This document shows, one piece after another, positions 1-32,000 of a DNA stretch of 32,000 nt (the stretch's first letter is position 1; the number at the start of each line of letters is the position of its first letter). This DNA is from Polyangiales bacterium (GTDB lineage Bacteria > Myxococcota_A > Polyangia > Polyangiales > Polyangiaceae). Position numbers and translations under genes: made by a program. The stretch covers positions 59-32,058 of the forward strand of contig JBBQWQ010000078.1 of the NCBI GenBank assembly GCA_038210445.1, given 5' to 3'. The notes under the pieces were generated by a model that saw only the letters and a list, made by a program, of their open reading frames with translations, did not search any database and was not told the origin of the DNA.

Positions 1-24
1 CCACGCCCCGGCGCAAAGGGCGAC

Positions 25-657
25 TCAGCGAAGAAGCAACTGAATGAGCGCTGCCTGACAGACGGCTGCCATCACCTGCCCCCAGCTCGAGGTGGTGCGC
101 GACGGCGGGCGGGGTTCGGATACGAGGAGCGCGGCCGCCACCGTGACCATGGGCAGTGCGCCCAGGAGAACCGGCGCCGACAGCGCCCCGAAGAACATGA
201 CGGCGACGGCGGCGAGCCACACATAGAACCCGGTGGCCTCGCTGCCACCGCGCCGGCTCGCGCCATTGGACCGACTCGCGGCCCATACCGCGATCAGCCC
301 CAGCGTCCAGGTGACGCAGACGGCGAGCGCTGCGCGAAGGCCGGCGCCTCCGGCCAGCAGGACCGGAACGCCGGTCGCAGAAAGCGCGAAGAGCGAGGCG
401 ACGCCCTTGCGCCATTTGCTCGCGGGGCGCACCACCGCGAAGCCCACGAAGAGCGCCGCGGCAGCGAGGCCCACTACGGCCCCCGGTAGAAGCCAACCTG
501 CGGTGGCCAGGGTGCCCGCCATCATGGAGAGCCCGATGCCCAAGCCGAGAACGCCGAGCGCGCGTACCGCGCGGGGCGCAGGAGGGCGCTCGGCTGCGGC
601 CCGTAGGGTCGGTGCATAGGCGAGGAGGCACCCGGCGGCGGCCCAGGCGAACGCCAT
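25..657 (-). CDS. hypothetical polytopic membrane protein
   Basis: Lies in ORF 25..864. I place the start at the internal ATG (655-657). From MAFAWAAAGCLL onward the product is a series of Ala/Leu/Gly/Val-rich hydrophobic segments, whereas the upstream 69 codons are Pro/Arg-rich. No family recognised. Confidence 0.45.
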   Translation of the reverse strand: MAFAWAAAGCLLAYAPTLRAAAERPPAPRAVRALGVLGLGIGLSMMAGTLATAGWLLPGAVVGLAAAALFVGFAVVRPASKWRKGVASLFALSATGVPVLLAGGAGLRAALAVCVTWTLGLIAVWAASRSNGASRRGGSEATGFYVWLAAVAVMFFGALSAPVLLGALPMVTVAAALLVSEPRPPSRTTSSWGQVMAAVCQAALIQLLLR

Positions 658-894
658 CGACGCGAGCGTGGGGCGCACGCTGAAGAGCGCCGCAAGGGGC
701 GGAATGGCCAGGTGCGGCGCCAGCTCTCGGGGACCGACGGGCGCCGCGCAGGCGCATGGGTCGCTCGGGGCGAGGACGAGGTTCGGCGGTCGCAAGGACT
801 CCACGCCACCAAGCTGTGCAAGGGCCGTTCCGGGCGCGCATTTGCGGGAATTTTGTCCGCGCACGGACCGCGAGCGCCATGCAATTGGCGCGCA

Positions 895-1488
895 TCAGCG
901 CGCTGCGGCAGCCACGTGGCGGAAGGTGAGGTTGAGACGCGGGCCCTGCACCCGCGTGCTCTTGGGGATCCCGTGCACCCAGGTGCGCTGCGTGTCTCCT
1001 CGCATGATCAGGAGGCTCCCGTGGCCCAGGGAGATCTCGTGGCGCAGGGGCGCGAGATTCTTCTGCTTGGGGCGCAGCACGAAGCGCCGCGATGCACCGA
1101 GAGAGACCGAAGCAATGACCGGTCGCGGCCCCAGCTCCGGCTCGTCGTCGGCATGAAACCCCATGGAGTCCTGGCCGCTGCGGTACAGGTTCAGGAGAAC
1201 GCTGTTGAACGCGTGGCCGGTCTCGGCCTCGAGGCGGCGGCGCAGCGAGCCGACCGTAGGCGTCCAAGGGGCGGGCATGAAGGTCTTTCCACTGTAGCGG
1301 TAGGGCTCGTCGCCCATCCACAGGCTCAGGCGCGGCTGCGGCACCTGGCGTCCGAACAGCACGATGCTCTCTTGGGTGAGCTTTGCCTCGCCGAGAATTG
1401 CCGCAAGAACGTGGTCGGCTTCGGGCGGCTCCAGCCAGTCGGACCGAAAATCGAGCTCGCCCCCGAGCGGTAGCTTCACGCACGTCAC
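895..1488 (-). CDS. alkB: alpha-ketoglutarate/Fe(II)-dependent dioxygenase, AlkB family (alkylation repair of DNA/RNA)
   Basis: 197 aa. HxD motif in GFHADDEPELG, distal His in WVHGIPK, and the C-terminal RLNLTFR typical of AlkB/2OG-Fe(II) oxygenases. Confidence 0.85.
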   Translation of the reverse strand: MTCVKLPLGGELDFRSDWLEPPEADHVLAAILGEAKLTQESIVLFGRQVPQPRLSLWMGDEPYRYSGKTFMPAPWTPTVGSLRRRLEAETGHAFNSVLLNLYRSGQDSMGFHADDEPELGPRPVIASVSLGASRRFVLRPKQKNLAPLRHEISLGHGSLLIMRGDTQRTWVHGIPKSTRVQGPRLNLTFRHVAAAAR

Positions 1489-1551
1489 AACAGGGACTTA
1501 CCACCGAGGGATGCGGCGTGCAGGGCGGATTCCCATGATACCGTGCGGTGC

Positions 1552-2817
1552 ATGAAGAGTGACGTGGTGCTGTTCGGTGCGACGGGATTTACCGGGCGAC
1601 TCGTGGCCGAGTACCTGGCGGCGCACGCGCCGAGCGGCTTTCGCTGGGCCATGGCTGGCCGCAACCAGCAGAAGCTCGAGGAGATCCGCCGCTCGCTCGG
1701 GCAAGCCGCCGCCGACGTTCCGCTGATCGTGGCCGACGCCCAAGACGCCGCGGCGCTGCAGCAGATCGCCGAGGGGACGAAGGTAGTGTGCACGACCGTC
1801 GGGCCCTTCGCCCTCCACGGGCGGCGTCTGGCGCGCGCATGCGCCAAGGCTGGGACGCACTACTGCGACATCACCGGCGAGGTGAACTTCATTCGCGCGA
1901 GCATCGACGAGAACCACACCGTGGCCCAGGCGAGCGGCGCGCGCATCGTGCACTGCTGCGGCTTCGACTCCATTCCCTCGGACCTCGGCACGCTGATGCT
2001 GGCCGAGTCGTTCGCCGAGCGCTTCCAGCAAAAGCTCGGCCGCGTGAAGTTCTTCGCCGGGGAGACCAGCGGCGGATTCAGCGGCGGCACCATCGCATCG
2101 ATGCTCCAGCTGCTCGACGCGGCGAAGCGCGATCGTGCTCTGCGCAAGATGCTCCGCGACCCCTACTCGCTCAGCCCCGATCGCAAGAGCGATCTCGACC
2201 TCGATGGGCCGGACTCGGTGCGGGTGCGGTGGGAGCCGAGTCTAGAGCGCGTGGCGGGCCCCTTCGTGATGGCCGCGGTGAACACCCGCATCGTGCGCCG
2301 CTCCAACGCTCTCTCCGGCTTCGCCTACGGGCGCAAGTTCCGGTACTCGGAAGAGATGACCTTCGGCCGCGGTCCAAAAGCTTGGATCACCGCGGCCGCA
2401 GTGGTGGCCGGGCTCGGCGCGTTCCTCAAGGCCGCCACCTTCGGGCCCACACGCATGCTCCTCGACCGCTACCTCCCGGGCCCCGGCGACGGCCCCGACG
2501 CCGAGGCGCGAAGGCGCGGGTTCTTCAAGATTCGCATCGTGGCCGAGTCCGAGGACGGCCGCGAGAAGCTCATGGGGCGGGTCGAGGGCACGAGCGACCC
2601 GGGCTACGGCGAGACGGCCAAGATGCTGGCGGAGACCGCCATGGCCCTCGCCGCCGAGGACCGCAGCGCAGGCGGCGTGCTCACCCCTGCGACGGCGCTC
2701 GGCATGAAGCTCGTCACGCGCCTGCGAAGCGCAGGGATGGTGTTCTCGGTGGAGCCGCTCGCCAGGAGCCGGGGCGCGGGCGCGGCGACGTCGCAGTCGC
2801 CGAGCCTGGACGGGTGA
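1552..2817 (+). CDS. saccharopine dehydrogenase family NAD(P)-binding protein (trans-acting enoyl reductase-like)
   Basis: N-terminal Rossmann motif VVLFGATGFTGRLV and a length of about 420 aa are typical of this family. ATG at 1552 preferred over the upstream GTG at 1543. Confidence 0.8.
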   Translation: MKSDVVLFGATGFTGRLVAEYLAAHAPSGFRWAMAGRNQQKLEEIRRSLGQAAADVPLIVADAQDAAALQQIAEGTKVVCTTVGPFALHGRRLARACAKAGTHYCDITGEVNFIRASIDENHTVAQASGARIVHCCGFDSIPSDLGTLMLAESFAERFQQKLGRVKFFAGETSGGFSGGTIASMLQLLDAAKRDRALRKMLRDPYSLSPDRKSDLDLDGPDSVRVRWEPSLERVAGPFVMAAVNTRIVRRSNALSGFAYGRKFRYSEEMTFGRGPKAWITAAAVVAGLGAFLKAATFGPTRMLLDRYLPGPGDGPDAEARRRGFFKIRIVAESEDGREKLMGRVEGTSDPGYGETAKMLAETAMALAAEDRSAGGVLTPATALGMKLVTRLRSAGMVFSVEPLARSRGAGAATSQSPSLDG

Positions 2818-2885
2818 CGGCCGCACCTACCGACGGCTCCGCACGCGCCCGATGGCTCGCGCCCCGGAGCGCGGCGGTGGGGGCC

Positions 2886-3779
2886 ATGGTGTGGGCAGGC
2901 ATGGCCACGGTGCTTCCGCCGCCCGGCCTTCTGCTCGGCAGCGCGGAGCTGCTGTTTCTCGTGGCGCCCCTGGTGGTGGTGCCGCTGGCGCGGGCGCAGG
3001 TGCCGAGCGGCGGCGGGGCCGCCGGCCGCATCGAAGACGCCGCCACGTTGCTCCAGCCGCTGGCGGCGCTCTTGCTGGTCGCCGGGTGCTTCGTTCCGAA
3101 CGGCCCGCTCGCCGGCGGGCTCACGGTGCCCTGGCTGCTTCTAACGGTGGCGGTGGCGGGCGCAGGCGCGCTGCGTTTGGCTTCCGCCAAGAACTTGCAA
3201 CATGCATGCTTCGCGGTGGGGCAAATTTATCTCGCGGTGGGAGGCGCCTGGGCCTTCGCCTCGCGCTGGGGCATGAAGCCGCTGGGGTTCGCGGAGCCGT
3301 GGGTCATCCTCACCGCCAACCACTTTCATTATGCCGGCTACGCGACGGCGATGATCGTCGGGCTGGCGCTGCCGCGGGCGGTGGGCGTGGGCGCGCGGGT
3401 GGCGCGGGCGAGCGCGGTTGTCATCCTGGCCGGGCCGCCCATCGTGGCCGCCGGCATCACCGGCATTCCCATCGTGGAAGTGCTGGCGGCGGTGACGCTG
3501 GCCTTCGGCCTGTTCGCCTTCGCGCTCATGGTCCTGCTTCACCTGGTTCCGCGCACGCGCCCGCGGGGTGCCGGCGTACTGCTGGGGGTGTCGGCGGCCT
3601 CGCTGATGATCACCATGGGCTTCGCCACCACCTACGCGATCAGCCACTTTACGGGCCGGACGCTGCTGGAGATCCCCACCATGGTGCAGGTGCACGGGCT
3701 CCTCAACGTGATGGGCTTCTGCGCCGCCGGGCTCCTGGGGCTCTTCCTGTCGCGTGCGACTCCGGAAAGCGCCGCCTGA
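2886..3779 (+). CDS. YndJ-like integral membrane protein
   Basis: This is the 3' part of the long frame 1788..3779. The product is multi-TM and carries the conserved LTANHFHYAGY motif that I associate with YndJ-family proteins. An alternative GTG start at 2814 overlaps the upstream stop (GTGA). Confidence 0.65.
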   Translation: MVWAGMATVLPPPGLLLGSAELLFLVAPLVVVPLARAQVPSGGGAAGRIEDAATLLQPLAALLLVAGCFVPNGPLAGGLTVPWLLLTVAVAGAGALRLASAKNLQHACFAVGQIYLAVGGAWAFASRWGMKPLGFAEPWVILTANHFHYAGYATAMIVGLALPRAVGVGARVARASAVVILAGPPIVAAGITGIPIVEVLAAVTLAFGLFAFALMVLLHLVPRTRPRGAGVLLGVSAASLMITMGFATTYAISHFTGRTLLEIPTMVQVHGLLNVMGFCAAGLLGLFLSRATPESAA

Positions 3780-3786
3780 ATCGAAT

Positions 3787-4527
3787 TCAGCGCGCCGCCT
3801 GACGCAGCTCCCGGGCCGCGTCGCCGATGACCGTGCGCGCTTGCTCGCGGAGCGTGGCCACGTCGCCATCGAGCATGCCGGCGGTGGGAATCGCCGGGAG
3901 CACCCGAGCCACCGCTCGGGCCTCGCCGAACCACTTGGAGCCCTTGGGACGACATGCGCGCGTACCGTGCAGGGCGATCGGTAGCACCGGCACCTGCGCG
4001 TCGATGGCCAGCTGGAACGCGCCGTCTTTGAACGGCAAGAGCTCGCCGTCGCGGGTGCGCGTACCCTCGGGGAAGATCATCACCGAGAGGCCGTTGTCGA
4101 GGGTCTCGCGGCACACCGAGAACATTTCGCGCACGCTCTCGCCATCGCCGCGGCGCAGCGGGATGTCGCCCGAGAGCTTCATGTACCAACCGACAACCGG
4201 CGGCCGAAACAGCTCTTCCTTGGCCACCCAGCGCATGTCCCATGGCAGGTGCGAGAGCAGGAAGGGATCGGCGGTGGACTCGTGGTTCGCCACCACGACG
4301 TAGGGGCGTTCGCCGATGTCGGCCGGGGGTGAGCCCTCGACGCGAAAGTCCCAGAGCGGCGTCATGGAGCTCGACCAGCGGCCCACGCGCCGCAGCCAGC
4401 GGCCGGGCATGCGCGGCGTTGGCTCGTTGCGATGCCGAAGGCGAGAGGCGGCGATGAGGGGGAGCACGCCGAAGAGCACGGCTCCGAATTCGGCGTAGGT
4501 GTAAGCCCCGAGGATGGCGCGACGCAC
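3787..4527 (-). CDS. 1-acyl-sn-glycerol-3-phosphate acyltransferase (lysophospholipid acyltransferase family)
   Basis: Catalytic HX4D block (VANHESTADPF) and the FPEGTRTRDG block, with an N-terminal hydrophobic anchor. Confidence 0.85.
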   Translation of the reverse strand: MRRAILGAYTYAEFGAVLFGVLPLIAASRLRHRNEPTPRMPGRWLRRVGRWSSSMTPLWDFRVEGSPPADIGERPYVVVANHESTADPFLLSHLPWDMRWVAKEELFRPPVVGWYMKLSGDIPLRRGDGESVREMFSVCRETLDNGLSVMIFPEGTRTRDGELLPFKDGAFQLAIDAQVPVLPIALHGTRACRPKGSKWFGEARAVARVLPAIPTAGMLDGDVATLREQARTVIGDAARELRQAAR

Positions 4528-4589
4528 GGACCAGAAAGAACCACGAAGGGCGCCGCCGGTCCGTCATCGATCCGTCACAATTCCCCGGC

Positions 4590-5102
4590 TCAGACCTCTT
4601 GGATAGTGACCTTGTTCATGCGCACGGGCGTACGCGGCCGGTCGTTGCCATCCACCGGGGTGGTCTCGATCTTCTTCACAACATCCATGCCCTTGGTGAC
4701 GCGGCCGAAGACCGGGTGCTTGGATGCGCCCGGCGAGAACCAGTCGAGGAACGAGTTGTGGACGGTGTTGATGAAGAACTGGCAGGAGCCGCTGTTGGGG
4801 GAGCCGGTGTTGGCCATGGAGAGGGTGCCCGGCTCGTTGGAGATCTTGGCGGCATGCTCGTCTTTGATGGTGCCGTCGGGGCCGTCGCCGGTACCGGCGC
4901 GCGGGTCTTGGGGGTTCTTGCTGTGGGGGCAGCCGAACTGGGCCATGAACTTGTCGATGACGCGGTGAAAGTGCAAGCCATCGTAGAAGCCCGCTTTCGC
5001 GAGCTTGATGAAGTTCTGCGCGGTGATAGGCATCTGGTCGACGAAGAGCTCGACTTCGATGTTTCCGAGGGAGGTTTCCAGCAGTGCGGTGGGGTTCGCC
5101 AT
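4590..5102 (-). CDS. ppiB: peptidyl-prolyl cis-trans isomerase, cyclophilin type
   Basis: 170 aa starting at [20 protein letters not shown]. Carries the cyclophilin signatures [30 protein letters not shown]-like and PVFGRV. The upstream part of ORF 4590..5480 is Arg/Ala-rich and was not used. Confidence 0.9.
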
Positions 5103-5146
5103 GATGGCGCGGCAGCCTAGCACCCCGCGCGCCGCCGTGGCGTGCT

Positions 5147-6385
5147 TCAGCCGCGGGCCAGACGCAACGCCAGCTCGAGGTGCGCCCGCGAGAGCGGCGC
5201 GTCTTCCCAGGTGAGCGACAGCGCTCCCGGACCCGCGTGGACGTCGACGTCGGTCGGCATGCCCATGAGCGCGCCGCACGCCGTTTCGTCGAAGAGCGCA
5301 GCCACCAGCCGCGGTGGCCCATGGGCCACGTAGCGTGCGTCGGCGGCAGCGGATGCGAGCGGCACTGCGCCGCGCCCGTGTACGTGCAGCCAGGCCATCA
5401 CGCGACCGAGGGCGTGCCGCGGGTGCACCCGGAGTGGGCGGAAGCCTCGCGGCGCCACCGTACCGAGCCACCTGTGCCATGAGTAGAAACCACTTCCCCG
5501 ACCCGCCGCCTGGTCGGTCATGGTGACGACAAAGGGTGCGCCGCCGAACGTGAAGCGCGCGATGTAGCTCGAGTCGCCCCGCCGGCGAAGGAACCCGCCG
5601 GCATCTACCTCGCGCACGACGTCGCGGAGCGCGTTGCGCGCGCGAAGCTGGCCGGGCTCTTCCAGGAGGAACGGCGTCGGGTCCTGGGGGCCGAGCGGGA
5701 CCTCCACCTCGGTGCCCACGGCCGCGGCGTCGGTGGCGGCGCGCAGGGCGCGCTCCAGCGCTTCTCGAAGCGCTGTGAGCGTGCCATCGAGCGACGAGAG
5801 AAGGTCGAGCGTGTCGGCCCCTTCGCGGTTATCGCGTAGTGCACGCAGGCGCTCCAGGTTCGCGTGGGCGTCGTCGGGCAACAGAGCCCGGGCACGCATC
5901 GAGAGCGCCGCCTCCAGGGGCTCGATCTCAGCCAGCTTACGGCGTACGTCTTGCCGGAGGGCAGTCCGCGGATCCCGATAGAGGCCGTCCACGGGAACGA
6001 GGGTAGCACGACGCGCGCCCCGCCCGTCGACGGCGCGCCAGTGGTCGCTCCCGCCGGGAGCTCGACAATCGGGCGTACATTTGCGGCAACTCGGAGGAGC
6101 GAGCAACGCGGGGCGTGGCCAACACCAGCGGCACTTGAGCTCAGTCAGCGGAAGGCCAGCGAGCTCTTGGGTGGGGGCCGAGAGCCTTCCAAAAATACGA
6201 ATCAGGTACGCAGGGGTTGAGCGTTGCCATGAGCCAACTGCTTCGGTCCTCGCGAAAGATCCATCACGACTTCGTGAGCTGCGTGGCCCGGAACCGGTGA
6301 AGGGGCCGGGCCGAGCGACGGTTCGGAAGATGCGGCCGGAACGACCGGCCGCATCTCGCTGAGCGAGTCGTAGGACGAATGCCAT
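5147..6385 (-). CDS. hypothetical protein with N-proximal CxxC...CxxC zinc-ribbon-like motif
   Basis: 412-aa ORF starting with ATG at 6385. Contains KCRWCW...SCRKCTPDC (4 Cys), then a helical Ala/Leu/Arg-rich segment and a C-terminal domain. The first ~75 codons lie in visibly lower-GC DNA, so the true start is uncertain. Confidence 0.5.
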
Positions 6386-6687
6386 TCACGGGGTAGCTCG
6401 GCCGTCTGGGTGCGAACGACTCCTTCTGCTCCCGCCGAGCTAGCTGCGGTTCGCTCCGACCGTCGATGATCGCCAGTCAGCATGGCCGCTTGATTTGTTC
6501 GACAATCACGATCGCTGACCCGGGCGCGGCGACCGTATCGAACTTTGCCAGCGCGACCGACCTCTCTCAGCACTGCTAGGTTGGCAGCCTTATTCGCTTT
6601 GACATTTCGATGTCCAGGAAGACCTCGGGCTTGCTTCCGAGGCCGCGGTTACCCACGCCGCACGTCGGTGACGCGTTCCGCGCAGGT

Positions 6688-7326
6688 CTACCGCTCAGCG
6701 CACGATTTCTTGTCGAATCCGGGCAGGTCGCGCCGATTGGTGCAAATCCAATCGAAAATAAAGCTCGTGTGCTCTTCTTGAATGCCCGCCGGAGATGTAA
6801 TGTCGAGTTCCCAGGTAGTCGGATGGCTGCCGACAGCTATGGATGCCACCACGTTGCCTGCGAGGGGACCGTCCTTGACTAGATACCAGCGGAGGTAAAC
6901 TCTATCGCCGCGCGGGTCATCGAAACGGTCATCGGCCAAGTATTCGAGCTCGCCGAGACCAGACCGTGTCGCGGAGTGGCACGACTCGTAGCACACCAGG
7001 CTCCACGCCTTGGGTCTCGCCCGATACTTGGTGAGCATGACGCCATGACAGTCGGAGAACGCGTAGTCGAAAGTCGGCTGCGGACCTCTTCGACGCCCCG
7101 GATCTTTGGATGGCTCAGGAGTCTCGGCGAGTGGGTTTTCCACCAACCGAGCGAGTCGCACCGGGTCGACCGTGGGGCAGTCCGGCACCTCGAGCGAACC
7201 TGTGTCCGCGGCGGACATGGTCGCGCCCGAATCGGTTCTGGCTCGGGTCGGACGCTTGCATTGCGTGTTGGAGCCGAGCACGAGAATCGCACAAGCAAAG
7301 CAGGCGGCGCGCCCGATGGAGTCCAT
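6688..7326 (-). CDS. secreted Cys-containing hypothetical protein (C-terminal domain paralogous to 10329..11348)
   Basis: ATG at 7326 is preceded by GGGAGAGG. N-terminal signal-like MDSIGRAACFACAILVLGSNTQC. The C-terminal ~125 aa align with the C-terminus of the lipoprotein at 10329..11348 (GLGEL, VKDGxLAGNxV, W(I/L)CxNRxLPG(F/Y)D..CA). Confidence 0.6.
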   Translation of the reverse strand: MDSIGRAACFACAILVLGSNTQCKRPTRARTDSGATMSAADTGSLEVPDCPTVDPVRLARLVENPLAETPEPSKDPGRRRGPQPTFDYAFSDCHGVMLTKYRARPKAWSLVCYESCHSATRSGLGELEYLADDRFDDPRGDRVYLRWYLVKDGPLAGNVVASIAVGSHPTTWELDITSPAGIQEEHTSFIFDWICTNRRDLPGFDKKSCAER

Positions 7327-7525
7327 GTCCTCTCCCTCACCAGTAGAAGCCGCGCAAGGTCGCGGCGACTTCCGAAGAGTATAGGTGTGAGCTTGATGCG
7401 TCCAGGTGATCGTAGGGAGAAGGGCTGCCAGCGAGGGAAGTTGTCCGTTGCCGCGCGGTGACCCAGCAGGGATCAAGATGTGGGCTTGGTGGCTGGCCGC
7501 GAGGTGAAGCGCAGCGCGGCCGGGG

Positions 7526-7551
7526 CGCGACAATCGCGCGCGATTGTCGCG
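7526..7551. repeat. perfect 26-bp palindrome CGCGACAATCGCG|CGCGATTGTCGCG
   Basis: Read directly from the sequence: the 13-nt arms are exact reverse complements with no spacer. It lies in the non-coding stretch upstream of rbfA. Confidence 0.9.
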
Positions 7552-7903
7552 ACGAAGGCCGAGTCCGTGACGACGGCGGCGATCACGCGCCGCGCTTCCA
7601 CATCGCCCGCGCGCGGCACGAGGCTGCGGCGTTCTCCTCCGAACGCGCCTTGACAATTTGTGGGTAGCGGTCACATTGCTTCGGCGCACGATCGCCGTGC
7701 CGCAGAACGGAGGTGGATCATGTGCCCTATTGCAAACGACGGTTTCCGGTCTGCCTCTCGCGACGCATCGTGAACGCCTGACGCACGCCCTCGCAACCGC
7801 GAGGCGACGCGATGGCTCGCTCTGCACGCGGGAGGTTTTCTCTCGTGTGATTTCGCGCGAGGCGTGAGCAGAGCTCGCGGCCGCGCGCGCGGAGCCGTCG
7901 AAA

Positions 7904-8224
7904 ATGAAGCAGGATATGAGTCGCCTCGTTCGCCTCGAGGTGGTGCTGCGTGACGAGTTGGTGGGAATTTTGAAAGACGATGTCCACGATCCCCGCGTTC
8001 GCGAGGTTCGGATCGTGGCGCTCACGCTGTCGGTGGACTACCGGCATGCGCGGGTTCACTTCACGTTGAAAGGAGACGATCCCAAGGAGGTCCAGGCGGC
8101 GCTCGCGCGCGCCGCACCCTTCGTACGTTCGCTATTGTCACAGGGCACCCCGCTCAAGCGCACGCCGGAGCTGCGCTTTCTCTTCGCGGGTCACCGCAGC
8201 GAGGAGGAGCCACGTTCCGAGTGA
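7904..8224 (+). CDS. rbfA: ribosome-binding factor A (30S maturation factor)
   Basis: 106 aa. Matches the RbfA pattern: R..R.E..L...L......DPR, V.(I)V.L.LS.DYRHARVHF, and L.RA.PF.RS.L...L.L.RTPELRF. Confidence 0.8.
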   Translation: MKQDMSRLVRLEVVLRDELVGILKDDVHDPRVREVRIVALTLSVDYRHARVHFTLKGDDPKEVQAALARAAPFVRSLLSQGTPLKRTPELRFLFAGHRSEEEPRSE

Positions 8225-9390
8225 TCGCCAGCGCGGCAGAAGGCCGGGGCATTCCCATCCGCAGCTGGGCCGAGGATCTCGACAACGAGACTTTGGCGCA
8301 GCTGAGGCGCATCGCCCGGGCGCCCTATGTTCGGCACTTCGTATGCGCAATGGCCGACGCGCACCTCTCGGAGCACGTCGCCGTGGGGAGCGTGTTCGCT
8401 GCCGAACGCACCGTGGTGCCGTCGGCGCTCGGCGGTGATCTCGGGTGCGGCATGCTGGCGGTGCCGCTGGAGGACGCTTCCGGGGCCGCTCTCGATACGA
8501 GCGGTCTCGGTCCGGCCGAACGAAGGAGGCTCCTCGAGCGCTGGCTCGCGAGCATCCCGGTGGGCAAAGGGCTCCGCCGCGGGCGCGCCCTCCCCTTCGC
8601 GCCGGAGCCGGAAGCGTCGCAGGGCCTCTTCGAGCGCAACCTCTCTACCCGGAGCCTGGAGAAAGCCCGGAAAGCGCTGGTGGCAAAGCACATCGGCACA
8701 CTGGGCGGCGGCAACCACTTCGTGGAGCTCGGGTGCGACCCCGAGCAGCGCGCGTGGCTCTTGGTGCACTCCGGCTCTCGCGGCCTCGGCGCCGCCATCG
8801 CCGACCACCACCGGGGCGCGGAAGGTGCGCCGCTCGCGGGCCTCTCCACCCGCACCGAGAAAGGAAGTGCCTACCTGGCCGACCTCACCTGGGCACTGGA
8901 TTTCGCCCGCGCGAATCGCATGCATATTGCACGTGTTGCTGCGCGCGCCCTGGAAGAGGTGGTGGGCCATCCGCTGGTCCACGGCCCGCCGGTCGACGTG
9001 CACCACAACTTCGTGGCCGAGGAGGTCTGGTTCGGCGAGCGCCTCTTCGTACACCGCAAGGGCGCCATCGCTGCACCTGCGGGGGGCTTGGCACTGGTGC
9101 CAGGCTCCATGGCGACCGCCAGCTACCTGGTGGCGGGCCTCGGCTGCGAAGCGGCGTTCGGCTCGTGCTCACACGGAGCCGGGCGCGTTCTTCGGCGCAG
9201 CGAGGCGCGGCGAAAAATTCGCCCGGAGGCGCTCCGCCGCGCGCTCGGCGACGTGGTGATTCCAGACGGCGACGCGATGGTCGAAGAGGCGCCCGCGGCC
9301 TACCGCGACATCCGGAAGGTGCTGGAGGCACAGGAGGATCTGGTGGAGCGACGGCTCCGCCTCGAGCCACTGGTTGTTCTGAAAGGGTGA
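8221..9390 (+). CDS. rtcB: RNA 3'-phosphate/2',3'-cyclic-phosphate ligase RtcB
   Basis: 389 aa. RtcB blocks present: MADAHLS, GGDLGCGM, GTLGGGNHFVEL, HSGSRGLG, HHNF, HRKGA, PGSM, CSHGAGR and a C-terminal VVLKG. The GTG start overlaps the rbfA stop (GTGA). Confidence 0.92.
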   Translation: MIASAAEGRGIPIRSWAEDLDNETLAQLRRIARAPYVRHFVCAMADAHLSEHVAVGSVFAAERTVVPSALGGDLGCGMLAVPLEDASGAALDTSGLGPAERRRLLERWLASIPVGKGLRRGRALPFAPEPEASQGLFERNLSTRSLEKARKALVAKHIGTLGGGNHFVELGCDPEQRAWLLVHSGSRGLGAAIADHHRGAEGAPLAGLSTRTEKGSAYLADLTWALDFARANRMHIARVAARALEEVVGHPLVHGPPVDVHHNFVAEEVWFGERLFVHRKGAIAAPAGGLALVPGSMATASYLVAGLGCEAAFGSCSHGAGRVLRRSEARRKIRPEALRRALGDVVIPDGDAMVEEAPAAYRDIRKVLEAQEDLVERRLRLEPLVVLKG

Positions 9391-9423
9391 ATGCGAGCGC
9401 GGGGGCGTGCATCCCAATGCGAA

Positions 9424-10335
9424 ATGCGCGCCCCTCGCTTCCTGCTGGCCATCCCCCTTGTCGCGTGCGCTCTCGCGTCGGGCCTCGCGTGCGGTCACGC
9501 ACCTTCCGGCGCTGCGGAGACGTCGGGCGCCGCCGCCATCGGCCGAACCACCTTCGGCCCCATGCCGGCGCCCGATCGCATCGAAGCCAACCGGCACGGC
9601 GCCGAGATGCTGAAAACTGCGGGGTTTCGCGGAACCTTCGTGCTCTTCGACGGCGAGACCCGACGCTGGTCCGCCACCGACGCGCACCTCGCCGGCGAAC
9701 GCTACCTGCCGGCCTCCACCTTCAAGATTCCGAACGCGCTCATCGCCCTGCAGACCGGGGTGGCCACCGGCGAAGACTTCCTGCTTCGCTGGGACGGAAA
9801 GCCGCGTGGCCGGCCGGAGTGGGACCGCGACCACACGCTGGCCTCCGCCATGGAGGTCTCGGCGGTGTGGTACTTTCAGGAGATAGCGCGGCGGGTCGGG
9901 GAGGCCCGCATGCGTTCGTTCGTCACCGCGTTCGACTACGGCAACGGCGACGTGAGCGGCGAGGTCGACCACTTCTGGCTCCGCGGCAACCTGGGCGTGT
10001 CTGCGCTGGAGCAGGTGAACTTTCTTGGGCGAATGAAGGCGGGGGAGCTGCCGGTGGAGCGCGCCCACGTGGCCACGGTGGAGAAGATTACGACGCTCGC
10101 CTCGGGCAAGGACAAGACCGGCCCCTGGACCCTGCGCGGCAAGACCGGCATGCACGAGGACGCCGCCAACGCCCACGGGTGGCTCGTGGGCAGCGTCGAG
10201 CGCGCCGGTCGCACGCACATTTACGCGCTGCTTTTGGTGGGTCGCATCGAGGAGAGCGCGCGCATCATGGGCGCGCGAAAAGACCTGACGCGGGCTCTGC
10301 TCGACGACGCCCAGGTGCTCCCCGCCGCCTACTGA
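9424..10335 (+). CDS. class D (OXA-type) beta-lactamase, predicted lipoprotein
   Basis: Motifs S-T-F-K (PASTFKIPN), S-x-V (SAVWYFQ), Y-G-N (FDYGNGD) and K-T-G (RGKTGMH) occur in the right order and spacing. Signal/lipobox LVACALASGLAC. An alternative ATG at 9391 lies 1 nt after the rtcB stop. Confidence 0.85.
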   Translation: MRAPRFLLAIPLVACALASGLACGHAPSGAAETSGAAAIGRTTFGPMPAPDRIEANRHGAEMLKTAGFRGTFVLFDGETRRWSATDAHLAGERYLPASTFKIPNALIALQTGVATGEDFLLRWDGKPRGRPEWDRDHTLASAMEVSAVWYFQEIARRVGEARMRSFVTAFDYGNGDVSGEVDHFWLRGNLGVSALEQVNFLGRMKAGELPVERAHVATVEKITTLASGKDKTGPWTLRGKTGMHEDAANAHGWLVGSVERAGRTHIYALLLVGRIEESARIMGARKDLTRALLDDAQVLPAAY

Positions 10336-11348
10336 ACGGGCGCGCGCGTACTCGCGCTGGCCTTCGCGGTGGGCGCAGCCCCGGCGGTACTCGCACACTT
10401 GGTGCGATCGTAGCCCGGTAGCGATCGGTTCTCGCAAAGCCAGGGGTCGATCTCCGCGAGCTTCTCGCTCTGCACCCAGGCGAGCGATGCCACCTGCCAG
10501 AAGCCGGGCGTGATCTCCACGAAGTTTCCGGCGAGCGCGCCGTCCTTCACCTCGAACCACCGGTGCTCCTCTTCGCTACCCGCGGCGCTGGTCACCTGCG
10601 TCGTAAAAAGTGGGTCGAGCTCCCCCAGGCCAACCTTCTTCCAGCGCCCCTTCCACGACTCGCAACGAAACGACGCGGCCCCCTTGGCCTTGGCGGTCTC
10701 CACCACCGCGTGCGGACAGAAGGAAACGTCGACCGAGGTAGCGACGACTCCGCGCGCGGACGGGCGCGCCACCTTGCCCGCGTCGCCGCCCGCGCCGAGG
10801 CCCGCGCCAGAGAGCAGCCCGGCGATGCGCTTGGGGTCGGCGACGAACGGCTTGTCGTCGATGCCGTCGCCCACGATAGCGATGCGCGCGGCGCCGAGCC
10901 GCGTGGTGGTGCGGGTGACCTTGCCGGAGCCGATGTCGTCGTTCTCGGCGATGTCCACGTCGAAGATCTCGAGCTCCAGATCCTCGAGCGCCAGCGGAAG
11001 ATTCGTGAAGGTGCAGTGATACGCGTCGCGGCACTTGGGAACGCGTACGTCATCCATGGACGACCCCGACGGGAAGCACTGCGTCTCGCCGTCGCTGGTC
11101 GCGCAGAGGGCGATGTCGGGCGGCCCACTCCCCACGTCCCAGGGCCGGCCGTCCTTCTTCTTGCGGTCCACGTCCACGCGCACCGAGAGGGTGCCTGGCT
11201 TGGCGGTCAGGTCTGGGTCCGTCGTCGCGACGCCGTCGCCGTCGGGCGAGTCGGTTCGCGATTGCTTCGTGCGCTTGCCGCAGCCGCCCAAAACGGCGAG
11301 GACGAGCGGAAGCGCAAAAGCGAGGCGGAGGCTGGGGCAATGCGTCAT
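10329..11348 (-). CDS. lipoprotein, hypothetical; C-terminal 4-Cys domain paralogous to 6688..7326
   Basis: Lipobox LAVLGGC after MTHCPSLRLAFALPLV. The middle region has an acidic DVDIAENDDIGSG stretch. The C-terminal domain shares GLGEL, VKDGALAGNFV and WLCENRSLPGYDRTKCA with the 6688..7326 product. Confidence 0.75.
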   Translation of the reverse strand: MTHCPSLRLAFALPLVLAVLGGCGKRTKQSRTDSPDGDGVATTDPDLTAKPGTLSVRVDVDRKKKDGRPWDVGSGPPDIALCATSDGETQCFPSGSSMDDVRVPKCRDAYHCTFTNLPLALEDLELEIFDVDIAENDDIGSGKVTRTTTRLGAARIAIVGDGIDDKPFVADPKRIAGLLSGAGLGAGGDAGKVARPSARGVVATSVDVSFCPHAVVETAKAKGAASFRCESWKGRWKKVGLGELDPLFTTQVTSAAGSEEEHRWFEVKDGALAGNFVEITPGFWQVASLAWVQSEKLAEIDPWLCENRSLPGYDRTKCASTAGAAPTAKASASTRAPVQ

Positions 11349-11398
11349 TCGTGGGTTCCTCGAGGGGCGTACGCGAGCGCGAAAGAGGGGGCGGCCGT

Positions 11399-14300
11399 AT
11401 GCTACGCTCGAAAGTTGGGCCTCTTCCCTGCCCTGCGCGCGGTCGCGACTCCCTCCACGCGTTCACCCGCGTGCGCGTCGTCTACGAGAGCGCATACTTC
11501 GTGGTCCGAGCAGACGGCGACTGCGTCCTCGTCGAACGCACCGGTCGCGCCGACGCCTTCGACAGCGAGCTCGAGGCCGACGTCTTCATGCGCAGCCGCG
11601 CCGGAGCGCTCGCACAAAGCGGGCCTGATTTCCTTGGCGCAGGTGCGCGCTTCCGCTACGGAAGAGACGTGAGCGAACTCCACGCAGCCTTTCAGGACGC
11701 GTTGCGCGGAGTGCTTCGCGAGATGCCGGCGCCCGAGCTCACCCGCGGCCGCCGCTACGCCGCCGAAGGACGCGTCCGCATTGCCAGCTACCGCGACGGG
11801 CTGATGCGGGCGACCGTGCGCGGCTCGGCCCCGTACCAGGTGGTGCTCCACCTCTTCGGCAAGACCGTGCGCGATCAATGCGAGTGCGAGGCCTGGCACC
11901 GCGAAGGGCTCTGCAAGCATGTGGTGGCGGCGGCCACGGTGTTCCTCGAAGACGACGCCCACGCAGAGAGCGCCGAACCGGCGGGGGCGCAGAGCAAGCT
12001 GCGCTTCGAGCACGCAGCGGCCTTCGACGTGGTCGCCCGCCTGGAGCTTTACTGCGGACGCGCGCTCCCGGCGGCCGCGCCCGGCATGACGTTCGGTCAG
12101 TGGCAGCGCAACGTTGTGGCCTTGCGCCAGGAGACGCGGGCGCTGGTCGCGGCGGTGCTCGAACGGTATCTGCCGGAAGTGGAGGCTTCTCGCCGCGCCC
12201 TCATCGAGCAAACGTTCGAAGGGAGCGAGCCGCTCCTGAAGTCACTGGGTGAGGCCTATGCGTTCGCCGCAACGTCGTTGGCGCGCCACGCCATGCCGCT
12301 GCCGGACGACGCACGCTTCGGCGGATGGGAGCATGCCTTCGATGCAGCCACCGGCACCCTCACGGTTTCTCCCCGGCTGGCGCGGCGATCGCTGCCGGCA
12401 CTTCGCATCACCGTTTCGCCGGACCCCGATGCGCCGTCTCCTGTCGTTCACTGGACCCAGCCCCACGCGGTGGATGCCGCCGAGCTCGGCGCATTGCGAG
12501 CGCTGCTGCGCACGCTGGGCGATGCGAGCGCGCCGCTCACCGCCGAGCTCGCCCGGCATCTGGCGCGCGCCCGCTGGGAGCACCTGCTCGATCGCGTGAC
12601 CGGCAAGCCCGTGGCGCCGCAGAGCGTGGCGGAGCTGGGTTTCGTCGTCATCCCCGTGGGCCGGAGCGCGCGGGTCTCGCTGGTGGTGCGAAGCGGGCGT
12701 GGAAAAGCCGCGCGATGGCGCGCCATCCGGCTCTCGGCGCTCCTCGACGGCAGTGTCTCGGCCTCGGCGCTCGAGCGCGAGATCGGCGGCTTCGTGGTGT
12801 CGCAGGCGGCGCGCGGCAACGAGGTCTACGTCGACTTGGGGTCCCCGCTGGGGTTCGCCACACTGGAGCGAATTGCCCAACATCCTCGGGTATTCGGCGA
12901 CAGCGAAGGCACCACCACCCTGCGCATCGTCACCGGCAACGTCACGCTCGAGCTCGCCCACACGGTGAACACCATGGCCCGGGCGCGCTTCGTGGTTGCG
13001 GGCCACGCGGTGCCCATGGAGGCGCTCGACCCTTTGGCGCGATCGCAGAGCGCGCACCTGGCGTTCGCGGTGGGTGACGTGCTGGTTGCCGGCCAGCTCG
13101 CCTCGGGTCTGCGCCCGTGGGTCAAAACCGCCTTGGACCTGGGCCCCACCGCGCTCGAATTCCCCGACGCGGCGCTGCCTCGATTGCGGGCCGCGCTGCT
13201 CCCGTTGGTGCCGGGTGGGCACGCGCGCATTCCTTCGTCGGTGCTGGGCACCGAGATCGCCGCGCAGCCGCGGGCGGCGCTGGCCATCGACTGGGCCCCC
13301 ACCACCAGCGTCGAGCTCATGGTCGAGATCGCCCCCGGCGCGCCCCTGCTCCGCGCGGGCGAGGGCCCTCCGCTCCTGACTTTCACCCGCGACGGCGTGG
13401 CGCTGTTTGTGAAGCGGGCCATGGCGCAAGAGGCAGCCTGCCTCGCGCCGCTGCGCGCGGGGCTGGGCGCGTGGGTGGAGTGGGACGAAGCCACCGGCGG
13501 CGCCACCGGCACCACCTTGGGCCTGGAGGCGACGCTGGCGCTCCTCGACTTCGCCGACGCCAACCCGCTCGAGATTCGCATCGAGATGCGAAGCGGAATG
13601 CGCCCTGCCACTGTGAAGTGGGAGCGCGCCGAAGCGCAGCTCTCGGTCGATCGCTCGCAGCAGTGGTTCGCGCTCCGCGCCTCGGTGGGGACGGCGGGCT
13701 CGCGCGCCAAGGTGCCGCTGGGCGACATCCTCCAGGCCATTCGCGACGCGCAGCGCTACGTGCCCATGGGCGATTCGCGATACCTAGAGCTCACCAGCGA
13801 GGTTCGCGACGCGCTCCTGCCCATGGCCTTCGCGGCGGTGGAAGACGAGGGCGCGGGAGGCGACAACGCGCCGATTCGCCTTCACGAGGGCTTCGGTTCG
13901 GCGCTGGTGGCGGCGCGGGCCTACTTCGGTGCGGTGGAGGGCGGCGTCGACATCGACGCCATCGAGGCGCGTTTCGGCAAGCGAAAGCGGGTGCGGAGCC
14001 CGGCCAAGATCGAGCGCGGTGAGCTGCGCGACTACCAGCGCGACGGCGTGGGCTGGATGCAGAGCCTCGCTACCTGGGCGCCCGGCTGCGTGCTGGCCGA
14101 CGACATGGGGCTCGGCAAGACCGTGCAGACTGCAGCGGTTCTTCTCGCGCGGAAGAAGTTGGGACCGGCGCTGGTGGTGGCGCCGGCTTCGGTGTCGTTC
14201 AACTGGAAGGCGGAGCTCTCGCGGTTCGCGCCCAGCCTCCGGGTGCACTGGTTCAACGAAGACCGCGAGCTGGCGATTCCGGAGCTCGGAGCCGGCGACG

Positions 14301-15412
14301 TGGTGGTGGTCTCCTACGGCCTGGTGCAGAAGCGAGCGAAAAGCTTCGCTCGGCAGTGGCCGACCCTGGTGCTCGACGAGGTGCAATACCTGAAAAACCA
14401 CCTGGCCAAGCGCAGCACCGCCATCCGCGACCTATCGCGCGACTTCACCATCGCCCTCAGCGGCACGCCCATGGAAAACCACCTGGGCGAGCTGTGGAGC
14501 GTGGTGAACCTGGTATTTCCAGGCCTCCTGGGCAGCGAGCCGAGCTTTCGCGCGCGCTTCCGCCAGACCATCGAAGGCCACGACAGCGCGCCCTCGCTCG
14601 GTGCCCTAAACCTGCTCTTGCGCCCGTTCTTGCTGCGGCGCACGCGGGCCGAGGTGCTCGCCGAGCTGCCGCCGCGACAGGACATCATCGAGTACGTCGA
14701 CCTCGACCCGGAAGAGACCCGGCGCTACGAAAACTTTCGCCACGCCTGCGACATGCAGTTCTCGAAGAAGGACCGCCGAGTCACCAGCGCCCAGCAGAAG
14801 ATACAGATTCTCGCCGCGCTCACCCGCCTCCGGCAGCTCGCCTGCCACCCGGGGTTGGTCGACGCCTCGTTCACCGGCGAGTCTTCGAAGTTGAAGCGCC
14901 TGCGCACGCTCTGCCTCGAGCTGCGCGAGCAGCGGGCCGCCGCCCTGGTGTTCAGCCAGTTCACCACGCTCCTGGGGCGCGCGCGGGCCGACCTCGAGCA
15001 TGCCGGCCTGCGGGTGGGGTATCTGGACGGCGCGACCCCACTGGGGGAGCGGCGGCGGCTGGTCGACGCCTTTCAGGACGGGCAATTCGATGTATTCTGC
15101 ATTTCTCTCACCGCCGGCGGCACTGGCCTGAACCTGACCCGCGCCAGCTACGTGGTGCACCTCGACCCCTGGTGGAACCCCGCGGTAGAGGAGCAGGCCA
15201 ACGCGCGCGCGCACCGCATGGGGCAGGAGCGGGCGGTCACCGCCTACCGCATCGTGGCGCGCGGGACCATCGAGGAGGGCATTCTTTCGCTCCACGCGCG
15301 CAAGCGCGATCTGGTCGCCTCGGTGCTCGACGGAAAGTCTGCCACCACCCCACTGGCGCCGGAAGAGTTGCTCGACCTTCTGCGCTTCCGCGAGACGCTG
15401 GGCGGCTCATGA
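11399..15412 (+). CDS. SWIM zinc finger / SNF2-family helicase (DEAD-like N plus helicase C)
   Basis: SWIM CxCx(n)CxH in CECEAWHREGLCKHV. SNF2 motifs LADDMGLGKTVQ (I), DEVQYLKN (II), LSGTPMENHL (III), and C-terminal TAGGTGLNLT and QANARAHRMGQ. ATG at 11399 is preceded by AGAGGGGG, and third-position GC bias is already present from about 11440. Confidence 0.85.
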   Translation: MLRSKVGPLPCPARGRDSLHAFTRVRVVYESAYFVVRADGDCVLVERTGRADAFDSELEADVFMRSRAGALAQSGPDFLGAGARFRYGRDVSELHAAFQDALRGVLREMPAPELTRGRRYAAEGRVRIASYRDGLMRATVRGSAPYQVVLHLFGKTVRDQCECEAWHREGLCKHVVAAATVFLEDDAHAESAEPAGAQSKLRFEHAAAFDVVARLELYCGRALPAAAPGMTFGQWQRNVVALRQETRALVAAVLERYLPEVEASRRALIEQTFEGSEPLLKSLGEAYAFAATSLARHAMPLPDDARFGGWEHAFDAATGTLTVSPRLARRSLPALRITVSPDPDAPSPVVHWTQPHAVDAAELGALRALLRTLGDASAPLTAELARHLARARWEHLLDRVTGKPVAPQSVAELGFVVIPVGRSARVSLVVRSGRGKAARWRAIRLSALLDGSVSASALEREIGGFVVSQAARGNEVYVDLGSPLGFATLERIAQHPRVFGDSEGTTTLRIVTGNVTLELAHTVNTMARARFVVAGHAVPMEALDPLARSQSAHLAFAVGDVLVAGQLASGLRPWVKTALDLGPTALEFPDAALPRLRAALLPLVPGGHARIPSSVLGTEIAAQPRAALAIDWAPTTSVELMVEIAPGAPLLRAGEGPPLLTFTRDGVALFVKRAMAQEAACLAPLRAGLGAWVEWDEATGGATGTTLGLEATLALLDFADANPLEIRIEMRSGMRPATVKWERAEAQLSVDRSQQWFALRASVGTAGSRAKVPLGDILQAIRDAQRYVPMGDSRYLELTSEVRDALLPMAFAAVEDEGAGGDNAPIRLHEGFGSALVAARAYFGAVEGGVDIDAIEARFGKRKRVRSPAKIERGELRDYQRDGVGWMQSLATWAPGCVLADDMGLGKTVQTAAVLLARKKLGPALVVAPASVSFNWKAELSRFAPSLRVHWFNEDRELAIPELGAGDVVVVSYGLVQKRAKSFARQWPTLVLDEVQYLKNHLAKRSTAIRDLSRDFTIALSGTPMENHLGELWSVVNLVFPGLLGSEPSFRARFRQTIEGHDSAPSLGALNLLLRPFLLRRTRAEVLAELPPRQDIIEYVDLDPEETRRYENFRHACDMQFSKKDRRVTSAQQKIQILAALTRLRQLACHPGLVDASFTGESSKLKRLRTLCLELREQRAAALVFSQFTTLLGRARADLEHAGLRVGYLDGATPLGERRRLVDAFQDGQFDVFCISLTAGGTGLNLTRASYVVHLDPWWNPAVEEQANARAHRMGQERAVTAYRIVARGTIEEGILSLHARKRDLVASVLDGKSATTPLAPEELLDLLRFRETLGGS

Positions 15413-15831
15413 CCCATCACTGGCCCTTCTGGCTCGCCTCGGCGGCGGTGAGCGTGGTCCTCTTCATCGCCGGCACACTGCTGGCGCGGCACATGCTCGT
15501 CCGCGCGCCGGCGGATTTTTTGTGGCGCCCGCCTTCGCGCAAGCGGCGCGTGCTCCGCACGGCGGTGGGGGTGATGGTGGTGCTGGTGGGGGTGGCCCTT
15601 CTGTTCTTGCCCGGGCCGGGCATCGTCTTCATCGTGCTGGGCGTCGCGTCGTTCGAGTCGCCGCTGCGCAAGCGTGTGCTCGCGGCGGCCTTCTCGCGTC
15701 CGTGGATCCTCAAGGAGGCCAACGCGCTCCGGGTTCGCCACGGTCGTCCGCCGCTCGAGTCGGGGCCTACTGACGAGGTTCGGCCGCGGGCGCCGTCGTC
15801 GCCCGACGACGCGGACGCACCACGCATGTAG
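15409..15831 (+). CDS. small 2-TM membrane protein, PGPGW-like
   Basis: The ATG overlaps the helicase stop (ATGA). It has two hydrophobic helices, the second carrying LFLPGPGIVFIVLG, which resembles the PGPGW transmembrane family. Confidence 0.6.
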   Translation: MTHHWPFWLASAAVSVVLFIAGTLLARHMLVRAPADFLWRPPSRKRRVLRTAVGVMVVLVGVALLFLPGPGIVFIVLGVASFESPLRKRVLAAAFSRPWILKEANALRVRHGRPPLESGPTDEVRPRAPSSPDDADAPRM

Positions 15832-15912
15832 GGCAACCTACTCTCGCCACCGGCGCGCGCGCTCGCCCTTGGTGTTGACTCCCACCCGCCAAGCCTCTAC
15901 TGCGGACCGGAG

Positions 15913-16560
15913 ATGGGCTGGTACGACGTCTTCTCGTGCTTCTACGACCGTACGCTCACGAGCCTCTACGCAGAGGCTCGCCGCGAGGCATGCCTGGCGC
16001 TCGATCCGCGGCCCACAGACACGGTGCTCGACCTGCCCTGCGGCACCGGCCAGAGCTTCGACGTGCTGGCGCCCGCGCTCACCGGCGGTGGGCACCTGGT
16101 CGGCGTCGACCTCAGCGACGGCATGTTGCGGCGGGCGAAGGAACGCATCGCGCGCAACGGGTGGACCCACGTGCAGGCGGTGCAGGCCGACGTGCTCTCG
16201 CTCGAGCGGGCGAGCCTCGAGGCGGTTGCACCCCGGGTCGATGCGCTTCACGTGTTCCTCGGGCTATCGGCCTTCCCCGACTGGGAAAACGCTTTTCGCC
16301 ACGCCTGGGCGCTGCTGGTTCCTGGGGGTCGGTGCGTGGTGGTCGATGTGTACTCGGCGGCGCCCGGCCTGCAAGGCCACATGGTCAACGCGGTGGCGCG
16401 CGCCGATGTTCGCCGGCGCTTCTGGGAGCCGCTCTCGAACGTGGCAGAGAACTACAGCCGGCGCGAGCTCCCCTCGCTTCCCGACCACGGCGGCCAGCTC
16501 TACCTGGCGCGAGGCACCAAGCCTGCGCGCTCCGCCACCGCAGCCGGGTCCTGCGCATAG
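15913..16560 (+). CDS. class I SAM-dependent methyltransferase
   Basis: Motif I VLDLPCGTGQS, motif II-like LVGVDLSDGML, and a post-I acidic residue. 215 aa. Confidence 0.8.
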   Translation: MGWYDVFSCFYDRTLTSLYAEARREACLALDPRPTDTVLDLPCGTGQSFDVLAPALTGGGHLVGVDLSDGMLRRAKERIARNGWTHVQAVQADVLSLERASLEAVAPRVDALHVFLGLSAFPDWENAFRHAWALLVPGGRCVVVDVYSAAPGLQGHMVNAVARADVRRRFWEPLSNVAENYSRRELPSLPDHGGQLYLARGTKPARSATAAGSCA

Positions 16561-17294
16561 AACGCCGCGAGCTGCTCGTAGAGCTCGGGGTGGCGCTTCT
16601 GCAGGGCGCCGGGCCGCTCGAAGAACATCTCGGTTGCCACCGCGAAGAACTCCGGCGGGCTGGTGGCAGCGTAGGCGTCGATGTCGGTGGGCATGCCGTG
16701 GTGAATCTCGTCGGTCAGCTCCGCGAATTCGCTCCCCAGCACCTCGGCCCAGCGTGAGTAGCGCGCGCGGGTCCCCAGGTCGGGGGCGCCATCGACGGCG
16801 CCGTCTTCGGCGTCGAGCTGGTGGGCGAACTCGTGGAGCACGACGTTGTGTCCGTCGCCCATGAAGTGCGCGCCCCGGAGCACGTGATCCCAGGCCAGGA
16901 TCACCGAGCCTCGACTCCACGATTCGCCGAGTCGCACTTCTTCGGACTCGAGCACCAGCGCGCCGTCGCGACGCTGCCCCGTAGCGCGGTAGGCGTGCGG
17001 GTACACGAGAATGGTGTCGAGGCCGGGGTAAAGGTCGGTCTTGCGGTGGAGCAGCAAGAGGCAAGCCTGGGCGGCGATGGTCAGGCGCATCTCGTCGTCC
17101 ACCTCGAGCCCGCCGCAGCCCTCGAAGGACTTCTCCGCCAGGAAGACCTGGACCAGGCCCTGGAGCTCCGCCGCGTCTTCCGCCGAAAGCCCTCGCACGT
17201 AGGGCACGTTCTCCGTCACCAGCGCCCATGCCTCCGGCGAGAACGGTTTCTCGCGCAGCTCGGCTCGGCGCCGCTTCTTCCAAAAGTCGAACAT
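16500..17294 (-). CDS. mtfA: MtfA-family zinc-dependent peptidase (M90)
   Basis: Start at MFDFWKKRRR. HEFAHQLD zinc motif plus the downstream PEFFAVATEMFFE block typical of MtfA (Mlc titration factor A). The 3' end overlaps the convergent methyltransferase by 61 nt. Confidence 0.85.
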   Translation of the reverse strand: MFDFWKKRRRAELREKPFSPEAWALVTENVPYVRGLSAEDAAELQGLVQVFLAEKSFEGCGGLEVDDEMRLTIAAQACLLLLHRKTDLYPGLDTILVYPHAYRATGQRRDGALVLESEEVRLGESWSRGSVILAWDHVLRGAHFMGDGHNVVLHEFAHQLDAEDGAVDGAPDLGTRARYSRWAEVLGSEFAELTDEIHHGMPTDIDAYAATSPPEFFAVATEMFFERPGALQKRHPELYEQLAAFYAQDPAAVAERAGLVPRAR

Positions 17295-17356
17295 GGGTGG
17301 GAGCGTATGCGCCCGGCGGCAAGTTCGCACCGTTTCTGCGCTATGCTTCGGCGCCC

Positions 17357-18181
17357 ATGCCGCCCAAAGTCTCCGTGGTGGACCCCGTTCTCGGTCCCCT
17401 CACCGACGATCTTCTCACCCGGGACTTTCGCGTGTTTCAGCGCCGGCACGGGCACCGATTCTCGGTGGACGACGTGGCCACGGCGTTCGTCGCGGCAAGA
17501 GAAGCTCCGTCCGCCGACCGCATCCTCGACCTGGGCTGCGGGCTGGGGTCGGTGCTGCTGCACATGGCCTGGACGCACCCGCAGGCGACCCTGGTGGGCA
17601 TCGAAGCCCAGGAGGTCTCGTTCGCGCTCCTCGAGCGCAACGTCGCGCGCAACGGGCTCGAAGGCCGAACGAAGTTGCACCACGGCGATCTGCGCGACGC
17701 TGCGAGCGTGGCCAAGCTCGGCCGCGCCTACCCACTCATCACCGGTACGCCGCCGTATTTCCCCCCCGATGCGGCCCTGGACGCAGAAGACCCGCAGCGG
17801 GCCTTCGCGCGCATCGAGTATCGCGGCGGCGTCGAAGCCTACATCAAAGCAGCGGCGCCGCTCCTCGCCGAGGGCGGCGCGCTGGTCTTGTGCGGCGATG
17901 CCCGCGCGGAGCATCGGGTGACGGCGACCCTCGGACCCGTGGGCTTGCAGCTTCGGGCCCGCACCACGGTGATTCCCCGCGAAGGCCGCGATCCCTTGTT
18001 CGCGGTGTGGACCCTGCGGCGGCGGGCGGCGGGCGTGGAAGGCCAGGCGTCCGTCGAGGCTTCGACCCTGACGCTGCGAGATGCCGAAGGACGAAGCGCC
18101 GAAGGAGCGCAGACCCTGCGCGCCTTCTCCGGCTTCGCTCCCGCAGGCTCCGCGGCGCGTCGGGAATCGTCCGACGCCTGA
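17357..18181 (+). CDS. SAM-dependent methyltransferase, YfiC/TrmN6-like (N6-adenine type, TPPY variant of NPPY)
   Basis: ILDLGCGLGSV (motif I) and ITGTPPYF (motif IV-like). The N-terminal FRVFQRRHGHRFSVD resembles the small-domain tRNA/rRNA base methyltransferases. Confidence 0.7.
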   Translation: MPPKVSVVDPVLGPLTDDLLTRDFRVFQRRHGHRFSVDDVATAFVAAREAPSADRILDLGCGLGSVLLHMAWTHPQATLVGIEAQEVSFALLERNVARNGLEGRTKLHHGDLRDAASVAKLGRAYPLITGTPPYFPPDAALDAEDPQRAFARIEYRGGVEAYIKAAAPLLAEGGALVLCGDARAEHRVTATLGPVGLQLRARTTVIPREGRDPLFAVWTLRRRAAGVEGQASVEASTLTLRDAEGRSAEGAQTLRAFSGFAPAGSAARRESSDA

Positions 18182-18296
18182 CGCAAGCGGGGCGGGCGCG
18201 ACGCAATCGGTTCGGCGTGCGCAACCGATGCGGGGCAAGCGGCTCTACCGCCGGCCGGGAACCAGGCCGGCTCCCTTGTTGCAAGAGACGCGGGCC

Positions 18297-19493
18297 ATGA
18301 CCGCAACCCCCAGCGCCGCCGTGGCCTCTCCTGCGCCTCCGAAGAAGCGCCTGCACCGCCGTAGCTATCGCTGGATGGTCTGGCTCGTGGCCATCGCCGC
18401 GCTCGTGGCCGGTGGGTGGCGCTACTTGCGCGCGCGGGGCGACGCGCCCGTGGCGGTGCAAACCACCGCGGTGCAACAGGGCGCGGTTCGCGACTTCGTG
18501 ACGAGCGTGGCCGCCGGCCGGGTGGCGGCCAAGCAAGAGGCCACCGTGCGCGCGGAGATCGCCGGCACCGTGCGCGTCGTGCATCGGCATCGGGGCGATA
18601 CCGTCCGCGCCGGCGAGCCGCTCCTCGAGTATGGAGCGGTCGAGCTCACGGAACGGCTGCGCCTCGCCACTACGGCAGTGGTCATGGCCCAAGCGCAGGT
18701 GAAGCAAGCGGAGCAGAACGCGGCGGTCACCGAGACCCAACTCGCGCGCGCACGTCGGCTCCTCGAATCGAAGGCCATCGCGAGCGCCGAGGTGGAGACG
18801 CTCGAAGGGCAAAGCTTGGTGATGCTGCGCGCCACCGAGGCCGCGCGGGCGGCGGTGAAGCAGGCCCAAGCCAACGTGGAAATCGCCCGGACCGCGGCCG
18901 GAAAGTCCGTGGTACGCGCGCCCTTCGGGGGCACGGTGCTGGACGTCAAGATCGAAGTGGGCGAGGCCACCACGCCGGGGACGCCCGTGGTGCTGCTCGC
19001 CGACGCATCGGCGCTCCACGTCGATGCCGAGGTGGACGAAGCAGACCTCGCCCGCATCAAGGAAGGCATGGCAGCAGACGTGACGTTCGACGCCCTCCCC
19101 GGCGAGAGAATCCGCGGAAAGGTGGCCACCATCGCGCCCAGCGTTGCTCGCGACGCGCGCGGCGGAAGGAGCATCGCAGTCGACGTAGAGCTCCCCCTCG
19201 ATGCGCGGCTTCGCGTGGGCATGAGCGCCGACGTGGACATCGTCGTGGCGGTGCACGAAGCCGCGCTATGGGTGCCGCCCAACGCGGTGGTCGGTCGCGG
19301 CACCGATCGTTCCGTCTACGTGGTCCAGGGAGGTATCGCCAAGAGACGCGCCATCGAGGTGGGAATCTCGACGTGGGAAGCAGTGGAAATCATATCGGGT
19401 GTGAGTGCGGGCGACGCGGTGGTGGTGACGCTGTCCGCCGCCAAGCTGGGCGACGGCGTGAAGGTGCAGGTCGTCGCCGGAGCACCCAAGTGA
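18297..19493 (+). CDS. efflux transporter periplasmic adaptor subunit (HlyD/MacA-like)
   Basis: N-terminal TM anchor WMVWLVAIAALVAGGW, a lipoyl-like EIAGTVRVVH...GDTVRAGEPLLE segment, a coiled-coil segment, then beta-barrel/MP domains. Confidence 0.85.
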   Translation: MTATPSAAVASPAPPKKRLHRRSYRWMVWLVAIAALVAGGWRYLRARGDAPVAVQTTAVQQGAVRDFVTSVAAGRVAAKQEATVRAEIAGTVRVVHRHRGDTVRAGEPLLEYGAVELTERLRLATTAVVMAQAQVKQAEQNAAVTETQLARARRLLESKAIASAEVETLEGQSLVMLRATEAARAAVKQAQANVEIARTAAGKSVVRAPFGGTVLDVKIEVGEATTPGTPVVLLADASALHVDAEVDEADLARIKEGMAADVTFDALPGERIRGKVATIAPSVARDARGGRSIAVDVELPLDARLRVGMSADVDIVVAVHEAALWVPPNAVVGRGTDRSVYVVQGGIAKRRAIEVGISTWEAVEIISGVSAGDAVVVTLSAAKLGDGVKVQVVAGAPK

Positions 19494-20224
19494 GCGCCCC
19501 GGCAACAGCGCGGCAGCGCGAGCCGCTCATCGAAGTCCGCGACGTGGTGCGGGAGTTCGTGGTGGGCGAGGCGCCGCTGCAGGTATTGAAGGGCATTCGT
19601 TTCGACATTGCTCGCGGCGAATTCGTGTCGATCATCGGGCCTTCCGGCTCCGGCAAGAGCACGCTCATGTACCAGCTCGGGTGCCTCGATACGCCCACTT
19701 CGGGAACGGTGCGGCTGGCCGGAAACGACGTCGGCGAGCTGAGCGACCGCGACCTCGCGGCGCTCCGCAATCGCTTCATCGGGTTCGTATTTCAGTCGTT
19801 CAACTTGCTGCCACGCACGACCGCCGTGGACAACGTGGCATTGCCGCTGCGCTATGCAAACGTGGGCTTCTCGGAACGCCGACGGCGGGCGCGCCAGGCT
19901 CTGGAGAGGGTTGGGCTGACCTCGCGCGCCGAGCACACGCCGGAGCGCCTGAGCGGAGGCGAGCGGCAGCGGGTAGCCATCGCCCGCGCCATTGTCACGG
20001 CGCCCGAGCTGCTCCTTTGCGACGAGCCCACCGGGAACCTGGACCAAAAGGTTGGCCGCGAGATCATTGACCTCTTCCAGGGCCTGAATCAGGAGACCGG
20101 CACCACCGTGGTGATCGTCACCCACGACATGAGCATCGCGCGACGCAGTCCGCGGGTCATCCGCGTGGTCGACGGCCTCTTGGAGTACGACGGCCCACCC
20201 CACGACAGCCACCTCGAGACCTGA
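19490..20224 (+). CDS. ABC transporter ATP-binding protein (MacB/LolD-type)
   Basis: Walker [11 protein letters not shown]-loop, signature [14 protein letters not shown], Walker [14 protein letters not shown]-loop VTHD. The GTG start overlaps the adaptor stop (GTGA). Confidence 0.9.
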
Positions 20225-20229
20225 CCGCC

Positions 20230-21432
20230 GTGCTCGACCACCTTCTCTCCGCGATCACGGCTCTCAACGCCAACAAGATTCGCTCGTTTCTAACCACGCT
20301 GGGCGTGGTCATCGGCGTCCTGGCGGTGACGCTGCTGGTGAGCATCGGCGACGGCACCCGCGCGTACCTGGACGACACGCTCACGTCCATCGGCACCAAC
20401 CTGCTCACGGTACAGCCGGGTCGCCGAGAGACGCGAGGCGGATTCGGCCCGCCGGCCGGGAACGCGCAGAAGCCACTCACGCTGGACGATGTCGCGGCGC
20501 TCGAGCGCCAGGGAACGCTCCTCCGCGGCGTCACCGGCACCATCTCGGGAGCGGGCGCGGTTCGCTACGCGGGCCGCGAGCGCAACACGCTGGTCTTCGG
20601 CGTCGGACCAGCATTCCCCGATCTGCGCAACATGCACGTGGGGGTCGGCACCTTCATTCGCGAGGAGGACGTCACCTCCCGGCGCAGAGTGGTCGTGCTC
20701 GGGCGCACCGTGGTGCGTGAGCTCTTCGGCGACGAGAACCCCCTCGGCAAGCCCATCCGCGTCGCCGACGGACGCTTCCGTGTGGTGGGGGTCATGGAGG
20801 CTCATGGCTCTTCGTTCGGCTTCGATATGGACGACCTGGTCCTCATTCCGGTGAGCTCCGCAACCGACCTCTTCGGCCAGGAGCACATCGCCCAGATCAT
20901 CACCGCTGCACGCAACAAGGAGGACGTGGGCAAAGCGGCAGCGGAGATCGAGGCGATCCTGTCGCGTCGACGCCACGGCGACGTCGACTTCACGGTGCAG
21001 AGCCAGGACGATCTGATGAGCGCCTTCAGCACCCTCACATCTGCGATGACCTGGGCGCTTCTGGCCATCGCGTCCATCTCGCTGGTGGTCGGCGGCATCG
21101 GGATCATGAACATCATGCTGGTGAGCGTCCGCGAGCGAACCCGCGAGATCGGCCTGCGCCGGGCCATCGGGGCGACGCGCAGCGACATTCTCTGGCAGTT
21201 TCTCATCGAAGCGGTGGTCCTGGCGGCCATGGGCGGACTCCTGGGACTCGGCCTCGGATACTGCATCATCGAGGTCGTGCACCGGACGGCTCCGGCTGTG
21301 CCATTGCGCTTCTCCGCGTGGATCGCCATGGTGGCCTTCGGGGCTTCATTCGCCGTCGGCGTCGCTTCCGGGGTGGTACCCGCACGGCGAGCGGCGCTGC
21401 TCGACCCGGTGGATGCGCTACGCTACGAATGA
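20230..21432 (+). CDS. ABC transporter permease, MacB-like (FtsX domain)
   Basis: 400 aa. N-terminal TM (KIRSFLTTLGVVIGVLAV), a large periplasmic domain, and a C-terminal FtsX-type 3-TM bundle with VRERTREIGLRRAIGA. Confidence 0.9.
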   Translation: MLDHLLSAITALNANKIRSFLTTLGVVIGVLAVTLLVSIGDGTRAYLDDTLTSIGTNLLTVQPGRRETRGGFGPPAGNAQKPLTLDDVAALERQGTLLRGVTGTISGAGAVRYAGRERNTLVFGVGPAFPDLRNMHVGVGTFIREEDVTSRRRVVVLGRTVVRELFGDENPLGKPIRVADGRFRVVGVMEAHGSSFGFDMDDLVLIPVSSATDLFGQEHIAQIITAARNKEDVGKAAAEIEAILSRRRHGDVDFTVQSQDDLMSAFSTLTSAMTWALLAIASISLVVGGIGIMNIMLVSVRERTREIGLRRAIGATRSDILWQFLIEAVVLAAMGGLLGLGLGYCIIEVVHRTAPAVPLRFSAWIAMVAFGASFAVGVASGVVPARRAALLDPVDALRYE

Positions 21433-21463
21433 GTGAAACTCGATGCCACGCGGGGGAAAAGAC

Positions 21464-21480
21464 GCGCGCCAGCGGCGCGC
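21464..21480. terminator. GC hairpin GCGCGCC-AGC-GGCGCGC, possible bidirectional terminator
   Basis: 7-bp perfect stem located 32 nt after the permease stop. It is flanked by AAAAG on the plus strand and by a T-rich GTCTTTTCCCCC on the minus strand. Confidence 0.4.
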
Positions 21481-21663
21481 AAAAGTAGGTGGCCCTGTTT
21501 ATGCCGTCTGGGCCGAAGCGCGCACACGCGACGTGCGCCCGGCTCGGTGGTGGGAGCAGGTCCCGCACCAAAGGCGCACGCGCGCGCGAAGCGCTCAAGA
21601 CGTGCTGCCATCGCGCAACGCCGCGAGGCAGCGGTGGTATCGGAGCAAGGCGCAACTCACGCC

Positions 21664-22212
21664 TCACGCGACCTGGACCCGTTCATCGTCCGCCGCCCGC
21701 CCTTCGGTCGCGCAGTAGTCGCGCCAGACCGGCGGAATTTCCCGTACGGATTGGATGATCGGAACCAGCGGCAGGGTCTGGGGCTTGAAGGGCTTTCGAA
21801 CCAGCTTCATCCCCGCCTCCTCCGGCGTACGGCTCCCCTTTCGATCGTTGCACGGATAGCAAGAGGTCGAGATGTTCTCCCACACCGTCTTTCCGCCGCG
21901 AAGGCGGGGCACGACGTGATCGTAGTTCAGCTCGCTCATGCTCTTCCGCACGCCGCAGTACTGGCAGCGGAAGCCGTCGCGCGTGAACACATTCATGCGC
22001 GAGAAACGCACCTTGTGCTTCTTCGCCACGCCTCCTCGGGTCAGGCGCACCACGGCCGGCATCTTGATGGTGACGGACGGTGCGACAATGGCATCTTCGT
22101 ACTCCTCGAGCACTTGCACCTTGCCGAGAAAGGCCAGGGTTACGGCGCGTTGCCAGGAGATGACGCGGTGCGGAGACATCCACGGAGTAAGCAACAAGGT
22201 ACGTGTGGACAT
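21664..22212 (-). CDS. HNH endonuclease
   Basis: 182 aa from MSTRTLLLTPW. HNH core CQYCG...LNYDHVVPRLRGGKTVWENISTSCYPCNDRKG. The ATG at 22212 is preceded by AGAGAGG inside a long polypurine leader. Confidence 0.85.
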   Translation of the reverse strand: MSTRTLLLTPWMSPHRVISWQRAVTLAFLGKVQVLEEYEDAIVAPSVTIKMPAVVRLTRGGVAKKHKVRFSRMNVFTRDGFRCQYCGVRKSMSELNYDHVVPRLRGGKTVWENISTSCYPCNDRKGSRTPEEAGMKLVRKPFKPQTLPLVPIIQSVREIPPVWRDYCATEGRAADDERVQVA

Positions 22213-22325
22213 GGCTTTACCTCTTTCTCTTCTTTCTCTTTCTTTCCATGACAGTTCCTCTTCCTTTCGAACAAGATGACTCGAGCTCGCGAGTCCGAAC
22301 CGGACCACGCACGCGTATCTGCCGG

Positions 22326-22398
22326 TGGGTCATCTGCGAATCGAACGCAGTGCAGGCTCCGTATCAGAGAGCCCAGGGTAACCAACCCGTCATGACCC
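22326..22398 (-). tRNA. tRNA-Ile (anticodon GAU)
   Basis: Minus strand: GGGTCAT GA CGGG-TTGGTTAC-CCTG G GCTCT-CTGATAC-GGAGC CTGCA CTGCG-TTCGATT-CGCAG ATGACCC A. 7-bp acceptor and canonical T-loop. G8 replaces U8. No encoded CCA. Confidence 0.75.
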
Positions 22399-22544
22399 AG
22401 GCGCACATGAGCTCGCCATTCCGCAAATGAAGCGATGCCAAGGGCCGCCGAGAGAGCCTGCTCTACCGTTGAGCTACGCGCCTTCAAGCAGGCGCGACGG
22501 GACTCGAACCCGCAACAATGTACTCCCAGCTTCATGCATCGCAG
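22399..22544 (-). ncRNA. YrlA-like Y RNA candidate 1 (circularly permuted tRNA-like module)
   Basis: Minus strand: ...ATGAAGC TGGGAGTACATTGTT GCGGG-TTCGAGT-CCCGT CGCGCCT GCTTGA AGGCGCG TA GCTC-AACGGTA-GAGC A GGCTC...GCTTCAT... A canonical T arm is followed by the 3' acceptor strand, a 6-nt cap, the 5' acceptor strand (7 bp perfect), U8 A9 and a canonical D arm. The distal ATGAAGC/GCTTCAT 7-bp helix joins the 5' and 3' parts. It lies same-strand, downstream of rsr, between tRNA-Pro and tRNA-Ile. Exact ends are unknown. Confidence 0.6.
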
Positions 22545-22617
22545 TCTGAACGCCGAGATTCGAACTCGGATCGACTGGTCCCGAACCAGTCACTCTACCA
22601 GGTTGAGCTACATCCAG
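22545..22617 (-). tRNA. tRNA-Pro (anticodon CGG)
   Basis: CTGGATG TA GCTC-AACCTGGTA-GAGT G ACTGG-TTCGGGA-CCAGT CGAT CCGAG-TTCGAAT-CTCGG CGTTCAG A. C1-G72, G37 and A73 as in bacterial tRNA-Pro. Two G:U pairs in the acceptor. Confidence 0.85.
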
Positions 22618-22706
22618 AAGGAAGAGAGGCAGCAAAAGGAGCGAAGACCGTGTGCCTTGCGGCACCGAGTACGAGTCGGTGTAGTCCTCGCGAGCATCTG
22701 CCTCAG
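22618..22706 (-). ncRNA. structured 89-nt spacer, possible small RNA (not tRNA-shaped)
   Basis: Outer helix GAGGCAG (22704-22698) / CTGCCTC (22632-22626). Second helix GCGAGGAC / GTCTTCGC (8 bp, one G:U). Two inner hairpins: CCGA-CTCGTAC-TCGG and TGCC-GCAA-GGCA (GNRA loop). Confidence 0.3.
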
Positions 22707-22779
22707 AGCCGCCTGCGGGAGTTGCACCCGCGGATCCCTCGTTACGAGTGAGGGCGCTCCGCTCCAGAGCGAAGGCGGC
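22707..22779 (-). tRNA. tRNA-like, Thr (anticodon CGU), non-canonical
   Basis: GCCGCCT TC GCTC-TGGAGCG-GAGC G CCCTC A-CTCGTAA-C GAGGG ATCC GCGGG-TGCAACT-CCCGC AGGCGGC T. Perfect acceptor, but an A31:C39 mismatch (or a 9-nt loop) and a T-loop with G55. Confidence 0.55.
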
Positions 22780-22871
22780 GTAGTTGACCGTCAAGAGTCG
22801 GGGAGACACGAAACCGCCTGGCCTGCTTCGCGAGCAGGTTCGGTCGTCCGAGATTCGAGCTCGAGGGTCAG
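22780..22871 (-). ncRNA. possible third permuted tRNA-like element (weak)
   Basis: TCGAG-CTCGAAT-CTCGG (T-arm-like), ACGACCG, an inserted hairpin CCTGCT-CGCGA-AGCAGG, then CGGT(TT)CGT, which can pair back to ACGACCG. A short closing helix TGACC/GGTCA joins the ends. There is no room for a normal cloverleaf. Confidence 0.25.
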
Positions 22872-22942
22872 AGCGACAACCGGGAATCGCACCCGGATCC
22901 CGAGAGTGGCGCTCTCGAATTCTACTGTTGAACCATTGTCGC
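22872..22942 (-). tRNA. tRNA-like, Gly (anticodon GCC), non-canonical
   Basis: GCGACAA TG GTTC-AACAGTA-GAAT T CGAGA-GCGCCAC-TCTCG GGAT CCGGG-TGCGATT-CCCGG TTGTCGC T. Acceptor and anticodon stems are perfect and U73 fits Gly. C33 replaces U33, the D-loop lacks GG, and the T-loop has G55. Confidence 0.6.
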
Positions 22943-22973
22943 AATCACACAGCGCGGCGAGGGCGCCGCACAG

Positions 22974-23046
22974 AGCCACCGCCGAGACTTGCACTCGGCG
23001 TTTCCTCCGTACCGGGGAGGCGCCCCGCTCTCTGGGCTTCGGTGGC
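22974..23046 (-). tRNA. tRNA-like, Thr (anticodon GGU), non-canonical
   Basis: GCCACCG AA GCCC-AGAGAGCG-GGGC G CCTCC-CCGGTAC-GGAGG AAACG CCGAG-TGCAAGT-CTCGG CGGTGGC T. All four stems are perfect. A8, C33, a D-loop without GG, and a T-loop with G55. Confidence 0.55.
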
Positions 23047-23121
23047 AAGAACGTGCGCTCGGCAGCAAGGGGTTACGGAGACTTCGTTTTGTGAGTGTAG
23101 TCCCCGCAGCATCTGCCGCGG

Positions 23122-23202
23122 TGGGTAGCCCCGGAGTCGCACCGGGTGTGGTGAACCAAGCGTGTTACAAGCGCCCTCCGCTCTCTACGGAAATAGCTAC
23201 CC
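23122..23202 (-). tRNA. tRNA-like, Tyr (anticodon GUA), class II with long variable arm, non-canonical
   Basis: GGGTAGC TA TTTCCGTAGAGAGCGGAG GGCGC-TTGTAAC-ACGCT TGGTTCACCACA CCCGG-TGCGACT-CCGGG GCTACCC A. 7-bp acceptor, A73, and a 12-nt variable arm (TGG-TTCA-CCA) as in bacterial tRNA-Tyr. C31:A39 mismatch, D-loop without GG, G55. Confidence 0.55.
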
Positions 23203-23294
23203 GAGAAGCTCGGCGACGCGTCCGCTGGGGCGCGCCGCCGAGGAAGGAGGCGACTGCCATTGGCAGCCGGTTCGTTCGCGCGAGGGCAAACCCC

Positions 23295-24875
23295 TCACGC
23301 GAGACAGATGCTCTGGATGGTGGATACCCAGTGCGCCGCGTCGAGCTCACCCCGCACGAACTGCGCGATGAGGTCGAACACGGCGTCGGAGAAGCCACCG
23401 ACGTTGAGCACGTCGCTCCGCTCGTACATCTGCGTGCTCGCCGAAGGCTGCAAGTCGATGAGCACGAGCTTTGCGTTGGGGTTGCGCGCGCGGAAGATCT
23501 CCCACTCGTCGGCCATGGCGGTGGCGCGGCCTGCGCCCGGCCCGCGGAAGTCCACCCAGGACTGATTGTCCGAGATGTAAACCACGAGATCGCCCTGGAC
23601 CTTGCGCCGGTTCATCGCCCGAAGGGGCGCGCTGCAGGCGGTGCCTCCGCTGGGGAGGCTCGCCAGCCGCTCGGCGTTGGTCATAACCGAATCCATGGGG
23701 TTGAGCGGATGCGCCATGGTCACCACGTCGTCGCTGAAGGGGATGACCTCCGCCGACGCGTTGCGCCGGAGGCAGGTCGCCGATACGAGCGCGGCGACGT
23801 CGATGCAGCGGGCTGCGGAGGTGGCGCCCTTGCGGAAGCCGGTCACCGCGCTGTGCATCGAGCCGGAGACGTCTGGCGCGAGGTACACCTTGCCCACCAC
23901 CACGGGCACGTTCTCGATAGCGATTTCCATCGCCTCCTGGACGGCCCGGGTGATCTCCGGCGGCATCTCGGCGCTCGCCGCCCGGAAGGTGGCCATGAGC
24001 TGGTACGGGAAGACCCGTGCCCGCCGTACCGCTCCCGGATCCCGCAGCTTGCTCGCGACCAGCGCGACCAGGCTGGGGTCGGCGAAGACCCCGTGACGGA
24101 GCAGCGTGTTGAGGTTCATCCGGAGCTGGGTGAACGTCATTCGCTCGGCGAGGGTGGCCCACTGCCGGGTGTCGAGGCCGCAGGCGGTGAGCATCTCGAA
24201 GGGCACGTCGGGGAGCTCCCCCTCGCCCTTCTTGAACGCCTCGAACGCCCGCACCGTCGCCGGGAGCACTTCGGCACGGACGTCCTTCCCGATGAGGTAG
24301 CCGTAGAGGGCCTCCCGAACGACGTCGACCTCGCCGGACGCTGCCTTGGGAGAAGGACGCACCATCTTGATGACGTCCTTCATCGAGGGAGCGTTGCCCA
24401 GCGACTGCCGAAAGATGGTCTCCGGCGATCGCCCCGCGAACCAGGCCCGAAGCAAGCGCTTCGGCGCCGATCCGAAGGACTTTCGCCCCACCGCACCGGA
24501 ACGCACGATCTGAACGAAGTTCCGGAGCATCTTGCCGTTGTCTACGACCCGCGCAAACACCCGCGCGAGCATGTGGACGTCGCGCGCCGCGAGGACCGCC
24601 AGCAAGAAAGCGGGCATGTCCTTCATGAGCGCGCGCTCCCGCGCGAACACGGCAGTCTTGGCCACGAAGGCCGGGTCTGCCTGGCTCGCAAGGGTGATGA
24701 CGCGGGAGAGCTGGTCGCCCTCCGAGGCGTAGAACGTGCGGCCGAACGTGCCGGTCGCGGCGTACTGCGCCAGCGCGTGCTCCGGCGAGGACGCGTATGC
24801 GCGGCCTCCGGCCTGGTTGTTGGTATTCGCCGCCATCGCCTTGGATGCCGGCGCGAAAACAGTCTTGCTTGCCAT
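23295..24875 (-). CDS. rsr: Ro60-related protein Rsr (TROVE domain plus vWA/MIDAS)
   Basis: 526 aa from MASKTVFAPASK. The ATG at 24875 is preceded by AAGGAGGA. N-terminal TNNQAGGRAY and helical-repeat TROVE region. C-terminal vWA domain with MIDAS DVSGSM...SDN. The upstream 33 codons of ORF 23295..24974 overlap a tRNA-like gene and were not used. Confidence 0.9.
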   Translation of the reverse strand: MASKTVFAPASKAMAANTNNQAGGRAYASSPEHALAQYAATGTFGRTFYASEGDQLSRVITLASQADPAFVAKTAVFARERALMKDMPAFLLAVLAARDVHMLARVFARVVDNGKMLRNFVQIVRSGAVGRKSFGSAPKRLLRAWFAGRSPETIFRQSLGNAPSMKDVIKMVRPSPKAASGEVDVVREALYGYLIGKDVRAEVLPATVRAFEAFKKGEGELPDVPFEMLTACGLDTRQWATLAERMTFTQLRMNLNTLLRHGVFADPSLVALVASKLRDPGAVRRARVFPYQLMATFRAASAEMPPEITRAVQEAMEIAIENVPVVVGKVYLAPDVSGSMHSAVTGFRKGATSAARCIDVAALVSATCLRRNASAEVIPFSDDVVTMAHPLNPMDSVMTNAERLASLPSGGTACSAPLRAMNRRKVQGDLVVYISDNQSWVDFRGPGAGRATAMADEWEIFRARNPNAKLVLIDLQPSASTQMYERSDVLNVGGFSDAVFDLIAQFVRGELDAAHWVSTIQSICLA

Positions 24876-24915
24876 GATGCGTCCTCCTTTCCGTAGTTTC
24901 TTCATGTGAAGTGGG

Positions 24916-24986
24916 TCTTCCTGCCGCGATTCGAACGCGGACAACGAGCTTCGGAGGCTCGTGCTCGGATCCACCGAGACAAGAAG
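24916..24986 (-). tRNA. tRNA-like, Arg (anticodon CCG), irregular D/anticodon arms
   Basis: CTTCTTG T CTCGG-TGGAT-CCGAG CA CGAGC-CTCCGAA-GCTCG TTGT CCGCG-TTCGAAT-CGCGG CAGGAAG A. Canonical T arm and a 7-bp acceptor (one G:U). The D arm is a 5-bp stem with a 5-nt loop and the variable region is short. Confidence 0.55.
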
Positions 24987-24998
24987 CCGTGAACGTAG

Positions 24999-25067
24999 AG
25001 AGCCGAGAGGGAATCAAACCCTCCTGCGCAGGGTTGCAATCTGCGCGCCTCATCAGAGAATCGGCTC
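24999..25067 (-). tRNA. tRNA-like, Cys (anticodon GCA), shortened D arm
   Basis: GAGCCGA TT CTC-TGAT-GAG G CGC GCAGA-TTGCAAC-CCTGC GCAG GAGGG-TTTGATT-CCCTC TCGGCTC T. Perfect acceptor, and U73 is the Cys discriminator. 3-bp D stem with a 4-nt loop, A31:C39 mismatch, T-loop with U56. 69 nt. Confidence 0.45.
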
Positions 25068-25086
25068 GATGCGTCGAGCGACGCAG

Positions 25087-25157
25087 AGCGGGCAGCGAGA
25101 ATCGAACTCGCATCAACGGGGTGGAAGCCCGTGGCCCGACCATTGGACCATACCCGC
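25087..25157 (-). tRNA. tRNA-Gly (anticodon UCC)
   Basis: GCGGGTA TG GTCC-AATGGTC-GGGC C ACGGG-CTTCCAC-CCCGT TGAT GCGAG-TTCGATT-CTCGC TGCCCGC T. Canonical cloverleaf with U73. Confidence 0.9.
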
Positions 25158-25186
25158 GAAGAACCGCGCGCCGCGAAGCGCGCAGG

Positions 25187-25257
25187 TGGAGCCGGCGAGA
25201 CTCGAACTCGCATCGCCCGGGTGCAAGCCGGGAACTCTGCCGTTGAGATACGGCCCC
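25187..25257 (-). tRNA. tRNA-Ala (anticodon UGC)
   Basis: GGGGCCG TA TCTC-AACGGCA-GAGT T CCCGG-CTTGCAC-CCGGG CGAT GCGAG-TTCGAGT-CTCGC CGGCTCC A. The G3:U70 identity pair and A73 are present. Confidence 0.9.
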
Positions 25258-25267
25258 AGGAAATCCG

Positions 25268-31225: not shown

Positions 31226-31404
31226 TCGCGTTCGACGCTGCGTTCTCGCTACTGGCAGGCATGCGCCGAGTGCGCGGCGACGCATCCGTTGCAGCGAATT
31301 TGTTCTCGCTCCTGGGAAACTCCCGACGAACCACGCGCGGCCCGTTCGGCATGTCCGATGCACTTCGACGGACTGCCCGCTCGTCCGCGGGCGCGTGAGG
31401 TCCC

Positions 31405-31926
31405 ATGAAACTGTCCATGAAACTGTCGCTCGTCGCCGCACTTTCTCTGGTCGCGGCTGCCGCGGGCTGCGCCAACGGCGCGCCACCGCCCAACGCCCCG
31501 TCGACGCTCACTACAGCGACGATCGACGTTCGCCCGTTCCAGACCAACATCCTGTCGGGGGCGGCCAAGAACGAGGCCTATCGCCGGGTCCTCTTCACCG
31601 GCGCGCGATCGCACCTTGTCGTGATGTCGATCCCGGCAGGAGGTGAAATCGGCCTCGAGAGCCACGCTCGCGTCGAACAGCTCATCTTCATCGCGAGCGG
31701 CCAGGGCAAGGCCGTCGTCAACGGCGTCGAGACACCGCTGAGCGTCGGAGACGTCGTTGTGGCCACGCCGCTCTCGCGTCACAACGTCGTGAACACCGGG
31801 TCGACGCCCCTGCAGATCTACACCGTCTACGCGCCGCCGAATCACCTCGATGGTCGCGTACAGCCGACCAAGAAGGACGCCGAGGCCGACGGAGCCGACG
31901 ACGCCTTCGGGGCGGCCGTCCGATGA
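31405..31926 (+). CDS. cupin-domain lipoprotein
   Basis: Lipobox LVAAAAGC. Cupin motifs GGEIGLESHARVEQLIFIASGQG and GDVVVATPLSRHNVVNTG. Confidence 0.8.
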   Translation: MKLSMKLSLVAALSLVAAAAGCANGAPPPNAPSTLTTATIDVRPFQTNILSGAAKNEAYRRVLFTGARSHLVVMSIPAGGEIGLESHARVEQLIFIASGQGKAVVNGVETPLSVGDVVVATPLSRHNVVNTGSTPLQIYTVYAPPNHLDGRVQPTKKDAEADGADDAFGAAVR

Positions 31927-32000
31927 GCCTCGCGACCATGAAGCTCTGGAAGAAGATCGCGCTGGGCGCGGTCGTGGTGTTCGCGCTGCTCCAGGTCGTG
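31923..32000 (+). CDS. hypothetical membrane-anchored protein, 5' fragment (runs off the window)
   Basis: The ATG overlaps the cupin stop (ATGA). MSLATMKLWKKIALGAVVVFALLQVV looks like an N-terminal signal anchor. Confidence 0.35.
   Translation, partial: MSLATMKLWKKIALGAVVVFALLQVV

Follow-up and report, generated by a model that had tools for sequence, protein, structure and literature searches.

A conserved rbfA-like/rtcB gene pair behind a predicted leader peptide in Polyangiales: a candidate stall-induced repair module for the 30S subunit

Why does a gene of the RbfA family, whose canonical members lie in a rimP-nusA-infB-rbfA operon, stand directly before the gene of an RtcB-type RNA ligase? 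The question is raised by contig JBBQWQ010000078.1 of the Polyangiales bacterium GCA_038210445.1, a soil myxobacterium, from which a stretch of 32,000 nt (the window) was analysed. It had been claimed in an earlier note on this DNA that the rbfA-like gene stops within the GTG start codon of rtcB. This is borne out by the ORF list and the sequence, in which the TGA at 8222-8224 overlaps the GTG at 8221-8223. The features of the locus are collected in Table 1.

Table 1. Annotated and predicted features of the rbfA-like/rtcB locus (window coordinates)
Feature	Position	Strand	Remarks
-35 element TTGACA, predicted operon promoter	7650..7655	+	position of TTGAC[AC] conserved
-10-like hexamer CACATT (TCAnnT in relatives)	7672..7677	+	16 nt past the -35 element
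SD1, GGAGGUG, predicted ribosome-binding site of the leader ORF	7709..7715	+	invariant columns in the 11-sequence leader alignment
Leader ORF MCPIANDGFRSASRDAS, 17 codons and stop	7720..7773	+	SD-led ORF conserved
Helix A, 5' arm, CGACGGUUUC	7737..7746	+	leader codons 6-9; paired with 7891-7900 by RNAalifold
Helix B, 5' arm, CCUCUCG	7754..7760	+	leader codons 12-14; predicted to pair with 7856-7862
Internal spacer hairpin CACGCGGGAG-GUUUU-CUCUCGUGUG	7825..7849	+	in the minimum-free-energy and centroid folds
Helix B, 3' arm, CGCGAGG	7856..7862	+	'GCGGAG-CGUGA' box of relatives; block GCGGAGCGTGA conserved
Helix A, 3' arm = SD2, GGAGCCGUCG, predicted ribosome-binding site of the rbfA-like gene	7891..7900	+	GGAGCC invariant
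rbfA-like gene	7904..8224	+	106 aa; divergent RbfA paralogue without C-terminal tail; PF02033 match
rtcB	8221..9390	+	389 aa; predicted RNA 3'-phosphate/5'-OH ligase; PF01139 match
OXA-like class D beta-lactamase gene, probable lipoprotein	9424..10335	+	genus-specific neighbour, outside the module

The check for a second, canonical rbfA that the note had proposed gave a positive answer. Such a gene, scoring 94 bits on the Pfam profile, follows rimP-nusA-infB on contig C67 (operon at C67:18095-24397), and the copy in the window is therefore an extra, specialised paralogue. Neither rtcA nor rtcR occurs within the window, in agreement with the note. The genome-wide absence that it implied is wrong, since both genes are found on contig C25 in a canonical rtcR/rtcB-rtcA locus with another of the four RtcB paralogues of this genome.

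The rbfA-like product matches Pfam PF02033 (RBFA) with 59.6 bits (cut-off 34.7) over profile positions 2-91 of 105, and with 47.2 bits it stays under the cut-off of 51.15 of the NCBIfam equivalog TIGR00082. Its profile matches RbfA from the PDB at E=4e-20. According to the AF2 model (pLDDT 90.2; elements H2-25, E36-42, E48-55, H60-81 and E89-97), the protein is predicted to have the KH-type alpha1-beta1-beta2-alpha2-beta3 fold of the RbfA family, and Foldseek ranks 1-23 for this model are all RbfA, several of them 30S-bound. Canonical RbfA (PDB 1JOS, 1KKG, 7AFL, 8BYV; PMC8177701, PMC8201178) shows the same KH-like fold (TM about 0.7-0.78) and shares with the RbfA-like protein the motifs DP, A-x-[GP]-F-[LI]-R and P-x-L-x-F. 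Unlike it, the RbfA-like protein has no C-terminal tail (about 25 aa in canonical RbfA) and possesses a signature of its own, LSVDYRHARVHF and RATPFLRARLA. The canonical clade of the RbfA tree has a support of 100/100 with every paralogue outside it, and the paralogue of the window belongs to a clade of its own that stands on a long branch. The missing C-terminal tail counts against a ribosome-repair function.

The rtcB product matches Pfam PF01139 with 262.9 bits over profile positions 1-426. In an alignment with 2EPG and 1UC2, its segments GGDLGCGM, GGGNHF, HSGSRGLG, VHHN, PGSMA and SHGAGR coincide with the motifs of these proteins. The catalytic motifs, with the metal-binding Asp/Cys/His and the GMP-accepting His in H-G-A-G-R, are thus intact; the roles given to these residues follow the P. 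horikoshii enzyme. The RtcBs linked to rbfA-like genes form a clade with a support of 100/99, distinct from the rtcR-rtcBA copy of the same genome. Against TIGR03073 (release_rtcB, RtcB2) the RtcB of the window scores 144.4 bits, which is below the cut-off of 271.8, and the other linked RtcBs score 136-157 bits; the NCBIfam models do not separate the RtcB clades.

The distribution of the pair was surveyed with the RbfA-like paralogue itself and RtcB as queries in place of Pfam RBFA; the best 150 matches listed in a Pfam RBFA search across the order are all canonical. More than 30 Sorangiineae/Polyangiales genomes of several families have the rbfA-like and rtcB genes side by side, and in most of these the two share the 4-nt overlap. 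In a 200-genome sample of the order, every one of the 19 informative orthologues of RtcB (identity of 48% or higher) has an RbfA-like gene directly 5' of it, an arrangement far beyond chance. From the side of the small gene, rtcB follows directly 3' on the same strand in 20 of the 24 informative RbfA-like loci, and the 4-nt stop/start overlap is possible in 20/24 loci. Two further, more divergent classes of RbfA-like genes likewise precede RtcBs. The survey of co-occurrence suggested in the note has thus revealed an adjacency conserved across several families of the order, and the two genes appear from their sequences to be a conserved, translationally coupled pair. Both conditions under which the note would have counted its idea as refuted are contradicted by these results. 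With the canonical rbfA elsewhere in the genome and the adjacency kept across families, a dedicated two-gene module is well supported.

A word-based protein search with the 106-aa RbfA-like protein gave 12 matches. The search for related loci that started from a 7-sequence alignment used the single peptide pattern LS[VP]DYRHAR and is hence a partial survey; its three matches beyond Myxococcota were rejected as canonical rbfA genes adjoining infB. Only canonical rbfA genes were found in the plasmid collection searched. No published account of the rbfA-like/rtcB unit was found, though Burroughs and Aravind 2016 and Maughan and Shuman 2015 might list the neighbourhood, and the unit with its leader is apparently undescribed so far.

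The region 5' of the pair contains a short ORF led by a Shine-Dalgarno sequence. Such an ORF of 16-27 codons occurs in 30 of the 31 informative linked loci compared with 2 of the 25 unlinked or canonical rbfA loci, and it is also seen in the divergent tier 3, P. rubella and L. luteola. A promoter is predicted from the sequence TTGAC[AC], which in most linked loci precedes the start of the leader ORF by 64-72 nt, and the hexamer at the -10-like position is TCAGAT, CACATT, TCACCT or TCATCT in the relatives. The CACATT of the window fails the generic TATAAT scan. Since the generic promoter/terminator scan returned neither a sigma70 consensus nor any terminator-like site that was more than weak, transcription attenuation is not claimed here. 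The sigma54 promoter pattern was searched across the window and none was found.

In the RNAalifold consensus structure, SD2 is sequestered by helix A, and a GGAG box is likewise paired with the leader ORF. Compensatory changes are found in 3 of the 10 pairs of this helix, and in 6 of 10 in a 21-sequence alignment. In helix B, the pairs that are C-G, U-A and G-C in the group of the window are U-A, C-G and U-A in other loci. Altogether 7 and 13 pairs of the consensus helices show compensatory changes, the cells are paired in 91% and 88% as compared with 36-50% with slid partners, and the covariation score was reached in 2/500 and 0/500 shuffles; the structure was obtained from these very sequences or fitted to them, and the sequences are related, so that the shuffle counts are not probabilities. 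The single-sequence leader fold is no stabler than shuffles (z = -1.22), and the part of the spacer around the internal hairpin differs between subgroups. With the leader covariance model, the 8.5-Mb genome yields a single site (E=8e-29), and further sites of the model lie only 5' of RbfA-like genes. The leader ORF is accordingly predicted by covariation to pair with the Shine-Dalgarno sequence of the rbfA-like gene.

In the translational attenuation leaders of cat-86, cmlA and ermC, a ribosome stalled on the leader frees the downstream ribosome-binding site; leaders of this kind have reportedly been treated by Lovett and Rogers in 1996. The leader of the rbfA-like gene likewise has a short SD-led ORF and a segment that is predicted to base-pair with the downstream ribosome-binding site. 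Its predicted layout is that of translational attenuation of the cat/erm type, and it looks built to respond to ribosome stalling. Unlike in the known leaders, some 140 nt separate its two arms, an interval that contains a second helix and variable hairpins, and no motif for nascent-peptide arrest was recognised in it. The cat-86, cmlA and ermC leaders control resistance genes, whereas this one precedes a putative repair operon. The promoter, the leader peptide ORF, the structured spacer, the rbfA-like gene and rtcB may together constitute a self-contained, lineage-specific RNA-repair operon of Sorangiineae/Polyangiales, for which we consider the chances to be even.

As to its function, the unit might, in analogy to RtcB2-PrfH, be a repair module for the 16S rRNA of the 30S subunit that is induced by stalling; we would expect this proposal to prove right about half the time. 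Repair of the 30S subunit is made more plausible by the RbfA fold, the intact RtcB motifs, the stalling-responsive look of the leader and the precedent of RtcB2-PrfH (PMC9304027). In unstressed cells, segments of the leader ORF would pair with the GGAG box and SD2 and so hold the translation of rbfA-like and rtcB low. Ribosomes stalled on the leader ORF, owing to a damaged decoding centre or 16S 3' end, to cleaved tRNAs or to translation inhibitors, would keep the helices open and SD2 exposed. The RbfA-like protein would then be translated, and RtcB after it by coupling. The former would bind the 30S subunit at the canonical RbfA site (neck and mRNA exit channel, with the 16S 3' end held) and present the broken 16S rRNA to the dedicated RtcB, which would reseal the 2',3'-cyclic phosphate (or 3'-phosphate) and 5'-OH ends. 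The whole unit would be a PrfH-independent counterpart of RtcB2-PrfH ribosome repair. That all parts act as one complete sense-and-repair circuit, in which the leader ORF gauges stalling, the RbfA-like protein docks on the damaged 30S and keeps hold of the severed 16S 3' fragment, and a private RtcB reseals this fragment, is a more tentative proposal, which we hold at somewhat less than an even chance.

The RtcB2-PrfH system repairs 30S subunits cut by colicin E3: the 16S rRNA is cut between A1493 and G1494 in the 30S subunit, and RtcB2 acts on the free 30S subunit (PMC9304027), to which RbfA too binds. Both RtcB2-PrfH (E. coli ATCC 25922; PMC9304027, PMC9223846, PMC13166195) and rbfA-like/rtcB are two-gene operons in which a compact RtcB is accompanied by a small protein that descends from a translation factor binding the ribosome. 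By analogy, the partner would be expected to recognise the region of the small-subunit decoding or 3' minor domain in both cases. The partners themselves are different, being a release-factor homologue with a GGQ domain in one system and an RbfA-type KH protein in the other, so that peptide release and 70S splitting are not supplied here. No prfH adjoins the present rtcB, the gene 5' of it being rbfA-like, and PrfH (TIGR03072) gave no match above the cut-off in the whole genome. The RtcB of the unit also differs from RtcB2 in lying under the TIGR03073 cut-off and in another clade, and the unit has a predicted leader peptide attenuator, which RtcB2-PrfH does not. The unit encodes no factor for splitting stalled 70S ribosomes, which is the role of PrfH, and this counts against the reading as ribosome repair.

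The RtcR-regulated rtcBA operon (E. coli, Salmonella; PMC7790460, PMC5175333) resembles the unit in having RtcB as the effector and in being, like it, probably induced by damage to the translation apparatus. However, the locus has no RtcA, RtcR/sigma54 promoter, Rsr or Y RNA, and RtcR/sigma54 control would be replaced by the predicted cis-acting leader ORF. A link of RtcB to the 16S 3' terminal segment is given by E. coli RtcB, which religates the MazF-cut 16S 3' end (PMC5416887); the same piece is held by the KH domain of RbfA (PMC8177701). The general RtcB of E. coli does so without a dedicated partner, whereas here RtcB has an RbfA-like partner gene.

The substrate of this RtcB could also be tRNA or mRNA. 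The RbfA-like protein might be a general RNA-binding cofactor or chaperone of RtcB, similar to archease, and the pair might mend, in place of the ribosome, tRNAs or other small RNAs that anticodon nucleases or toxin RNases have cleaved, with the leader sensing stalls that arise from a lack of intact tRNA. For most bacterial RtcBs, tRNA is the presumed substrate, and RtcB1 of E. coli mends tRNA but not 30S (PMC9304027). KH-type domains generally bind single-stranded RNA, and leader codons 6-7 are rich in Asn/Asp/His/Gln, which could be 'hungry codons' after tRNA cleavage; these Asn/Asp codons, however, overlap helix A, so the RNA pairing may account for their conservation. The partner is an RbfA homologue over the whole core, its best structural matches being 30S-bound RbfAs and not generic KH proteins. 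Archease-RtcB pairs (PMC10630183) likewise have a small accessory protein encoded beside RtcB, but archease, a protein of unrelated fold, works on the guanylylation cycle of RtcB, a role which nothing suggests for the RbfA-like protein. In this genus an accessory tRNA array lies 14 kb from the unit, yet the block of this array and Rsr is unlinked to the unit beyond the genus, and the linkage was rejected as a part of the system. The proposal of the note that rsr/Y RNAs and rtcB are halves of a split operon fails on the same point, as Rsr is near only within the genus and is 6.8 Mb away in G188. We regard repair of tRNAs or small RNAs as an unlikely account of the pair.

A still less likely explanation is that the two are co-regulated stress proteins with separate jobs, the RbfA-like protein barring immature or damaged 30S subunits from translation and RtcB repairing RNA independently, so that the operon shares merely a stall-sensing leader. 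It draws on the fact that canonical RbfA blocks translation by immature 30S subunits until IF3 releases it (PMC7145577), and on solo RbfA-like genes. Copies without an adjoining RtcB are found at L010, L011, L030, L031, L038, L044 and a subset of L060-L078; L031/L060 retains the leader without rtcB, and in at least three genomes with a solo copy no RtcB was found at E<=1e-50. The small RbfA-like protein can therefore function apart from RtcB. Within this RtcB clade, however, the small gene is never absent, and the stop/start overlap is kept across deep divergence. Three divergent classes of RbfA-like proteins each have an RtcB clade of their own, which suggests co-evolution of partners (physical or in a pathway) beyond co-regulation. 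The solo copies without RtcB also count against the reading as 30S repair.

The OXA-like gene that follows rtcB raises the possibility that three genes form one functional operon tying RNA repair to beta-lactam resistance or cell-wall stress. Its product scores 214.2 bits against bla_class_D_main (cut-off 250), with STFK, SAV, YGN and KTG all present. The rtcB stop codon ends at 9390, and there is an ATG at 9391, as the note had stated in placing the OXA start 1 nt past that stop. This start is not conserved, as in the two same-genus genomes a 1-nt deletion shifts it into another frame; what is conserved is the second ATG, at 9424 (MRAPRFLL..., a signal peptide with Cys), so the true spacer between the genes is probably 33 nt. 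The genes share a strand and a short spacer (33 or 1 nt) without a convincing terminator between them, and the arrangement is kept in two same-genus genomes. The tight link supposed in the note does not extend beyond these, for the same-genus loci L054 and L055 are the only ones with an OXA-like gene after rtcB, and none of the more than 30 others has one, P. rubella having an unrelated 155-aa gene in that place. With a secreted or lipoprotein product that has no evident RNA link, the OXA-like gene is, from its distribution, a local neighbour only, and the three-gene operon is very improbable. That an rbfA duplicate and one of the many RtcB paralogues of myxobacteria (four in this genome) lie together by chance and without functional meaning can be practically dismissed, since the conservation of the pair extends across families and is accompanied by translational coupling, clades of its own and a dedicated leader. 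An SNF2 helicase was rejected as a conserved neighbour, since this genome and P. rubella are the only ones in which it lies close to the unit.

If the reading as a complete sense-and-repair circuit is true, the unit would be a second, PrfH-independent ribosome repair system, RtcB2-PrfH being, to our knowledge, the sole dedicated one characterised, and the first repair operon under a ribosome-sensing leader peptide. The leader ORF suggests that in bacteria the stalling of ribosomes may itself be the cue that switches on repair of the translation machinery, a logic that has so far been described chiefly for antibiotic-resistance genes. Of the eight RtcB sequence clusters, five were noted to lack a known substrate (PMC9304027). 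An RtcB clade that is always accompanied by a paralogue of a 30S-binding assembly factor provides a concrete hypothesis for one further cluster, namely that an assembly factor was co-opted to serve as the subunit that targets an RNA ligase. Experiments are feasible, since the full unit is present in two cultured soil myxobacteria that are non-pathogenic, Pendulispora rubella (CP089983) and Labilithrix luteola DSM 27648 (CP012333).

Comparison of loci across the order shows the rbfA-like gene and rtcB to be a dedicated, translationally coupled pair, preceded by a private leader whose ORF is predicted to be able to sequester the downstream Shine-Dalgarno sequence. In the window, with a G+C content of 68%, the TGA of the rbfA-like gene (8222-8224) overlaps the GTG of rtcB. 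ORF calls and profile matches bear out this overlap and the OXA-like gene behind it, both described in the earlier note. The OXA-like gene had been thought to start 1 nt after rtcB. The first in-frame ATG does stand there, but it is not conserved in the two same-genus genomes, where a 1-base deletion puts it out of frame. Since the conserved start is a later ATG, the spacer between rtcB and the OXA-like gene is probably about 33 nt. The OXA-like translation shows STFK, SAV, YGN and KTG.

Features of the unit in the window, and the canonical RNA-repair locus of the same genome
Feature	Position	Strand	Remarks
-35 box TTGACA	7650-7655		putative promoter
-10-like CACATT	7672-7677		putative promoter
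Shine-Dalgarno GGAGGUG of leader ORF	7709-7715		invariant
Leader ORF	7720-7773		17 codons, MCPIANDGFRSASRDAS
Helix A (predicted)	7737-7746 with 7891-7900		leader codons 6-9 with the rbfA-like ribosome-binding site (GGAGCCGUCG)
Helix B (predicted)	7754-7760 with 7856-7862		leader codons 12-14 with the conserved GCGGAG box
rbfA-like gene	7904-8224	+	106 aa; Pfam RBFA 59.6 bits (cut-off 34.7)
rtcB	GTG start 8221-8223, stop end 9390	+	389 aa; full-length RtcB match, 262.9 bits
OXA-like gene	conserved start ATG 9424	+	bla_class_D_main 214 bits (cut-off 250)
Canonical RNA-repair locus (L003)	G000 C25:9731-15035		RtcR-like sigma54-type activator (635 aa, minus strand), then rtcB (411 aa) and rtcA (340 aa)

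A profile of the RbfA-like proteins matches solved RbfA structures across the whole core (1JOS, E=4e-20). In the AlphaFold2 model of the window's protein (pLDDT 90.2), the secondary-structure elements follow the alpha-beta-beta-alpha-beta order of RbfA, and the best 23 PDB matches of the model are all RbfA, 30S-bound forms among them. With the NCBI equivalog model of housekeeping RbfA, the protein scores 47.2 bits, just below the cut-off of 51.15. Unlike canonical RbfA, it lacks the C-terminal tail of about 25 residues and shows motifs of its own, LSVDYRHARVHF and RATPFLRARLA. A strongly basic extension at the N terminus, e.g., MGKKHSRGRGAGHDRTDADLFFGES, is found in many RbfA-like proteins (loci L094, L095, L098, L100 and L101, also L037, L040, L041 and L045-L050) and is missing from the window's protein. 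The RtcB keeps the motifs GCGM, GGGNHF, HSGSRG, HHN and SHGAGR; these we take to hold the metal-binding residues and the histidine that accepts GMP, the roles being those of the P. horikoshii enzyme. Compared with the PrfH-associated RtcB2, the RtcBs linked to RbfA-like genes fall below the cut-off of the RtcB2 model. A profile search of the whole genome found no PrfH.

A second, canonical rbfA (94 bits), whose presence the earlier note had advised checking, lies on contig C67 of the genome directly 3' of rimP-nusA-infB. The absence of rtcA and rtcR holds for the window but not for the genome, since a classical rtcR / rtcB-rtcA locus is found on contig C25, with rtcB and rtcA 4 nt apart. The genome has four RtcB paralogues; two long ones (503 and 537 aa, on C1 and C14) are without obvious partners. 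Searches with the 106-aa protein covered 40 relatives and 200 genomes sampled from the order, and a third search scanned 185,579 species genomes for a peptide motif; combined, they gave more than 45 non-canonical RbfA-like loci. According to tblastn and ORF tracing, rtcB directly follows the RbfA-like gene in the same orientation at 20 of the 24 informative loci of the order sample, and a start codon is positioned for the 4-nt stop/start overlap in 20/24. All RtcB matches of at least 48% identity in this sample (n=20) adjoin an RbfA-like gene except that of genome G198, which is split across two contig ends. Because a canonical copy exists and the pair is conserved, the case of a sole rbfA beside rtcB by chance, which had been named as counting against the pair, does not apply.

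The orthologues and their RbfA-like upstream genes were restricted to this order among 300 genomes sampled from the phylum, and the names of matching proteins in a large database (Labilithrix, Pendulispora, Polyangiaceae, Polyangiales) agree with it. The three non-myxobacterial matches of the motif scan were rejected as paralogues, being ordinary rbfA adjoining infB. The complete unit is present in two cultured strains: Pendulispora rubella CP089983, where the RBFA gene (110 aa) and RtcB overlap by 4 nt, and Labilithrix luteola CP012333 (near 8.578 Mb), where the GTGA junction recurs. At one locus (G132:C13:34112-34897; L028 / L063 / L104), an intact leader and RbfA-like gene precede a broken rtcB with one in-frame TAG and without residues ~281-332. 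Two genomes have an additional gene of about 229 aa, without a Pfam match (MSTKNLARTVIEGGRAGYNKFERRH...), which separates the RbfA-like gene from rtcB and at its end overlaps the rtcB start (L019:1816-2502, and L052, where ~720 nt separate the two genes).

Two more divergent RbfA-like classes stand directly upstream of RtcBs of ~40% identity: a divergent one (L017/L019/L047/L052) and the most divergent one (L094/L095/L098/L100/L101, HMM E ~1e-10). The signature of the latter is RKDxQLCxQV ... IHRKRxPxLxF. No RbfA-like gene was found upstream of rtcBA-type RtcBs or of the 388-aa stand-alone RtcBs (L082-L090, L096, L097, L099). These stand-alone proteins are very conserved with short branches, are spread over at least seven of the order's families and have heterogeneous neighbours. 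Linked RtcBs group together in the RtcB tree as one clade (support 100/99). Its sister clade (90/75) holds the RtcBs linked to the most divergent RbfA-likes, and the rtcBA copy of the window's genome lies apart from it. In the RbfA tree, a long branch leads to the canonical proteins as a 100/100 clade, and every paralogue falls outside it. Solo RbfA-like paralogues, i.e., those without adjacent rtcB, are scattered among the linked ones, a pattern suggesting that rtcB was lost or relocated several times and that the solo copies are not a family of their own. Their neighbours are unrelated (Usp, OmpA/DUF4398, porin, amidohydrolase, MarR). A strictly obligate partnership of the RbfA-like protein and RtcB is disfavoured, since several genomes with solo copies gave no RtcB match at E<=1e-50.

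Of the 31 informative linked loci, 30 have an ORF of 16-27 codons, led by a Shine-Dalgarno sequence, at 160-350 nt before the RbfA-like start, versus 2/25 solo or canonical loci. The most divergent RbfA-like class likewise has a leader ORF. One of the two exceptions is a real leader before a solo copy (L031 / L060; G180:C26:91496-91801), complete at E=1e-6 with the covariance model and encoding MSTLVMSDLSVPSPHRA; there, a 107-aa ORF and a convergent amidohydrolase stand in place of rtcB. RNAalifold predicted two long-range helices from 11 leaders. In this alignment, 91% of cells were paired versus 39-50% for slid partners, with seven pairs changed on both sides. For 21 sequences, in an alignment fitted to the model, the values were 88% versus 36-49% and 13 pairs, and the covariation score was 0.27 versus 0.146, reached by none of 500 shuffles. 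Both sets of counts use a structure derived from the same sequences, which are related to one another. The single-sequence leader fold is no more stable than shuffles (z = -1.22). With the leader covariance model, the 8.5-Mb genome has a single site (E=8e-29), and sites elsewhere stand solely before RbfA-like genes, among them that of L. luteola (E=8e-19) and that of P. rubella (E=9e-9). A weak match in the window (27168-27276, +, 17.8 bits, E=0.007), overlapping the start of a GYF-domain ORF (27196-27867), is probably due to chance.

In attenuation of the cat/cmlA/erm type, a ribosome stalled in the leader holds a helix open and the downstream genes are on. The window's leader has the same layout. 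The promoter/terminator scan gave no convincing intrinsic terminator, and translational rather than transcriptional attenuation is therefore proposed. Ribosome stalling in the leader ORF would keep the helix open and switch on the rbfA-like gene and rtcB, supplying a protein of the 30S-binding type and an RNA ligase. RtcB2 with PrfH reseals the A1493/G1494 cut of 16S rRNA in free 30S subunits (PMC9304027), and a MazF-cut 3' end is religated by RtcB (PMC5416887). Given the attenuator layout, these two products and the known 16S resealing by RtcB, the simplest interpretation is that stalling induces a module which repairs the 3' minor domain of 16S rRNA and in which the RbfA-like protein is the targeting or holding subunit; we consider the chances of this to be about even. 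The main rival, in which the pair repairs tRNA or other RNAs with the RbfA-like protein as a cofactor, appears unlikely. The next rival, by which the two are independent stress proteins that are merely co-regulated, seems more doubtful still. Full-text literature searches of partial reach returned no paper linking RbfA and RtcB; five of the eight RtcB clusters are still unassigned according to the RtcB2-PrfH authors (PMC9304027).

Neither the OXA-like gene nor the convergent lipoprotein gene was accepted as a module member, their place behind rtcB being limited to the genus: they follow rtcB only in the two same-genus genomes, and the other loci have unrelated genes there. The idea of a split rsr-rtcB operon found no support either, because Rsr with its tRNA array lies 17 kb away in a same-genus genome and 6.8 Mb away in G188, and is absent from two others. 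An SNF2-family helicase gene adjoins the unit divergently in P. rubella (L117:1-2504) and lies 2 kb downstream in the window (11351-15412), the similarity being confined to the helicase core (41%); none was seen near the unit at the other loci compared. Secreted-protein genes at 6688-7326 (-) and 10329-11348 (-) flank the rbfA-like/rtcB/OXA block and have a common C-terminal domain (39% identity over 90 aa, tblastn); at the same-genus locus L054, the 4 kb around the unit lack the upstream copy. The divergent spacer between this upstream gene, which encodes a secreted Cys-protein, and the leader contains a perfect 26-bp palindrome, CGCGACAATCGCGCGCGATTGTCGCG (7526-7551), ~100 nt upstream of the -35 box, which could be an operator or a bidirectional terminator.

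What the first reader, a model, noticed from the sequence alone, without database searches (positions are those of the whole stretch)
22399..22544. Circularly permuted tRNA-like module downstream of rsr: YrlA-type Y RNA candidate 1
Between tRNA-Pro and tRNA-Ile the minus strand reads, in order: a canonical T arm (GCGGG-TTCGAGT-CCCGT); the 3' acceptor strand CGCGCCT; a 6-nt cap GCTTGA; the 5' acceptor strand AGGCGCG (7/7 pairs); U8 A9; and a canonical D arm (GCTC-AACGGTA-GAGC). The acceptor stem is therefore closed by a loop and the RNA ends emerge where the anticodon stem would be. The flanks pair with each other (ATGAAGC 22535-22529 with GCTTCAT 22433-22427). This is the architecture reported for bacterial YrlA RNAs, the Rsr-bound Y RNAs whose effector module mimics tRNA. 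Those are normally encoded next to rsr on the same strand, as here. It is sandwiched directly between two tRNAs, so RNase Z and RNase P processing of the neighbours could define both ends.
Basis: partly seen in the sequence, partly recalled or inferred. Interest (0 to 1): 0.9.

Follow-up and report, generated by a model that had tools for sequence, protein, structure and literature searches.

The report
Ro-linked tRNA-like Y RNA (YrlA)
This is a real small-RNA gene of an already described class, a YrlA-type Y RNA that partners the Ro60/Rsr protein and mimics a tRNA; it is ordinary as a class, but here it sits inside a cluster of tRNA genes.

Summary
The RNA is a homologue of YrlA, the Ro60/Rsr-associated tRNA-mimic Y RNA. 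Rfam RF02553 matches 22542-22429 over the whole model at 67.4 bits, E = 2e-14. That is 1.6 bits under the curated cut-off. The MFE fold gives the YrlA architecture: terminal stem, second stem, T arm, loop-capped 7-bp acceptor stem and D arm. The gene lies 753 nt downstream of an intact rsr on the same strand.

In 150 homologues from 80 rsr loci, 29 of 31 pairs show compensatory changes and 97.6% of cells are paired. The 15:48 tertiary pair covaries (window A:U).

Three corrections:
- The last ~33 nt (22431-22399) are a spacer left by a deletion.
- The usual Rsr-binding CGAA core reads UGCA here.

This is a new member of a known kind.

The context is more interesting. rsr, four Y-RNA-like genes, 12 tRNAs, four unannotated tRNA-like genes and an HNH endonuclease form one co-oriented island. 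The island recurs in Myxococcota and Acidobacteriota. Expression, Rsr binding and processing are untested.

The parts
22432..22542 (-). YrlA-type Y RNA, structured core. Terminal stem GCGAUGC (22542-22536) pairs with GCAUCGC (22438-22432). Second stem GCUGGGAG (22530-22523) pairs with CUCUCGGC (22454-22447). It also holds the T arm, the capped acceptor stem and the D arm.
   Evidence: Rfam RF02553: 67.4 bits, E = 2e-14, model 1-114. MFE fold. Own covariance model R1: 114 bits. Covariation.
22536..22542 (-). 5' strand of the terminal stem, at the position of the Rsr-binding motif. It reads GCGAUGC followed by AUG, where the family has GNCGAA(N)G. The CGAA core is UGCA here.
   Evidence: Column counts in A3: C139/U10 at column 5 and A142/G5/C2 at column 7. 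Only the window and L001 read GCGAUGCAUG. Both changes are compensated on the 3' strand.
22497..22513 (-). T arm: GCGGG-UUCGAGU-CCCGU.
   Evidence: Sequence. Helix 3 has 5 of 5 pairs with compensatory changes. UUCGAGU is the commonest T loop among homologues.
22477..22496 (-). Acceptor-like stem closed by a loop: CGCGCCU, cap GCUUGA, AGGCGCG (7 bp). Stacked on the 5-bp T stem it gives the 12-bp stack that RNase P recognises.
   Evidence: Sequence. Helix 4 has 7 of 7 pairs with compensatory changes. The stem is 7/7 paired in 92 of 124 homologues. The single difference from L001 is C to U, which keeps a G-U pair.
22460..22476 (-). U8 A9 followed by the D arm GCUC-AACGGUA-GAGC. A15 is the partner of U48 at 22514.
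   Evidence: Sequence. The Levitt pair is G:C or A:U in 85 of 96 homologues, and A:U in the window.
22399..22431 (-). 3' spacer between the Y RNA and tRNA-Ile. It is not part of the conserved RNA. It is what remains after loss of about 170 nt that are present in the close relative L001.
   Evidence: Pairwise alignment of window and L001. L001 has tRNA-Gln at 4083-4155.
22544..22617 (-). tRNA-Pro(CGG) with no encoded CCA. Its discriminator A22545 lies 2 nt upstream of the first paired base of the Y RNA.
   Evidence: ARAGORN. Rfam tRNA 59.2 bits. Sequence.
22324..22398 (-). tRNA-Ile(GAU), the downstream neighbour.
   Evidence: ARAGORN.
23295..24875 (-). rsr, the Ro60 orthologue (526 aa). ATG at 24875 behind GGAGG. 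The MIDAS motif DVSGS is intact.
   Evidence: Pfam PF05731 TROVE and PF25045 vWA_Ro60. Full-length homologues at 64-72% identity in Polyangiaceae, Pendulispora and Labilithrix.
25445..25576 (-). Second, divergent YrlA-like RNA between tRNA-Asp and tRNA-Trp. It has a UGAA motif variant, a weak T arm, a long capped acceptor-like stem and a GCCC/GGGC D-like arm.
   Evidence: R1 hit, 48.6 bits. Fold z = -2.46.
23056..23119 (-). Short stem-loop Y-RNA-like gene: terminal stem plus second stem, with no tRNA module.
   Evidence: R1 hit, 34.8 bits. Fold z = -2.41.
22623..22704 (-). Short Y-RNA-like gene between tRNA-Thr and tRNA-Pro. It has the same two stems and two small hairpins in place of the tRNA module.
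   Evidence: R1 hit, 34.1 bits. Fold z = -3.01.
21664..22308 (-). HNH endonuclease ORF that closes the island. The probable real start is the ATG at about 22211.
   Evidence: Pfam HNH_5 and HNH. Same-strand homologues in 37 of 80 rsr loci.

Best explanation
The segment encodes a YrlA-family Y RNA of about 111 nt, the noncoding partner of the Ro60 orthologue Rsr encoded 753 nt upstream on the same strand. In what follows, 'shown' means demonstrated here and 'inferred' means taken from the family or from context.

Shown:
- Its two ends pair into a terminal stem, which in this family carries the Rsr-binding site. A second stem stands where a tRNA anticodon stem would be.
- On top sits a tRNA core in permuted order: T arm, 7-bp acceptor stem closed by a 6-nt loop, U8 A9 and D arm. 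All the nucleotides needed for the tRNA L-shape are present.
- The architecture, the homology and the evolutionary constraint on every helix are demonstrated.

Inferred:
- The RNA is transcribed as part of one minus-strand precursor. That precursor runs from upstream of tRNA-Lys (about 26.2 kb) through eight tRNAs, rsr and four more tRNAs to the HNH gene.
- The RNA is released by the enzymes that mature its neighbours. The tRNAs lack encoded CCA, so RNase Z or exonucleases would cut after the tRNA-Pro discriminator, 2 nt before the stem. RNase P would cut at the 5' end of tRNA-Ile, and the 33-nt tail would then be trimmed.
- Rsr binds the terminal stem and stabilises the RNA.
- The tRNA-like module recruits a tRNA-recognising effector. 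By analogy with D. radiodurans and Salmonella, it tethers Rsr to an exoribonuclease such as PNPase for decay of structured or misfolded RNA.
- The acceptor stem is 7 bp and stacks on a 5-bp T stem. The cap is therefore probably nicked by RNase P and the new 3' end CCA-tailed, as shown for M. smegmatis YrlA.
For: - Rfam YrlA model: 67.4 bits, E = 2e-14, full length.
- The same family is found next to rsr in 7 of 7 related loci, and two of those hits exceed the gathering score.
- The MFE structure equals the YrlA architecture.
- MAFFT/RNAalifold: 18 of 31 pairs compensatory in 10 sequences.
- 150 sequences: 97.6% of cells paired against 38-53% in the slid controls, 29 of 31 pairs compensatory, 0 of 500 shuffles as high.
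- All 284 model hits in the 80 loci and the window lie on the rsr strand.
- Levitt pair: 85 of 96 are G:C or A:U.
- rsr is intact.
- The only substitution relative to the 97%-identical relative preserves pairing.
- Direct abutment of YrlA on tRNA genes (10 nt or less) recurs in 10 of 46 cases in loci that have tRNAs.
- The tRNAs lack encoded CCA.
Against: - The score is 1.6 bits below Rfam's curated gathering cut-off.
- The conserved Rsr-binding core CGAA reads UGCA here, a variant seen in only 2 of 150 homologues. PMC12135203 treats CGAA as the conserved Ro60-contact motif. Rsr binding therefore cannot be taken for granted.
- The fold is not unusually stable for its composition: z = -1.64, or -0.36 with the spacer included.
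- No sigma-70-like promoter was found.
- No expression, binding or processing data exist.
Confidence: 0.87

Rival explanations
1. It is an artefact of the tRNA array. The 3' part of one tRNA (T arm plus 3' acceptor strand) is followed by the 5' part of the next (5' acceptor strand plus D arm), or it is a recombination or deletion remnant of two tRNA genes, with no function of its own.
For: The element lies in a tRNA array that visibly gains and loses units: about 170 nt differ from L001 right next to it. PMC4201824 warns that dimeric tRNAs can score as YrlA. True tRNA junctions do hit my model, for example L082:1601-1664 between two tRNA-Arg genes.
Against: Junction hits cover only the model core (positions 33-98), whereas this hit covers 1-124, or 1-114 in Rfam. 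The two acceptor strands are complementary to each other 7/7. There is no room for an anticodon arm: only 31 nt separate the end of tRNA-Pro from the T arm. No tRNA is called there. The flanks form the two conserved Y-RNA stems, and every helix covaries across 150 homologues.
Confidence: 0.03
2. It is a YrlA descendant that no longer works through Rsr. The CGAA contact motif is lost, so the RNA might act on its own. It could be a tRNA-shaped decoy or sponge for tRNA-binding enzymes or toxins, or a processing or spacing element of the tRNA operon.
For: CGAA is replaced by UGCA in this RNA only (window and L001, 2 of 150). None of the four Y-like RNAs of this organism has the canonical CGAA. A decoy role for array tRNAs has been proposed in PMC8421152.
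Against: The changes are compensated so that the helix is kept, and the invariant A8 U9 G10 are retained. rsr is intact and adjacent. Rsr shows no striking lineage-specific changes at otherwise invariant positions. All four RNAs keep the two-stem scaffold typical of Ro ligands.
Confidence: 0.08
3. It is a genuinely permuted tRNA gene whose transcript is circularised and re-cut to give a functional tRNA, as happens for the permuted tRNA genes of the red alga Cyanidioschyzon merolae (recalled from my own knowledge).
For: The order T arm, 3' acceptor strand, linker, 5' acceptor strand, D arm is the order of such genes.
Against: No anticodon stem-loop exists. Where it would be there is a 15-bp two-part stem that ends in the RNA termini. 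The homologues are all rsr-linked Y RNAs.
Confidence: 0.01

Closest known systems
YrlA of Salmonella Typhimurium and the Rfam family RF02553 (Chen et al. 2014, PMC4201824; structure PDB 6CU1, bioRxiv 10.1101/312249)
   Same: It is encoded next to rsr on the same strand. It has a terminal stem formed by the 5' and 3' ends. It has the T arm, loop-closed acceptor stem and D arm in the same order. U8, A14, G18 G19, the U54 U55 C56 T loop and the 15:48 pair are conserved.
   Different: There is no variable (V) stem: 9 nt, against a median of 22 in the homologues. The acceptor stem is 7 bp rather than shorter. The CGAA core of the Rsr motif reads UGCA. The gene is not in an rtcR-controlled rsr-yrlBA-rtcBA operon but in a tRNA array. 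The score is 1.6 bits under the Rfam cut-off.
YrlA of Mycobacterium smegmatis (PMC4201824)
   Same: It has a 7-bp acceptor stem, the feature the authors link to RNase P cleavage in the cap and CCA addition in vivo. Several Y RNAs are made from one precursor near rsr.
   Different: It is encoded upstream of rsr. Cleavage and CCA addition were shown experimentally there and are only predicted here.
Yrn1 and Yrn2 of Deinococcus radiodurans (PMC4201824)
   Same: The Y RNAs are co-transcribed with a tRNA (Yrn2, tRNA-Asp, Yrn1) and are stabilised by Rsr. They tether Rsr to PNPase.
   Different: The permutation of the tRNA-like part differs, the evolutionary lineage is separate, and only one tRNA is involved rather than an array.
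Long horizontally transferred tRNA arrays ('L-arrays', PMC8421152) and archaeal tRNA gene clusters carrying a TROVE gene (PMC6333295)
   Same: Co-oriented, densely packed tRNA genes are linked with an HNH endonuclease. A TROVE-domain gene was reported inside 20 of 29 archaeal clusters. The neighbourhoods are enriched in RNA-repair and RNA-processing genes.
   Different: In the papers I could search, no Y RNA genes were described among the tRNAs. The bacterial rsr-in-array arrangement seen here in Myxococcota and Acidobacteriota was not described either.
tmRNA
   Same: It is a tRNA mimic with a T arm and an acceptor stem, and two-piece (permuted) forms exist.
   Different: tmRNA has a free CCA end, is charged with alanine and carries an mRNA module. 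This RNA has a closed acceptor stem, no G3-U70 pair and no coding part.

Membership tests
YrlA (Y RNA-like A; Chen et al. 2014; Rfam RF02553) | Encoded within 4 kb of a Ro60/TROVE orthologue, on the same strand. | tested here: met
   The rsr stop codon starts at 23295 and the RNA starts at 22542, 753 nt downstream on the same (minus) strand.
YrlA (Y RNA-like A; Chen et al. 2014; Rfam RF02553) | Significant Infernal match to the YrlA covariance model. The authors' criterion was E < 5e-5. | tested here: met
   E = 2.1e-14, 67.4 bits, model positions 1-114 of 114.
YrlA (Y RNA-like A; Chen et al. 2014; Rfam RF02553) | Rfam curated gathering score of 69 bits. This is an operational cut-off, not a biological feature. 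| tested here: not met
   67.4 bits, so the hit is absent from the gathering-threshold scan. Homologues at the same position relative to rsr in L005 (74.2) and L008 (73.6) pass. The loss comes from the innermost 4-bp helix of the Rfam model, which this RNA does not form: three pairs are flagged non-canonical, with gaps on both strands.
YrlA (Y RNA-like A; Chen et al. 2014; Rfam RF02553) | Near-invariant T and D stem-loops separated by an acceptor-like (AS) stem-loop. | tested here: met
   Sequence and MFE fold. Helices 3, 4 and 5 are 94.9-99.1% paired, with 5 of 5, 7 of 7 and 3 of 4 pairs compensatory.
YrlA (Y RNA-like A; Chen et al. 2014; Rfam RF02553) | Nucleotides for tRNA tertiary contacts, including a covarying Levitt 15:48 pair. 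| tested here: met
   UA linker, A14, GG in the D loop, UUCGA in the T loop, and A15:U48 in the window. Among homologues there are 49 G:C and 36 A:U out of 96.
YrlA (Y RNA-like A; Chen et al. 2014; Rfam RF02553) | [quoted passage not shown] | tested here: met
   7-bp plus 8-bp stems in the MFE fold. Helices 1 and 2 have 7 of 7 and 7 of 8 pairs compensatory.
YrlA (Y RNA-like A; Chen et al. 2014; Rfam RF02553) | GNCGAAN0-1G motif on the 5' strand, the presumed Rsr contact. This is a typical, conserved feature. | tested here: not met
   The window reads GCGAUGCAUG. The strict motif is in 113 of 150 homologues and NCGAAN0-1G in 134 of 150. UGCA occurs only in the window and L001. The partner bases changed too, so the helix is kept. 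I treat this as a divergent motif in a clear homologue. It lowers confidence in Rsr binding, not in homology.
YrlA (Y RNA-like A; Chen et al. 2014; Rfam RF02553) | V stem-loop upstream of the T arm. The authors describe it as present in 'many', so it is not defining. | tested here: not met
   Only 9 nt lie between the second stem and the T stem, against a homologue median of 22.
YrlA (Y RNA-like A; Chen et al. 2014; Rfam RF02553) | Stable transcript bound by Rsr, with pseudouridine 55 and dihydrouridine modification. | not testable with these tools
Canonical or permuted tRNA gene | Anticodon stem-loop with a 7-nt loop. | tested here: not met
   No tRNA is called by ARAGORN or by the Rfam tRNA model at E <= 10. 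The position is occupied by the terminal stems.
Tandem-tRNA junction (the known false positive for YrlA searches) | The match is confined to the span from T arm to D arm, flanked by the rest of two tRNAs. | tested here: not met
   The match here is full-length. Compare the true junction L082:1601-1664, which matches model positions 33-98 only.
tRNA array unit (Tran et al. 2016 definition quoted in PMC4758250: at least 20 tRNA genes at 2 or more per kb) | At least 20 tRNA genes at a density of 2 or more per kb. | tested here: not met
   The window has 12 called tRNAs plus 4 tRNA-like genes over 3.8 kb (26133-22324), which meets the density but not the count. Related rsr loci do meet the definition, for example L019 with 31, L021 with 29 and L022 with 28 tRNAs in 11.6 kb.

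The most novel reading that the evidence does not exclude
The YrlA gene is one part of a horizontally mobile cassette shared by Myxococcota and Acidobacteriota. The cassette holds supernumerary, partly non-canonical tRNAs, rsr, several Y RNAs and an HNH endonuclease. In this reading the Y RNAs are cut out of the tRNA precursor by RNase P and RNase Z, and the Ro-Y RNP polices or buffers the cassette's own tRNA pool. Some YrlA paralogues in related cassettes would be nicked by RNase P, end in CCA and be charged with alanine, as tmRNA is. The cassette itself is shown here. The functional coupling and the charging are conjecture.
Probability: 0.25. Interest if true: 0.65.

Novelty: new member of a known kind. 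Interest (0 to 1): 0.35.

Why it matters
For annotation, this is a Y RNA that the standard Rfam threshold misses by 1.6 bits. It gives the rsr gene of this myxobacterium its expected RNA partner.

For biology, the value lies in the setting:
- Four Y-RNA-like genes are interleaved with tRNA genes around rsr, with ends that coincide with tRNA ends.
- The arrangement offers a natural system for asking how Y RNAs are matured.
- It can also address whether Ro-Y RNPs act on tRNAs, and whether YrlA arose from tandem tRNA genes.
- The lineage-specific replacement of the CGAA Ro-contact core, with compensating changes, is a ready-made test of what Rsr actually reads.

Tried and rejected
- A megablast of 21000-26500 against the phage collection found nothing. 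The flanks are ordinary chromosomal genes: a MacB/HlyD transporter, methyltransferases and an M90 peptidase. I therefore dropped the idea that the window is a phage or prophage.
It is not conserved, so I rejected it as the family's closing helix. It may be a lineage-specific alternative fold of the precursor.
- I tested the tRNA-dimer false-positive explanation and rejected it.
- I looked for lineage-specific Rsr substitutions that might accompany the CGAA to UGCA change. There are 14 sites, mostly conservative, and nothing interpretable.
- The sigma-70 promoter scan found none in 21400-26700. Only a terminator-like hairpin after the HNH gene (21481-21463) supports the operon boundary.
- Fold z-scores are weak. 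For a GC-rich sequence they do not discriminate, so I relied on covariation instead.
- The supplementary tables of PMC4201824 are not held. I could not check whether any myxobacterial YrlA was already listed there.
- Literature searches combining tRNA arrays with Ro60, TROVE, Rsr and Y RNA returned only the archaeal TROVE-in-cluster remark.

Full report
**What is in the sequence.**
- T arm GCGGG-UUCGAGU-CCCGU, 22513-22497.
- CGCGCCU, 22496-22490.
- Cap GCUUGA, 22489-22484.
- AGGCGCG, 22483-22477, complementary 7/7 to the earlier strand.
- U8 A9, 22476-22475.
- D arm GCUC-AACGGUA-GAGC, 22474-22460.

ARAGORN finds 12 tRNA genes in the window, all on the minus strand. They include tRNA-Pro(CGG) at 22617-22544 and tRNA-Ile(GAU) at 22398-22324, on either side of the finding. 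The ORF at 24875-23295 on the minus strand is a full-length Ro60 orthologue with TROVE and Ro60-vWA domains. Its homologues are 64-72% identical in Polyangiaceae, Pendulispora and Labilithrix, and one metagenomic protein is 97% identical. The organism is therefore a myxobacterium of the Polyangiaceae group with 68% GC.

**Is it more than chance, and what is it?**
At Rfam's curated thresholds only tRNAs are reported. With E-value reporting, the YrlA family RF02553 matches 22542-22429 on the minus strand at 67.4 bits. The cut-off is 69. The E-value is 2e-14 and the match covers the whole model, positions 1-114.

The MFE fold of that stretch is the YrlA architecture:
- Terminal stem GCGAUGC/GCAUCGC.
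- An internal loop.
- Second stem GCUGGGAG/CUCUCGGC.
- A three-way junction carrying the T arm, the capped acceptor stem and the D arm.

The fold is not unusually stable for so GC-rich a sequence (z = -1.64). Thermodynamics alone therefore says little, and the weight rests on comparison.

**Comparative evidence.**
I fetched 80 rsr loci from genomes using an Rsr alignment, so the RNA did not influence the selection. Rfam's YrlA model hits downstream of rsr on the rsr strand in 7 of 7 loci tested, twice above the cut-off.

A MAFFT alignment of ten such RNAs folded by RNAalifold gives the same five helices, and 18 of 31 pairs show compensatory changes.

A covariance model built from that alignment found 284 matches in the 80 loci and the window. 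Every one is on the rsr strand. On the best 150:
- 97.6% of cells form standard pairs, against 38-53% when partners are slid by 1-3 columns.
- 29 of 31 pairs have changes on both sides.
- No shuffle out of 500 reaches the observed values.

That alignment is fitted to the model, which favours the structure. The independent MAFFT result points the same way.

The tertiary Levitt pair, which Chen et al. single out as covarying in YrlA (PMC4201824), is G15:C48 in 49 and A15:U48 in 36 of 96 homologues. The window has A:U.

The closest relative, L001 (Rsr 97% identical), differs in the RNA by one base. That change is C to U in the acceptor stem and converts a G-C pair to G-U.

- *Terminal helix.* ATGAAGC/GCTTCAT exists, and when forced it costs only 1.2 kcal/mol more than the MFE. 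It is 7/7 only in the window and L001. In the other 147 homologues it is mostly 2-3 of 7 and never more than 5. It is topologically exclusive with the conserved helix GCGAUGC (22542-22536) / GCAUCGC (22438-22432).
- *Extent.* The RNA core is 22542-22432. The stretch 22431-22399 is a spacer. In L001 about 170 more nucleotides, including a tRNA-Gln, sit at that point, so the window carries a deletion scar.
- *Rsr motif.* The family's 5' motif GNCGAAN0-1G is the presumed Rsr contact. It is present strictly in 113 of 150 homologues and as NCGAAN0-1G in 134 of 150. Here it reads GCGAUGCAUG. The CGAA core is UGCA, a variant found only in the window and L001, with both changes compensated on the other strand. 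None of the four Y-like RNAs of this organism has a canonical CGAA.
- *V stem.* The RNA also lacks the optional V stem. It has 9 nt there, against a median of 22.

**The false-positive issue.**
Chen et al. discarded hits overlapping tandem tRNAs, because a T arm followed by the next tRNA's D arm can imitate YrlA. That does not apply here, for four reasons:
- The match is full length, whereas real junctions match only the core. For example, L082:1601-1664 between two tRNA-Arg genes matches model positions 33-98.
- The two acceptor strands pair with each other.
- Only 31 nt separate the end of tRNA-Pro from the T arm.
- No tRNA is called in the interval.

**How it most likely works.**
Shown here are the architecture, the homology, selection on all helices, the linkage to an intact rsr, and the co-orientation of everything from tRNA-Lys (26133) to the HNH ORF (21664). 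A terminator-like hairpin lies just beyond, at 21481-21463.

The rest is inferred:
- One precursor is transcribed across the island.
- The tRNAs lack encoded CCA. Their 3' ends therefore need an endonucleolytic or exonucleolytic step after the discriminator. For tRNA-Pro that point lies 2 nt before the Y RNA's first paired base.
- RNase P at tRNA-Ile frees the 3' side, and the tail is then trimmed.

Tight abutment recurs in the relatives. There are 0-2 nt to a downstream tRNA-Gly in L005, L006 and L011. There are 0 and 2 nt on the two sides in L009. Overall 10 of 46 cases are within 10 nt. D. radiodurans Yrn2, tRNA-Asp and Yrn1 are known to share a precursor.

By family analogy, Rsr binds the terminal stem, and the tRNA-like module engages a tRNA-recognising partner and tethers Rsr to an exoribonuclease. 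The acceptor stem is 7 bp on a 5-bp T stem. [quoted passage not shown] I therefore predict nicking between A22484 and A22483.

**Comparison with the known, and novelty.**
The class was described in 2014 (more than 250 species) and has a crystal structure. [quoted passage not shown] The finding is therefore a new member of a known kind. It has a divergent Rsr motif, no V arm and a 7-bp acceptor stem.

**Context.**
The window holds three more matches to the Y RNA model:
- 25576-25445, a divergent YrlA-like RNA.
- 23119-23056 and 22704-22623, short forms that keep the two stems without the tRNA module.

It also holds four cloverleaves that ARAGORN does not call.

Among the 80 rsr loci, 49 contain tRNAs, always on the rsr strand, and 25 have ten or more, up to 31 in 11.6 kb. 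These are in Myxococcota and Acidobacteriota. The HNH ORF at the end of the island has same-strand homologues in 37 of the 80 loci, all but one of which (L052, a partial match at a contig end) also have tRNAs.

HNH-linked, horizontally spread long tRNA arrays are known (PMC8421152). A TROVE gene was noted in 20 of 29 archaeal tRNA clusters (PMC6333295). In the searchable literature I found no description of Y RNA genes interleaved in bacterial tRNA arrays. This raises the interest of the locus somewhat, but not of the finding as stated.

**Verdict.**
- Observation: confirmed.
- Interpretation: supported, with three corrections of detail.
- Class: already known.
- Interest: 0.35.

Noticed in passing
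window 25445-25576 (-): A second, divergent YrlA-like RNA lies between tRNA-Asp and tRNA-Trp, upstream of rsr. It has the terminal stem GAAGUGA/UCACUUC, a UGAA motif variant, a weak T arm (GGGUUCGAUUCC), a long acceptor-like stem with a hairpin in its cap, and a GCCC/GGGC D-like arm. The R1 score is 48.6 bits, and it is also present in L001:663-807. Rfam does not report it at E <= 10.
   Followed up: partly
window 23056-23119 (-) and 22623-22704 (-): Two short Y-RNA-like genes share GGCAGAUGCU...GGACUACAC. They keep the terminal and second stems but have no tRNA module. The R1 scores are 34.8 and 34.1 bits, and the fold z-scores are -2.4 and -3.0. They resemble the 'long hairpin' second Y RNAs (YrlB, Yrn2) described by Chen et al.
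   Followed up: partly
window 23202-23122, 23046-22975, 25067-25000, 25763-25692 (all -): Four cloverleaf-shaped tRNA-like genes are missed by ARAGORN. By eye their anticodons are ?, GGU (Thr), GCA (Cys) with an over-long anticodon stem, and GAA (Phe). Three of them, and the called tRNA-Gly(GCC) and tRNA-Thr(CGU), have T loops with G at position 55 (UGCGA or UGCAA) instead of UUCGA. The called tRNA-Asp has U at position 37. Many array tRNAs therefore look non-canonical.
   Followed up: partly
L001-L080 (rsr loci); window 21664-26133: rsr sits inside co-oriented tRNA arrays in many Myxococcota and Acidobacteriota (Pyrinomonadaceae) genomes. Of the 80 loci, 49 have tRNAs, all on the rsr strand, and 25 have ten or more (31 in L019 and L048). 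Y-RNA model hits are interleaved with the tRNAs on both sides of rsr, for example five in L012. I did not find this described for bacteria in the searchable literature. The loci with 21-31 tRNAs among L018-L023 have no full-length YrlA hit.
   Followed up: partly
window 21664-22308 (-); 37 of the 80 loci: The HNH_5 endonuclease ORF is a conserved, same-strand component of these islands. Identity is 59-84% in Myxococcota and 35-43% in Acidobacteriota. It matches the HNH 'homing endonuclease' reported next to long tRNA arrays in cyanobacteria. A purine-rich tract, GAAAGAAAGAGAAAGAAGAGAAAGAGG (about 22247-22221), precedes its probable start.
   Followed up: partly
A3 alignment; e.g. L059:6890-7022, L027:7146-7274, L069:7100-7239, L006:6649-6776, L055:7245-7358: In 17 of 124 related YrlA RNAs the capped acceptor stem carries the alanine identity set: G1-C72, G2-C71, G3-U70 and discriminator A73. 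G-U is much commoner at 3:70 (27 of 124) than at any other acceptor pair. The discriminator is A in 18 of 27 with G3-U70, against 25 of 97 otherwise. In 14 of 124 the cap begins N-CCA, and three of those have the full alanine set. After RNase P nicking these could be alanine acceptors, like tmRNA. The two YrlA papers I read do not mention this. The window's own YrlA lacks it (A1-U72, G3-C70, G73).
   Followed up: partly
window 22399-22431 vs L001:3970-4170: The array is in flux. Relative to the 97%-identical relative, the window lacks about 170 nt (a tRNA-Met-like fragment and tRNA-Gln) after YrlA. It also lacks a tRNA-Pro(UGG) unit upstream. The window has tRNA-His where L001 does not.
   Followed up: partly
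window about 26160-26225 (-): An AT-rich stretch upstream of the first tRNA (tRNA-Lys) holds three CAAAC repeats and an inverted repeat, CAAACgtacaaGTTTG. It is a candidate promoter or operator of the island. The sigma-70 consensus scan found nothing there.
   Followed up: no
L082 (IMG/VR UViG_3300029893_000001, a 392-kb viral contig) 5138-5933: A giant-virus-sized phage contig encodes an Rsr relative (47% identity) with three YrlA-like hits just upstream and six tRNAs nearby. One hit (5434-5576) overlaps a called tRNA-Ile and needs checking.
   Followed up: no
window 25935-25975 (-) and 22780-22870 (-): Two inter-tRNA spacers have unknown content. One is a perfect 12-bp hairpin, GACGAGCGCAUC-CAGCA-GAUGCGCUCGUC, between tRNA-Lys and tRNA-Asn. 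The other is a 91-nt spacer between tRNA-Gly and tRNA-Thr that folds weakly (z = -1.4) and matches no model.
   Followed up: no

What the first reader, a model, noticed from the sequence alone, without database searches (positions are those of the whole stretch)
22707..23202. Recurrent, correlated core deviations in the tRNA-likes downstream of rsr: G55 T-loops and GG-less D-loops
Four consecutive genes downstream of rsr have T-loops of the form TGCRAnT, i.e. G at position 55 where U/pseudouridine is nearly universal: Tyr TGCGACT, Thr-GGU TGCAAGT, Gly-GCC TGCGATT, Thr-CGU TGCAACT. The upstream Phe gene has TGCGAGC. Three of them (Tyr, Thr-GGU, Gly-GCC) also lack the G18G19 dinucleotide that normally docks onto positions 55/56. 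All stems remain intact, often perfectly paired. The same substitution recurring in intact cloverleaves looks like a selected alternative elbow rather than random decay. It would alter recognition by TruB, and possibly by elbow-reading factors such as RNase P, the ribosome and T-box-like readers. I do not know of a described bacterial tRNA family with this signature.
Basis: seen in the sequence. Interest (0 to 1): 0.8.

Follow-up and report, generated by a model that had tools for sequence, protein, structure and literature searches.

The report
tRNAs with a rewired elbow (A18–G55)
Five tRNA genes clustered around a bacterial Ro60 (rsr) gene replace the near-universal G18/U55 elbow contact by a covarying A18/G55 pair; the same conserved switch is found in related bacteria and in phage tRNA sets, so these look like working tRNAs with an alternative corner, not decaying copies.

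Summary
On the minus strand, Tyr, Thr(GGU), Gly(GCC) and Thr(CGU) downstream of rsr, plus Phe upstream, have U54-G55-C56 T-loops. Covariance-model alignment keeps the canonical register.

The refinement is that their D-loops are not simply GG-less. They carry A18-G19. G19-C56 is therefore kept, and only the inner 18/55 contact changes, from G18·Ψ55 to A18·G55.

Across 80 rsr loci, 90 of 799 array tRNAs are G55, in more than 20 anticodon families. Essentially all have A18. The Gly(GCC) member is conserved in 13 loci, with 12 of 21 stem pairs showing compensatory changes. Synthetase identity elements are retained. Some uncultured phage contigs carry arrays that are almost entirely A18/G55 (18 of 18 in one).

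The switch matches the generic T-loop motif (UGNRA plus an intercalated adenosine) and the T- and D-loops of the TYMV tRNA-like structure.

Staphylococcal non-proteogenic tRNAGly have UGC T-loops and lack G18G19. Those differ, however, in losing G19 and in having weak EF-Tu stems.

Best reading: these are functional accessory tRNAs in a phage-type tRNA array fused to an Rsr/Y-RNA operon. Their elbow cannot be modified by TruB. It is perhaps insulated from T-loop-directed attack, but that purpose is only inferred.

The parts
23120..23202 (-). tRNA-Tyr(GUA)-like gene, class II. T-loop UGCGACU (G55 at 23140); D-loop UAGAGAG (AG, no GG); irregular 3-4 nt junction between the acceptor stem and the D-stem.
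   Evidence: ARAGORN at -ps90; MFE cloverleaf; conserved in L001 while the flanking spacers diverge.
23060..23118 (-). Short Y-RNA-like hairpin 1: CGGCAG-AUGCU ... CUUG-CUGCCG. It starts 2 nt after the Tyr gene.
   Evidence: Motif scan; fold; compensatory G/A:C/U change against L001; the same motif forms tandem arrays after rsr in 80 loci.
22974..23046 (-). tRNA-Thr(GGU). T-loop UGCAAGU (G55 at 22992); D-loop AGAGAGCG (A18-G19); A8; C33.
   Evidence: Rfam tRNA model, 43.1 bits. Orthologues with the same D-arm and T-arm in L010, L018, L021 and L023, and a further Thr(GGU) G55 gene with a different D-arm in L012. One difference from L001.
22871..22942 (-). tRNA-Gly(GCC). T-loop UGCGAUU (G55 at 22890); D-loop AACAGUA (A18-G19); C33; full bacterial GlyRS identity set.
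   Evidence: ARAGORN; Rfam 48.8 bits; family of 13 sequences with 12 of 21 pairs compensatory.
22706..22779 (-). tRNA-Thr(CGU). T-loop UGCAACU (G55 at 22725); D-loop UGGAGCG (A18-G19 by model alignment); A31·C39 mismatch.
   Evidence: ARAGORN; Rfam 34.9 bits.
22627..22703 (-). Short Y-RNA-like hairpin 2: AGGCAG-AUGCU ... UUUG-CUGCCU. It lies directly 3' of Thr(CGU).
   Evidence: Motif scan; fold with z = -2.98.
22544..22617 (-). tRNA-Pro(CGG) with a canonical UUCGAAU T-loop.
   Evidence: ARAGORN and Rfam, 59.2 bits.
22429..22542 (-). YrlA-type Y RNA with a tRNA-like domain and a canonical GG/UUC elbow. It lies directly 3' of Pro(CGG).
   Evidence: Rfam RF02553, 67.4 bits, E = 2.8e-14. This is just under the 69-bit gathering score.
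22324..22398 (-). tRNA-Ile(GAU), canonical T-loop.
   Evidence: ARAGORN.
21664..22215 (-). HNH endonuclease gene at the distal end of the array.
   Evidence: Pfam HNH_5/HNH; phrog_16726, 2.3e-34. Homologous HNH genes sit inside most related arrays.
23295..24875 (-). rsr, the Ro60 orthologue (TROVE + vWA_Ro60), 526 aa.
   Evidence: Pfam; homologues in Polyangiaceae, Pendulispora and Labilithrix.
25690..25763 (-). tRNA-Phe(GAA)-like gene. T-loop UGCGAGC (G55 at 25709); D-loop GUCGAAGGA.
   Evidence: ARAGORN at -ps95; exact search.
24998..25067 (-). tRNA-Cys(GCA)-like gene with the second elbow variant: T-loop UUUGAUU (U56) and a D-loop containing GA (G18-A19).
   Evidence: ARAGORN at -ps95; the 19-56 covariation rule fits 24 of 25 UUU-type tRNAs.
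24914..26133 (-). Upstream half of the array. It holds Lys, Asn, Asp, Trp, His, Ala, Gly(UCC) and Arg with canonical T-loops, plus the Phe and Cys variants listed above.
   Evidence: ARAGORN and Rfam.

Best explanation
These are genuine accessory tRNA genes under purifying selection that very probably can be aminoacylated. They belong to a phage-type tRNA array built around the rsr (Ro60)/Y-RNA operon of a Polyangiaceae bacterium.

Their elbow is rewired. A18 replaces G18 as the base that intercalates into the T-loop, and G55 replaces U/Psi55 as its partner. The outer G19-C56 pair is kept.

This turns the tRNA-specific T-loop (UUCRA with an intercalated G) into the generic T-loop motif found in riboswitches and rRNA (UGNRA with an intercalated A). 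The valine-accepting plant-virus tRNA-like structures have the same T-loop (UGCAACU) with a D-loop carrying AG (CAGU). The L-shape and the flat outer face should therefore be preserved.

Shown: the sequence pattern, its conservation, the covariation, and the retained identity elements.

Inferred, structural consequences: these tRNAs cannot receive Psi55 (TruB) or Gm18 (TrmH). They should still be processed, charged and delivered by EF-Tu.

Inferred, less securely, the purpose: to give the array a tRNA pool that does not depend on, or is not recognised by, factors that read the canonical inner T-loop. T-loop-cutting tRNase toxins are one such factor. This fits the RNA-damage and repair gene context of these islands.
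For: 1. Register and presence. Covariance-model alignments place G at position 55 and A at position 18.

2. Recurrence. In 80 rsr loci, 90 of 799 array tRNAs are G55: 80 of 359 in Myxococcota and 10 of 439 elsewhere. They fall in more than 20 anticodon families.

3. Covariation. GG is absent from 65 of 90 G55 D-loops but from only 52 of 703 U55 D-loops (Fisher p = 5e-42). The rule '(18,55) is G·U or A·G, and 19-56 is Watson-Crick' fits 136 of 140 UGC tRNAs. Only about 25 would fit if D-loops were drawn from UUC tRNAs (maximum 39 in 500 draws). Rare UGU and UGG T-loops pair with AA and AC D-loops.

4. Selection. The Gly(GCC)-G55 gene is present just downstream of rsr in 13 loci. Twelve of its 21 pairs show compensatory changes, and A18-G19, U54-G55-C56 and the anticodon are invariant. 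Against L001 (about 89% nucleotide identity), the tRNA genes are nearly unchanged while the spacers are scrambled.

5. Chargeability. Ala has G3:U70 with A73 in 13 of 13. Gly has G1-C72, C2-G71, G3-C70 and U73 in 16 of 20. His has G-1 with C73 in 4 of 4. The G55 Met genes have the initiator-type C1xA72.

6. EF-Tu. The T-stem pairs of the Gly family (C50-G64, G51-C63) match the 'tight' pairs of proteogenic tRNAGly, not the weak A-U set of the staphylococcal non-proteogenic tRNAs (PMC7826273).

7. Translation-type use. Viral contigs carry arrays that are 18 of 18, 13 of 15 and 10 of 11 A18/G55, spanning many amino acids. These have U33 in 58 of 61 and intact identity elements. Myxophage Mx1 has the same module of array, HNH and Rsr, with one G55 Met gene.

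8. Structural precedent. The UGNRA T-loop with a near-universal intercalating adenosine is documented (bioRxiv 10.1101/2022.12.26.521914). The Tymo_tRNA-like consensus is UGCAACU/CAGU, and the TYMV D/T-loop association is described as nearly identical to that of tRNA (PMC4810234).

9. Context. RtcB, SPFH/Band-7, ARPP and HNH genes lie inside related arrays. A T-loop-cleaving tRNase toxin is known (CdiA-CT E479, PMC9086364). Phage tRNAs are known to evade tRNA-targeting defences (PMC10264068, PMC11555353).
Against: There are no expression, processing, charging or modification data, so everything functional is inferred.

The window's own copies are more deviant than the phage ones. Gly(GCC) and Thr(GGU) have C33, Thr(GGU) has A8, Thr(CGU) has an A31·C39 mismatch, and Tyr has an irregular D-arm junction. 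Efficient decoding by these particular genes is therefore uncertain.

The evasion or insulation purpose has no direct support. No T-loop-specific nuclease was identified in these loci. Ro-encoding actinophages have no G55 tRNAs (0 of 68), so G55 is not a general property of Ro-linked arrays.

The housekeeping tRNAs of the same genome could not be retrieved for comparison.
Confidence: 0.62

Rival explanations
1. Non-ribosomal ('non-proteogenic') amino-acid donors, as in staphylococci. On this reading the G55 tRNAs are charged but kept out of translation, and they feed aminoacyl-tRNA-dependent transferases.
For: The UGC T-loop signature is the same as in S. aureus and S. epidermidis non-proteogenic tRNAGly (PMC7826273, PMC13443448). 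The most conserved G55 gene next to rsr is a tRNAGly. C33 occurs in 9 of 13 Gly(GCC) family members, while the anticodon and the GlyRS identity set stay invariant. A GNAT gene lies beside one array (L009).
Against: G19-C56 is retained, whereas the staphylococcal tRNAs lose both G18 and G19. The T-stem pairs are of the tight EF-Tu type (compared with PMC7826273). G55 spans more than 20 anticodon families and whole phage tRNA sets with U33. No Fem-type, cyclodipeptide-synthase or MprF-type gene was seen in the arrays sampled.
Confidence: 0.13
2. Uncharged tRNA-like decoys or ligands of the Rsr/Y-RNA machinery. [quoted passage not shown] They would tether or titrate an elbow-binding protein.
For: They sit inside the rsr operon. 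Tyr, Thr(CGU) and Pro are each followed within 0-3 nt by a Y RNA. Several have deviant anticodon loops and deviant cores. The effector that binds YrlA is expected to be an elbow-binding tRNA protein (bioRxiv 10.1101/312249).
Against: Acceptor-stem and discriminator identity elements and the anticodons are conserved, which a decoy would not need. YrlA itself keeps the canonical GG/UUC elbow. A18/G55 tRNAs also form complete-looking sets in viral contigs. Of the three most G55-rich, only L173 has an Rsr homologue in the stretch held.
Confidence: 0.1
3. Decaying tRNA pseudogenes in a redundant array, with the recurrent G55 being a shared inherited mutation without function.
For: Some copies in the window carry additional defects: an A31·C39 mismatch, C33, and an irregular Tyr D-arm. 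ARAGORN and Rfam miss some of them at default settings.
Against: G55 is always matched by A18, across more than 20 anticodon families and two phyla plus phages. Twelve of 21 pairs are compensatory in the Gly family. The genes are nearly invariant against diverged spacers.
Confidence: 0.03

Closest known systems
Staphylococcal non-proteogenic tRNAGly (NP1-3; S. epidermidis tRNAGly Ia/Ib)
   Same: These are bacterial tRNAs whose T-loop reads UGC (or UGU) in place of T-Psi-C. They lack the canonical G18-G19 and Psi55, and they are still charged by GlyRS (PMC7826273, PMC13443448).
   Different: The staphylococcal tRNAs lose both G18 and G19 (D/U at position 19). They have weak EF-Tu T-stem pairs (A49-U65, U50-A64, A51-U63). 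They are limited to the UCC glycine acceptor and to staphylococci, and they serve Fem transferases. Here G19-C56 is kept, A18 covaries with G55, the T-stems are of the tight type, and more than 20 anticodon families are involved.
Generic T-loop motif (UGNRA with an intercalating adenosine) of riboswitches, rRNA and RNase P
   Same: The five-nucleotide loop sequence is the same (U-G-N-R-A), and the base donated from the partner loop is an adenosine (bioRxiv 10.1101/2022.12.26.521914).
   Different: That motif is described as excluding tRNA, which uses U at loop position 2 and an intercalated G. Here the generic version sits inside otherwise ordinary tRNAs. The geometry was not tested.
Valine-accepting viral tRNA-like structures (TYMV TLS; Rfam RF00233)
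   Same: The family consensus has the T-loop UGCAACU, which is identical to that of Thr(CGU) here, and a D-loop CAGU carrying AG. The TYMV D/T-loop association is described as nearly identical to that of canonical tRNA, and the family is described as engaging aminoacyl-tRNA synthetases, eEF1A, modification enzymes and RNase P (PMC4810234).
   Different: Those are 3'-terminal pseudoknotted elements of eukaryotic RNA viruses, not free bacterial tRNA genes. No evolutionary link is implied.
tRNA array units of mycobacteria, their plasmids and phages; phage tRNA-rich regions
   Same: Both are dense accessory tRNA clusters that are redundant with chromosomal tRNAs. Both have an embedded conserved HNH endonuclease and are regarded as possible anti-defence (PMC12803027, PMC5966550). 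Phage tRNAs carry changes that evade tRNA nucleases (PMC10264068).
   Different: The reported evasive changes are in anticodon loops. Elbow changes are not mentioned. The sampled actinophage arrays have 0 of 68 G55. The window's array has 18 genes, which is below the formal 20-gene definition.
Bacterial Rsr/Y-RNA (YrlA) loci and Rtc-type RNA repair operons
   Same: The locus has rsr with a YrlA RNA within 4 kb. Y RNAs next to tRNA genes have been noted before (PMC4201824; bioRxiv 10.1101/312249). RtcB is in the same neighbourhood in related loci.
   Different: The described loci have one or a few Y RNAs and no large tRNA arrays with variant elbows. Here up to 33 tRNAs and up to 7 tandem Y RNAs flank rsr.

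Membership tests
tRNA (Rfam RF00005 / canonical cloverleaf) | Scores above the family gathering threshold with a full-length alignment. | tested here: met
   Gly 48.8, Thr-GGU 43.1 and Thr-CGU 34.9 bits against a gathering score of 29. Tyr and Phe are found only by ARAGORN at lowered thresholds.
tRNA (Rfam RF00005 / canonical cloverleaf) | Conserved G18-G19 and U54-U55-C56 elbow nucleotides. | tested here: not met
   A18 and G55 are present in all five genes. G19, U54, C56 and A58 are kept.
tRNA (functional, chargeable) | Synthetase identity elements in the acceptor stem, discriminator and anticodon. | tested here: met
   The Gly, Ala, His, Thr and Pro identity sets are conserved in G55 genes. 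Actual charging was not testable.
Staphylococcal-type non-proteogenic tRNAGly | UGC/UGU in place of UUC in the T-loop. | tested here: met
   PMC7826273.
Staphylococcal-type non-proteogenic tRNAGly | Loss of both G18 and G19 (no 19-56 pair). | tested here: not met
   G19 is retained and C56 is retained. The 19-56 pair covaries as a Watson-Crick pair.
Staphylococcal-type non-proteogenic tRNAGly | Weak EF-Tu T-stem pairs (A49-U65, U50-A64, A51-U63). | tested here: not met
   The Gly(GCC)-G55 family has C49-G65, C50-G64 and G51-C63.
Staphylococcal-type non-proteogenic tRNAGly | Use by Fem-type aminoacyl transferases. | not tested
   No Fem-like gene was seen in the sampled arrays. The rest of the genome is not available.
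tRNA array unit (Tran et al. definition) | At least 20 tRNA genes at a density of at least 2 per kb. | tested here: inconclusive
   The window has 18 tRNA(-like) genes in 3.8 kb, so the density criterion is met and the count falls just short. Related loci reach 33-37 genes.
Rsr/YrlA locus | A TROVE + vWA Ro60 orthologue with a YrlA RNA within 4 kb. | tested here: met
   Pfam. YrlA scores 67.4 bits with E = 2.8e-14, which is 1.6 bits under the Rfam gathering score, and lies 753 nt from rsr.
Generic T-loop motif (UGNRA + intercalated A) | Loop sequence U-G-N-R-A with an adenosine supplied by the partner loop. | tested here: met
   The sequence pattern is met in 136 of 140 UGC tRNAs.
Generic T-loop motif (UGNRA + intercalated A) | Three-dimensional intercalation of A18 between positions 57 and 58. 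| not testable with these tools
   No RNA 3-D modelling or probing was available.

The most novel reading that the evidence does not exclude
A18·G55 tRNAs form a distinct, widespread class of 'orthogonal-elbow' tRNAs carried by phages and mobile tRNA arrays. Some phages encode entire decoding sets of them, and Polyangia have fixed a subset inside their Ro60/Y-RNA RNA-repair islands.

The switch would create a tRNA pool that folds without Psi55 or Gm18. It would also be blind to enzymes or toxins that read the canonical inner T-loop. The element (or its phage ancestor) could then keep translating while canonical tRNAs are attacked. The attacker might even be a nuclease that the element itself encodes. 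The conserved array HNH protein is one candidate, since it shows a weak resemblance to PtuB.
Probability: 0.3. Interest if true: 0.8.

Novelty: new variant of a known kind. Interest (0 to 1): 0.66.

Why it matters
G18, G19, Psi55 and C56 are treated as the invariant core of tRNA. Natural exceptions have been regarded as isolated oddities, such as the staphylococcal cell-wall tRNAs and mitochondrial tRNAs.

This study gives a clean natural covariation (G18·U55 to A18·G55, plus Watson-Crick swaps at 19-56). It is seen in about 150 tRNAs of more than 20 anticodon families from two bacterial phyla and from phages.

Three things follow:
- The tRNA elbow is shown to be interchangeable with the generic T-loop motif.
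- tRNA finders and annotation pipelines get a concrete reason for missing such genes.
- There is now a testable handle on what the inner elbow pair is read by: TruB and its chaperone role, TrmA, TrmH, and T-loop tRNases.

The work also documents that bacterial Ro60 genes in Polyangia and Acidobacteriota are embedded in large tRNA arrays with tandem Y RNAs, RtcB and HNH genes. That links Ro60 biology to tRNA supply and tRNA damage.

Tried and rejected
1. Register shift or alternative fold restoring UUC/GG. Rejected: covariance-model alignments keep the canonical register.

2. Chance hairpins. Rejected by shuffles.

3. Pseudogene decay. Rejected by compensatory changes and covariation.

4. G55 as a general property of Ro-linked phage arrays. 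Rejected: 0 of 68 tRNAs in Streptomyces phage LukeCage and Mycobacterium phage Rizal.

5. Membership of the staphylococcal non-proteogenic family. Rejected on the G19 and EF-Tu-stem criteria.

6. A dedicated EF-Tu for these tRNAs. Its family is widespread in Polyangia, and in the one other context examined (L205) it is not array-linked. No link could be established.

7. Retrieval of Burroughs & Aravind 2016 (RNA repair systems) failed because the paper is not held. Whether that paper already noted tRNA arrays next to ROT/TROVE genes could not be checked.

The accepted pattern selects only one T-stem sequence, so it gives presence and no unbiased frequency. Only 17 of its 123 matches lie in called tRNAs.

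Full report
**What is in the window**

The window is 68% G+C. Its Ro60 protein is 97% identical over the aligned 94% to one from a Polyangiaceae metagenome-assembled genome, and 70-72% identical to Pendulispora and other Polyangiaceae homologues (68% to Labilithrix luteola by tblastn).

All relevant genes lie on the minus strand.
- rsr (TROVE + vWA_Ro60, 23295-24875) is flanked by a dense array of tRNA and tRNA-like genes.
- Upstream are Lys, Asn, Phe, Asp, Trp, His, Ala, Gly(UCC), Cys and Arg.
- Downstream are Tyr, Thr(GGU), Gly(GCC), Thr(CGU), Pro and Ile.
- An HNH endonuclease gene follows.
- A YrlA-type Y RNA lies between Pro and Ile (Rfam 67.4 bits, E = 2.8e-14).

Consensus scans give one promoter-like site upstream of Lys and one terminator-like hairpin after the HNH gene. 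This is compatible with a single long transcription unit but does not prove one.

**Checking the observation**

All have U54-G55-C56-R57-A58.

When the region is searched alone, Rfam's tRNA model scores Gly(GCC) at 48.8 bits, Thr(GGU) at 43.1 and Thr(CGU) at 34.9. All are above the 29-bit threshold and are aligned end to end in the standard register, with G opposite the model's U55. That test therefore fails to refute.

Such hairpins occur five times in the array and once elsewhere in the 32 kb. Shuffled sequence gives 0.28 on average.

The statement about 'GG-less D-loops' needs one correction. The same alignments, and comparison with orthologues, show A18-G19 and not an absence of both guanines: Gly AACAGUA, Thr(GGU) AGAGAGCG, Thr(CGU) UGGAGCG, Tyr UAGAGAG, Phe GUCGAAGGA. 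G19 and C56 are kept.

**Is it selected?**

I fetched 80 rsr loci from reference genomes and ran ARAGORN on them. Large same-strand tRNA arrays of up to 33-37 genes flank rsr in Polyangia/Labilithrix and also in Acidobacteriota (Pyrinomonadaceae and Blastocatellia).

Of 799 array tRNAs, 90 have G55: 80 of 359 in Myxococcota loci and 10 of 439 in the others. They spread over more than 20 anticodon families.

G55 goes with A18. GG is missing from 65 of 90 G55 D-loops and from only 52 of 703 U55 D-loops (Fisher p = 5e-42). The 25 G55 D-loops that do contain GG mostly read AGG or GGAG, which still allows A18-G19.

A position-aware rule was then tested: the 18/55 pair is G·U or A·G, and 19-56 is Watson-Crick. 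It fits 136 of 140 UGC-type tRNAs, pooling the bacterial and viral sets. Only about 25 fit when D-loops are drawn from UUC-type tRNAs, with a maximum of 39 in 500 draws.

A second, independent covariation appears in the same arrays. T-loops reading UUU (U56) go with G18-A19 D-loops in 24 of 25 cases, against 6.9 expected. The window's Cys gene (24998-25067) is one of them. Rare UGU and UGG T-loops pair with AA and AC D-loops.

The Gly(GCC)-G55 gene sits just downstream of rsr in 13 loci.
- Twelve of its 21 stem pairs show double, pair-preserving changes.
- A18-G19, U54-G55-C56, A58, the GCC anticodon and the GlyRS identity set (G1-C72, C2-G71, G3-C70, U73) are invariant.

L001 is a relative with about 89% nucleotide identity. 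Against it, the tRNA genes differ at 0-6 positions while the spacers are barely alignable.

Random decay is excluded.

**Are they likely to be charged and used?**

Identity elements are intact in G55 genes:
- Ala: G3:U70 with A73 in 13 of 13.
- His: encoded G-1 with C73 in 4 of 4.
- Thr: G1-C72 and C2-G71 in 7 of 7.
- Pro: C1-G72 with A73.
- Met: the G55 genes carry the initiator-type C1xA72 mismatch.

In S. aureus, proteogenic tRNAGly carry the high-affinity EF-Tu pairs C50-G64 and G51-C63, whereas the cell-wall tRNAs have a weak A-U set (PMC7826273). The Gly family here has the high-affinity pairs.

A scan of viral contigs for one G55 T-arm sequence returned at least 120 loci. ARAGORN finds 63 G55 tRNAs in 17 of them, and the D-loops listed nearly all carry the AG dinucleotide. 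Three contigs carry arrays that are 18 of 18, 13 of 15 and 10 of 11 G55, covering many amino acids. These have U33 in 58 of 61 and intact identity elements.

A phage that carries an array made up almost entirely of such tRNAs is very likely translating with them.

Myxococcus phage Mx1 has the same module as the window: a tRNA array, an HNH gene, an Rsr 46.5% identical, and a downstream tRNAGly. It includes one A18/G55 Met gene.

In contrast, the Ro-containing regions of Streptomyces phage LukeCage and Mycobacterium phage Rizal have no G55 among 68 tRNAs. The trait is lineage-specific and not tied to Ro as such.

**How the variant elbow most likely works**

In canonical tRNA:
- U54·A58 closes the T-loop.
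- G18 intercalates between positions 57 and 58 and contacts Psi55.
- G19-C56 forms the flat outer face (PMC7912444).

Outside tRNA, the T-loop motif has the consensus UGNRA, and the intercalating base is almost always adenosine. tRNA is singled out as the exception, with U at loop position 2 (bioRxiv 10.1101/2022.12.26.521914).

The array tRNAs have therefore swapped the tRNA-specific inner pair for the generic one.

The valine-accepting viral tRNA-like structures have the consensus T-loop UGCAACU and D-loop CAGU. The D/T-loop association in the TYMV crystal structure is described as nearly identical to that of tRNA. The element engages synthetases, eEF1A and RNase P (PMC4810234).

From this I infer, without having tested it, three things:
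- The A18·G55 elbow preserves the L-shape and the G19-C56 platform used by RNase P, the ribosome and T-boxes.
- It abolishes the TruB substrate (U55) and the TrmH substrate (G18).
- It changes what any inner-T-loop reader would see.

**Why have it?**

This part is the least secure. The gene neighbourhood is that of RNA damage and repair.
- RtcB, SPFH/Band-7, ARPP-1, a methyltransferase, DUF6847 and a conserved HNH endonuclease lie inside related arrays.
- The same Ro/Band-7/vWA/HNH/tRNA theme appears in actinophages.
- Mycobacterial tRNA array units likewise have an embedded HNH gene and are regarded as possible anti-defence (PMC12803027).
- Phage tRNAs are known to escape anticodon nucleases through loop mutations, or simply to replenish cleaved tRNAs (PMC10264068, PMC11555353).
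- At least one toxin cuts the T-loop between the conserved T and Psi (CdiA-CT E479, PMC9086364).

The array tRNAs in general carry other evasive-looking changes. C33 occurs in 13 of 90 G55 genes and in 41 of 277 U55 genes in Myxococcota arrays.

My preferred reading is that the A18/G55 switch gives part of the accessory pool an elbow that needs no host modification and is not recognised by factors specific for the canonical T-loop.

The alternatives are staphylococcal-style non-ribosomal donors or Rsr-bound decoys. Both are less consistent with the retained G19-C56 pair, the tight EF-Tu stems, the conserved identity elements and the near-complete G55 phage arrays. Neither is excluded for the window's own, more deviant copies.

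**Comparison with what is known, and novelty**

The U54-G55-C56 signature itself is not new. It has been described for staphylococcal cell-wall tRNAGly since the biochemical sequencing cited in PMC7826273 (see also PMC13443448).

I could not find the following in the searchable literature:
- the specific A18/G55 covariation with G19-C56 retained;
- its spread over many isoacceptors and whole phage tRNA sets;
- its concentration in tRNA arrays built around bacterial rsr genes.

I therefore class this as a new variant of a known kind.

**Limits**

ARAGORN structure calls were used for the large tables. Position 18 was inferred from loop context, except where covariance-model alignments were available. 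The viral sample was selected by a G55 pattern and gives no frequency. No expression or biochemical data exist. The housekeeping tRNAs of the same genome were not available.

Noticed in passing
window 23060-23118 and 22627-22703 (minus strand): Two short Y-RNA-like hairpins share the Rsr-binding-type architecture of YrlA: a 6-7 bp stem, AUGCU on the 5' side, and YUUG on the 3' side. In the whole window the strict motif occurs only three times, all in the array; the third hit is YrlA. Hairpin 1 shows a compensatory change against L001.
   Followed up: partly
window 23118-23120, 22703-22706, 22542-22544: Each Y RNA begins 0-3 nt after the 3' end of a tRNA gene (Tyr->Y1, Thr(CGU)->Y2, Pro(CGG)->YrlA). 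tRNA 3' processing would therefore define the 5' end of the Y RNA, or the two could stay fused. The same adjacency recurs in L001, L004, L008, L010, L026, L028, L029 and L079.
   Followed up: partly
L024-L080, about 7600-8800 (just downstream of rsr): Tandem arrays of 2-7 Y-RNA-like elements, about 60-145 nt each, follow rsr in Acidobacteriota, Verrucomicrobiota and other loci. The motif is NGNCGA-AUG...YUUG-UCGNCN, with 193 hits in 80 loci. This is many more Y RNA paralogues per locus than in the described systems.
   Followed up: partly
window 25445-25577 (minus strand): A probable divergent YrlA paralogue lies between Asp and Trp. It shares AUGCAGCUUGGAGUACAU with the YrlA 5' part and has a closing stem GAAGUGA/UCACUUC. 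Rfam did not report it.
   Followed up: partly
window 24998-25067; L032, L053, L059, L065, L075-L078 and others: A second elbow variant: T-loop UUU (U56) with a G18-A19 D-loop, which is a Watson-Crick swap of the 19-56 pair. It recurs in Lys(UUU), Val(UAC) and Ala(UGC) of Acidobacteriota arrays and in Cys(GCA) of Myxococcota arrays. A third class has U55 but only a single G in the D-loop (Pro, Ile and Trp, for example AACGCAA).
   Followed up: partly
L006 4635-5873; L205 10001-11167: A divergent EF-Tu paralogue lies inside one Polyangiaceae array next to rsr. The paralogue family is large in Polyangia. In the one other genomic context examined (L205, Labilithrix sp.) it is a stand-alone gene, not in a tuf operon and not next to rsr.
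   Followed up: partly
L028 1493-2671, L060 3614-4861; L002, L018, L019; L009, L014: RtcB RNA ligase, SPFH/Band-7 proteins, ARPP-1 domain proteins, DUF6847 and a SAM-methyltransferase are interleaved with the tRNAs in related rsr arrays. The window itself has only the HNH gene.
   Followed up: partly
window 22974-23046 and orthologues in L010, L018, L021, L023; window 22706-22779: The Thr(GGU)-G55 family has A8 in place of the near-invariant U8, while A14 is kept. The window's Thr(CGU) has U14. Non-U8 and C33 are frequent throughout the Myxococcota arrays, including among U55 members, although position 8 is less reliably parsed.
   Followed up: no
window 26230-26420 (minus strand): Upstream of the array there is a G+C-rich stretch with repeated GGGAACGGGACCGGGAAC-type units and an inverted CCCGCTCCCGCT segment. 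Its meaning is unknown.
   Followed up: no
window 21664-22215: The array's HNH protein matches a phage HNH family over nearly its whole length (phrog_16726, 2.3e-34). It also matches PtuB, the HNH subunit of Septu/retron-Eco7, only weakly (1.4e-07). PtuAB of retron-Eco7 depletes tRNATyr. The resemblance may be no more than a shared HNH core.
   Followed up: no
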